A DNA stretch of 64,000 nt, taken from assembly GCA_030141605.1 (NCBI GenBank), contig JAQGDQ010000064.1, positions 238,116-302,115 of the forward strand, written 5' to 3'. Positions 1 through 64,000 of the stretch are shown here, piece after piece. Below the pieces are notes generated by a model, which saw only the letters and a list, made by a program, of their open reading frames with translations, was not told where the DNA came from and ran no database searches. The first letter of the stretch is position 1, and the number at the start of each line of letters is the position of its first letter. Source of the DNA: Tubiluchus corallicola (Eukaryota; Animalia; Priapulida). A program made the position numbers and the translations under genes.

Positions 1-782
1 AGTTAATTTTCTAGTGTTTAACTAGTTCTTAAAATTAAAGTAAAATATTTAATAATAATAAAATCTTCATCAGAAAGGTAACCCTTTCAGCTAGTTTATA
101 TTTTGGGACACTTATCAATATGTGTCTGCTTGGGCTTGGCATTGAGAATTTGATGACTTTTAGATATCACAAGAGTCATCACAAATTTTTTACAAAGTTT
201 TCCCACTTTTCTTTATCCATCCAAATTTTCTTTATTTTCAAGGACTGTACGGTATTCTTACAGTTATTTAATGTGCAATGCCTCACCATCATTATTTGTT
301 GATGTTGTTGTCATAAAGTTAAGAAAATTCGTCGCGAACTTTGATTTGCTATTCGCATCTTATCACCGCTGACTTGATTTTCTTGATTGCAGCTTTCTAA
401 ATTAGCAAGCTGAAGTGCTAATGGAAAGGCAATATACTCTAGGAAGTGAAGTTAGCAAATTTATTGAACGATAATGGAAAGTAGCTTGCTTGGCTTAGTA
501 CCATTTTGAGCGAGCCTGCACGGTGGCGGCATCGTGTGGTCGACTAAAGAAATGCGTAGTTCAATCTCGTTTTTAGTTTCCTTCATTTCAACACAAAATC
601 GTTAAATATTAGTTGATCAAAACATATTAGAAAAATAATTATTGTACTACTTTGATGTTATTGTGCGTTTTACAAAAATCATTAATCCTTTCTTGGCATT
701 ACTTGCATTTGTTTGCTGTACCATAATAGTCTAAACTTGTTTATTTTATTATTGTTTATTTATTTACTTGTTTACTTTTCAG

Positions 783-958
783 ACAACAGCAGGAGTTACA
801 GCAGATCGAGAACAGGGAAGTTGGGCGTCGGTTACTCAGGGAAAAAGCCAAGAAGAGGGAGAGGCGTTCCAGCAGCAAGCGACATAAGAGCTACCGTAGC
901 AAATCCGACCAGAGCGAGGTGACGCCCCTCAACTCTCCCCATTCCCACGATGAAATAG
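783..958 (+). CDS. Kv1/Shaker long-isoform N-terminal exon (internal; upstream exon presumably outside the window)
   Basis: Acceptor tttacttttcAG (781-782). Open frame QQQELQQIENREVGRRLLREKAKKRERRSSSKRHKSYRSKSDQSEVTPLNSPHSHDEI. Donor G|GTATAT is phase 1 and matches the phase-1 acceptor at 3108. Confidence 0.65.
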
Positions 959-1534
959 GTATATAGTTGCCAGTGCGCATACGAGCACTTTTCTTTAATC
1001 GTTGTGAAATTATACTAGCTTGATGAAAAGTTGGTTCTTTTTTCCCCTTATCTTTGCTTTTTTAAATAGTGTGAATTCTTGGTATTCCACTGATTATGTT
1101 AATTTTTCTCATCATGAAGAGAACCCTATAAGCACACATTTACCTCACAAAGTGATAGACACAAAATAAATGGGGGGCAATACTCGCTTTGAACCTTTGT
1201 AGATTTATGAACTCCATTGACCAAACTGCAACTTTGCGAGCTGTTATGAATTTTTCAACAACTTGGGCACCCTGTCGAATGCTGGGGTTTAATACAGAAC
1301 CTACTCGGCCTACCAAATGTAATTAGTTGTGGCTGGACTGGAATCTGTCTCATTTTGAAGTTTTAATCCCTTCAAAATATCTTCTCTAAGTCAGCAGCAA
1401 CATATTGGTTTATTAATGCCTAGACTTGCTTTTCTTAAAACTCAAAACATTCTGATACAATGTGGCATTCATAGCTGAGTGGTCATAGTATGCATTTGAA
1501 TAAAAAGATAGCGTCAAATATGATTAGTTAATGG

Positions 1535-2695
1535 ATGGCTGAGTACCAAGAAGACTATTTCTGGGTAGTTCCGTCTGCCGTTGGTCATAACCTCATCCGG
1601 CTACTTTTTCATTATATTTGGGTTCGAGCATGGCTGCACCGGTTCAATGTCTCATCCCAGAGGACCTTTCCTTTTTCAGTTTTCGCCTTCCTCGCAAAAC
1701 AAAACGAGAATGTGGAAAACATTTAACAAAGAGAATGCGCTTTGTGTATGATTCTGTCAGTTATCAAAACATCCTTTCTACAACAATATCAAGCTTTTTG
1801 CGCCAAACAAACATGTGTGCCAAAAATAATCTGCGTACAATAATAACAAACATCGTTGTTGGTATAACCTTAGACTTGGAGAAAAGTCTAACCTCTAACC
1901 TTAGAGAAAACAGCATTGTGTACGTACTTTTATCCAGGATGTCTGGCAAAGCGTGCATTATTGTTACGCTATGTTTACATGCATTATTATAGGTAGAACA
2001 CTAAATTCATTGAAATTCAGTATCACTTTGACGTAAAAGTGTTCACCTCAGTACATTTTTCTAACATTTTTCTTTGACATAGTATCTTGACTAGCACATG
2101 CTTAGGCAATGCACGAAGCCGCAGGATTTGCCAAATCTGAGCTGAGAAAAGTAAAATATTTTGTGCTTAAGTTGCAAAAACATGACCCACTTTGAAATTT
2201 CCAAGAGTTTTCATTCATATAAGAAATGAAAACGTAGAAAATATTTGTAGCGCATTTTTCAAGAGAAAAACCAAGATTCACGCCGCTCTCACAGTTGGTG
2301 CAAAGACCACTACTAAACTGATAAGGATCTCAGTCTGGAACTAGTAAGTTAGTAAGAAGAAATTTCGTAAGATAGTGCAAAGCTCCCCAAGAAAATGAAC
2401 AAACGGAGGCACTACAGTTGAGGAGGGATCAAGCACAGTTGCAAAAAAATCAAAAAGCACGGATGGTGTTTTAATGCCTGTTTTTGATATTTAGACATCA
2501 AAACTGCAAAATCCACAATCCATTAAAGACATCCTATATACTTTGTTAATAAGCATCTAAAATTAAAGGAGGAAAGAGTATTGTATCACTTAGTTTTAAA
2601 TCACTAGTATCAATGAGCAAAGCACGCGGTATTCACTCCTGGGCTGTATGAGCCTTTTGGTGTAAGTCTTAAATCTTGGGCATGTTAGGTTTAAT
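1535..2695 (+). mobile_element. Possible highly degraded piggyBac-like transposase relic in a Kv1 intron
   Basis: Broken peptides EDYFW..., KRMRFVYD and a Cys-rich end (SCKKIKKHGWCFNACF), with a right end catgttaggt-TTAA. Resemblance is weak. Confidence 0.25.
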
Positions 2696-2819
2696 TAGCG
2701 TTTAGCATTTTGTTGAAATTTTCAAATGATTGTGACTGTTTTCAATTTCGGACCTCAGGAAATCTCGTACTTAAATATCTGTACTGATGTGAAAAACCTA
2801 TAAAAAAGAGCATGATTTT

Positions 2820-3066
2820 ATCTGTATCTGTATCAGTGTCTGTGTCTGTGTCTGTGTCAGTGTCAGTGTCAGTGTCTGTGTCTGTATCTGCATATCTGTA
2901 TCGCATCCGTATCCGTATATGTATCTGTACCTGCATCTGTTCTTTATCTGTGTTTGTAACTGTAACTGCACCTGTATCTGTTTCTATATCTGTATCTGCG
3001 TCTGTGTCTGCGTCTGCGTCTGTATCTGCATCTGCTTCTGCGTCTGCACCTGTATCTGCATTTGTA
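2820..3066. repeat. Hexamer microsatellite (TCTGTR/TCTGCR)n
   Basis: Directly visible tandem hexamers. They account for the spurious SVSV/DTDT ORFs. Confidence 0.95.
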
Positions 3067-3107
3067 TCGGCATTGTATCCGGCATTTAGAAACCTTGATT
3101 TCTGCAG

Positions 3108-3372
3108 GTGTTGCGGAGAATGTGGCTCACACCTGGCGACGGACATCTGACCTCACGATGGGTGACCGAGTGGGTGACGTTGCAGGAGAGAGCAACAACT
3201 TGGAGTCGTATGAACGTGATGATAAGAACACTGATGCATCGTTCCTTCCGCCATGTTTGGAACGCAATCGAAGCATGCGAAGTCTTAGTGCCAAAAGTGC
3301 GGTGACGGACATGGAGAAAAGAGGAATTTCTCCAATGTCTCCTCACTCGCCTGTCTTTCTATACGAGGAGAG
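3108..3372 (+). CDS. Kv1/Shaker long-isoform N-terminal exon
   Basis: Acceptor tttctgcAG (3106-3107). Open frame GVAENVAHTWRRTSDLTMGDRV...SPMSPHSPVFLYEE. Donor AG|GTGCGT is phase 2, and AG+G gives Arg in frame with the core exon at 9918. An internal ATG at 3158 is an alternative start. Confidence 0.7.
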
Positions 3373-3679
3373 GTGCGTAGGTATTTTTAGATAAATTCAT
3401 CGATGTCATCGTCGTAGTAGTACATCGTCACAGTCAAATTCAACTCACGTCTTTAGGAAAAGTTAGTTTTGTCGAATTACATTTTTTCTATTTTCTGTGA
3501 TGAACTAAGACTTTAAATTACTAGCACACAAAACAGCTTCAGCTATAGTGTCTAAAAAGAAGTAAAAAAACATATAAATGAAGAAAAGAAACAGTACAAC
3601 AAAAAGATGGGAGAATAACAAACAAATTATATACATACTACTCATCGTTGTCTTTGTTATGTGTAATGAATGTACTCAC

Positions 3680-3760
3680 CACAACAACAACAACAACAAC
3701 AACAATAATAATAATAATAATTATTATTATTATTATTATTATTATTATAATAATAACAAT
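3680..3760. repeat. Compound (AAC)n(AAT)n(ATT)n microsatellite
   Basis: Directly visible. Confidence 0.95.
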
Positions 3761-3864
3761 CTTTATTTAAAGTCGGCTTTTAGATACAAAATTAACATAA
3801 GTTCAAAGAGCTTATTGCCTACTGTAAATAACAATTCTTCAACTACGTAACAGAGACTATCATT

Positions 3865-3985
3865 ACCCCGCTTTTACACTATACACCAGGCACAGTACCA
3901 GCGGTACTATAAAGTCTTTGGAACAACCTAGCCGCAGTATCGAACTCACGATCTCCCAGACTTATACCAGTCGAACGTAGCTATT
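3865..3985 (-). mobile_element. Degenerate tRNA-derived SINE with a Meta-domain-like core
   Basis: Minus strand has a B-box GAGTTCGATAC followed by CCAAAGACTTTATAGTACCGCTGGTACTGTGCCTGG, resembling the MetaSINE core as recalled. Confidence 0.45.
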
Positions 3986-4321
3986 TCGACCCATGTCAAC
4001 TAAACAAATTCACTTCACAATTAATTCAATGTGAACCAAACTTCAGAATGTTTTGCAAGCGAAATTAGTCGTATCAGCTGCTGTCCAGAAAGACATAAAC
4101 TATTTTAGTGGTGACGAAGTTTGTGATCTATGAACAGGCCACTGTAACGAAGAGTCATCTGTCATGATGCCTTTCACGCAACCTTCTGTAAATCAAGTCG
4201 AATGATGCTGACACCGTTACTAAATATTATCTAATTTCCATTTATTTTTAGGTTAGAAATTAGGACTAACTCAACTTCGAACATGTACCTCTCATTCAAT
4301 TTAATTCACTTCAAGCATTAA

Positions 4322-4456
4322 GTGAGAAAAAATAACTTTGATTCTAAACCTGGTCCGGCCTATATAATTTATAAGCTTGTCTATGATGGGTGTGATCGAC
4401 TGCATATAGGCCAGAACAAAAGGTATCTTTATTACAGGTCAAACGAAAACATTTGA
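4322..4456 (+). mobile_element. Penelope-like retroelement GIY-YIG endonuclease fragment
   Basis: Translates as PAYIIYKLVYDGCDRLHIGQNKRYLYYRSNEN*, matching the pattern VYKIxCxxCxxxYIGQTxRxLxxRxxEH in degenerate form. Confidence 0.6.
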
Positions 4457-5500
4457 CACAAACATTGAGCATGGCCGTCACCACATGACCATTGAGCATT
4501 GTGGTAGTCTTTCTTGACGGAAAATTTAGCTTACAGACCTGTGTTGAATTTAAAGTGGAAGCGTTTAAATGTAATCTGATTCTTAAATTACATTATCTGG
4601 TAATTCTATCTGAAAATCTTATTATAATACATACACTGAAGCGTAAATAAGATCTTATTTTTATATATTAACAAAAATAATCGTTATTACTTTTTTGCAC
4701 AAATACAATTTACTGCATATGGGCATATTATTATCTATTTTAGTATATCATATTTGTATTACCCAGGTTTTCCAAATCCCCTAAGCTGTTAGTAAAATGA
4801 TGATAATGGAAAACTGTATATTACTAAATGTTTGAATTATGTCATGCGTAATGAATGATTGAATCATCGTCAACATGTCAAACCGTTTCAAACATATAGC
4901 GGCTCACTGAAGACAACAAAATATTGTGCACAAAACTAGGTAACGATATGTACAGGAAAATATATTTCAAAACTGTAATAATTCATTTCACTTCGCTACT
5001 GCATAATCAAGGTTTCCTAATGTTAAGCTTGCTTACTACGACCTTAGCCTTTGCCTTTATGTAACAACATGAAAATCTTAAACGTTTCAAAAAGTAGACC
5101 TATAGAAAAATTCCGTGCCAGTGTAACACAGTATGCAGAGTGCTAATATCTTAAGCCAACAATAATTCTATACTAAAATGGTTAGTATAGAACTTTATTT
5201 TGTTTATTAAGTGTACTATTATTATTGGACAAGCACGAAATTTTTAAATAAGTGATATAAATGGACACTAAACCACTTCAAGTGGAGTTACTAAAATCAA
5301 GTTTAAAATGCTTAACACAACACGAGATACGAATGTATTTGCTTTGTGCAGACTAAACGAATTGGAATACATACTGGCAATATGTATTCTATATACACAT
5401 TACCAAATATGTACACAGTACTAAATACACATTACCAATACTTACGACTGAAGAATTATTACTAATTTAGTATTCTTAGAACCAGTACATTTTATACGAT

Positions 5501-5688
5501 AAACTATACATTGTTGTAATTTTATTGTCCGTTGATATTTCTTAACCGTCAACCAACCAGGCCCAATAAGCTACTTTTTAAGGTTACTAGACAGTTACTA
5601 GTAAACTTAACAAGTACATTATTGACTTGGTTGCTTGACGGTTAAGGAACCATCAACCGACAACAAAATTGCAACAACCTTCAGTTTA
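5501..5688. repeat. Imperfect inverted repeat / small MITE
   Basis: ttgttgtaattttattgtccgttgatatttcttaaccgtcaaccaacc pairs with ggttgcttgacggttaaggaaccatcaaccgacaacaaaattgcaacaa. Confidence 0.75.
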
Positions 5689-8200
5689 CATTCGACTAAA
5701 ATAATAAGATGTGTTTGGGATTTCATTTAGTGAGCTCAAAAAGTAGTTACCCAAATTTTATTTTCTCACCAACTCCATACCAGAATTAAGAAACGAATAA
5801 AACAAAACGAGCAACCTGAAGTAAATGTAAATGTATAGTAGTCAAACACAGGCAAGTCAAAATTTTTCATACGTTATGAGATTTTCACTACATTCATCAA
5901 GTCTACATTCACCACAAATTCAACACAGCATTCTACATCTGCACAAAATATACTAACTGACAGAAAGTTTTTCAATTTCATTTAATGTCACTGAAATCAG
6001 ATAAAAACTTAATGAAAATTTTTTTAGAAGAAATGTATTATTATTATTGAAATTTTGCGGTACCTATAACAGCGTTCAACACGGATCAATATTCATCTCA
6101 AACGGCAATCTTTTTTCTTGAATGATGCAACCAAAAGCTGTTGACATATTATATTCTTTAAAATGGAAAAGTCGAAAATGCCAAAGATTTGGTAATTCAG
6201 GAACATTGCACGAACAGCTCCCTCGAATTCGTATCGGCGTCTATATTTCAAAATGTGTGCATTAGGTGGCGCTGGTGTAGTTTCCTCGGTTGATATGCGA
6301 GACAGAAGGGGAATGGTCTCCTGCAGAGTTTGGAAAGGTAAAGCGGATATGGCCTACTGCTTTGAGAGCTATGAAGCTAGCAAGAAAAGATAAACGAACC
6401 ACCAACTGTAACAGCTGCAAACTCACGAAGTTTCCACATATTACAAGATAGTTTAGACTATTTAGAGAGTGGTTCTCGAAACCCTAAACAAAAATAATTG
6501 TCTATAGAGCTAAACCCTGCTTTTCTAAAACAAGTTACCTTCATTCGCATCGCTTAATAGACCTATTAGGAAGAATTTAGGCCTATTTGGCCTATATACT
6601 TTTTACAAAATGATGAAATCACTCTGTTTATTTCCAGTTTCGAAAATTTGACATATCACACATAATTAACTTCTTCTGTCTAATGCCTGTTTCACTCACA
6701 TCTAATACGTATTTCTTTGCTATTTCTTTCGTATTTTCATACCTATCACCTTTTAATAGTTGTTTTGAAAAGAAGTTGATGGGAAATGTAAATGTGGATC
6801 CGAGTAGAATGTTTAGAGCACATTCCTCTGCGCCCTCTTTCTACGAAAATGAAAAATGAATGGTCGTGTATAGGAAGGAGTATCTGATAATGATGGAATA
6901 GATCGAGTTTTGTTTCAAAATATTGATTGATACGGGTAAAAAATTACTCAGCAATATAACGAAAAAGCGCTGCAAAAAGTTTGTGTACATTTACATGTTC
7001 TATAAAGTGGGAGCAATAATGAAATGAACGCGGAAAGTACGAAACGGAGTAAAAGGTAGCCCAAAGCGGAGCTAAGAAAAGAAGGGAGAAATATAACACA
7101 GCTGAGAAAGCAAGCGCCTATATATAACCATAGCGCAACGAAAATAGATACATTTAACATATACCCCTACTGACCCTAGCGGACGGGCTGGCTCTACAGT
7201 AAGCCTGCTTTTGAGAGGGAAGCCAGCTAGCTAGCTGCAGCGAGCTAGTGAAAATCAATATGCTATTTCATTATTTATGCCCATACTCTCAGCAAAGCAC
7301 CAAAGCGTCAGCTAGTTGCAGCGGTTTTCTCTCTCTCGCGCTCTCTCTGCCTTATCATCAGGAACTGTCATTTGCGGGATGTGGATGCAACACAGACCAC
7401 ATAATAGCTTCGAGCCTGCTTGCTGGAAAGTGTAGTTGATTGTGAATATAACGCGGTAATGGTGGAAGCCAGGCTGATAAGCATCTATTGGAACGATTTG
7501 TTATTTGTCCGAACAAGTGATGTGCTGTGTCATCGATAACAGAGTAGTGTATGAGACGCGCAACGGTGATTTAACCTTGAAAACAATAGCCGCTATTATA
7601 TTATAATGACGTAATTATCAGAATTTTCGTGAACTAACAAAAGTTCGTTATCAGATTAATCGTCACGAACTTTTTCACTGTTTCGCACTTGCGCGGATGT
7701 AATACACATGTCTTTTGGTGGAAGTTAATCATTTTTTATTTAGAAATTAATAGATAATTTCGTTTATAAATGTTTCACAAGAATACTCTGCCTTTGCAGC
7801 GGACTGTAGAACTAGCGGGCTTTGAAATGAATGCGGGATAGAATATAAAGGAAGCCAGCGATTTTGTCTACAGTATTTTATGCTGTTCAGCTGTTACAAC
7901 GAATTTTACTTGCATCTCTCTTAAATGAAGCCATTTGCTCTTGATCTTCAAGAAGCATCTTTAACGCTGTTCTCTGGTACTGCGCAATTAACAGGAGCAG
8001 AAATTCCTGACTAACGGCCTCAGTCCTCATGACTTTTCGTATGCCAACTTCAACTCAGAAATCATGATGACGTCATGGGTGCTACGAAATCGCAGAAGTC
8101 TTCTGCATTTGTAAATGTACCACCTCAATTTATGTCACCAGAATATTAGCAGCTCAATTAACAAGTGATCAGCACTTTCAACATCACCAGCTGGTAATCT

Positions 8201-8313
8201 ATGGAAGCAGCAATGGCTGGAATTGATGGTGGTGGTCACACCGCCTACGAGCAGGCCATGAGGAAATTTCCATGGTTTATGCCTCCTCGCGTCCCCCTGT
8301 ACATGAATCCTAG
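8201..8313 (+). CDS. Sh: Kv1/Shaker alternative first coding exon with an N-type inactivation-ball-like peptide
   Basis: Encodes MEAAMAGIDGGGHTAYEQAMRKFPWFMPPRVPLYMNP, resembling the Aplysia Kv1 (MEVAMAGIEG) and Kv1.4 (MEVAM) inactivation peptides. An in-frame TAA lies just upstream of the ATG. Donor AG|GTAACG is phase 2 and joins 9918 in frame, giving a 526-aa protein. Confidence 0.88.
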
Positions 8314-9917
8314 GTAACGTTTATTGTTCGAAAGTTTGGCCACGGGGAGTAGGCACAGGCTGTAAAAAAGCTTCAAAAAGTAGAAAAAAAATTATCCTGG
8401 AAATAGATGAGAAGCAGTATTGTATCTGTTGTCTACAATAGAAATACAACATTGTTTCCAATATATTACCATTATTGTTTCTACTTTTTATACCTTTTCA
8501 GACTGTACCTAGCATCCAAGTGGCAACCTCAACACCCCCCCATGCTTATTGCAGATAATATTACTTACTGGTTACAACCTCAATTGCTTTCACATGCAGT
8601 AAATTTACTATAATAGAAAATTAATCATATTATGCTGTTTAGAACACGAATGAATTTTGTGATGTAAAAATTTTAGATAAAAAAATTTTCACTGACGTTT
8701 TGCTTCTATAATTACGACATTACTTTGTAAATAGAACACATCCTTCATCTGCTTGTTGCTTGGGCTTAGTTGAAAATGCTTCAAATGATACAAGTTCATC
8801 TTGCTGTGTTTCTTTGATTTAATGCAATGACTGTTTGGAATCAGTCCCCAGTTGAATAAACAAGGTCCCAAGAATTGAACACACAGCTTTTTAGTTACAT
8901 TCCAGATATTCTAGCCACACCACTGGCTTACCATGCACCAACTGTCTTAAATTTAGTGCTTATCTTTCTCAGTTTGTGTTGCAACAAAAACTTACCAACA
9001 TTCATTAAGGTGAAATAAACGATTAAAAGAAAATTAAAGCTAAAGGAAAATGCTGTTGATACAAGCTGCAACTGACGTAGCTTTGCCCTCCACCTTTCAG
9101 TAGTTTTGTTATTGCATTATTATTCAACTTTCACCAGGTTCCTATTTCTAATTTGTTTTAGGTACAATAGAAATTTCAGTTGCAGATTAGTTTGTTGAAC
9201 AACACAGTTAACTTTAAGTTGTTTGTTTGTTTGCTAGCGTGCTTATTTTTGTTTGTTCGTTTGTTTATGTTTGTTTGTTTTTTTTGTTTGTTTGCTAACC
9301 TTAACCATAAGTGGTATTACCTACTAGCTAACTTAGAAAGAAGACATATTCAGACAAAACCAATTACACTGACCTTGCACACCATATGATACCAGCGCAA
9401 GATATATTTCTACTAGACTTAATATTATTTATTTTGATGTCATTCACAGAAAATGTGCATACAGTTTATATGTCAGGCTGAATAACAGTGAAAATTTTAT
9501 ATGCAAAAACATTTTAAACAGTGATGTAAAATTTTCTTCTGTAATTAGATGTCATTGGCGTAGTTTGTTATATAGTTAATTGTTATTTGTGTTATTGTTG
9601 TGTTTCATGATTTATTGTATTATTTGTATTAATTTGTAATGTGTTTATGAACTTTGCGAAGTTTGAAATAAAGTATTAAATCTAAATCTTGCACAAGGCT
9701 GGACACATGACGATAAGCTATTTATTGCTTCTAGGCACACGAGAAAAATTTCTCGATATTAACGAAATTTTGTTCATGCAGTTAGTTTATTGATCCCATG
9801 TGGGGTAAATTGCTTGAACTCTATGTGGTTTAGAAACGAAATTCCTTATAACATGTCCCAGTCGTAATCGTCCTAATAATTTCTTTAATTACTAATTTAC
9901 CTCATTTTCTCTTCCAG

Positions 9918-11385
9918 GGCATACAAGTTTCCTGATGAACCAGATGTGGAGAGCAGTCGGCATGCCTGTCGCGCAACAGAATCAGACTGCTGTGAACGCG
10001 TAGTGATAAATGTGAGTGGCATGCGATTCGAAACAAAACTACGAACTCTCAATCTCTTTCCAGATACGCTACTCGGTGATCCTCAAAAACGTATTCGTTA
10101 CTTCGACCCATTGCGCAATGAATACTTTTTTGATCGAAACCGGCCGAGCTTCGATGCAATTCTGTATTATTACCAAAGTGGTGGTAGATTACGCAGACCT
10201 GTAAATGTCCCATTAGATGTGTTTACTGAAGAGATTAGGTTCTATGAACTAGGCGAAGCTGCATTGGAAAAATACCGTGAAGACGAAGGTTTTATAAAAG
10301 AGGAGGAACGACCCCTTCCGGAAGGTGAACTCCAGCGAAAGCTATGGTGCTTATTAGAGTACCCTGAAACGTCTCAATGGGCGAGAATTATAGCTATATT
10401 CTCAGTATTTATAATCTTACTCTCGATCGTGATATTTTGCCTGGAAACACTTCCAGTGTTCAGGCACTATAAAAAAGTAACAGGACCACATAATAAGACT
10501 TCTTTCAAAGATGATACAGTGCCACAAAAGACTGATCCGTTTTTCATTATTGAGACTATATGCATCATCTGGTTCACCACAGAATTAACGCTGAGGTTTG
10601 CTGCCAGTCCAAGTAAACTTCAATTTGCGCGTAGCATTATGAATATCATTGATATGGTGGCTATTATTCCTTACTTTGTCACATTAGGTACTGTATTAGC
10701 CAATGAAGAGAAGAGCAGCAGTCAGGCTATGTCACTGGCTATTCTTCGTGTGATTCGTCTAGTAAGGGTATTTAGGATATTCAAATTATCGCGACATTCA
10801 AAAGGACTGCAAATTCTAGGACAAACGTTAAAAGCAAGTATGCGGGAACTTGGCTTGCTAATATTCTTCCTGTTTATTGGGGTAATATTGTTCTCTAGTG
10901 CTGTGTATTTTGCAGAACAAGATAATAATCAGACACATTTTACCAGTATACCAGATGCCTTCTGGTGGGCTGTTGTCACTATGACAACAGTTGGTTATGG
11001 TGACATGCGACCCGTCAGTTATGGCGGCAAAATAGTTGGTTCACTGTGTGCCATAGCAGGTGTGCTAACCATTGCTTTGCCTGTTCCAGTCATTGTGTCA
11101 AATTTCAACTATTTCTACCACCGAGAAACAGACAATACTGAGCAACAGCTGTGCCTAAGTGAAACAGATGCAGATAACTCGCCTCCAAGTTCTGTGGGTG
11201 ATGACGGACAATATTTATCTGGCTCAATCAAGCGCAAGTCAACTATTAGCAACAGTAGCTCAGATATGGTAGAAATGGAAGAAGGACTCGGAACTAGGAG
11301 TCAAGAAGTGAGTAAAAATCCAGGACAGCAATGCAATACTAGTCACAATAATGTTAATTCACTCAGCATAGAGACTGATGTATGA
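9918..11385 (+). CDS. Sh: Shaker/Kv1 (KCNA) voltage-gated potassium channel alpha subunit, core exon (T1, S1-S6, C-tail)
   Basis: Acceptor ttttctcttccAG (9916-9917). T1 domain [14 protein letters not shown]...[27 protein letters not shown]4 [23 protein letters not shown], pore [10 protein letters not shown]6 PVP hinge, and C-terminal class I PDZ ligand ETDV. The ORF-track GTG start at 9946 lies inside the exon. Confidence 0.98.
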
Positions 11386-11652
11386 CTATATGGCAGGACG
11401 GATGATAAGGTCATTCCAGACCAGAAACCCGTTCCTGTTGTACTTATAGAGGCAACGTCAGAACAAGCCATTCCTGCACTTCCTGAAGAAGAAACTGTCC
11501 TTCAAACGGAAGATGACAATGGCCATGATGATGCCGATGAATGTCTTCCTGAAGACACTTGTGAAGTCTCTTCTACTGTGTCTGAACAGCCGCCAAACAA
11601 AGAAGAGGAGAAAACAGAAGAGCATGGAGAGGAAGGATGCCCTCTCCTTTGA
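11383..11652 (+). other. Putative stop-codon readthrough extension of Kv1 (UGA-CUA, 88 further sense codons, ends CPLL)
   Basis: TGA CTA at 11383-11388. Uninterrupted in-frame LYGRTDDKVIPDQKPVPVVLIEATSEQAIPALPEEETVLQTEDDNGHDDADECLPEDTCEVSSTVSEQPPNKEEEKTEEHGEEGCPLL up to TGA at 11650-11652. Confidence 0.7.
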
Positions 11653-14600
11653 CTAATCTGGGAAGCTACTTACTTGGACTTGACATAATAGCTTTTCTGT
11701 TGATAACTTGCAAGTAAAAAAGGATATTGATATCACCAAATATGTAGAAACTATTGGCGTTGCGGGCACAGTACACTCAGTTTCTAGTCATTGGTGTGTA
11801 CAGGAATCGAAACATGAATCGCTACACCCTTAACCGAGTGAATGTTCTCTCTGTATACTGTGATATGGCAATGTCAGGAAAACGTAAATATAGACTTTTG
11901 CTGGCAGGACAGGTCTGTAAATGTTACTCGATGTGCCAATTTGATAAATCCTCTAAAATTGTTGCTATGTCTCGCCCTTCCATACGGTGTGTGATAAAAA
12001 GAAGCACGCAGATTGCAGTGTGTTGGGTGCACCTTCGCTAACATCAACACTGCTTGACTGTCGCTCAAAGAACTCCGCCTCTTGTGCCCAGATGATATAA
12101 AAGTCAATGACGAAGTGAAATTGGCAACAATCTTGTTTAATCAAATTGAAAGGTTCTCATTTCTAGCTCCATGTGCTTCAGATCTTTTAGACTTTCTGCA
12201 GCAGTTGATATTTAGACTAAAAAAGATGGGTTGGTATAATCCTTAGTTGGTACAATTATTTTCTGGATGAGACTAAGGTATAGCCGAGCTCTGACGGATG
12301 ACACCCCGACATATGACCTTGAGTAATACTGTTATTCCTGTCTGTCAACAGATCTCTAATCTATACAGTTTGCTGAATAGTTCTATCCCTGGTGAAGGCT
12401 GCAAGCTGCAAGAGCCTACCCAATTGTATTAGTAATGTTGCCTGTCCTAATTGACAGTGGATTATGATTCTTTCGGGTGACTACCTTGCCATGATTAAAC
12501 TGTAGTTCTATCAGTCAGAATCCGATATACGATAATTACACACCGTTATGTGTATTCAGGGACAGTATTGCTGCTGGCGGTAATAACGCGTTCCTCCAAA
12601 TACAAACAGTTAAACACGCTTTCCCACTCACATTTTTTGAATACTGGTGATAAATTATTTTCCAAAACAGTCAAAGTTTAATGTTTGAACGCCATCTATT
12701 TAAATGATTGTCTATGAATCAAAAACTAAACGCGTTGTATATATTAGGCTCTTACTGGATAATCGTGAGACATTACGGTGTTTTTTTGGCTTTCTGCTTT
12801 AACTTTTGAAATTTACATTCAGAAAGTTACAAGTATACGTTTCTCTTTCAGTCTCAATTTGTGTTGAAAAGATGTCAGCTTCGGTTCACTCAAACGCTTG
12901 ACAAACAAATGATTGTTATGCAGTTTGTCTTATAAACATGTCAAGTCTCACTTGTTTGTCGTCTAAATCCAAAGCAGAGCACGTGACCTGCATTTGATAG
13001 GCCATATATGGGCAAACTAATTGCCAAACATAACTGCCGCCGTGACTGAATTAGCCAGTATTGTTGGCTTCCCTGCAACTAGGAATGCTCTTCACAATCA
13101 ATACTTGGGAGGCCTCACAAAATGTCGCTCAGTTCCCAGTTCCAATGTAACAAAAGAAAGAGATTTTGTGTTCAGAAATAATTTTAGAAACTACTTCAAT
13201 TAGAAAAGACTTCACGAGAACCAATTTAATTACTGTCTACACTACTTAATCTGTGACCTAGTACCGACTATCTAGTCAGAAATGTTTACCATTCATTTTT
13301 AAAAGTTTGACTGACTGCACACAGACACACGAAAGCTTTTGTATGTTCTTTAATTGCATTAGTATACGACGTGCTAGATTTTAACTGATGAATTCTCTTG
13401 ACGTAATTCTTACTGGACACTTGCAGTTACAACCGACATCCTCCATGATTAATAGGAATCTAAAGCCCCAATTTATCGCTTGTGTTCGTATCGTCTAAAC
13501 GCAGACGTGCCAAATAAACCAACTCGAACACGAAACGATACAAAACGAAGAGTTCTTGAAAGTACATTACCGTCAGTAACAGCAGCTGTAGAAGAAAACG
13601 TCGAAGTTCGGCGTGGTTTTCCTTACTCAAACTAAGCATTGCAAGTATGACTTTTTACAACGCAAACGTTAAGGTGGCGACTGGTGAGCAGAATAGGCTA
13701 TTGAAAGCGAAATAACGAGGCATCAGATCCTGTCGCATGCACCTACCGAGCCGTCTGAAAATTTATAATTGCTACATGTGTCAGAAACTTGAGTTTGGAA
13801 GTGATGGAATTTTGCTCACGTCTATTGATTTTTCGTTGATTCAGTCACGCCGTGAAGATTAATTTTGTGTTTTTTCTCATCTCAATAGCATCTACCTCAA
13901 CCTATACAGATATTAGTATTTACTATTCGAAACTGACCAGATATGAATGAAAGCAACTCCGTAAGCTCGCTAAGCCAAATTCGCCGCAAAATAGAGGGAA
14001 ATCTTCATATCGAGATAAATTCTTGTACTGTTACTCTGCCAAGTCTTCTTCTGAAAGGATACGAGAAGAATCAGGATCACGCGTTCACCACGTGCATCTG
14101 ACGAAGTGGTTTGCAAGGAAACCCTCCGCAAAATGCAGCTGCAGAACTTTCAGAAATGAGGTAAACACTATAAATTCTTTGTTATGTAGCAATATTAATG
14201 AAATTATAGGTCTGAGAAACGTCTAACTGGGATCTTTTGGATCATTTTATGCCTCAATATTTCCAGCAAATGGCATTATTTTGAAATATCGGCCATATTG
14301 TTTTTAAATCTTGCAAGAGGTCACTGCAATCATCAGCCAGCACCATACTTTGTTGTTTCGTGACTTAATTGGATACTCACATGGTACACCAGCAATTGCA
14401 TATTATACCTGCTAATGCTGTACAATGCCTTATTTATCAAGGTCGAAACTCAGTGAAGCATGGCAATTGCTAATAATTACTTGACTTTTGTGATGACATA
14501 TTTTTCAATGAAACTCAAACCACCATGCAGTGCTTAAAATAATTTTAATCCTGCTATCTGTTTGTTTTAATAACTAAAACTATAAAAGGTAGACTTGGCT

Positions 14601-17262
14601 GCAGCACTGAAATGTTATTTTCAAACTCTCTGTTACAGCTTGGACAATGTGTATGAACAATGTTGGCTACACGTCTTTGTGTACTTGCCTATTTCTACAG
14701 TTTAGTCATAATTATAATCAGTATTGTGAATACCAGACATACAGTGAACAATAAGCAAATGGCAAATAAAAATGGAATGACGTGAATAGTACAAGTAGTG
14801 AATGTACTGAGCTACACCTAGAAGACAAAACTTTATAAGATACTACTCAGTTGAATGATGTGTAACCAACTAACTAGTAACTACTAAATCTAAGTGATGA
14901 GTACATGTCGTGTATACTGTAGATAAAGTAAAAAAAACGATTCTCAATTTTTGGAGCCCTCATAGGTCAACTGGACAAGGTCGATCAAAAAAGGTCAACT
15001 GCAGAATAAAGTCTTCTGAGCAACTGTTTTGCTTACTGACGAAAATTTTTCAAATAATTTTGCTCCGTCTTGAGACTTAACTATACCCATACAATCATCC
15101 ATTTTCAATATTCAACTTTTCTATTACCGTTTGCTCTCTTTCCTTCTTTTTATTTCTCATTTTCAATAGTTTTTTATCTTAACTATACATTATGCCCATC
15201 TAAGCAGTTTTTAAACACGCTTTGTCTTCTTTCTGCTGCTCAGTGCATTCATTACTCATATTATTCATGTCATTCCGCTTTTGTTTATTATTTGCCTGTT
15301 GTTTACTGAATGTTTGGTGTTCACAATTTAAAATTGAGAGGACATTACAGGGTAATCTAAAAAGGCTATTAGGTTGCCATTTAGGTCAACCAAATAAACT
15401 GTTAACCCAGTACTTATTATAACTACTGCAACCGCAATTGACCTTCATGTTTTAAATGATTTAGGTTATCGAGGAAGGCCCTAAGATTTGTGCATTGTAC
15501 AGCTAAGTGACTTCTAACAGTTTACAGCTCGTTAATTAAACAGGAAAAGCCTAACTACTTGCTGCAATAGTGAGGTAACAATTTAGATGAAATTGAAATG
15601 AGTTTTAAACGATCGTTGATAAACTTGGTAGACCGTAAAGTAGTAAGCAGTTTAAATGGTTCAGTGTATTTTTTTAAATGCATTATGCGTTTGTTTGATA
15701 AATGCGCACTTGTATGGCAAAATACTGTTAACTTTGTGTAATTATTAATATATGCTCGATTCTTACGCAATTACCCGTTTTTGGCTGCCAGCAGCGTCAG
15801 TCATTGAACATCAGTCGCCCAGCCGACCTTCGATTCGCCGCGATATTTTACTGTTTTATCACTATAGTTTCGGACTGTTCTTATGCAAACTACTTTACAT
15901 TTTACTAACAACTTCCTCGTTTTTTTTTCGTTCACAGTTTTTTCTATGTGCGTACGCGTCAATGCGTGCACTTCTCTGCTTGCATGTTTTCTGCGAGCTT
16001 TCTTCATTTAAAAGGCGGCTTGGTTTTCTTCGATGTAAATCTAAGTTGGACACTACAAAACGCTTTCATGTATGTTATTATAATTGTTTATCAAATCATC
16101 GCAAAAAGGAATTAATAATTTCATTCAATGATATGTGCGTGATGTCAGTGTTTTACGTGAAAGATTAAAGGTTGTTACTGGGCGTCGAAAATCTAGGACT
16201 AGCGCCTACACCTCGGAAACGCGTTGCGCAAAAAAACAGGTGATGTACCTATCAGTTTAGAGGTGTTCGGTTGTGCTGTAGTGCACATGTTCGAGAGCTC
16301 ATACGTGAGTACAACGGCAAACTTGAAATTTGAATTTTAAACTTCAAATTTTCCAAGCCTTTGTATATCACACTAATTGTAGTACAGTAGCAACGTATTT
16401 CAGTTCGCTTCCGCAAACACATGCTACACGTTCATGGAATGTTTGTATTTGTTGAAAATTATGTTCACTTGTGAAACACGAGTTGTCTGTAATTAATTGA
16501 GTTTCCAACCTATTATTTAATTGCTAGACATTATTATAGGTGTTAGAATGTATACTTTTTACCGTACTTCAGAATGGCGTGTGATTTGAAAAATCATCCT
16601 GTATAACCTACATGCATGTTTAGCGTGCTGTTTGTAAGTTTTGAGGCACCGGGCAGCGGGCCTGTTAGAACACCAGCTAGTTGTTTGGTAGTCCCCGATC
16701 TCTCTATTCCAAAATCCAGAGTAAAACTTGTGAGGTTAAAATCAGAAGTCGCTGAAACAATATGACAATTAACGCATCTGAAATGGTGCTCAAGTTACAG
16801 GAATCTAGCTGAAGGTTTTCTAATTTTAAGCAAAACTACACAAAACTCGTTCAGCACGCCACGTGTTCTGAGGCTATGACCTTAACCAATAACGTTTTTG
16901 TCCTAAGATATATCGCAGTGCTAAGACATACACAAGGCAATCCATGTACTACACTTTTGTGTACCCTTCGGCACGCTGCAAGTCTGAATTCGGCACTCAA
17001 CGGAAGATCTCCTTGCGGCAAGACCGCCACCGAGCTCGTTATCAAGAGTAACCCTCCAAGATGACATACAGTTTGCAACTAGACTGCAGTCTGGCTCTTT
17101 TTCAAGGATAATTCTCTAACAATGAGTCATTGAACTGGCTGAAGTGTCTTAGCTACATTGGGATGGTGTGCGTGTATACCTCCCTGAACCAAGATCAATT
17201 TGAAGGACCTTGCCCTGAACGAGGTTAACAGCAAAATCAATGTGGCGAATAAAACTGCCTAT

Positions 17263-17476
17263 AGTGGCGTTTGTGTAACTTGCAGATGCGGATGCGGATG
17301 CCTGTTATGCGGAACTGTGCTGAATAGCCTGCGGAGAAATATCAATAGGAAATAGCAGCAGAAAAAGAAAACGCATCCGCATTTGCATAAATGGGTGCAT
17401 TGAAAACGATAAACCGATTTTATCTATTCGCACCCCCCAAAACGCGTCCACATCCGCAAGTTATATAAACGCCACT
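17263..17476. mobile_element. MITE with ~35-bp TIRs, copy 1 (second copy at 33581)
   Basis: AGTGGCGTTTGTGTAACTTGCAGATGCGGATGCG ... CGCGTCCACATCCGCAAGTTATATAAACGCCACT. Internal sequence is shared with 33581-33789. Confidence 0.8.
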
Positions 17477-18469
17477 TAAGGCGAGTAGTGAATCATTCGA
17501 TCAAGAATGGTTTATTGACCAGTCTTGGTATTGCTTAAAGGAAGACAGGATGATTTTTCATATACTACCTCACTTTCAAGCACGGTAAAAAGTATACATT
17601 TTAATGCCAATAATACTGCAAAAGCATTCCTGATAATTAAATAATAGATTAAAATTTTAATTAACAGCGAATGAGCCCAACTATTGACGGCATCACAAAC
17701 GAATATAATTTCAACGGCAAAATCATGCCGTGAGCATGTTGCACGTGCTTGCAAAAACAAAAATTGAAGTACAGCACAGCACTAATTCAGCATGTTGTAT
17801 TAAAACTCACCAAATTTTAAGATGAAAATTCGAATTTCAAATTTAAAGCTGTGCTCACACATATATGTGCAGGTACGTCACGAATGAACACCCTTGGACT
17901 GAGAGGTACAGCACCTGCTTTTGTGCATCGCGTTTGCGAAATGCAGGCGCTAGTGCTTGTTTAATTAGCGAATGGCGAAATGTATGTAACGGCAATGAAT
18001 TAGCCGCGCGAACGCGAAATTGCGTTTGTGTGGTAATAAATCTTTTACGTAAGTCATTTCTGAAAAATAGTATGTTTTCGTTCAATGTTTCAAAGAGTAG
18101 ACTGCTTTGACCTACAGTTTAAGATTGCGTCTGGTGTTCCTTTAACGTCGGCTTACGTGTTGTGACCACTCAACTATTCAGTCACCTCTCGGCATTATCG
18201 TCGTTATTTGGTCATATTTTCAGTGTTTATATTCGAAATTATAGAGTTCTTTTCTCTAGAATTCTCTAGAGAATTCTTTTTTACATTCACCATTAACCTC
18301 TCAGTTGCGTGTACATAGCATTTACAGACTATTCCACAAATTATGCCACTACCTACCTTAATTATTATTTCAGAGACTTATTATGGAGATTTGCTTAGAT
18401 TTGCTTAGATAAAATTAAGTCGCTCAATTTAAACGCTGATCAGTCTATGATTTTGAAATTTGACCTTTC

Positions 18470-18680
18470 AATATCAGTTCTAATTTTCGTCATTTTACAT
18501 CATCTAATTTACGTAATTTTTGTCAATTTGGTATCGTTCAGGTATTTGTTTTCTAGATATACATGCTACGAACAAACTGAGTGACAGGCAGAGAGATAGA
18601 CAAACAAACAAAAAGACAGGCAGACATGTAAACGAATGCAACTGTACATCCCTCTCACTGACAAATGTGTGGATAATGAA
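18470..18680. mobile_element. DINE-1/Helentron-associated (HINE)-like fragment with a GACA/AAAC microsatellite
   Basis: tttgaccttt...atttggtatcg...gacaggcagagagatagacaaacaaac followed by a short hairpin. Architecture only. Confidence 0.35.
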
Positions 18681-21600
18681 GTATTTTCGATAATTTCGAG
18701 GTTACTCTTTGACTGGTGCAGTTATTCACCCGAATCACCCACTATCTTGCTAAGTAATCTCATTTTTTTTGGTTGTGGATATCCCAACTAAAAGGAGAAC
18801 TCGTTACTTGAAATGCACAAGACGCATCCAAGAAGACACGCGTCTCTTCCTCTACAAAATTTGTGGTCTGTTTGTTCAAGCATTTCACTAATCAAATTAC
18901 TGTGATCCAAGCCATTTGCCGCATCAACAGTCTTATCTATTTTGTCCGTTGATGTTGTATTGTCATGTCTTGATAAATAGGTCGTTCGTATATTTTGATT
19001 AACGCCATCAGTTCTTTCTAAACGGCATTGCACTTGAGCAAATGGTGTGCGCTCAGCAGAATCATTCGCAGACGTCAAGGTCATATAATATTATGCAACT
19101 TGCTGTGTCCTGGGATTTATTGTTGAAGTGGCAGGCCGAGAACTAATGAGCTATATAATGTATTTGGAATTTGCTGGCTTTTTTCGCTGTACATGCAATA
19201 GTTGGCCTGATATTGGTAAAAGGAACGGCTTTTTAACATTTTTGATACAAGGATAGCCAAAGTAACGGAGATTCGAACAGTGCTTCCTAGATTAGCATGG
19301 ATTGTCCCTGGTTTACATGTATTCCTTCGGGACATCAGTCTTCATAACTCAACTTCTATAGATGTGTCAACTCATTCTGTTTTGCAGATTCCAAGCACAA
19401 TACTTCATTATCTTAAACTTCTCTCTCCGTGTGTCATATGTAGAATTTGTGTGGAACTTCTAGCCAAAGCAGTTAGAAGAAAGTGAATGTAAATATCTGC
19501 GATCTGTCACAATCACATTTTATCCTTTATAATTATGTTTCCAACAAAATATTCTTAACTGATGGCTATTTTTGGCTATTTTATATTTCCGTTTTTTATA
19601 GATCTTTGTTTAAAGTAACGTGATTTTGTAAAACAGTTTTGTTAAAAAGGGAAGAGTTTAGTTATAAGACTCATTAAAGACTTTCACTGATGATGATCGA
19701 TAACGAATTCCTGATTTAAAAAGTGTAACGAGCTGCGATACTAACAAAATACTTTTAACTTGCAAGCAGCTGGAGGGGCTAAGGCCACCATCATTGCTGT
19801 TTCTTGTTTATTTAAGTTGGAGAACTGGATACAAACAAGACTACAAGAATATAAGGTGCATGTAAGACGAGACTCTCTCATAGAGCTTCCAATGGCAACA
19901 TTCGTTTCTATGTGGTACAGTACAGATTCATCCTGCTGCCCTTGGGTTGTTAGAAGCACGCTTTTCTATAGCTTGGTAACTGTTGTTCAACTTTTCCTGG
20001 TTCACAATTTGCGTTAGGATCTTAGCAGATCTCACATGCCCATATTCAGTGCTCATACTTTCTTAAGAAATGCCTTCGCTTCTGTTTTTCAGACCGGAGA
20101 TCGTTGGTGATCACAATGGTGCATGCGCCCCTGGCTAATTTTACAGTCAGACATAATTGATTTTGTGAAATAATTGTTGTATAACAGTTGTTTAGTATAG
20201 TATAGCTTAATATAATTTATTTATTCCAAAAGCCAAGTACAATTTAACAATATCTTACACAAAAATGCACAATGTAAAAATAACATAAAAATAATAGATA
20301 AAATATAGCCAAACGATTGATTAATTCAGCGCAGTCAGTTATCGGCTCAGATCGGAAGATGAACTTGTAAGGTCTGAGCCGAATAGGTAAAATCGAATAA
20401 CAAAGTTTCAAGATAAAAGGAAGGAAAGCCTGTAAGGTAATAAGTGTAATGATATGATGAGAAACAATGGAGAATGACAAGATGTAGGGATTAGATTTGC
20501 ATTAAAATTTTAATAATATTAACAAGCCATAGCAACCAAACGGAGCAATGTGCAAAAGGGGCGGCACACTCAAAGGTGTCAAAACGAATTTACTTCTTCT
20601 TACTTAAGCTTTAAGCTGATTGCGACAATACAGTTTTGCGTAGTTGTTGATGTAGCATATGTATACAATTACTTCTTACTGCTTGCGAAAACTGTTTCAT
20701 TTCATCATATCAGACTCAATCAGTGTCATGTTTAACCTACTTGGTAATCTGTCTTGCCAGGTGACGTTAGGCGAGCTTTAACTAAGTTCTGTTAATAATA
20801 AATAATGTAAGCAATTTCAAAAGTGATGTCCACGTTACAATTGCTGTCATGTCATGTTTCTTCCTACACCCTAGGGCATAGCAACAGGAGAACAGCACTT
20901 CCCGAGTTACAAAGTAGCACCTTTTATTTTTCGCGTACTCATGATCCTTTTATCTGAGAAGTACGAAAAAAATAAGTTAGAAGATTTCTTTAATTCAAAA
21001 CAATCTGTGATAAGATCCAACGCGCCCTGCTTGCATGCGATGTGTGGTATAATAATTATGCCATGTGATAATGTGTTAAAATGAGAGACCAGCAGCAATA
21101 TTCAAATGTATGGTTTCAAAAATACATTTCTGTAATTGTCTTTACGAATTTGTACAAATCGCACATATGTAATTACCATTGATTGATTGCAATTATTCTA
21201 ATATTGATTTTAAATCGATGTGCCTCGATGTTCACATCAATAAAACATTAGCCATTATAATGGGCTGTAAAACTTAAAATACAGGTAAAAAAGAAACAGG
21301 TCAGTTTACTAAGTGATCCAAGAAGTGCCGGTTATGCCTCATCGTATGTCTACTATGTCCGGAATTATCTAATAAACTAATTATTTTGTTTGCGATTATT
21401 ATTTTAGTCTCCAACGACAGAAAAGTGAAATAAATGAAAATGGACCCTGAACACAGAGCACGCACTTCTCAAAATTACTAGCGAATTAAGTTCAACAGTC
21501 GTCCAATGACAAATAGCTCGTAATATTTGTTTTAGCACTTGAAATCGCTTTGAAGTTTTTACTTAATTGCTTTCGTGGAAACATTGTTTTACACGGGCGT

Positions 21601-24093
21601 CATATGGGATCTACAGTTTGCTAACTTTGCTAAACAGAAATCCCACCTTGAAGCACTAGCCTAGACTAAACTGTAAGAAAAAGAAAATATTGTGGATTGA
21701 CAATCACATTTTTTTCTACAAACCAGCATAATAATAAGTTTTTTGTTTCCTTTCTGACTTTTCGTCTGTGTTATAGTTTGACGTTATTTATTGAGTGTTT
21801 TTACCATTAGAAATTGCCCCATAATAATTCTTCTTTAAAATAAATAACAGTAATTCTGTATTGGATAAAAATGTGATTTTACTTGACTTCTATCAGTCCA
21901 ACACTCCAATTCATAGTAATATTTTCTGGAATAATGACATCGCCGTGTCTTGATTTAAGAGTGCGCAACTTGAACTTCTACAGATGTCTGACACACATCC
22001 TGTAAAATACTTAGTAAGCACTGAGGAGTATGCTAAATTTGTTGCACAGCATGTGAATGATTAGTAAATCAACTGAACTAGCTATAACAATTTACAGAAC
22101 TTTAACTTTTTGTTTGAGTCAAGAAGTTTACTGAAAATACGTTGCTGAAAGCAGTTTACTACCACCCACTATGTGGCTTATTTTTTACGCAGGAACCGCT
22201 CTAACAAATTTAGGAAAATATGGCGAAATTGTATTTAATCAGCCAAGTACTCAAAATTTGGTCGAATGAATCGAAAGTCTTTTTTCAAACTGTTCCATAA
22301 CTTCCCTTTGGATTCACTTGAAAACTTAACATTGTTTTAGTGTTACATCCTAGTCCAACTTTGTGTTGCAAGAAACAACGACTTCAGGCGTCAGTATTAA
22401 GTAAGTTACATAGCGTTCGTCCTAGTTCAGAAATGTATGTGTGGATGGTTCGGCTCCCAAAAGACAGCAATTTACAGTTCACATTCAGGGATGGCAATCA
22501 GATTAAGAGCCTTCTGTCGTAAATTGGCGTATTTAAAATTCTGCATGCAAAGCTGGCGTGTAATGTAGAAGCAGGCTGCTATAATTGTCCATAGAACATT
22601 GATCCAAGGCTTCATTATGAGCAGAACTTTATACGCAGCTGCGAACATGCAACAACGTCTACAATAGAAACCCACTATGACGGACATGCTTACAGGCCTA
22701 ATTGTTAATTGTGATGTCATAAAGTTCTATACGATTTCCATCGTCAATGAAAGTTTAGAATCGACTGATCGACCATTCACATTACGTTAAAACGTAAACC
22801 GATGCAAAATATTCTCAGTCATCACTTTGCAAATCGGCCAGAAATGATACCTCACTGATGATATAAAGTTATAAACCTAATTTTAAGTGTCCTGTTCTTT
22901 TTTGTCCTTATAAGAAGTTGTTCGTTTAGCCTTGCTAGTGAAGTGTTCAATTCCTTGGTACATCAAGGAATGTTCCTTAGTAATCTTAAACACGTATAAT
23001 ACGACTACGTCGTAATTTTGGAATTTAAATTTATTTTCTTATTTTAGATTCACATATATGGATAATAGTACAATAATGTCCTATTAATTTTTATTCAGGA
23101 TATGTAATCTCCTGTAATTTTAGTGTAACGTTTCATTTTTTAACATTTAGTTTTATGTGGCATGGTTTTTTTCGAAAAGAATGATTTCCGATAATGATAT
23201 TATTCGTGATAAAGATGGCTAAAACGCCAAGGCAAATTTAATTCGTAACTCAACTCTTTGAAGTTATTATGTTTTACGCATTAGGCCCATTATTTTACTA
23301 CGTCATCAGAAGAATATTTTTGTGAAGAAAGTCAATTCCACGGTGTCTGAAATCGCGCTTTTTTATTTTTCTCCGAATGATTCCGAGCAAGATGCACTAC
23401 AATATTATTTGTCCATCATCTACGTACACACATAACCTGGCTTCGTAATCAGGCTGCCATATACGCACAGTGGCTTTCTTTGTACACATGTGTTAAATGA
23501 ATAATTTATAAGTTCATCTGTACCGTTTTCTTGCTAGGTTGTAAAAGTCATTACCTGATTCGAGGCTTTGTACTTGTTGCAATGCAGTCATTATCTGAGC
23601 TGAGATTGTACTTGTTGCACTGCAAAGTAGTTGCCTGTTCAGAAATATTTAAATTTCATAAATTGGCCATTGAATCTAACCGCTATGTATAAACGTTATA
23701 AAATACCATTAGACTTTGTATTTGCTGTTACCTTAACCAAATTAGAGATTAAATGCACTTTGTTCAGAAATGCTCACGTTATCAGGATGATAGATTATCA
23801 GGAGAATAATATTGGATATTTGTTCCCTGCGTTTGTTGCCATACAAAACGGCAATGATAAGTTTGTCTTTATAATGAGTAGTCATGATATCGAATTATGC
23901 AAGATTGTTATAGCTTTTCTGGAATTAGCCTTTCAGAGCAGGAATCAGTTATTGTCGGAATAAAATCTAGATACTACTACGTAAAAACTATGGAGTTATT
24001 AATACTTATTTATGAAACATCGTTGTGATGTTTATTTTTAACACTAAGCCTTGTACGAATTAATTGTTATTTGTTCTGCATGTTTGAGCCACA

Positions 24094-24456
24094 ATATTCC
24101 TTTGTAAAGAGATTTTGTCTCTAGTAAACGTCTCTTTTACTGTTGATTAAATCTGTCTTGTTTATTTGTTGCTCAATAAATAAGCACACATCTATTTACG
24201 TGTTGTATTATGACGTTTCAATACAACGCTACAAACCTCGGATCAGGTAACTACTCTGCAACACAACAACCACAAGTGCTCACACCCAGTAACGAAGATA
24301 AAATGTACCTCACAATGTAACGCCTAAATGGATGTGTGTTTGTTTATTGAACCACTATTGCATACATACAAATGTCAGCAACAAATAAACAAGAAAGATT
24401 TAATCAACAGTAAAAGAGACATCTACTAAAGACAAAATCTCCTTACAAAGGCATAT
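24094..24456. repeat. Inverted repeat / MITE with ~100-bp arms
   Basis: atattcctttgtaaagagattttgtctctagtaaacgtctcttttactgttgattaaatctgtcttgtttatttgttgc is the near reverse complement of 24377-24456. Confidence 0.85.
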
Positions 24457-24927
24457 ACCTGATATATAGCAAATATATGGCAAATATGTATATATAAATG
24501 ATAGGAATACAGCAAAGTCATTACCTGATTAAAAGCTTTGCACTTGCTGTGTCTTGTACAAAGCCAGTTTATAAACCAATATCTTATGACTAGTGATGGT
24601 TTGAGGATCTGTACACTCTTTACAAAGTATTGTGCAGATTGATTACGCGGATATAAGGCCATCTGCAGTGCACTGCACGTGGTGCAATGCACCACACTGC
24701 ATGCAATACAAAGTCAGCCTACCCTGTATTACAGCGTGTTTGAGAATCTATAGATGCTGTATCATGTAAGGTCATTACCCGATTTGAGATCTTGTACTTG
24801 TTCATTGTAATGTCCAAGCCTTGCACTTTGTACTTATCATCATTACCTGATTTGAGGCTTTTCATACTTGCTATTTTAATATTACTTTGTCCTACATGAC
24901 ATGACTAATAAGTATTAGCATCCTTAA

Positions 24928-25098
24928 TCACAGCATCAGCAGCCTCAGCCCCTGTAACCTCAACATCCACAACGTCAGCACTTGCAGTCCCAGCACTAAC
25001 AATCTCAGTACCTACAACACGAGTACCCACAATCTCAGAACCTGCAACCTCAGCGCCTATAACCTCTGTACCACAACCTCAGTACTCCCACCTGCAAT
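24928..25098. repeat. Degenerate 15-bp minisatellite (ACAACCTCAGCACCT-like)
   Basis: About 11 diverged 15-mers. The + strand reads as Thr/Ser/Pro pentapeptides. Confidence 0.7.
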
Positions 25099-28000
25099 GC
25101 CAAAGTTGTGCATTCGTCCAATAGATTTTTAATTTTGATAAGTTTGATAATGTATACTTACACGGCAGTAAATACTCAACACTGAAAATCAAGTGTTTGT
25201 TTAACTGATGATCAACTTCTGCTTATGATAAGAGCTTTTTCGAAGCAAATAACAATATGAGGAGCGAGTAGAAAACAACAATAAAACGCGACCAGCAAAA
25301 TAATGGCTAGATTTCTAAAAGTGAAGATGAAATTTAACTGTGTTCTTTGGCAACCTTAAATTGGTACGTAGCATAGGCAGTCTGGGTCTTGGTACTTAAG
25401 CAGCTCATCAAAACTTGCACTAAAAGTTTTCATTTAGCCGATTTGGGTCAACGCCTTCGGAAATATTTGGTTTTCCCCGATGTGAATGATTGTTGACATT
25501 AACCACAGATATGAAGCTGATAGAAGACCAAAGACGTGAAGTGCGCGGAGGACGACTTGCGAAGGATGTGCGAATCTGTAATGGATTTCCTGTTTGCCAC
25601 AGTTCCAAAAAATACTGAGCAAAACATTGATAAATGACTGAAAAGCACACTAGCAGACGATTTTAGATTTAAGTTTAGGGTTTGACGTTTTACATGCTTG
25701 AGCAAAATTCCTTAGTTTTACGACTAATCTACATCAGTAGTAAGGTAAAATCAAAATCAAATCAGGTCCTTAACTTTTCTTTCAATTTTTTTCTTCTGTT
25801 TAGATATTAATATGGTTGCAAATACCTGTTTGGTACCAGCTTAGTTTTGTACTTCGTAATTGCTAGATCATCAGTGTCTTAAGTCAATTTTGTACGCGTG
25901 ATGCTTTGGAGCTGTGTGCTATAAATGTCAGGTAGTAGTGACCAATGAAATTTTTTTGGAACAATCCACTATTAACAATTTTGAAAACACTTATTTAACA
26001 GAATCTTCACAGAAGTGTGGACATTTACATTACGCAAGGTCAATTAAACGACACTGAAAAAAGTATTTCAACAACTGGTTCCTACTAACTGGGGTCCTCG
26101 TCTCCTTGATCACATATCAACGATGATGCGGTTAGTGAGCGCGTGCGCAGTTAAACTTGTCTGAACTTCATTTGCAATTCACAAGAAGTCAAACAATTAC
26201 ACACATACACGTCGTAAGTTTCGTTGCAAGCATCTTACTCTATTCCCTCATATAAAACAAACATAATTTAAACTTGCTTCCTACTCGTAAAACTCGCCAT
26301 AAATTCCTTCCAAATCTGTTTAAGAGTAATTTGATTGCTTTGGCTCGTTAAATAGTGCACTTAACAGACATTGGCTCCACATAAAATCAGACTATAGCTG
26401 CTACAAAACGACGGAGGCGAAACGGGTGCGAATTTTTAGATGGATTTGAAGGACATCTTTACAGTGGAACATACGTGATCCAGCTCACTGTACGAAGCAC
26501 GTACAGCTTTATCACACGTTATACCACAACACCCATCCCTCGAGAACAATCACTTTCTACTGCTCCCAGGCATATACTTACTCATACTCACACATCACTA
26601 TACTTATCACACAACACTTACCTCTTTTTATTTGTACTCTAGCACATTTTAATTAGTATTCTAGTTAAATGGTAAATTGTTTTTGTTTTTTGTTTTTTAA
26701 AGAAAAGTATTATTCTTTGAAAAAAATTATTGTGAACATTTAAAAAGCATTTCACTATGAAAAAAACCTAAAAGATGATTGGTGAATCTAACCGTAAATG
26801 CTGATTTATGTTGCAGATTTTAATTGAATATGTTTGTTACATTATGTTATATCTGTTCATGGAAATAAAGCATTTATGAGAGTTTACATGTATATTCACT
26901 GGATATAAGTCATCAATTTTGAGAAAAACCTTTGCCTGTCTAAGGTCCCAAAGGGATCGTGTACTTGCTTGGAAAACTTCTCTTGAAGGCCTGCGTACAC
27001 GTACGGTACTGCTTTGAGTTCTACTCTATCAATCACTAGGACTAACATATTCAAAGTACAAAAGCTGTGTTGTGTAGACGCAAACAATGTATGGAATGCT
27101 GATACATAACGAAACATTACTGCCTACTTTTAGGATTGTCCACAGCTAGTTACAAGTTACAACTATTGCAACCACATACTGGTTAAACAAAATGCATAGT
27201 TGCAGTGCCTTGCACTACACTGTGGTGTACTTTTATCTGATGCATTATAACTCAGCAACAGTTACTCAGGATACGTTTTGCTGCTGAGTACATGCCGGCT
27301 AATACACCCTCTAGCCATGTAAGGCTTCAATCTTGGCACAAATTGCTTGCAATATTTTGACAAAGCCTTGGAGAGCCATGTCTCATATAAAATTGCTTGC
27401 AATTCTTAGATCAATTTCATTCGACCCGGCTTCAGTGTCCCACGGCACCTTGACGTTGTCCCTCTGTAGAAAGCACATCGATCGCGGGTGTTAGTCATTG
27501 AAGTGTTAAATACAGATTAGTATATCAAACTTCTAACCCTTCTTTCTCTGTTTAAAGGACTTCGAATTCTCTTGTCTACTGTATCTGCTCTGTAAAATTG
27601 CGGTTCCAATTAAATCTACTATTATAATGTCCAGAAAGAGTAATCTTTAATGAATGATTCATTTACAGGAATAAATTATTAGTAAACCATCTTCTACGAT
27701 ATGTCTTCAAATCATAACACACAATACCACAATACAAGAGAATAATTGAAGAGTATTACATGAAAATATATCATTGAAATTAAGATTTGTTTTCTTGCGC
27801 AAAGTTACTACTTTTACATGAGGCCTAGGTGTATATTAAAGGGATTATTATTGAACCTTTGGTAAAATGGACTAAAGACTTGTCACGTTACAGTTTGGTG
27901 AATTATTACTTACGGATTCAATTTTGCTACAGATAAACAAAGCTTTAGCCTTTATGTAAGATATAAGTGAAATTATTATATCAATTTACGTCAGGGTCAC

Positions 28001-28416
28001 CAAGCGCGTCATTGTTGCTATAACAATGCTTCGACGAACGTACATCTGTTGTTAATGTTGCGAGGTTTCGGGCGCCGTGTCAAGTACTGCAACGTTTTTG
28101 CAAGAAAATATTACTAGAAAAATAGCGCTATGCTGAAGTAAGAGGCTTTTTGACATTTGATTATTAAAAGATGGTCAATGTTAACGCCCTGCACCATCGA
28201 TTCGTAGCAAAAGAATTAAACAGCATAAAAGTTAAAACTACAGTGTATAGTATATAATTGTCAAGCATTTTTATATAAATTATACTGAACTGTCGGCGAT
28301 GGCACCGATTTAATTTCAAAAATCACATAGATCGTGAAATTTAAATCTAAACTGCCAAACTGGTCTTCTTGCGACCTCCGTTACGTCTTCCACGCCACTG
28401 GAACAGATGTTAAAAA

Positions 28417-29385
28417 CGAGTGTAGGTAAAAATGGTTCAGGAAAAAATTGCGCAAATGGAAAAGTAGCTAAAATGTCACAGGAAAAATGGGACGGTAAAA
28501 GTAAAATATGTGTTTAGGGTTAGGGTTACAGTGGGGGTAATTATTTTAGTTATTTTTACCTCTGCCAAAGAAGTTTGCTTGTTTGTCTGTTTGTTTGGTT
28601 GCTTTTGTCTGTTACAGTCTGTTACGCAAAAACTATCTACAGATTTGCAAAAAACTTTGTGAGGAAAGGCGGGTACAGAGTACCAACATAAGAATCTTTT
28701 CGCCGGTTCTATTTGTGTCGAAAAACATTCGTGAAGCACTTCATGGAGATCTCAGAGGGAATGTTTAGTACTTCTTTTTTGGTTATCTCCACCTGGACAA
28801 ACAACTACGGGTTAGTTCCTGTTCTATTTCGCGAAATTCTCGCTTGTAAAACTTTGCAACGCTGTTTATAACTTTTGGTCATTAATGCGTATAGCCTCGT
28901 ATGGTGACTTGGTACGTATATATTTGTTAGCCTATTACCATTTCCAAAATTAATGATTAAAAAGTTAAATAGACGACTATGTGGAACATTCGTGCATTAT
29001 TGATTATAAGTCTATTAAATTTCAATGAACAAATATTTTTTGAACCTTTGCTAGTCCATATAAGACCGATACAGGTATATTTTTGTATGTTTGCTTGTTT
29101 ATCTTTATCTTTATGTTAGTTTTTTAAGCAAAAGAATCAAACGAATAAGTTTAAGTTTTTTCGGCTTTGGCAAAGATCTGCTTCCTAGTGAAAGTATTCT
29201 AGTTTTATTATAGCAATCGAATGCATCAGAATAACATGAGTGCACGTTTTTACTATTTTCGATTTGCGACATTTTTCCTGTGCCATTTTACCTACTTTTC
29301 CATTTGTGCCATTTTTTCTGTGCCATTTTTACCTATGAAATTTTTTCCTGTACCATTTTTACCTGTGCCATTTTTACTGCGCACC
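28417..29385. mobile_element. Non-autonomous TIR element with subterminal GGTAAAAATGGCACAGGAAAAA repeats
   Basis: The left-end repeats (28420-28500) are reverse complements of the right-end tttttacctgtgcca repeats (29270-29385). Confidence 0.75.
28551..29204 (+). mobile_element. DINE-1/HINE-like element nested in the TIR element
   Basis: Starts ttttacctctgccaaag followed by a (TGTT/TGTC)n tract. Ends with the inverted ctttggcaaagat, a short hairpin and CTAGT. Confidence 0.55.
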
Positions 29386-30560
29386 ATTGAAAACACCTGT
29401 TGAACTAGGGGACCTTTACATCCCAACCTACTTAAACGTGCCAGTATGCAATATTGCAATGGCTTATTCACTGAACTATTATGTTGTAGGGATTTGGGGT
29501 AGTAATAAATGACATTTTGTCGTAGTTGCAATGCTAACAAAAGTGTTTTCCATGTCGGCCCAAGAATACTTGCATTGAGAGATGTTCCGGTAGTGAATGC
29601 CAGCTAACTAGTGCTAAAATGCTTGCCGGTATCTGTCTTCCGAAATAACTGACGTCTATGAGACTGCGATTTACTTATATAATCTTGCTCTTTGACATTT
29701 TTCGCCCGACCTGCCCGCCGCGTACAGCAAATGCATCCTGGCTGTAACATAAATGTAAATCTGCATCGAATTAAACGTTAGCTAGGCTAGTTAAGTCCTA
29801 AGACCACAGTAAGCCTTTTATAAGCTTTACTACGCTCAAGATGTCATGCAAGCAGGAAAGGCGCCTGTTCTCCATTCTGCTATTTCAATAAAAATTTGCT
29901 ATTAAATTTCATTAACAGCAAAAAATATACGAGACATAAGGTCTCCGGACGCATTTTGTTGATAACATACGTCTTCAGTGAGCTGATTTTTAAAAATAAG
30001 AGTGCGTTCTAAATTGAAACAAATAGCTAACTTGTGTAACGATGTAAAATATACATGTAAAAATATATGTAAATATTTGTAAATATATATGTAGAAAATA
30101 TGTAAATGATATGTAAACTATACAATGATATAACAATAACAGCACACTGGAGAAATTGTTCTTTGCATACATTTTTTGATGTTAAGTAACCGCTAGTACT
30201 TAGCAAGAGTTTTTTTTTGAAACTTAGAATTTGTTGTGTTCAAAGTACTGTGGTTTCATTGATTTAGATATTATTGGGTGCTGTGATCACTTTTATAAGC
30301 ACATTTCTAATATGGCCACAGATTTTCCTTATTACCAACCATCTTTCTGCTTGCCTACCAGTCTGTCTACTTACAAGCTTGCCATTCAGCATGATGTGTG
30401 AGGCAGTTTGGTTGTGCAAGTTGCGAGTGCAAGCTGAACAGGCTAACAATGATATCAGTGAGCTAAACCATTCAGGCTACAACCGATACATGTACCACAG
30501 CCACTTGTATATACTCATTTTCGTTATGAAACAGTTTAATAAAAAATAAATGCACATTAC

Positions 30561-30571
30561 ATAATAATAAT

Positions 30572-30614
<43 letters not shown>

Positions 30615-30617
30615 GCG

Positions 30618-30670
<53 letters not shown>
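30561..30670. repeat. Compound (AAT)(AACGAC)(AACAGC) microsatellite
   Basis: Directly visible. Confidence 0.95.
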
Positions 30671-31146
30671 CACGACGAATTTGCTTACATGCACATCGTT
30701 GCAGAATAGTAAGCGTAAAGCAGTAATCTGAACTTCGCTTAAGTAGTTTTTATAATTATTTATGTAGGCTTATGTGTATCAAGTTTTCTAGTTCTCGGTT
30801 TGTGCGATCTGTGCTGATTTTTTGAGAATGGTCTGTTACCTTTTTTGTAAATTTATCAAAATTAATGATAACCGTTTGTCTATGAGCAGTCGTTTCATAC
30901 TAATTCCATTCCACTCTACTGCTCTACTAATGTTAAAAATTTACTTTAAAAACAGCGTGTGTACCATATTTTTAATGCAGTTTAGCACAGTACATACTAG
31001 CACTAAACACTTAACGCAGGCCTTACTGCTAATGTTTTGATAGTTTAACAAAACTGGGATTTAGTTAATTAACCTGCTGAGAGAGCCACTGAACGAGGCT
31101 AGGCGCCATGACAATATTCGGATTTGTACACACTTTTCTCCAACAA

Positions 31147-31190
31147 GATAAAGGCCCAGTGTTGCTTAACTTCGGTCGCTAAGCACTCAC
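31147..31190 (-). pseudogene. Short 5S rRNA-like fragment (possibly SINE-derived)
   Basis: Minus strand GACCGAAGTTAAGCAACACTGGGCC resembles the 5S internal control region. The flanks do not match 5S. Confidence 0.3.
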
Positions 31191-31769
31191 CCCGAATTCT
31201 CAGCTGTTTTCTCGTCCTAAATGTCTTCTTTCTATATTTAAAACCATTGGCAAATTTCAAATTTTGATATAAAATGAGCCCTCAGCCATCTAGCTGATAA
31301 TGCATTATTTCACATGTGGGGTTCTGTAGCACTTGCCATGTTATCGATCTACCGTGAGTACTGGCAATATTCTTGCAGCAAACATTTGTTAGCTTTTCAC
31401 ATAAATCCTCTTTTGAAACTCAACAAGAAAACGGTTGACTTTAATGACGTCACTAAAGTTACATTGACGTCATACTAAATCATGCCAGTGAATTAGTTTT
31501 GTCAACGTTAATGCTGTTCAACCTTGAATGGCTAATGATGGAGTGATATGCATTTAATAATTTTTTGAAAGTGAACTTGACCGCAAGGACATAACCTTTA
31601 AAGCTCTAAATTAATTAATTAGTTAGTAAGATTGATTAAATTGATTAGTATCAATATAGTAATTATTTTAGTGTGAGTAGCCCTATATTGACATTAGAAA
31701 ACGTTAAATAGGTTGAAGAGCTAATAATTAAGATTGAATTATAATCTACCTTGATCACAAAGGACTGAA

Positions 31770-31870
31770 AGGTCTAGTAGTGGTTTGGGCGTCGGATTTG
31801 TAATCCAAAGGTTACTAGTTCAAGTCTAGATTCATTGATGACTTTTCACATTGTCTTCTCACTCAGGTTT
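31770..31870 (+). mobile_element. tRNA-derived SINE head / tRNA pseudogene
   Basis: A-box-like ctagtagtgg, anticodon-arm-like ggatttGTAatcc and B-box agttcaagtc. No clean acceptor stem. Confidence 0.5.
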
Positions 31871-33580
31871 AGTTTCAAAAATTTAATAATTATTGCTTTA
31901 CTGTATCACTAATCAAAAAATGAAATTAAGATTGAAATTAAAATTATGAATAATTAATGGCAAGATTAATTAATATTTCATACGGTATTATTATGAAGTT
32001 CAAGGCAGTTTGTTGTTGCTTCAAGTAAATAATGAGAATCTGCGCAAAAATTGAAAATGTGTGTTTTTTGCAGGATTTGAAGTGCACATTTAGAACAGCA
32101 TAGAAGCTAGAGTGGAGGTTGGCATGTTGAAAAAGCTGCAATAGAGATCTACTGAAGAATGCATGTTAATTATCTGCGTTGGAAAAAACAACATGAACAA
32201 ATTGAACATAGTCTACAGGTTACTGCTAAACTGTTCATTGCATAGGCAAAAATGTTCTTTTCTCTAACAATTTTTGTTTATCTTATAGGCTCATTACTGT
32301 TAAAATATTTTAGACAATTATTGTTTGAGCTACAGGCCATAACCAGCCGTTTTCCAACACTATATACACGCCAGGATTCCATACCTGGTGTTACAAAATT
32401 AATATTGTTAGTGAAATTAGATAGTTTAGTTGCAAAAAAAGGTTGTTTATACTTGCAATGGGCTGGCCAATTGTGATGGTGCATAAACTTTATAAAACAT
32501 TTGTATTTCATTCTTTAGGGGGTAAATGACTAGATTTCAATTTAAGTGCTGTTTCACGTAAGGTTTGCAGTGGTTTGAAGTTTTGTTTTCTTGTATGCAC
32601 GACGTTTTTACTGTTGCCTTTCCGTTATTGTGTTTACTATAAATTTTAAGCGCCAAAATTTGTTTATTATTACTATCATCATCAAGTACCTACTGTGCCT
32701 GATAGAGGTCACTCTTACTTAAAGTTAACTATTAATCAAAACAAGATGGCGCATAAAATATTAGAGGGTTTACTGTTGGCTTCTTTGAAGAAAAGAGACA
32801 ACGATATACGCCAGTCAACAATCTAACATTGGCACAGGACTGTTGTTCATTAATTTATGCCAGTTGTGATGTATGTACTGTGTTTGTATATAATGATAAC
32901 TTTTGGTCATATAGCTATAATTATGAGAATGACATTCAGTGAACTGTGAATGTCATAAATTAGAGAGACGTGTTGAATTTATTATTGTAATATTATTCTT
33001 ATTATTCTTATTACTTTTATTATGTATATTGGTTGAGATTTTACCTTGCTTATTTGCAGGAATGTTATTATTATTATGTGGAGAGTGATGTTTAACTTTT
33101 CACCTGGGGTTGTTACTAATTAAGCTTATTTATTATTTATTATGTGAGAAGTGAATGAAGCGCCATCTATAACAATGAGTGTTACATGCACAAATCTTAC
33201 AGTTTTAGTTGCAACAAGGACGTGTGGCATTGCTTAATCAGACTAAGTTGCGTTCAGAAACTGATTTATTTTCATTTAGGGTTTTATCACGAAGACAGTG
33301 CTCGTCGACAATATTGAATTTTGAATTCTCAGATCTAATCCTAAAATTTTTTTATAGTGATTCTTGGTGTTGTAGATGGTTCAACGTTCACTGAAGCTCA
33401 GTGTCTTTGTAAACTACTGGTGCACACATTGTCTGAATGTGTACGTGCAAAATGTTATGTGATGTTTTGTAACGAAATGAATTTTTCCGTGATATTTTCA
33501 GCTGTAGCAACGTCTCATGGATTAATTGCTTTTATTGTGTTTTGGAAACTCAGCTAGTTCCTGTATGGTTATTGCGATTA

Positions 33581-33789
33581 AGTGTCGTTTACGTATTATG
33601 CGGATGCGGATGCAGATGCGTTTTCCACTTGCGGAATAGCCTGTGGAAAAAATCAATAGGAAATAGCTGCAGAAAAAGAATAACGCATACGCGGGCTGCA
33701 TAAACGGGTGCTTTGAAAACAATGTAAACGTATTTTATCTATTCCGCATCCCCAAAACATCCGCATCCGCATTCTACATGAACGCTGCT
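33581..33789. mobile_element. MITE copy 2 (family of 17263-17476)
   Basis: Shares the core aatagcctgyggaraaa...atcaataggaaatagcwgcagaaaaagaa and the GCGGATGCGGATG termini. Confidence 0.8.
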
Positions 33790-35698
33790 TTAGACCAATA
33801 AAGTGGGGGGACACTTGTCTGAGGCGCATGCACACGCGTCAGACTGTACGCCTGAGTCGTACCCTGTTTTACTTGACAAATGAATCTAAAATTTCTCGTT
33901 GCCACAACTCTTTATAGTAAGCACATTGTAGTTTTTACTGAAAATTGTTTCAAGTATCGCGTTTCGAGATTTAACAATATTCCCAGTATCTCATATTTCT
34001 TATTTATTAATTCATACGCGCGCGGGCGGAAAAATAAAACTTAAGTGAATTTATCTTTTTCACGTTCAATCTTCGTTTCTAATTAAAGTACTTTTAATAT
34101 TATTATGTCTTTAATAGTTGCTTATATGTGAACAAGAACATAGCTTACAGATCTGTAAATAATGACGCAAGGACTGAAAATGCAAACTAATGGTAGCGTT
34201 AACCTGTAACAAACAATGAACAATAACTCTAAACAAAATAATTTTAATATTCATTTATTCAACAGATTTTCACCTTGTTCCACACAATTTTATACGTTTC
34301 CAAAATACAAATCCGTAAGAAAACTAAATTAAATTCTCCTAGTAATAAAATGTAATTTTTTTCGAATAAGACTTTTCCAATTCCAAAATAAATGTTTTGA
34401 AGTCATTGAAAATAATTATTAATTCAAAAAATTTTACTTCATCCAATAAACAGAAGAAATAGAACAACCTGGGACATGTAAAGATAAGGTCACTTCAGTT
34501 CGTTAGTTCTAGCTTTTTTGCTTACTTGCCCGTTCAGAATAACCAAAAATTTCTTGAATATCTACAAGTTATTTCACCACTTAAGTTTATGTAAGCTGTG
34601 TTCGTGTTCATAATGTGGCAACAGTCCATTTACTTAAATATGCGCAATAAATTAACTATAGTCAGTAATTATGTACGTTCGTTGCCTTACTTGTATACAT
34701 CATGTTCATCCAGGTGGAAAAACTGCCTGTAGAAACTATTATTGTTAAGAAGATTCTTCTGGTAGTTTGTGCTTCGTTACATGCGTATGTTAATAATTAA
34801 TATGAATTACATTGTTTCAATAATTAAACTTGGCGTTCTTATTGTTGTTTTTAGCGAGCGTGCGTGTCTGAAAATTTACTGGGAATGAACATTAAGACAT
34901 TTGCGAAGAAACAGCCTAAGAATAAGTTAGGTGACCTTACAGAATTCATGCGGATTGTTATTTGCTGATAAAGTTAACTTTCTAAAAAGGAGGTTTAAAG
35001 CTTATTTTGAAAGAAAAAACTTGGGTTGCGTGGTGTATTCTCCTTCTCATTTCTTTTATTAAAATTAATTTACAAACAAAGTGACAGCATAAATTTCACA
35101 ATTATAACAAAAAGTTTAACCTAAACGGAAAACGCAACTTGCTTCTCGTTCTCCACGTTTTATATTAATCCGCCTAAGTAGAAAATAATCCCTACTAATC
35201 ACATTAATTAGGTTCAAAACATTTAAAATTACTAATTATTGGGAAATTGACAACTTAACATTAGCTTATTTTTGAGAAAAAACAAAAAAATAAAATTACG
35301 GTGTCTTTAAACAATAATAAGCCAATTTACCCCTTTCGTAAGAACGTTTCAAGTCGCGGGAAAATTTCTAACACTTGGTACTATTTAAAGGGGCGGGTAG
35401 CATTATTTCAGATGGGTACCACAATCAATAATTATAATCAATTTTATCAATATTTATAATCAACTGCAGAGGTCACATAACACCGTTCGCAACATAAGTA
35501 AGCGATTTTTAGAGCTTACAGTAGAGCCAACTTTGCCAAACAAAATACCTACTGAAACAATACCAAGTCCTAGAATTCAGAAATATTTGCGCGCCGAACA
35601 CTCCTGTTATACTAAGTTTTTGGTGAAATTGAAAATAAGATACTGCAATGGAACAAAGCTTATAATTAGTCATCATAAGGTCGAAGTGGTCGAGCGAT

Positions 35699-36066
35699 TG
35701 TATAAATAATTTCAACTTTTGATCATTTCTCTTTAACGCGAACACGTTTCGTTTCGTATAAGTCATTATTTAAAGAAACAGATTTTTTTGAAAAATATGG
35801 CAAATGAGTTTTTCTGACATTCACTTCAGGTTTTCATTTCCTCTTCGATGACGTCCATTTTCGTCCACCGCACACGAGGTCGAGCGAAAATGTGCGGTGA
35901 ACGAAAATGGACGTCATCGAAGAGGAAATGAAAACCTGAAGTGAATGTCAGAAAAACTCATTTGCCACATTTCTCAAAAAAATCTGTTTCTTTAAATAAT
36001 GACTTATACGAAACGAAACGTGTTCGCGTTAAAGAGAAATGATCAAAAGTTGAAATTATTTATACA
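35699..36066. repeat. Near-perfect foldback palindrome (176-bp arms, 16-nt spacer)
   Basis: Arms 35699-35874 and 35891-36066 differ at three positions by my reading. The same ORF start MTYTKRNVFALKRNDQKLKLFIQ appears on both strands. Confidence 0.95.
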
Positions 36067-36853
36067 GCGCTTCTCAGATTGGCTGCTGGTCAACGTCCTC
36101 CAGTTTTTGCAAATGCAGTTCCAACTACCAAGTTATCAAGAACATAACTTAATAAGAAACGCCTTCTTGCTAAGTAGTAAAATACTATTCCTCACGAACT
36201 GTTTTCTTTTCTTTACTTTTTTGCTCTTGGAACATATCACTGCGCTGGAATGCCTGCCAGTCTGATCCTTTAGCAGTTTGTTCTCTTCTCCATTGCTAAC
36301 AGCTACCTTTTCTTTCCAGGGAAATTAATAATTTACAATATAGAAAAAACAATATCTTAATTGCACAGGGAGGAATCGTGCGAGGAAGAAAGAATAATTT
36401 CTGAAGTGCAGGTGACTAATTGGCTTGTGAGTGTGCGGATGTGTGTGGGTGCGGCTCTAATTGTTGTGTACAGTTAGGCTGGGAGTCTCAAACCAGTTTT
36501 GCAATGTTTCTCACTTAGATTGTTCTCACTTTTTAAAAATACCTTAAAACAAACAATCACCAAAACACGAAGAACAAAACATGGGCTCTAAATAAGGGTT
36601 TTCGAAGTTCGGGACGGGATCGAAGTTGGGGTCGGGATCGGGGTTGAGAACGATAATTAAATTCGGGGTTTTTGGAGGTTCCGGATAGGGGTTCGCTACC
36701 CCGAACATTTTTGCATAATTAAAAATAAATGGAGATAAGAAAATTACAGCGAAATTAGTTCAGTTAGCCTTTAATTATAGGTGCGTAGAATCATGGATGG
36801 AAAAATATACTTTAGACCATGAGGATGTGACATACACCCACCCACCCACACAG

Positions 36854-36884
<31 letters not shown>

Positions 36885-39800
36885 TTGGCAACGTGCCAGG
36901 TATAAATGCATAATTACCTCGCCATTCTGTGAATGATAAAACACGCAGTTGCTTACTCTCAAGTAGAAATTTATGTATTATTTATTCGGCATTAATATGT
37001 GTACGACATAGTTAAAAAGCATACGTCATCTAAAACATAAATTTACGGTGAAGACGCAAAACGGCGCAATAAGTGTATTCCCTCATTTCCCCTTCGTGAA
37101 CGCGTAATCAAAACTTATTTATATTGAGCGAATGTATACTTCACTATGCTAAGGAAATGTAAAATAAAAGCAACGGAATCTCTTTGCTATGAAGTTAAAT
37201 ATTTGTTGAAAAGAATAATAATGCATACTGACTAAACAGTATTAGGTGCCTCGGCGAATTATAGATAAGAAAGATACTAGTAGCAAAGAGACGAAAATCA
37301 CACAAAAAGAAGACGGTGTCGTTCTTTTATATACTTTTCTCTCCGTGCCGGTGGTAACCAGGCTAAAATTTTAAACTAATTGCAAGACGTTTTTTACTTA
37401 ATATCGTTGACAATCACGCTGTATATGTACTCAACTGTGGTTAATAAAATCCTCATATCTAATATCTTATCACGAAATTTAAGCGACGAACAAGTTGACA
37501 AATGGCTCATTTTTTTTACATGCCTGAAAAATCTGAAGTAAACGCTGTTTTTTTTAAATATTATGAATTTTCAAAGCTAGGTGTCCGGACAGGACAAGAG
37601 GTTCGGGACATAAATTTGACAGTTTATGATTTTAAAAAACTGGGAACATTTAAACGTCCGAGACAACTTCCAACATATTTTATTTAGACATATTTATCAT
37701 ACACTTCAGCATGACAAAAATTTACATTATAATTTAGCTATTACACCAGAACGATTATGTACAATATAACTAGAAAAAACTTACAAATAAACGACACAAT
37801 TGTTCAGCTGCCAGACATAGGTGCAGCATGGCAGTTATGAGGCTTGTAAACCCGCCATAAAAAGTGGAAAAAATTGGTAAATTCTTAAAAGAGAGGAAAT
37901 TTATATAAAAAATAGAGATTAAGAATGACAGATTAATAGAACAAAGATAGATAGCAGAAACATATGATGTAAAGGCATTAAAATAAGTAACCAGTCACGG
38001 GATGTACTGTAAATCTGTAACTATCGCAGTTCATACTTAAACTGAAAAATGCGTTATAAATAGATTTTAATGAGAGATCACATAGGTGGCCTTTTAGATA
38101 CAGAAGGCTAGAGATACAAAACTCGGAAGGCACACTCCTGAGATAAAGGAAAGTACGTATATATGACCCGAGAATGCCAAGTCAAAGATCACGGAGTACG
38201 CGAGTTTTCACTGTTTTCTAACCCCCCCCCTACAGTTTATGAATTGGGCCATAGTTTTTGGTCTGCAGGATCTCTGTATGTGCATATATGTGTGAGAGGG
38301 CACATAAAACTCAAAAATTCAGTGAATATTAACAATTACATTGTGCATATAATAATTTTATTTTTCAATACACCATACACTACTAAATGTGAGAATAAGG
38401 CATCAATATAAAATAAAATAACAAAAATATTAAACAACACGTGTAAAACGTATATGATCTTAAATTAAAAATGGAAACAAGAAAACATGAAAAATGTCTT
38501 GTTCGAAATCAGTTAAATCGGAAAAACAATTTAATTTGTCTCAATTCACTAAAAAATTGCTGACACTAATTTCACATTAACAAAATCATAAATTTAAATG
38601 TAATACAAAATTTCATGGCAGACACCTACCCATATATTACAGCTGTAGTAAACTAGCAAAACATACAGGTCAACTCACTTAAAACACCTGTTGCATACTA
38701 GCTTTAATTACAAAAACCCAGCAAATAGGAAATGAGTTTGGTGCCGAAGAAAAAATTTTATTTTCAGGCCTTCTAATTGCAGTGCAGTGCCGTTTTGTAC
38801 TTTATTAGAAATAGGTATTACACCCTATTAAAGATGATGCAGACTTTCACAGATACAACAGAATATGGCAAATTCAAAAACAGAACAAAAAGCCAATCTA
38901 AAGATTGTCAATGAATCATTCACATTAATTTAATGGTGAATGCAGTGCACAAATATACTATTAGAATACAAAACTGCATTTTTTAGATTATTTTTCTTTT
39001 CCGGAAATCGTTAATTAAAAATTACTAACAAAAACAACAGGTATGAAAGAAATGCACCAATATACTCTAAATTAGTCACCATGGTAGTAACATCCTACCA
39101 CTTGTTCAGTTATTTCTTATATCATTCCTATCTATTTCAAGGTTCCTAGTACTTTATACTCTTAATTATTCTTTTTTTTTATTCTTATCTCTTACAAACA
39201 TAATATAGTTGAAAATCAGTTTCATTACCATAAGATTCTCTGAATGCTATAACCCACTATATTTCTATCTGATTATAAAACCTGTAAAATCCTTAAACTA
39301 CTATGAACTTAACACCTTTTAGGTAAACTCTATAGCCATTTATTTTACATGTGTTAAATATACTAACATATAACTTTCATGGCATGTTACATGCATATAT
39401 CATTTTTAACTCATTTAATTCCAAAAAGAAATTAACTTTTACAAATAAAAATCAGTTTTTTTACTGCTATGCTATAGAATAAGTTCATAATCAGTGATTC
39501 ATACATGCACAGTATAGTTAAACATTAAATATTACATATACACATTCCTCCTGTTCACCTATTATACTATATGCCTGTGAAAACACATCAACCCCCCCCC
39601 CCTTCCATATCATGGGGGTTTAAATTTAAACTAAAACACGTGCTACTGATTGCTAGAATCTAATACATTGCTAATGAATCGTAATTCGTTGGTTGCGTAG
39701 ACAAAATGCAGAATGACTGGTTCTTTAAAAAACTGTCAAAATCCAAATCTGCAAAAGTTGACCAAAAAATCAATTGGCTCAGAGTTTGATGCCAACCCCG

Positions 39801-40123
39801 ACTAGTATTCCAAGTATCAACTTCTTAGATTACTCCAGGATCGAGAAAAGCTGGCGACAGACAGACAGACACACAGTCCAATCCAATAATTCTATAATTC
39901 CCTACTTAGTTATAGTGACTCATAACATTATCATTAGATTTGCTATTTGTTTATACTTGTCAACTGTCATAAGTATCTTTAAATACCCTCTAGTAAATTG
40001 AGTTAACATGACAATTAAACATAATAAATAGTGGTTATTTACAAAAAAACTGTGGTATTTACAAATCATCGTATAAATGCAAAATAAAATGCATAGTTAC
40101 AATTCCTCCAAACAGAGACAGAT

Positions 40124-40242
40124 TCAGTGTATGCTTTTAAGAGATGCATGTAGGGGTTTCACATTAGCTTTTCTAGACAGACCTAACCTCAACACTCCTG
40201 ATGATTTCCCAGAATTACTTTGTTTTTCTGTATCCTTGGATC
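40124..40242 (-). CDS. RAD51AP1: RAD51AP1 last coding exon (RAD51-interacting motif)
   Basis: GSKDTEKQSNSGKSSGVLRLGLSRKANVKPLHASLKSIH*, compared with human LRLGLSRLARVKPLH. Confidence 0.92.
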
Positions 40243-43200
40243 CTACAATAAAAAACAAAATAAATTTTGAGTTTCTGTTTTTAAATGTATAATGTCAGTA
40301 AATAAAACTTTCAAGCATTATGTTGAGAGGCCAAAACTCAGCATGTTGATACATTACGAAGAAATGTTAAATATTGAAAAGTCAAACCGCACTCCATAAA
40401 TACACAAACAAATAGGTAATTAAATTAATAAATAAATAAAAGTGCCTAGATAAGAAATAAATAAAACTTAACTACGATATTACCTTACTTTTTGTAAATT
40501 TACATATTATTAATAGCAGGTACAACAAAAAAATAAAATAAAACAAATACCACTTTTAACTATAGCCTTCTAGTCTGCCACAGAACATAACAAAAAAACA
40601 TAAATTCCAAATGAAACAGCAGGTTATTGAGGAAGATGTGAAGTGAAGTTAGTTCAATTTTCATATGATACATACCAGATGACAACCAAGAAGGCTTTCG
40701 GATGAACAATGTGCCTCCGCTCGATGGAGAGCGTGAACTTACTGTTATATCAGGCACTAAAGGCTTCATGATTTGTGATTTAGATTTTCCTGGCAACTTG
40801 TTGTCAGATTTACTCAATGCTGGAGGGATAACTGGAATTTCGAGAAAATTGTTAATATCAGTAAACAATGTAAAACTATTGTAGGGAATTTTGCCGAGTA
40901 TCTTGTTGATCACATGACCACAATCACTCACCTATGTATATCTGTCTTTGCCTGGGTAAGACGTTCGGTTGGTAGATGTTAAAAGGCTTTTTTACTTTAA
41001 TAATGATAATAAGTAGTTTTTACAGTGTGACAATGCTACATTTCGTTAGATACATTGACAGCTAGTACATTTGTAAGTAAGCTAGAGACATACAATGTAA
41101 GTAAGTGTATATCATTTTTCATTAATTTGGATCATTATAAACTGATAAATTCCCGCATTTCAGTTTAGTTATGTCAATCTCATTAATTTGATAGACTGTC
41201 ATATAAATTAGTAAATTGCCGAACTAGATTTATTTGTAACTAGATCTTGTGTTCAGTAAAGTTCAGAACTGCAAAATTAACAATGTCAAAATACGAATTA
41301 TTACAGATATGCAGAAGTTTATTAGATTGATTGAGGGCAGTTAATTTGATATTTTAACTTCATATAAAGTGGATTCATTTCTCAAAGGAATGTAATTATA
41401 GTAATTACAGCTTTTAGTTAAATACAAAATTGCAAAATAGCTTTTCCATTTTTAATAGAAATGACGTATAAAACAGCACAAAAGTTAAGTTGGAACACTG
41501 CAGTCACAGATTGGAGCACAACTATTATATCAAATGAACACACACAAGAACGACGGTTTCAGTTACCTGTACCAATGTGGACAAATTACAAAGTAAATTC
41601 TACAAACTAAATTAAAAATTAATTGTTTTGTAATAATTGTTGTGTATACATGTACCTGTGGCAGTGGATCTTGGTCTAGGTTTAGGCGAAGAAATAACTC
41701 TTTTCACTGCTGTTCGACATTTATTTCTTTCCTTCTGCTCACTAAACTCCTCATCAACATCTTCTTCGTCAAATGTCAGATTAACATCATCTTCTTCTAC
41801 AAATAAAAAGCCAACAGTATTCTAAATAAAAGCGTACAAAACTTTACATTAAGACTTAGGATCTAACTTTTCGGTGAACACATGACTGGAAACACACAAA
41901 GCTAAAAATACTGTAGAAAAATAAATAATAAACATAAAGTAATGTAATATGTAAAGTAACGAAAGTAATGAACACATATACAGTGAATATAAATTAAATT
42001 TAAATATTTAACAGCTGTTATGTAATCACTAAAAGGCCAAATTGCTGTTCAGAAAGCTATGAAAAATTAGCCATGGCAGCATATAGGTACATATGAAATG
42101 CAGATAAGTTTTATGTAGGCATGTGATTTAAATAATAAACTATTATTATTACTATTATTATTAAGAAGAACACTATAAAGTTTTTAAACTTCAATGACAG
42201 TTCATCAGATCAAGACGTTATGCTAATGTGCATGAGCAGTGATGGCACCAAACCAGCAAAATGTTGCATAAGCATTAATCCTTTGTTTGTTTAGCATTAT
42301 TCTAGTGCTTAAATTAACATATATATACAGAAATCAAAAGTGGATATGTTCAAAAGTAAAACTCAACTACCACTTATTCTCACAATGCCGGCATTTCATG
42401 CGGTATAGCAATCGTGCATGTGAGGTTAGCTAAAACCAACTCGTAACAAGGACATGAAAATTTAAATATTATGCTGCAAGCAAATAAACGCAGGCTGTAA
42501 GTTCTGCGATGGCACAAAATGTATGTTATGCTTTGCACAATTGCAGTTCACGGAATGAATTTTCAGTAACAGTAAGCAGTTTTAATAATTTTGTAATTGG
42601 ATACTTGATATTGGATTGGATTATGGCAACATATATAAAACATACACTTTCTCTTACATTTATACAAAGGACTGTCTTACATAAACTAAACCTTGCAATA
42701 CAAAATACTGCTTCTTTCCTAACCTAACTTATAGTCAGCTTCTACATCGAAATCATCATCTTCATCCAATCTTTTTAATTTTTTTCTTGTTTGTTGACTT
42801 TTATAACTTGTGAAATCCGTGGCATAATCATCGTCATCTTCTCCAATAGCGTACAGTCTCTGCTTTGCCACTGCTTCAGCTATAACAAAATCAACATAAA
42901 ATAATTATTGACCAGACTAAGCAGCATAGAACAAAGAATGCAGCATGGACGACAAAGAATAATATCCTTTAAAGGTATGCTGCAACAACCAATAAAATAC
43001 AAATTTAATAGCAAAATGATATCAGTTCCATTTTATTACTCAACAAGATTTGGCATTTCATAATTTATACTTAATAGAAACTTATCGTACTCAGCAAGTA
43101 AAACCAGGACATATTAACTTGTGTATAGATTTTATTGAACTACAAAATCAATACAATATTGCACATAAACTCACAACAACAACCCACACCACAATACACA

Positions 43201-46200
43201 ACCATCCACCACCCCACTTGTAATACACCACCCACACCATACCATACCTCCCATATCGTTCCGCAACACAATACCACATGTAAAATCTATAACACTGTAG
43301 AAGGGCGGGTGATAACAATGCCTGGAACAGCAGCAAAATTTCTCAAACTCATGGACAATGGATGTTTCAAATACAGTGCAGCTTAGGGGGCTTGAAAAAG
43401 AACTTTGAGTACACCCTTCCCGTTTCGTCTAGTGGACCTCTCTCCCAACAAAACCTTCAACATTTTATGGACCGTTTCGACCTCTTTCTGCTGGTGTGCT
43501 TATTTTTTCCCAACATGTCCAAACAGTTGCACAACTTGAATTTTTTTGGAGGCCATTTGAGCAGTTTTCTGCCAAATTTGTGTGGTTGGGTCTGTTAAAA
43601 TGCCTGTAGCAGGTATTAGTGGCCCTCCCGCTAAATCTAAATACGAGTATTACACCCACCATCAAATGGGTTATCTAACCATTACTGGCACCGCCTCCAG
43701 CAGGTTCCCGTTCTCTAGAAATAAGAGGCATAAGTTTTGCAAAAAACGGGTAAAAAATGGCCATTATAGAGGTTTTTTGTCTCCCATTCTTCCAATTAAA
43801 AATATGCGAACATCCTACATAGCCCTCATTCATAAAGCAAAGTCAGCAGCAGCTTTTGCTAAAGTTATAAAGGTACAATGGAATGACGTCAAAACAATGC
43901 AAAACGTCAACAGTTTTCCAAGTGAGAATTGCCGAAAATGGAATCTCCAATCAACTCGTTGCAGCTCCTTTTGGTAGAGGCATTCCAAAATGTACCCATA
44001 TCACCTTGTAGCCCAGTTCCTCCTCTTTCTAAAGAGCTAAGTATCTCTTTCTAAGACTCCCACCACGTGCCACTAGAATGATTTTTCTACAGGATGTTTG
44101 GCCAAAAAAAATTGGGAGTTGGGTCCGGGAAAATGCCCGTAGCGGGTATTAGTGGCTCTGCTGCTAAATCTAAATATGACTATTACACCCACCATCGAAT
44201 GGGCTATCTAACCATTATTGGCACAGCCCCCGACAAGTTCCCGTTCTCTAGGAATAAGAGGTATAAGTTTTGCAAAAACGGGCAAAAAACGGCAATTTTT
44301 GGAGGTCTTTTGCTCCCATTCCTCCCGGTGGGCCCGATTCGAAAAATAAAACCTCAAAGACAAATCTGTGGGTCTGGACCTTTCATTTGACATATAGAAC
44401 GTCGAGAATGGTGCCGTCATCGGAGCTGTAGCCTCGTCGGTTATATATATATCACCACATCACACTACCACCCACCACTCCACTCATAACACATTAGCCA
44501 CACCAACTCTCCACACCACTCACAACACACCACACATCCCATACCGCAACACAACACCACACCATACCACCCAAACCATACCACAATACCACACCACCCA
44601 CACCCTATCACCCCCAAACATTATCCACACCACATCATCCAGACCACACCCACCACACCACCATTCTACCAACACCACACACACCCTACCACCCCACCAC
44701 ACCATCCACAGCACAACACCCACTGCACATCATCCACAGCATGATGATGGCGATGATGATGATGATGATAACAACAACGATGACAACGACACTTACAACA
44801 CCAACACTAACAGCATCATAGTAAAACCACCCATGCAAAACAATTTTGTACAAAGTTGAAACAGTGTGCTATAACAAATGCTCTTAGACCCATCCACCAA
44901 TGATCAATACTGAATGGACATTCTACATAGTTTTGCTTACTGCTTCCCAGATGATAATAGGCTCACAGATATAAATTGCACATACAATCTATAACACAGT
45001 AGAACGGCAGGTGAAAGCCATGCCTGGAACAGTCGCGAAATTCCTCAAAGTCAAAGACAATGGATGTCTACCCCTTCCCTTTCGTCCAGTGAAACTACCT
45101 CTCCTAGTGAAACTACCATACCAACACTTCGTAAACCGTTTCCTCCTCTTTCTGTGAGTGTGTTTATTTTTTCTTAACATGCTCAAATAGCTGCATAAAT
45201 CAAGCTCTTCTGGAGGTTGTTCATGCAGTTTTTAAAAAAAATTTTGCATATGGGTCCCGGAAAATACCCATAGCGGGTATTAGTAGCCCTTCTACGAAAT
45301 CTAAATATGACTATAACACCCACCGTCGAACGGGCCATTCAACCATTACCGGCACCACCCCTGACGCGTTCCTGTTCTCTAGAAATAAGAGGTATAAGTT
45401 CTGCAATTTTTTGAGAAAAACGATATATATATATATATGTATATATATACCACCGAAATTAATATATGCGATAATTTATTTACTGTTACTGAATAAGTTA
45501 CTTAGCAACCAACCAGCAGCTCTTCTTCGTTTACGAGGCGATATATAATCAGACTCAGCATCAGTATTGTCGTTTTTAACTTTATCAATTTCTAGCACCT
45601 TGTCATAACTTTCTTCTATTGCATTCTGTTCAGATGAAACTGATTCAGCATTTGACGTATCATCTACAAAATAAAAGTTCTTCATAAACATTTTGTTATC
45701 ATTACACATTGTAATAAACTGAAATTTCGTTAATTTTTGTTAATTTTTTACCAGTGGCAGCTTCTGACGTCTGTCGACTACTTTCTTCTTGCATAGAAAG
45801 CTCTAATGCCTTTGCTAAATCTGAATCTATCTTTTCAGCAGCACCACCATGGTGACTAAAACAAGAACAGACTAAATTGAACAAACTTTTAGCAGTGCGT
45901 TCAAATTTACCATATAATATGTGTTATTGATTGGTTATTTAAATTCATCTTGAAAATCAAATTTATAAATTTCTTTGCAGTACATATTGAAATGTAAATG
46001 AAGAAAGTTATATTAAACATACAGAGGTTAACATTATTTGTTGTAACACAAATAATTACGAGGAAAGGTTACAATTACGGGCATGTGTTTGATTGAAAAG
46101 CTAAGCTGATTGGGCCTGACTAGTAAATGGATGGATGACCCACATCTATTTCTTGATAAAACTATTTTAGGTAGCTCATTTTCCATCAGCTATTTCTTTT

Positions 46201-49200
46201 GGGGAAGAAGGATTTGTAATGTGTATCCTCTGATGGTTCAATACCTAATTTCAGAAGACTGACACTTACAATTCGCATAGTTTCAATCCCAGCCATCTGC
46301 ATTAGCTAGACCATGGCTGCCATTAAATGCTGGATCCCGTTTGCAGTGAGAAAGTACATATTGCAATTTCACCCACTTTGGTAAGCAATGATGGATTTTG
46401 TATGCACACAATTAGATAGTACTGTGGTCACTATTCACTTAACTTACGATTTCTTTTTACTGCAATTATATCTGTCTTGGTTTTTTCTTTTCTGCTTTGT
46501 TTGCTTTTGTTTTACATTTGTGACTTTCCTAGTTGGTGGTGTTGAATCAGCAAAATCATCTGCATAACAAAATTATATACTTACAGTTACAAATTTTTTC
46601 CATAAAATTTTTACAAGAAACAATTTACCAGTCATCTAAATGAATATACATTTCAATTAGGGATGTCACGAATCTGAAATTACCAAATCCGAATCTACAT
46701 CGAATCTCATTTTCATAATCATTTTTGAATCCGAATCTCAGTTTAAAATAATTTTTGAATCCGGATTGAAACCGAATCTCTGACAAAATAATTTTCGAAA
46801 CCGAATCGATTTAGAGTCTCAATTTTTCATATAGTTCTTTCAACTGAATCTACACAGTTTTCAACCAAATTATGGCAGATTGTAAGAGTGCAGTGCTTTT
46901 CATGAAGATTACAGATGACCTGTGAGAGCAGCACATTTGACAGTAATTCTGCAATAATAAAGACTATAGATGATCTAATTATTTTGTAAGCAGATTTTTC
47001 CTGCCGATGACTAGGAATATAAAATGAACTGTTAGTCAAAAAATGCCTTTACCTACACTTCATGAATCTGCGTAATATGGATGACAAAAACCACGTTCAT
47101 CTAAGCCACATCATATGATGTTAGGGAAACCACGTTCTGTCAACATAATACGAGAACTCTTGGCATTTTTGATGAAACTAGCAGTTAAAATCGTAATGCG
47201 ATGAGTGCTTTAGCATAGGATTCCATGAGATGGACATATGCAGAAACTCAATTGCTAAAGTAGTCATCACATTACGATTTTAACTGCTAGTTTCAACAAA
47301 AATGCCAAGATTTCTCGTATTATTTCAAGTAGGGCAAAATTATCAAAAAAAGCAGCGATGTCAGGATTTTGCCAAAAAATTTAAAGGTAAATGAGCGTAT
47401 AATGGTTTTATGATAAAGCACTACCAAATCGCCTCTTTAACAAAACTAAACCTTTTTTCAAAAAAAGTCTCTGTCAAATCGGGTCGGATCTAAAGTAACT
47501 TAGAACTTCAGCAAATCAAATCGGATCAAAGCACCGATTATGATTCGGTTTTGAAGCTCTGGTTCGGTCTGAGCTTCGTAACATCCTTAATTTCAACGTA
47601 GGAAAAAAATATGAAATGTTATGAAGATTATAAGAAACTTTTGTGAACATTAATTATGTACAGATACTAATATCCAAAAATTTAGCAGAAACAGACAGCA
47701 AGAGGTGAAGATAATTTTGAATCTGATAAAACTAGAAATTTAGAACAAATACTTAATTAGATAACATCTTAATGTACAGTGACTTCAAGTAGAATTCAAT
47801 TAAACCAATAAAACAACAAAATAACACTTAATCAAATTAGTATTTAAATAAAAAACTTAATACATACCATCCATATCTTCATTACCAGTCGTACTGAAGG
47901 TTGCATAATTAATCAGTTTCTTACTTCTGCAACAAAAATATAATCTCTTCCAGCATCCAAAGTTGAACAACAACAATAGGCCCTTACTATTTCAATAGTA
48001 TCTTATTATATCAAGTAAACCACAAAAAAATGACACAAAACGTATTAATATAAATTTTGCTTCTTAGCTTTCTATATAAAATTACTCATTTAATTTCAAA
48101 AATTGTTATGACCTGACACAGAAAGGAGCACGTTCATCAGTAGGCCTACCCATACAACTGGAATTTCCTTTGATGCCACCAATAGTGAATAACTTTTGTA
48201 AATGTTATAAGTGCATACTCATCTGTTAAAAGAATCAGTTCAAAGTGTTTAATCATGTCTCGGTGTGCCAGGCTTATAATGGTCCACTTGTAGAAACTAA
48301 ATCTGTGTATTTGTGTACAGAGGCTTAGGAAATATTTTCCCCACAGATAGTGAACAACATTTCATACTGTTAAAAAATGTACCTTTGTATATCCATTTAA
48401 GAATAAGAGTATTAATTGGTACCATAGGCATACGGGCTCCCTGAATTTTGGCCGAATTCTTAGAATTTCACCCGATTTTTTAGGCCCCCATTTCAACAAG
48501 TACAACCTTACTAAGTTCCAGATAGCGAATACAAAAAGGCATCATTTCTGATGACATAAGACTGAACTCATGAAGCTGATCAACATTATTTATTAGCCGT
48601 ATTGAAATGTGATGCACAACACATATTATGACCAATATGGCCAGATATCTTGATAAGCTGTGTTTGTTTGATTATGCACAAGCACCTGGATCTTTAGGTT
48701 TCAAAGATTGTCATTGATTATGGTATAAATAGTATCCTAAGAACCAGAAGTGCGGCGATAACTTCCAGAACAGAACAGTTTACTTCCAGTGAACATTGAA
48801 TGACTGAGATGACAGAGCAATGAACCAGTAAAGAGGAATTATCCATATTTCATGACTGATATAACGAATCGGTTACATAATCTGTCAAATCAGCAATCAC
48901 CACGCAAGATGCAAGAATTAAGAATGCAGCTATGCACAGGCACTTGCCACTTTCTCATGTCAGTCAAATTAGCTCAGAAAAAGAATTTATCACGTTTGTT
49001 ACGGCGGCCGAATATATCAATTATTTGCTCCATCTTATTGGCCATTACGCAGTTGGTCACCTGACGCTCAATGTTCAAAACGGCTAAGTTAGAGAAACGT
49101 GCCTGCCGCATTGTATTTCTCAAGTATGTTTTCAAACGGCGAAGGGTACTGAAGGAGCGTTCGGCGGAACAAGACGTTGCCGAAATAAATGCTAAATTAT

Positions 49201-50102
49201 GATAACCTTCGAAAAAGTTGGAATTATAGACATGATGGAGTGTTCTTACATGTAATCAAATATCTCAGTTGCAGTTTTGAAATCAGTGTGTTCGTTTTTG
49301 AGATAATTAAGAAAAATTGATTTTTCCGACAATACATTACAATACAGGCACACAATACAGGCAGTGAGTCCAGATCCTACATAACTAAAGGACCAGAAAT
49401 CGGAAAGCACAAAATCGGGATTTTGTAAATAATATGAAATAATGGGGAATTTGTATTTGATAATCGCTGGCAAACAATCAATGCGTGCGCACTGAAGACA
49501 GGAAGCGATAAGAGTTTTATAAACAATCTGAGACCTGCAGAGAACCCAGCGACTAGTATATTTTCAATTTTGCGAATGCTAATTGTTTCCAGACTACTCT
49601 CACTGCCGGTCCGGGACCGGGAGTCGGTGCAGACGACTCCTCCTGCGAGATCAAGATTCGGGCATCTAGGTGCACGGCATAATTACTACTCTCTCAAGAT
49701 TCGGGCCATATTTGAATTCCAGGAAAAAATAAGACGAATAAAATCTGAAAAAAAATCAATTTCGAAGTTGAAAAAACTATTTTCTGAAAATATAAAGAGC
49801 AGTTCTGCCCGAATCTGACAGTCAATTTTTGCCTGAATTTTTTTGAAACCCGAAAATTGGGGGGGGGGGGCAGTCTGCCAATGATTGGTACTATGTGAAT
49901 TACAATGTGCATTTTTATATAATTACTGCATTTACAATTATTAGTTAGTTTATTCTCAAAAACTGCTTAAATGCATGCCACAGAGATCTATATATACGTA
50001 GTAACTAATGAACTTTGTATTGCCGATTTTGGAAATAAAATGATTGATAGATACTGAAAATTGAAAATACCTAGAAGATCGTTTCTCATCCATCTCACCC
50101 AT
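40124..50102 (-). CDS. RAD51AP1: RAD51-associated protein 1 / NUCKS1-family gene, 9 coding exons, ~342 aa
   Basis: GT-AG exons with matching phases: 50071-50102, 47868-47926, 46448-46559, 45752-45855, 45514-45663, 42724-42879, 41656-41796, 40676-40831, 40124-40242 (1029 nt). Motifs are collinear with human RAD51AP1: RSKKLINYATF...DDFADSTPPTRK, DSDLAKALELSMQE, RKRRRAAAEAVAKQR, an acidic tract, KPSW, and C-terminal LRLGLSRKANVKPLH. Confidence 0.9.
40676..40831 (-). CDS. RAD51AP1: RAD51AP1 exon 8
   Basis: ttccAG|TTATCC...TCTG|GTATGT, 156 nt, VIPPALSK...RKPSWLSS. Confidence 0.85.
41656..41796 (-). CDS. RAD51AP1: RAD51AP1 exon 7
   Basis: tttgtAG|AAGAAG...ACAG|GTACAT, 141 nt, EEDDVNLTFDEEDVDEEFSEQKERNK... 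Confidence 0.85.
42724..42879 (-). CDS. RAD51AP1: RAD51AP1 exon 6
   Basis: ttatAG|CTGAAG...TTAG|GTTAGG, 156 nt, AEAVAKQRLYAIGEDDDD... Confidence 0.85.
43286..45421 (+). mobile_element. Three diverged copies of a repeat (possibly Helitron-like) with CAC-rich spacers in RAD51AP1 intron 5
   Basis: Copies at ~43286-43800, ~44040-44441 and 44988-45421 share TAGCRGGTATTAGTRGC...AAATCTAAATAYGASTAT...TTCTCTAGRAATAAGAGG. Two begin TCTATAAC. A partial match lies near 60340. Confidence 0.7.
45514..45663 (-). CDS. RAD51AP1: RAD51AP1 exon 5
   Basis: ttgtAG|ATGATA...GCTG|GTTGGT, 150 nt, ends SPRKRRRAA. Confidence 0.85.
45752..45855 (-). CDS. RAD51AP1: RAD51AP1 exon 4 (UIM-like DLAKALELSMQE)
   Basis: ttttAG|TCACCA...ACTG|GTAAAA, 104 nt. 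Confidence 0.88.
46448..46559 (-). CDS. RAD51AP1: RAD51AP1 exon 3
   Basis: atgcAG|ATGATT...AATC|GTAAGT, 112 nt, DDFADSTPPTRK... Confidence 0.88.
46658..47589. mobile_element. Non-autonomous hAT-type DNA transposon
   Basis: TIRs TAGGGATGTCACGAA / TTCGTAACATCCTTA, subterminal CCGAATC repeats, and an 8-bp TSD ATTTCAAT (46650-46657) / ATTTCAAC (47590-47597). Confidence 0.8.
47145..47323. repeat. Hairpin (~70-bp arms) nested in the hAT element
   Basis: ataatacgagaactcttggcatttttgatgaaactagcagttaaaatcgtaatg pairs with cattacgattttaactgctagtttcaacaaaaatgccaagatttctcgtattat. Confidence 0.85.
47868..47926 (-). CDS. RAD51AP1: RAD51AP1 exon 2
   Basis: ttgcAG|AAGTAA...GATG|GTATGT, 59 nt, SKKLINYATFSTTGNEDMD (human HKKPVNYSQF). 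Confidence 0.85.
50071..50102 (-). CDS. RAD51AP1: RAD51AP1 probable first coding exon
   Basis: MGEMDEKRSS+AG|GTATTT is phase 2 and fits exon 2. An acceptor at 50131-50132 suggests upstream non-coding exons. Confidence 0.6.
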
Positions 50103-52949
50103 GTTTACTCAAACTAACGCCCCATTGCTACTGAAATATAATAATTTAGTAATTTTAATTTATCATAATCATCTGCGATTCAGCCTGTGTAAAACTCATG
50201 TGAAGAACTACCTGGTACATTACATTTTGTCTGAGTGCTCTAGTGCCCCTACCCATGAGCACTCACAGGTGTTCTAGCAAGAAGTAGTATAAAAAAGTTA
50301 ATATAAAAAAGCAAAAGTATAATGATGATCTGCCATAATGCATGTATGTTTGGCATGTATGCATCGAGTTTGGCAATATTGGCCAGCTTGCCTTGAGCTT
50401 TAACATTGGGATAGCTCGGATAGCTCTGTGTTCGCATTCTCGCTTCCTGTGAATGAAGCCTGTGGCTTCAATATGCTCGATCAGACCAAGATGCGAAAAT
50501 GCAGAGACTAAAAAGTGTCACAGCTTCGATCAAACATGTGGCCATGTCAGTAGAAGTAGCAAGCAGGAAATAATAAATAAGGCCAAGTGCTCTGTAAGTA
50601 TTTGTACAATTATGACAAAAATGCTTATTTATCATCATCATCATTATTATTATTATTGATGGCTTACAGGGTAATATTATAAATTTTTTTCAAAACTTTT
50701 GTCAGCCTCAATGTTAAATCAACTATTAAACTCAATAACTTTACTTTACTATTACTATTACTTTAACTCAATGTTAAAAACCGTTGGACTTACAGGGGGG
50801 ACAGCATTCATCACATCTGCAGTACTGGTGGTTTTTGGCAATTGTGCATGAAACAACCAATAGATTTTACGGTGATTAAAACAATAATGTGAAAATTGTG
50901 CCAAGAAACATCCTGGAAGTCTACAATTAAAGACACTAACCTAAAAAAGTGCTAATGCAATTTGCATAGCATGCAATCTGTGATAAATATGTAACATAAG
51001 AAATTAACGCCAGCAAAAGACTATACCTGTGGTCTTTGACTTACGACCTACATAACTTATGACTGTTCGACTTTACGACCAGGCCACAACTTAATTAATT
51101 AATTATATAAAATCAACTCATATATATAATTCACATTTCTTTCTATTTTTTGAACAAATTAACTTTAAATCACTGTCTGTTTCTTCAAATTAACCATAAG
51201 CACTTCCATACTTAGTGCACGTACATACGTAATGTCTTCTGTGCAGGGATGCACCGAAAGAATATACACCAATTCGTCTTACAACCAATCCACAGGTCCC
51301 AAGTCGATGACTATCTGTACAACTGAATATACTTCAAATTTTTAGAATGACCACAACATTTTACAGCACTGATTTATGCTAAAAACAACACATCAGTTGT
51401 ATTGCAGATTTAAAGTTCTTTCATCCAATCTAAGGCAATCTTTGATTGCAACATCTTACAACATAACTTGGATGAAATTTTAGACTGGTCACACAACAGC
51501 AGTACCAACACAAGATTTTCTTTGCAGTACCGTCATAGCAAAAATAAGTAAGTGCATTTTGTGCATAAATTTGTTAAATATTAATTCTTTACTGTTGTAA
51601 AGAGTTAATATTTTAATAGTTAAATTTAGTTAATAGTTTACTTTAATAGTTGTATGACCACGGTAAATTCAATTCAACAAAGACAGACACAGCATTATTT
51701 TATAATTCATAACCTTAAAGTAAGAATAAAATTTAATAAGTAATGCAAAAACGTTGGCTTGTAAATTGGAGTTAATAATAAAACATCAATGCCGGAGGCA
51801 CGCTCTGCGCACCAAGTCAGTAACCAATATGCAAGTAATCACTGTATCACACATCAACTATTCCTCCTTCGTTTTTTGAAAACACTGAGATAGTACCAGT
51901 TATCAGAATATTGCGCCCTGCAGCTAACGACGTGCCTTCATGTGCTCCTAAAGATAAATTTGGTTGCAGTTCTAAATAACTATAATCATTTATTTTAGCT
52001 ATCAAACTCATGAATCAAAATAATTAACTCATTTCAATATAATAAATCTCACCACTAGCAATATGGGTGATCTGCGTTCTAAGCCATTGGAGCAAAGTTT
52101 GATAGTTGGCGGTTGGCGGGTGCAACGCGCGGGTATAACCCGGCGTGTAGTGCTCCATAATAATATTATTATAATGGGCGTAATCATGATTCATGATGTA
52201 ACATAAAAGCTTTTGCTAAAGAAAGGAAGAGTAAAACACCGATTAATCGTACAGAACAATTTATTTTATCAAAGTATTGCTCAATCAGTTAAGAATCTGT
52301 CATGAGGTCAATACGTTAGTACAGAAGACTTCTGCATCTCGTGCAACCTGCAGCCTTAACTCTTAAGGGATATGATAAGAGCAGATCGAACTGAAAGGCT
52401 TGGAACTGCATTGGATGTCGCCCCGCTGAACACAATGGAGTTATCTTGACTTGAAAAGCAGAGTGGAAGACTGAAAGCTAAGATTATCCAAGAATGTTGT
52501 TCAGTTTTCAAAAGACATATTTGGGGAAGATCTGTAAGGTATGTTGAATCATTGGGATGATCTTTAGTTTACTTTACTGAGTGTGTGTGGTCCTTCTTCC
52601 GCCCCCCCCCAAGGTTTTAGACTGAAGAGACGCGCGAAGCTTGCCATTTTTTAGTATCTCCACACTCAACATCAAGAACGATTTTCAATAAGCCTTTTCA
52701 CATTTACACTGTGCGCACATGCATTTGCTGTAGTCGGGGATTAAGTGTACCACGGCAATTCGTCTTATCTACAACCGCAACGTGACATGTGGGTAAAGCA
52801 AAGCCATCTGCCCCATCAATTCAGCGACTACAGTTTTTTGTGTGGACTTTAAGTAATTATGCATTACTCTGTGCATAGAGTGATTTGCTAGTATGATCTT
52901 GTTTGAAACAATAAACTAGATTACAATAATGTTCTAGCTAGCTTTTTAA

Positions 52950-53070
52950 ACTGTTACTGTTACTGTTACTGTTACCGTTACCGTTACCGTTACCGTTACC
53001 GTTACCGTTACCGTTACCATTACCATTACCATTACCATTACCATTACTATTACTATTACCATTACTATTC
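52950..53070. repeat. (GTTACC/ATTACC)n hexamer microsatellite
   Basis: Directly visible. Confidence 0.95.
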
Positions 53071-53427
53071 GGCTGCGAGGCCTTTTTAAGTGTACACAAA
53101 TGCATTGTCTGGTACACTCATTCTTTGACCTTTTCATGATCATCTTCAATAGCTGGAACTGTGAAAAGGCTTATGGATTACTTTGATGTAAAAAATTGTT
53201 CTGTACTATTCCTCGTTGTTTTTGTACCCCTTATAAATAAAGGTTACACCTTATAGTGCCTATTGAACTACTTAAGGAAAAAGCACTTTCTTAAAAAATA
53301 CTATCTACTTAAAAACACATAGATTTCTTGAGTATATTGTTCACATTCTATGCCACGATAGTAAAATAAATTCTGGTCACTCCAGTATTGCTACTCTGGC
53401 TATTTTGATGGGCAACTTGCACCTGAA

Positions 53428-53506
53428 GCTGCTGTTGCTGTTTCTGCCGCAACTACTGTCGCTGTCGTTGTCTTTGTTGTTGTCGTGATTGTGGTGGTTG
53501 TCGCCG

Positions 53507-53562
<56 letters not shown>

Positions 53563-53685
53563 CCTGCTGTTGCTACTGACAATGATGACGATGTTGACAA
53601 GGATGACAACAACGACGACGAAGATAACGACGACGACAATGACGACGACGACATGATGACGAGCATGATGATGTGATGATGACTG
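53428..53685. repeat. (GTT)n/(GAC)n trinucleotide array
   Basis: Directly visible. Source of the poly-N/T/V ORFs. Confidence 0.95.
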
Positions 53686-54095
53686 TAATAATACTGTAAT
53701 GTAAACGCCTCTCCTTGCCCCTCTGACGTGCAACCTAGGCCATATCAAAAGCATTATAGGTCCCGGGCTGTGCAACGGGGACCCTACCTACACAACCACT
53801 CACAAGAATACAAATGTAAATGGTCGATAAAATTAAACATATAGGCCTATTTATTGCATTGGTACATCCAACAAAAGCAGCGATTAAACGTTAAAAGACA
53901 TGCTGTACAGCAAAGATTAATCAACATAAACGTTTGAACAATATGACATGAGCCTTGAAAAACTCGGAAATTTCAACATATAATTGATACTCACTTAGTG
54001 AGCCATATTGACTTGATATAATTTTAAATCAAGTGTTCACACATTTGCAAAATTTCTTTGCAAATTAATTCGTGAAGCGGATTAGGATTAAAGCT

Positions 54096-54183
54096 GGGAT
54101 AAGGGTTAGAGTTAGGGTTAGGGTTAGGTTAAGGTTAGAGTTAGGATTTAGGTTAGGGCTAGGGTTAGGGTTAGGGTTAGGGT
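54096..54183 (+). repeat. Degenerate interstitial TTAGGG telomere-like repeat
   Basis: gttagggttagggttagg...agggttagggttagggttaggg. Confidence 0.85.
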
Positions 54184-55078
54184 ATTTAAATTGTATGGGG
54201 ATTGTAAATTCCTTCCTTATTTTCCATACACATGCGTGCAGGTCAAATGCTGCTGCCTCAAAATGCTACGAAGCTGTTTCAGTGTTAAAAATGAACGTCA
54301 TTTTCACAATTTTCATCAAGGGCTATGTAGTGCATACTTGTTCAAAAGCCGGTGTCGAACTGTAACACAATAAGAAATATGTATAGTTTAGTATAGTATT
54401 ATATAGTATTTATTTACTGACAGCAAGTCAAAACATACATAGATGTTGGTTGTTAGCAGGAGAAACCACTGTAAATTTTACCTACACGTTTGTCACCAGA
54501 TCTTAAGTAGGAACCCTAAGAAACACTATAATTATAAAACAGTGGTAAGTTACACAGACCATTCTATATTAAATAAACTTTTTCTTAACAGGAACGCCTA
54601 CGCTAACGAGTTATGACTGTTATGTGTAAGTCAAATGGCGGCTGTTGTCATAGTATAGCTCTGCGATGACACAATGTTTTCCGACGGGCCTTGGTTCAAA
54701 GGTATGTTTATTAAACCTTCGTTCTTGTGTACTTAGGATTAAACAAGTAGATCTGCAAGCTTTGTTTAATATATACCATACAGTTCTTGACTCCACCAGT
54801 GCAGGCTTATATATTTTCAACGTGGGAAAATCGTTTGTTATTGTTGGGAGTTGAAATTATAAAAATTAGACTTGGAGAAATTTTGCACACAACAAAGGTG
54901 ACTGTTTTGTTACGTTTTACGTCTGGTGAGTCTTTTTCTATAAATTTAATTGGAAAAAGAAATAAGATATAGCAATTTTTGGGTGCTTTATGTTTTTGGC
55001 ATAATTAGTTGACGTATAACATGTGGTAGCTCAAGTACATTTTTTTCAGTATTTACGGTTTCGAAATAAACAACAATC

Positions 55079-58000
55079 ATGGCCGCAGGTTGTGGAGCAT
55101 CGTGCGCCAAAATGCTTTTATTCATTTTCAACGCTGTCTTTTTTGTAAGTATTGTCAATGGTAGTTTTCCATTTTTAATAACTAGCAATTTTGTTAGCAT
55201 TTCAATTAGTAATCATAAAAATATTTTTCTAAGGTTTAGGTTTTGTTGTCCAGGAATTTCATAGGATAATATAGTTTGTCGTATGCCATTACGCCGATAT
55301 CACAGTGAAGTATAATTAATTTTTAGCTAACTATGATTATTATACATTAACTAACTAGACTGTACATTAACTAATGGCAGTCTTATAATACAAGCGGTTC
55401 GATGGCTTTCCTTAGATAAACTGATAATGAGCGAAAATAGGGAAGTGAGGATATCATTGATATTGAGTCAGGTTCGCGTCGCGCAAACATCGAGTCAGGT
55501 AGGTTCTGAGGATGGATTTCAGCTTGGCGGTTTTGTAGTGTGCCAACCTATATAGAAAACGACAAACAACTTTTTTATAATTTGCTATACATTAATAGTA
55601 GCTAATAACTAAAATTATTATCTCCTCGGTTCTCACTAGTGATTCTGATTTACATATTACGGACGCCATAATAAGCAAAAAGTAATAGTTGAAGAATTCT
55701 ACAAAATTATCCACGAACATGACTAGGCCTGCGCCTAGTTAGCACTCGGAATTAATACAAACATTCATATGCGAAAATATTTCATACCAACACTGTTCTT
55801 TGGCAATATAAAACGCTTAGACCCAGTATTTTTCAGTACGCGCTTCACAGGAAAATTAAATTGCCGGAAAATTAAACTGCCGAATAAGCACACATACATA
55901 GTGCATGGAAAACATAATTATCCATGCGGTAGGCCTGCGGATACCAGAAATAATTAATCCAAAATAGTCGATGTCCGGCTTTCATCACAGTTTTGCGAAT
56001 CATTTTCCATTGCTATTAACATGAAATATGTGTTGCACTTAAAGGGACAAACATGATTCGATCCAGAAACAGACATACTATACATAGGGCCACTAAATGT
56101 CAATCAAATGAGCTAAATATTGATAATTTTATTAATGTTTTTTGTTGTACACAAAGACTATAGTCATTAAAATCTACCTGAATGTTATTGCATCTAGTAC
56201 CTTCACAGTTTCTAACTGATGCTGAAAATTGTGGAATCATTTCACACACATTTTTGTGATGGTGATCTGGCAACAAATATGAAATGAACACGCATATCAC
56301 GTATATATATATATTCGTAATATACTATATACTATAGTATACTATACTGTATACTATATATACTATACCGGTATATTATACCGTTTCTGAAATATAATGC
56401 TTTGTGCACAAATTCCAATAAAAAACAAATACATAGAGTGCTGTACTTAATGTCAGCATTAGATTACTTTACTCCTTAAAATCCGTTTGATCCGTCTGTC
56501 CAGCCATTAGAATTTTGCAAAACTTTGCAGCTTTGTGGTGCAGGTATGTTGGGAATGGGAATATGGTTCATAGTTGCTGAAGAAAATTCATACTTTACCG
56601 AAATTCTAGGGGGATATGACAATTCGGACCCACTTCTCAGGTAATATTCTTTTAAATAGTTATTTTTGTTTAACGGAAATTGTTAATTCAGTGTCAATTT
56701 AAACATAAAAAGATGAAACGACTAGAAAAATGTTAAGTTTTGTTTAGTTATTTTATACATAACTTAATTGATTGCAGGTACTGCTAAACTGCATATACTT
56801 TATGCATGCTCACTAACGTATATAGCTGTACCATTTTAATTTACAGCGAAGCTACAGGCCTTAAAAGGCATGGCTTAAAACGAAAAAGAAGTGAAACTGT
56901 CGTGATGACGTGATGTGTTAGTAACGCTGCAGCCTAAGGATTAGCAAACGACGTATTGACTCTTAGCAAAGTTCAAATTAATATGAAGTCAAACTAATCA
57001 TGAAAATGTTTCAGCTAAAAACTTTTCGTACATGGAAGGTTATACAGAAACTGTATCATTTAGTAATGACTGAAAGACGAACTTCAGATTACATGTATCT
57101 GCTTTTCACGCACCTTAGTTCATTTAAAAGCCAGCCATAGTTCATTAAAAACTAGCATTTGGGTTCTTTATTTTGTCTTTTATTATAGTGTCGCAGCCTA
57201 TGTTGTTATTGGTGTTGGAGGGTTAATATTTATTGTTGGCTTTCTTGGATGCTGTGGAGCGTGTATGGAAAGTAAATGTATGCTAATAATGGTAAGATAA
57301 ATTCCTTATTTTATACTTAATACCTTTAGGTTTGTCACACATACAAGCATACATAATTGTCGCTTGTACAACGAGAGAAGATTAGCCAAATAAACTATAC
57401 CGACTAAAATACACGGAATAATAGAAATAATTAAAAATATGAGCATCACTTAATTCTGTGAATATGAAAAGATTATACGGAGATCAAATGATCAGAAACA
57501 CTAAAACTGATTCACTAAAGAAATGTAGATACAGCGTTATTAAAATAATTAACACAAATTAGCTAGCCCAAGCTGAGCATATTATGTCTCCGTCCATTTG
57601 TTAATTTGCCTCAAGAATTTACCTGACAGAAATTATGTATAAAGTATTATATATAACCAAGAAAACAAAAATTCTCATCTACAAAAGTCTAATATTACCA
57701 CATTATCTATATGGTTGCACTTTACTTCAAAACGTTAAATATGAAAACTTTAGAAAACTAAATACAATGCAAAACTACGCACTTAGATTAATTCATGGCT
57801 ACTCTAACAAAACTGCTAAACAACATGCTGCTTCTGCAACAAGCTCAAGAACGTCCACAAAAATACCAATATTAGAAGCCTATCGAGATTACAAAACACT
57901 GATATTTCTTTATAAATATATAAATAAACTGAGCATTCCATTTATAAACAATCCCTTAGCATTTATTCCTGATACCACATTGAACACTAGAACATACAAT

Positions 58001-60201
58001 TTAAAGCAAATTACAGTAAACAATAAATTTGGAAATAACTCTATATCAAAACAGGCCATACATTTATGGAACTTACTACCCAGTGAAATAAAACAAATAG
58101 AATCTCTCCACCACTTTAAAAAGAAATTAAAAGAATATCAATATAACAGGTTTCAACTTCCACATTGTGCATCTGATACTAATTACACGGACTCCACTTT
58201 CATATACCCCCGCCCCTGACTCCATATAATGATTAAAAATGAAATTTTTTTAAAAAATTATGTAATGTAATACGTGTTATGTTAGTTTCGTGTTTCGTAA
58301 TGTTAAATGTATAAATAGTGTGCACTATGTAATGTAAAACTTAATGTACTTTCCTATAATTGTTTGTAAAAATATTTTAATATGGTATTTGTAAATATGT
58401 TCATTATATTGTATATAGTTTGCACTTTAGTTTTTTTAGTATGCACTGGACGCATTTGTCTTGAACAGTGTTGTTATGTTAACATTACGCTGAGGCTAAC
58501 TCAATTTTATTATAATGAGGGAACCGTTTTTATGACAAATAAAGAATTAATATAATATAAAAAAAAGTAAGCTGATAGCAAAGCCACAATAAGTACCGTT
58601 CGCGGTCAAATTAGTACTTGTATGGAACCTGTAGTTCATGCTACCGTAGACGTATTGCTTTAATAAAACAATCTAGTTACAAGTAACCATAAATGCGACG
58701 TGCTTCAATTCGCAAACTAAACATAAAAATTTTCGAAATGGTCTTTGACCTTACAACAATAATAATAATCGTGGTGACTGTAAGAGTAAGAGGCACCGCC
58801 TATTTACACAAACTTGTGTAGTCATGTTAGTCATTAGTCTAGTTCCTGGTCATGCTTGAGTCACTTCAAGCAAAAATGCATCAAAAATGGAGCTGGTTTT
58901 TGAAGCGTTGCATACTTTCCTGACTTGTAATGTTTTATATAAAAATATTACAAAAACAAGAATACTGTATCGTTTTTGCAAACGCAATGATTTTTTATAA
59001 CCCTCTTTACCACATATAAATGCCTATTTTAATATTTTTAAATGGTAAGGCAAAGAACCGTCTGTTTCTTTTTATTGTCTGCCGCCATAACTGTCAATAC
59101 GGAACTACCACCACCACTACTAATACCAGTAGCACTAGTGCTACCATTATCACCACCACTATTATTACTACTACCACAACCACTGCCACTGCTTCTACCG
59201 ACTATCATGCATTACCCCTCCCACTCGCACTAGCATTACCACTGTTACTGCAGCTGTATTACTGGTATCGCTAACATAGTAATTATATGAATAGCATGAA
59301 TGTAGCGCCAAGCTATTTCTAACACAAGAAAAATCTTAAGAAACTGTGTTAATGGTTTAAACCTGATACGATACATTATGATTTTTTTTCAGTACACAAT
59401 CTTTCTTGTAGTCTTATTGGCAGCAGAAATAACGGCGGCTATTTTAGCGATTGTCTACCAAAGCGAAGTACGTATACATTTTAAGATTTGAAGATTGCAG
59501 TGTAATTCGTAATTTTTACGCTTTGTATTTTTGTCAATAATACAGTGTAGAATCAATAATATAGTATCGCATTCTTACTCTTTACATACAAATACATAAA
59601 TGGGGAGCTGTGTTTTTGAGAGAAATAAGCTAGCGTTTCTCATAAACATGACGGTTAACACCAGCCCCTGTAATCTGAAATAGATACATACTAATAATAA
59701 ATATGGCGACAAATCTATCAAGAATGAACACGTGGAATGACCTACACATTCGGTCAAAAAAGTGAGTAACATATCTAGTTTTAGAACTTCAAAAAGTTAC
59801 ATATAATTATAACAGACCTGTCCACAATGGAGACAAAGTAAATAGCAATGCAGACTCTTCACTATGCCATTCAGGTAAATGAGATTAATTTTTTTTAACC
59901 ACATCAAGTTTTAATTGGTTTTTAAAAGTTAAGGAAATATGTATATCATACAAATTATTATTATGATGTTTTTGTACGTCGTAGGTTTTAATTGGTTGTA
60001 GGTTGTACTGTTATTATGAGTTGAAAAGTATTTTTGATTTCTTTGTGTCATTTGAATTTGTATTATATAATTGTAAGTACTATGCTTGATATAGTTTGTA
60101 ATACGTGTATTTGTATTGTTATTTGTTTTTAACACTATCTCACACACAGAAACACAGAAATTAATTTTAAGTGGTCATCTACTCAACATTGTTTTCGGTG
60201 G

Positions 60202-60246
<45 letters not shown>

Positions 60247-63200
60247 GCGTGCGTGAGTGCGTGAGTGCGTGCGTGAGCGCGTGAGCGCGTGTGTGTGTAT
60301 ATGTGTATGTATATTCATATATATATAAAATGTATGTTTTGCAAAAAACGGGCGAAAAATGGCCAGTTTTCAAGATCTTTCGTTTGATATATAGATATAC
60401 ATATATATATACATATACATATATATATTTTTTTTCCAGAATTGCCATTTCCCAGAAAAATTTCTCTCTGAACAATAATTTCATAGAAAATAAATTTGAT
60501 AGAAAATGCTAAAAAAAATCTTTTTTAAAGAGCAGTTAGATAATACGCAATAAAAGTAGTCTATGTAAACCACAGTATTGATTAATAGGCATCATCTTAT
60601 CAAACAATTTAGCTAACTCGTTAAAGAAAGAAAGAAGAATTTTAACCTCAGAATGATTAGATAGCGAATCATGTTGATCTTTGTGTGTACGCAATAGGTA
60701 ATAATCACAGGCCTGTAATTGGCTACCAAAGTTAAACACTGCAAAGCCTGGCAACTGATTTGTTGGGATACCGCTTAGGAATCCTACTCTCGGGCAGTTA
60801 CTTTTACTGTGATAGCGAATGATTTCTTTCGTTTCTTGGTGTTTACGGAAGATGTGCATGTATCAAAAGGTGACCATGACTCTGCCAGTTCAGTCTTTCA
60901 TCTCAGAGAATTATCTTAATAATGAACTAGAGTCTGGTCTTGCAATAAAAGAATCTGTAAAAAATCATGCGAAGCAGCAGAATTTAATAGAGCTTATAAT
61001 AGAACTACATGAATATTCACAAATCTGTATAAGTTCACAAAGCACCATGGTGTTTTTATTTTTTCATAATTATTACTTGTTAAACTTTATTTCATATCCC
61101 ATGAACATCAATTGAATCTAAAGTGATTATATGCATCAAATTATACAATGAAAATTACTTTGAGAAAGCAATTTCATCCTAAAAACTTGAAATAGCAGAA
61201 ACGAAATTTCAAAACAAAATTAAAAAACAAGGTTGACCCACTTAAACAATGCATCTTTTTAAATTATTCTGATTTTTTATAGTCATTAGTTAAAGCGCTG
61301 TAGATAACTACAGGCGAGCAGAAAGAGCAAAACGAAAGAAAGATAGAGAGAGAGGGAGGATAAGGGAAAGAGAGATAAAGGGAGAGGACAGAGAGAAGAG
61401 AGAGAGAGAGAGCGGGGAAGAGACAAGGACCAAGGGAACGATAGGCAAAGGAAACAAGAGGAAATAGAGAGGGAGGAAAGAGAGAGCAAGAAAGAGACAG
61501 ACAGGGAAGGAGAGAAGGAGAGGGTGACAGGGATAAAAATTTAAAGAAGGAGAAGCAAACAGAGGAAGAGAAATCGAAGGCTTTATCCTACTAAAATAGC
61601 AGATTTAGCAGTTAAAAAGATTCCGTGATTTCTCTGTTGAAAAATCTTTCTGGGAAATGTTCTTTCTGCGAAAAAAATTTCTGGGAAACACTTTTTTGGG
61701 AAACGAGTCTAAACAATGCACAAACACTTACCTATATTATAATGCGTTATTGTTGTTGTAACTTTTTTTAGATCGAAGAGGAACTTGAGACAGCAATTGT
61801 AGATTCTTTACAACACTATGGCAAAGACGATCAACAAGCATTTACTGATGCGTGGGACGAAATGCAGCAGGGTCAAGTATGTACAAATTACATAAAGGCT
61901 ATCGTACAGAAAAAATAGATAAACTTTTAAACTCGAATATATATTGTTCAACTGCTACCTGTCCAAATGTCTACTGGCTTAAGCGACATAAACCGTAAAA
62001 ATGCAAAAAAAACACGCCACGTCTTACGCAGTCCCCTATTCGCCAATCCAACATTCATGACCGAGCTAGGCGATGGTATGCGCGTATTATAATAAAACTG
62101 GAATAGGACTAAGAATAGTTACTGAGAATTAAGCTCAAGATAGACCTTTTACGTACATAACGAAATCCAATGTACTAGTTTTTCAGTGACATGAGGCTGT
62201 GACATTTAAAAGCTTTTACTCGGGAATATGCGCGGACTTGTATCAGTTGCCAAATGTAATAAAACACGTTCTAAAATATATAAGCATTTGATAGCTTATT
62301 ATATACAAATAGCCTTATTTCTTATGCGTGTGATACATCAAAGCGTCCAACGCTTGGGGTTCGCGTCCAGCGTTCCGAAGCGAGAAAGAATATGTATACA
62401 TATATTATCAATAAGTGACGAAACAAACGATTTTGGCAACGGACGATGGAAGCTCTTCTTATTTTCTAGTGCCATGCGTCCAGCGTCTGTTCCTCAAACA
62501 TACAAAGAAGGATGGCCTGCAAATTGCTATACGAATAAATAATGTAAAAAGAAAGCATTGCAAAACTAAATTTGATATAGTCAATTTTGTTTTTCTGCGA
62601 AGCCTGAGATCGAGGACGCTTTGATTTTAGCTTATTACCCAGTGAACCCTATACCCTGGATGCTGAAAGCCAGATGCTAGTCGCTGTACGCTGAAAGCCA
62701 GATGCCAGACACTTGACGCTTTGGTATATCAGAAGATTAAAAGCCGAGTGATTATATTAATAATTAAAACAAACGTTAATAAGACAAATTATACTGTTAT
62801 ACTAGCTAAAAAATAATTAGCCCGACTTAAACTATCTAAACTCGCACAGTATTCATATTACATAACTGGTATGATAGTGAGATTTGATTGCCGTTATCAA
62901 TTTTCTATTAGTAATACTACGAGTACATGCATACTGGGGAAACCGTGGTCGTCCCATGGTCATGTCCCATAGTCCCATGGTCATGCTGCAAGAAACAATT
63001 GTCCGTCGTGTTTTATTTTTCTACGTGTACAGTGGTAGTTCGAAACGTTGTGCACTTACTTTGTTTTTCCTCGCTTTTTTTATTCGTTGTCGCTATTCTT
63101 GCCATTAAAAATTAATCCGTGCTTTATATCTGCTACGCAACTCTTTGACTGCTGCTGTTAATTACATTTTGTATAGGAATGCTGCGGATACAACGGTGTT

Positions 63201-63257
63201 GAGGATTGGTCAACGTATGGAATCCCATGGTCATGCTGTCCAGGAAATCCAGACGAA
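55079..63257 (+). CDS. Tetraspanin (TSPAN18/TSPAN1/CD82-like), first 6 coding exons; 3' end beyond the window
   Basis: Exons 55079-55144, 56531-56640, 57189-57291, 59393-59467, 61772-61876, 63177-63257 (540 nt, phases consistent). Motifs KMLLFIFNAVFFLCG...GIW, GFLGCCGACMESKCML, AEITAAILA, AWDEMQ, CCG and PWSCC. A probable 5'UTR intron spans 54926-55050. Confidence 0.93.
57635..58566 (+). mobile_element. 5'-truncated LINE (CR1/L2-like) 3' end in tetraspanin intron 3
   Basis: RT C-terminal motifs KILIYKSLILPHYLYG, KLNTMQNYALRLI and AIHLWNLLPSEIKQIESLHHFKKKLK, then an AT-rich 3'UTR, AATAAA at 58538 and an A-rich tail. Confidence 0.85.
60200..60430. repeat. (TA)/(GT)/(GCGT) microsatellite cluster
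   Basis: Directly visible. Confidence 0.9.
61320..61572. repeat. GA-rich purine tract
   Basis: Directly visible low-complexity GAGA/GGAA tract. Confidence 0.85.
62912..62992 (+). pseudogene. Decayed tandem duplicate of tetraspanin exon 6 (pseudoexon)
   Basis: Acceptor ttttctattAG, then TAA TAC TAC GAG TAC (real exon: GAA TGC TGC GGA TAC) and two in-frame copies of GTCCCATGGTCATG (PWSC). Confidence 0.65.
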
Positions 63258-64000
63258 GTAAACTATCTTAAAGAAAACATTTTAGTGTTATTGTTGCTTA
63301 CTGTATTGTTACATTTTTCCGAATTAATATTGATAAATTTGCATTAATATTGACAAACTAGCGCCCGACAGTTTTCTAGCTTCTGGCTAGTATGAATTTT
63401 CTGGCTAGCATGAACCCTGCAGCTGCTTTTTTTTTAAAGTGGGGCAATATAGCCAGCTTTATCAATTTGATTTTGCTGAATCTGAAAAAAAACAGTTGCC
63501 AGATCGAAAAATTGGTGGAAAAGGATCAAAAATGCGAAAACTGAAATGTTTTCCTTTTGCACAAATTATATGAATAAAAAGAAAGTCGAAAAAAATTAGT
63601 ATTAAAAGGCGTTTTGGCATCTATTCCAGGGTAGTTGGACAAAAGGATCCCATTTCTATTATTTTAATTCAGAAATGGGCGTCACACAAAACGAAATCTT
63701 GCCGATCATGCAATCATACAGTATTAACTGTTTCACCCAAAGTTTTTTTTCTAAAGACATTTTTATTAACTTGTCCTTATGAATCTAAAAATCTGTTATT
63801 ACACGCCAAAAAGTACGTATAGTGATTTAAACAGCCCAGTAAGCAAAAAAAAACAAATTTCCGTTTTTCTTAAAAGTTATGTAACTTTCCACAATGCTAG
63901 AATCCACCAACGTAATTAATTTTAGACTTTGGATCAATCAAAAGTCCTGCAATATAGCCACCAAGATGGTTGTTGCTAGTATATAAAGGCTTAGTTGTTA

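Follow-up and report, generated by a model that had tools for sequence, protein, structure and literature searches.

The clustering of Kv1 channels through their terminal PDZ ligand sets where neurons repolarise, and such a ligand requires a free carboxyl end. In Kv1, the C-terminal S/TXV is the part that PSD-95 recognises, and variants of the tail do not cluster (PMC2222984); mixing subunits of high and low affinity tunes the density of Shaker clusters (PMC9868669). Translation past a PDZ-ligand end has been described for a mammalian channel, AQP4, whose minority readthrough subunit, AQP4ex, co-assembles with short ones and shifts the location of the channel (PMC4132726, PMC6444679). The UGA-CUA context alone gives 1.5% readthrough in human cells, and mutagenesis of OPRL1 places the G of CUAG among the critical bases (PMC4132726). 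Long tails made by readthrough in flies are disordered and of low complexity (PMC4999894). Abundant readthrough is reported, in the survey cited here, for Pancrustacea only (PMC5100048), and this lowers the prior for the gene that we describe below. In that gene, a Kv1/Shaker orthologue known to us from one genome, we suggest that the first UGA is leaky by design and that a minority of ribosomes translate an 88-residue tail, a reading to which we give a probability of roughly 65%.

The window, by which we mean the whole 64,000-nt stretch of DNA analysed, carries one Kv1/Shaker gene on its plus strand (Table 1). A T1 domain (BTB_2), a six-helix Ion_trans domain spanning S1-S6, placement among Shaker orthologues and a terminal ETDV identify it as a Shaker alpha subunit. 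The closest homologue, P0004, is 82% identical to the window's protein and is among the 107 of 120 homologues that share the ETDV end. In a 36-row tree, for which 35 of the 120 homologue matches were picked for spread, the window's protein forms one clade with P0004, P0006 and the Kv1 of Priapulus caudatus (support 100/100); Priapulus is the sole named scalidophoran in this tree, and nematodes are absent from it. By sequence, the named relative with the nearest Shaker gene is a priapulid; the window's gene lies outside the insects and crustaceans, and it probably comes from a priapulid or an allied scalidophoran. Because so many homologues end in ETDV, the first stop is ancestral, which rules out a recent nonsense mutation as its origin. 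A public contig set is identical across 11150-12096, with zero differing letters; that set possibly derives from the source sample, and the match therefore weighs only against an assembly error at this place.

Joined to the exon from 9918, the short isoform's first coding exon gives 526 codons, or 615 with readthrough, as a first sequence-only reading of this DNA had stated. That reading had overlooked the alternative upstream exons, along with the second TGA-CTA, the fourth base after the first stop and the stem-loop that follows it. Two further blocks upstream are exon-like and in phase with the main exon, and would provide an alternative, longer N-terminus. The one at 783-958 is the weakest of the three upstream exons, with a coding score near zero, and its end phase formally fits an acceptor at 11450 as well. 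Elsewhere in the window, open frames at 48974-49818 and 57605-58219 resemble transposon remnants (hAT-like and LINE-like by eye), and repeated blocks at 43561-45548 and 35401-36265 contain near-identical translated stretches, together with simple repeats.

Table 1. Features of the Kv1/Shaker locus, in positions of the 64,000-nt window
Feature	Position	Strand	Remarks
Likely upstream coding exon, alternative longer N-terminus	783..958	+	AG...GT bounded, open frame
Likely upstream coding exon, longer N-terminus	3108..3372	+	End phase agrees with the 9918 acceptor
First coding exon, short isoform	8201..8313	+	Begins MEAAMAG, like the Priapulus protein P0026
Main Kv1/Shaker coding exon	9918..11382	+	T1 (BTB_2), S1-S6 (Ion_trans), C-terminal tail ending ETDV
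Candidate in-frame 5' splice site	11305..11313	+	GT at 11308; 7/9 consensus matches
ETDV codons, class I PDZ ligand	11371..11382	+	ETDV end shared by 107/120 homologues
First stop, leaky-type context TGA-CTA, next base T	11383..11388	+	CTA at 11386-11388
In-frame extension, 88 codons	11386..11649	+	Acidic, Pro-rich, coding-like codon bias
Predicted RNA stem-loop, 13 bp, one bulge	11389..11442	+	Firm core (pairing at least 0.99) begins 7 nt past the stop
Candidate 3' splice region	11428..11451	+	14/19 pyrimidines; exon start at 11450, or at 11452 in frame; overlaps the stem's 3' arm
Terminal CPLL codons, predicted GGTase-I CaaX box	11638..11649	+	PMC10942308
Second stop, TGA-CTA repeated	11650..11655	+	Next base A
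Third open frame, 11 codons, closed by tandem TAA TAG	11653..11691	+	Not clearly coding

The extension is real as a feature of the sequence, and it is probably translated. The features read off earlier are present in the sequence at 11383-11652: TGA-CTA is followed by 88 open codons, 26 of which encode Asp or Glu, and the frame closes with GCPLL and a TGA at 11650-11652. The extension also contains 9 Pro and no Met, and downstream initiation was rejected as a source of it since there is no ATG in frame. The initial estimate that such an open frame would arise by chance about 1% of the time was a fair one. Among stop-to-stop intervals in the six frames of the window, with intervals above 400 codons excluded, 48 of 8,057 (0.6%) hold at least 88 open codons, and when the extension undergoes 5,000 dinucleotide shuffles, 25 of them leave the frame open. 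CTA follows only 35 of the window's 2,384 TGA triplets (1.5%), yet it follows both stops of this gene. The context had been called the classic leaky one, and this is borne out as far as UGA-CUA, found at both stops; it does not extend to the full CUAG motif, as the fourth base is T after the first stop and A after the second. Repetition of TGA-CTA at the second stop raises the possibility of double readthrough, which would mask the CaaX box. The 11-codon frame beyond it has an unremarkable coding score (top 21.5%).

A stable stem is predicted a few bases 3' of the first stop. In a 60-nt window picked post hoc, the stem-loop is the best among 100 sliding windows of that length between 11206 and 12200 (z about -3 to -3.6), and it is matched by 9 of 1,000 shuffles of the same 60 nt and by 0 of 200 in another test. 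It is stronger than the structure at any of 19 related stops, whose best z is -1.8. A 138-nt fold is not significant (z -1.5). Further hairpins are predicted at 11496-11555, inside the extension (z -3.5), and at 11606-11665, around the second stop (z -2.5).

An in-frame coding signature continues past the stop, as judged by a codon score from this single genome that was trained on the gene's own exon and applied per codon to the extension, the tail and the background. The extension scores 0.186 per codon, against 0.194 for the real tail, -0.10 for the 88 codons that follow and -0.128 +/- 0.071 for the background; none of 17,668 overlapping background windows reaches its score, nor does any of 144 stop-free ones (z 4.4). 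Its GC3 (0.32, against 0.36 for the gene) is gene-like in frame 0 only. The other two sense frames score negative, as do all three antisense frames, and an antisense gene under the extension was rejected on that ground. Position bias is strong, with G in 47% of first positions (p 2e-10); 27 of 2,524 background windows are equally biased. The coding bias begins at the first stop and drops after the second (11652). Synonymous usage alone is not gene-like (-0.046 for the extension, 0.104 for the tail), so the coding score rests on amino-acid composition. Ranked among stop-free windows, codons 22-68 fall in the top 0.09% and the last 20 codons in the top 0.3%. Codons 1-13 fall in the top 1.7%, but the first 21 codons, which precede the candidate acceptor, reach only the top 10.6%, and this is a point against readthrough.

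It is in this region that alternative splicing would act. Splicing within the last exon, from a donor at 11308 or 11380 (both between codons) to an in-frame acceptor at 11425, 11452 or 11590, could remove the stop, and the resulting isoform would have CPLL at its end and no ETDV, a similar protein outcome. The donor at 11308 equals the gene's likely real donors in consensus matches (7 of 9, against 6, 7 and 6), the one at 11380 being weaker, and a pyrimidine-rich acceptor region ends at 11449-11451. The C-terminal chain of fly Shaker varies by splicing (PMC9868669). Predicted database models also exit the tail early here, the Strigamia model P0094 leaving after ETD without the V, and a predicted Athalia isoform model, P0017, ends CVQI. 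Set against this, the best acceptor, at 11450, does not share the phase of either good donor and would lead into a basic +1 frame that does not score as coding. The acceptors in frame are weak, with a GAG or with 9 of 19 pyrimidines, or, in the case of 11590, would account for only a small part of the coding-like stretch. The would-be intron is itself open, with its first 13 codons coding-like, and splicing accounts neither for TGA-CTA at both stops nor for the stem. Splicing as the route to the tail is disfavoured, and we consider it unlikely. The +1 frame directly past the candidate acceptor (11450-11656) is open for 68 codons with a GC3 of 0.72, and is probably a shadow of the acidic frame.

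Next comes the possibility that the segment is untranslated 3' UTR, either a chance open frame or the decaying relic of a former isoform or of an inserted coding fragment, passed by ribosomes at a basal level and without function. Because the case was selected from a very large scan, in which events at the 0.5% level are expected, such an origin has to be kept in view, and the extension's departure from the gene's synonymous usage also favours it. So does the want of relatives in protein searches and the atlas look-up. A word-index search of the tail region returned 57 candidates, none at E <= 10, a comparison with short proteins gave no candidate, the best ESM atlas entry (0.85) corresponds to no family, and tblastn against 80 related loci found no match. 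Two hits were set aside: the sole HMMER match, P0135, is a repeat protein of 1,788 residues whose many weakly matching repeats were read as an ankyrin-like chance match, and a Pfam match to IntS9_C fell below its cut-off.

An alignment of 26 homologues was used to scan metagenomes, and the 80 related loci were kept from the 331 confirmed stretches that this gave. Both stops could be placed in 67 of them; the 13 others, which lacked the anchor motif or a stop, were dropped. None of these 67 distant loci has an acidic tail ending in CaaL, and their longest second frame is 75 codons. Best matches suggest that they are annelid, mollusc and arthropod genes, and they are too distant to refute a lineage-specific tail. 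TGA-CTA occurs in 6 of the 67, ahead of second frames that are short or frame-unstable, so the context alone proves little; among 16 distinct ETDV tails, TGA-C is present in 6 and TGA-CTA in 1.

A chance origin would need the open frame (0.4-0.6%), a score above all background windows, CTA twice, the stem-loop and the CaaL end to coincide. A relic should gather stops and indels, and none is found in frame; nor does the window hold a copy of the extension elsewhere. We rank an untranslated segment below splicing, and likewise judge it unlikely.

Several of the related loci deserve comment in their own right. An annelid-like Shaker (L005:4357) that shows no stem ends in TGA-CTA followed by 6 open codons, and a Kv paralogue group with the end ETGV (L019, L020, L021, L024 and L027) carries TGA-CTA ahead of second frames of 10 or 43 codons that are not frame-stable. 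Six arthropod-like Shaker loci (L018:1735, L039:1051, L042:1767, L044:1751, L046:1688 and L017:1620) have TGA-C and 10-11 open codons. Five of these share the motif CAAAATGG, in frame in 5/5, and L017 encodes a similar HNG; a short readthrough may account for this, or else a motif conserved in the UTR. Among the proteins, 3 of 14 members of one cluster (P0106, P0125 and P0131, with TGA read as W) show ETDV, a stop and then LYD(W/R)HEH. They cluster with P0122 of Ridgeia piscesae, and their first two residues past the stop, LY, are those of the window's extension. It is possible, to judge from these sequences, that they belong to a siboglinid Shaker with a short readthrough.

The weakest rival, A-to-I editing that makes UGA a Trp codon in some transcripts, with the hairpin as an ADAR substrate rather than a ribosome signal, draws on the standing of Kv1 transcripts as classic editing targets in flies, cephalopods and mammals and on a 500-nt fold in which the stem reaches over the stop codon (pairing 0.68-0.87 for 11383-11385), but that longer fold is less significant (z -1.9), ADARs most disfavour a 5' G neighbour, which the A of this UGA has, and editing has no need for CUA after either stop, and we regard it as very improbable. 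Reading of the UGA as selenocysteine was rejected, as no SECIS family is among the Rfam matches in 11150-16000, a search that may miss divergent elements; a loose pattern gave two unassessed matches. Readthrough, which the sequence-only reading had proposed, remains the best explanation, with the coding signature, the predicted stem-loop and the repeated TGA-CTA in its favour and the missing G of CUAG and the want of such a tail in 67 distant loci against it.

The end of the extension suggests a further property. The Cys is fourth from the end, a2 is aliphatic and X is Leu, as GGTase-I recognition calls for; a1 is Pro, which departs from the canonical CaaX box with its aliphatic a1 and cleavage after lipidation. 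In FTase-deficient yeast, a Ydj1-CPLL reporter sustained growth and function. CPLL ranks within the top 15% of the screen, and the authors read this as geranylgeranylation of a non-canonical motif; the screen enriches for shunted sequences, and CPLL is grouped there with the non-canonical ones (PMC10942308). The proposal of a C-a-a-L geranylgeranyltransferase-I motif is upheld insofar as CPLL fits and was active in this yeast reporter (PMC10942308), and is tempered by the Pro and by the acidic stretch before the Cys. Net charge over the 20 residues preceding the Cys is -6, and there is therefore no basic second signal. Given the tail's composition, a C-x-aliphatic-X end has a chance of 0.05-0.2%, reckoned post hoc; in 67 unrelated second frames, Cys stands fourth from the end in 3 and none ends in Leu. 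The Cys of CPLL is probably a geranylgeranylation site, as far as sequence can indicate. A suspected likeness of CPLL to the CaaX box of RhoC was not confirmed in the papers searched and was set aside.

We envisage the following mechanism. UGA-CUA and the stem-loop would slow termination, and a near-cognate tRNA would then read the UGA and insert one residue; near-cognate decoding of UGA inserts Trp, Cys or Arg. In the resulting long subunit ETDV would lie inside the chain, no longer available to Dlg/PSD-95 as a free PDZ ligand. GGTase-I would lipidate the Cys of CPLL, probably without later trimming, so that the end of the tail, which is expected to be disordered, would be tethered to the membrane. 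Long and short subunits would co-assemble, and readthrough would therefore lower the number of PDZ ligands per tetramer and add a lipid-tethered acidic loop, with a tuned cluster density or location as the outcome. A small fraction of ribosomes may leak past the second TGA-CTA too, masking the CaaX box.

The scale of such an effect can be computed. At 2, 5, 10 and 20% readthrough, 8, 19, 34 and 59% of tetramers would hold a long subunit. The sequence-only reading had inferred a loss of PDZ clustering, and this was overstated: at 5-10% readthrough, where 19-34% of channels would receive a long subunit, nearly all mixed channels would keep three PDZ ligands, and we therefore expect graded tuning of clustering rather than its loss. 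The idea of the lipid as an anchor and targeting switch also claimed too much, since the channel is tetrameric and sits in the membrane in any case. The effect is likely to be graded control of clustering together with an acidic loop tethered by lipid, and the lipid would not be the channel's first membrane anchor. The whole chain of readthrough, lipidation and function, amounting to a switch from PDZ ligand to lipid, is a tentative proposal drawn from sequence. We are equally cautious about the picture in which one mRNA would give a PDZ-ligand form, a readthrough form with a buried ligand and a geranylgeranylated tail, and possibly a double-readthrough form with neither signal.

If this is true, a leaky stop would control Kv1 clustering at the level of translation, without splicing. 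It would also mean that a subunit of a voltage-gated channel is prenylated, and would place a structured readthrough cassette outside the insects and crustaceans, in a scalidophoran-like animal. Our literature search found no report of Shaker readthrough or of a prenylated Kv alpha subunit. By term search with Shaker gene ids, Shaker is absent from the Jungreis 2016 candidate table (two of its three files) and from the Pancsa 2016 tables. It is also absent from the Dunn 2013 supplement text, a weak indication as that text has only 8,584 characters; the Pancsa table includes the Dunn genes.

Comparison with known systems places this gene at the meeting point of several of them. Like AQP4ex, the window's Shaker is an oligomeric membrane channel with UGA-CUA at a stop that follows a PDZ-ligand end (SSV in AQP4) (PMC4132726, PMC6444679), and for Shaker we propose a minority long subunit with a similar role in mixed channels. 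AQP4ex differs in having UGA-CUAG, an extension of 29 residues, no stem in the accounts cited, a new PDZ-type end and experimental proof (PMC4132726, PMC6444679), whereas Shaker has UGA-CUAU with a predicted stem, 88 acidic residues and a CaaX end, and its case is known from sequence alone. In structure the locus recalls alphavirus nsP3/4 and Drosophila kelch, where a short spacer separates the UGA from an 11-14 bp stem that has a single bulged base; UGA-CUA itself occurs in Sindbis virus, and the spacers of alphaviruses, furoviruses and kelch, at 7-9 nt, are close to the 7 nt that separate the stop of Shaker from the firm core of its stem (PMC3159437). The alphavirus and kelch stems are conserved, with loops of at least 100 nt, and the viral ones have been tested (PMC3159437); the Shaker stem is local (about 54 nt), has a weak base 3 nt past the stop and comes from one genome.

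The conserved readthrough genes of Drosophila and Anopheles likewise have in-frame disordered extensions of coding-like composition, and double readthrough occurs among them (PMC5100048, PMC4999894). Membership in that class is by multi-genome conservation (PMC5100048, PMC4999894), whereas the case for Shaker is made by single-genome tests and outside Pancrustacea. The A and B splice variants of Drosophila Shaker come near to the proposed case in another respect, as there too a disordered C-terminal chain varies and mixed tetramers tune PSD-95 clustering (PMC9868669). In the fly, splicing alters the length and affinity of the chain and the ligand stays terminal (PMC9868669); in the window's Shaker, the change would come from translation, with the ligand buried and a site for a lipid gained.
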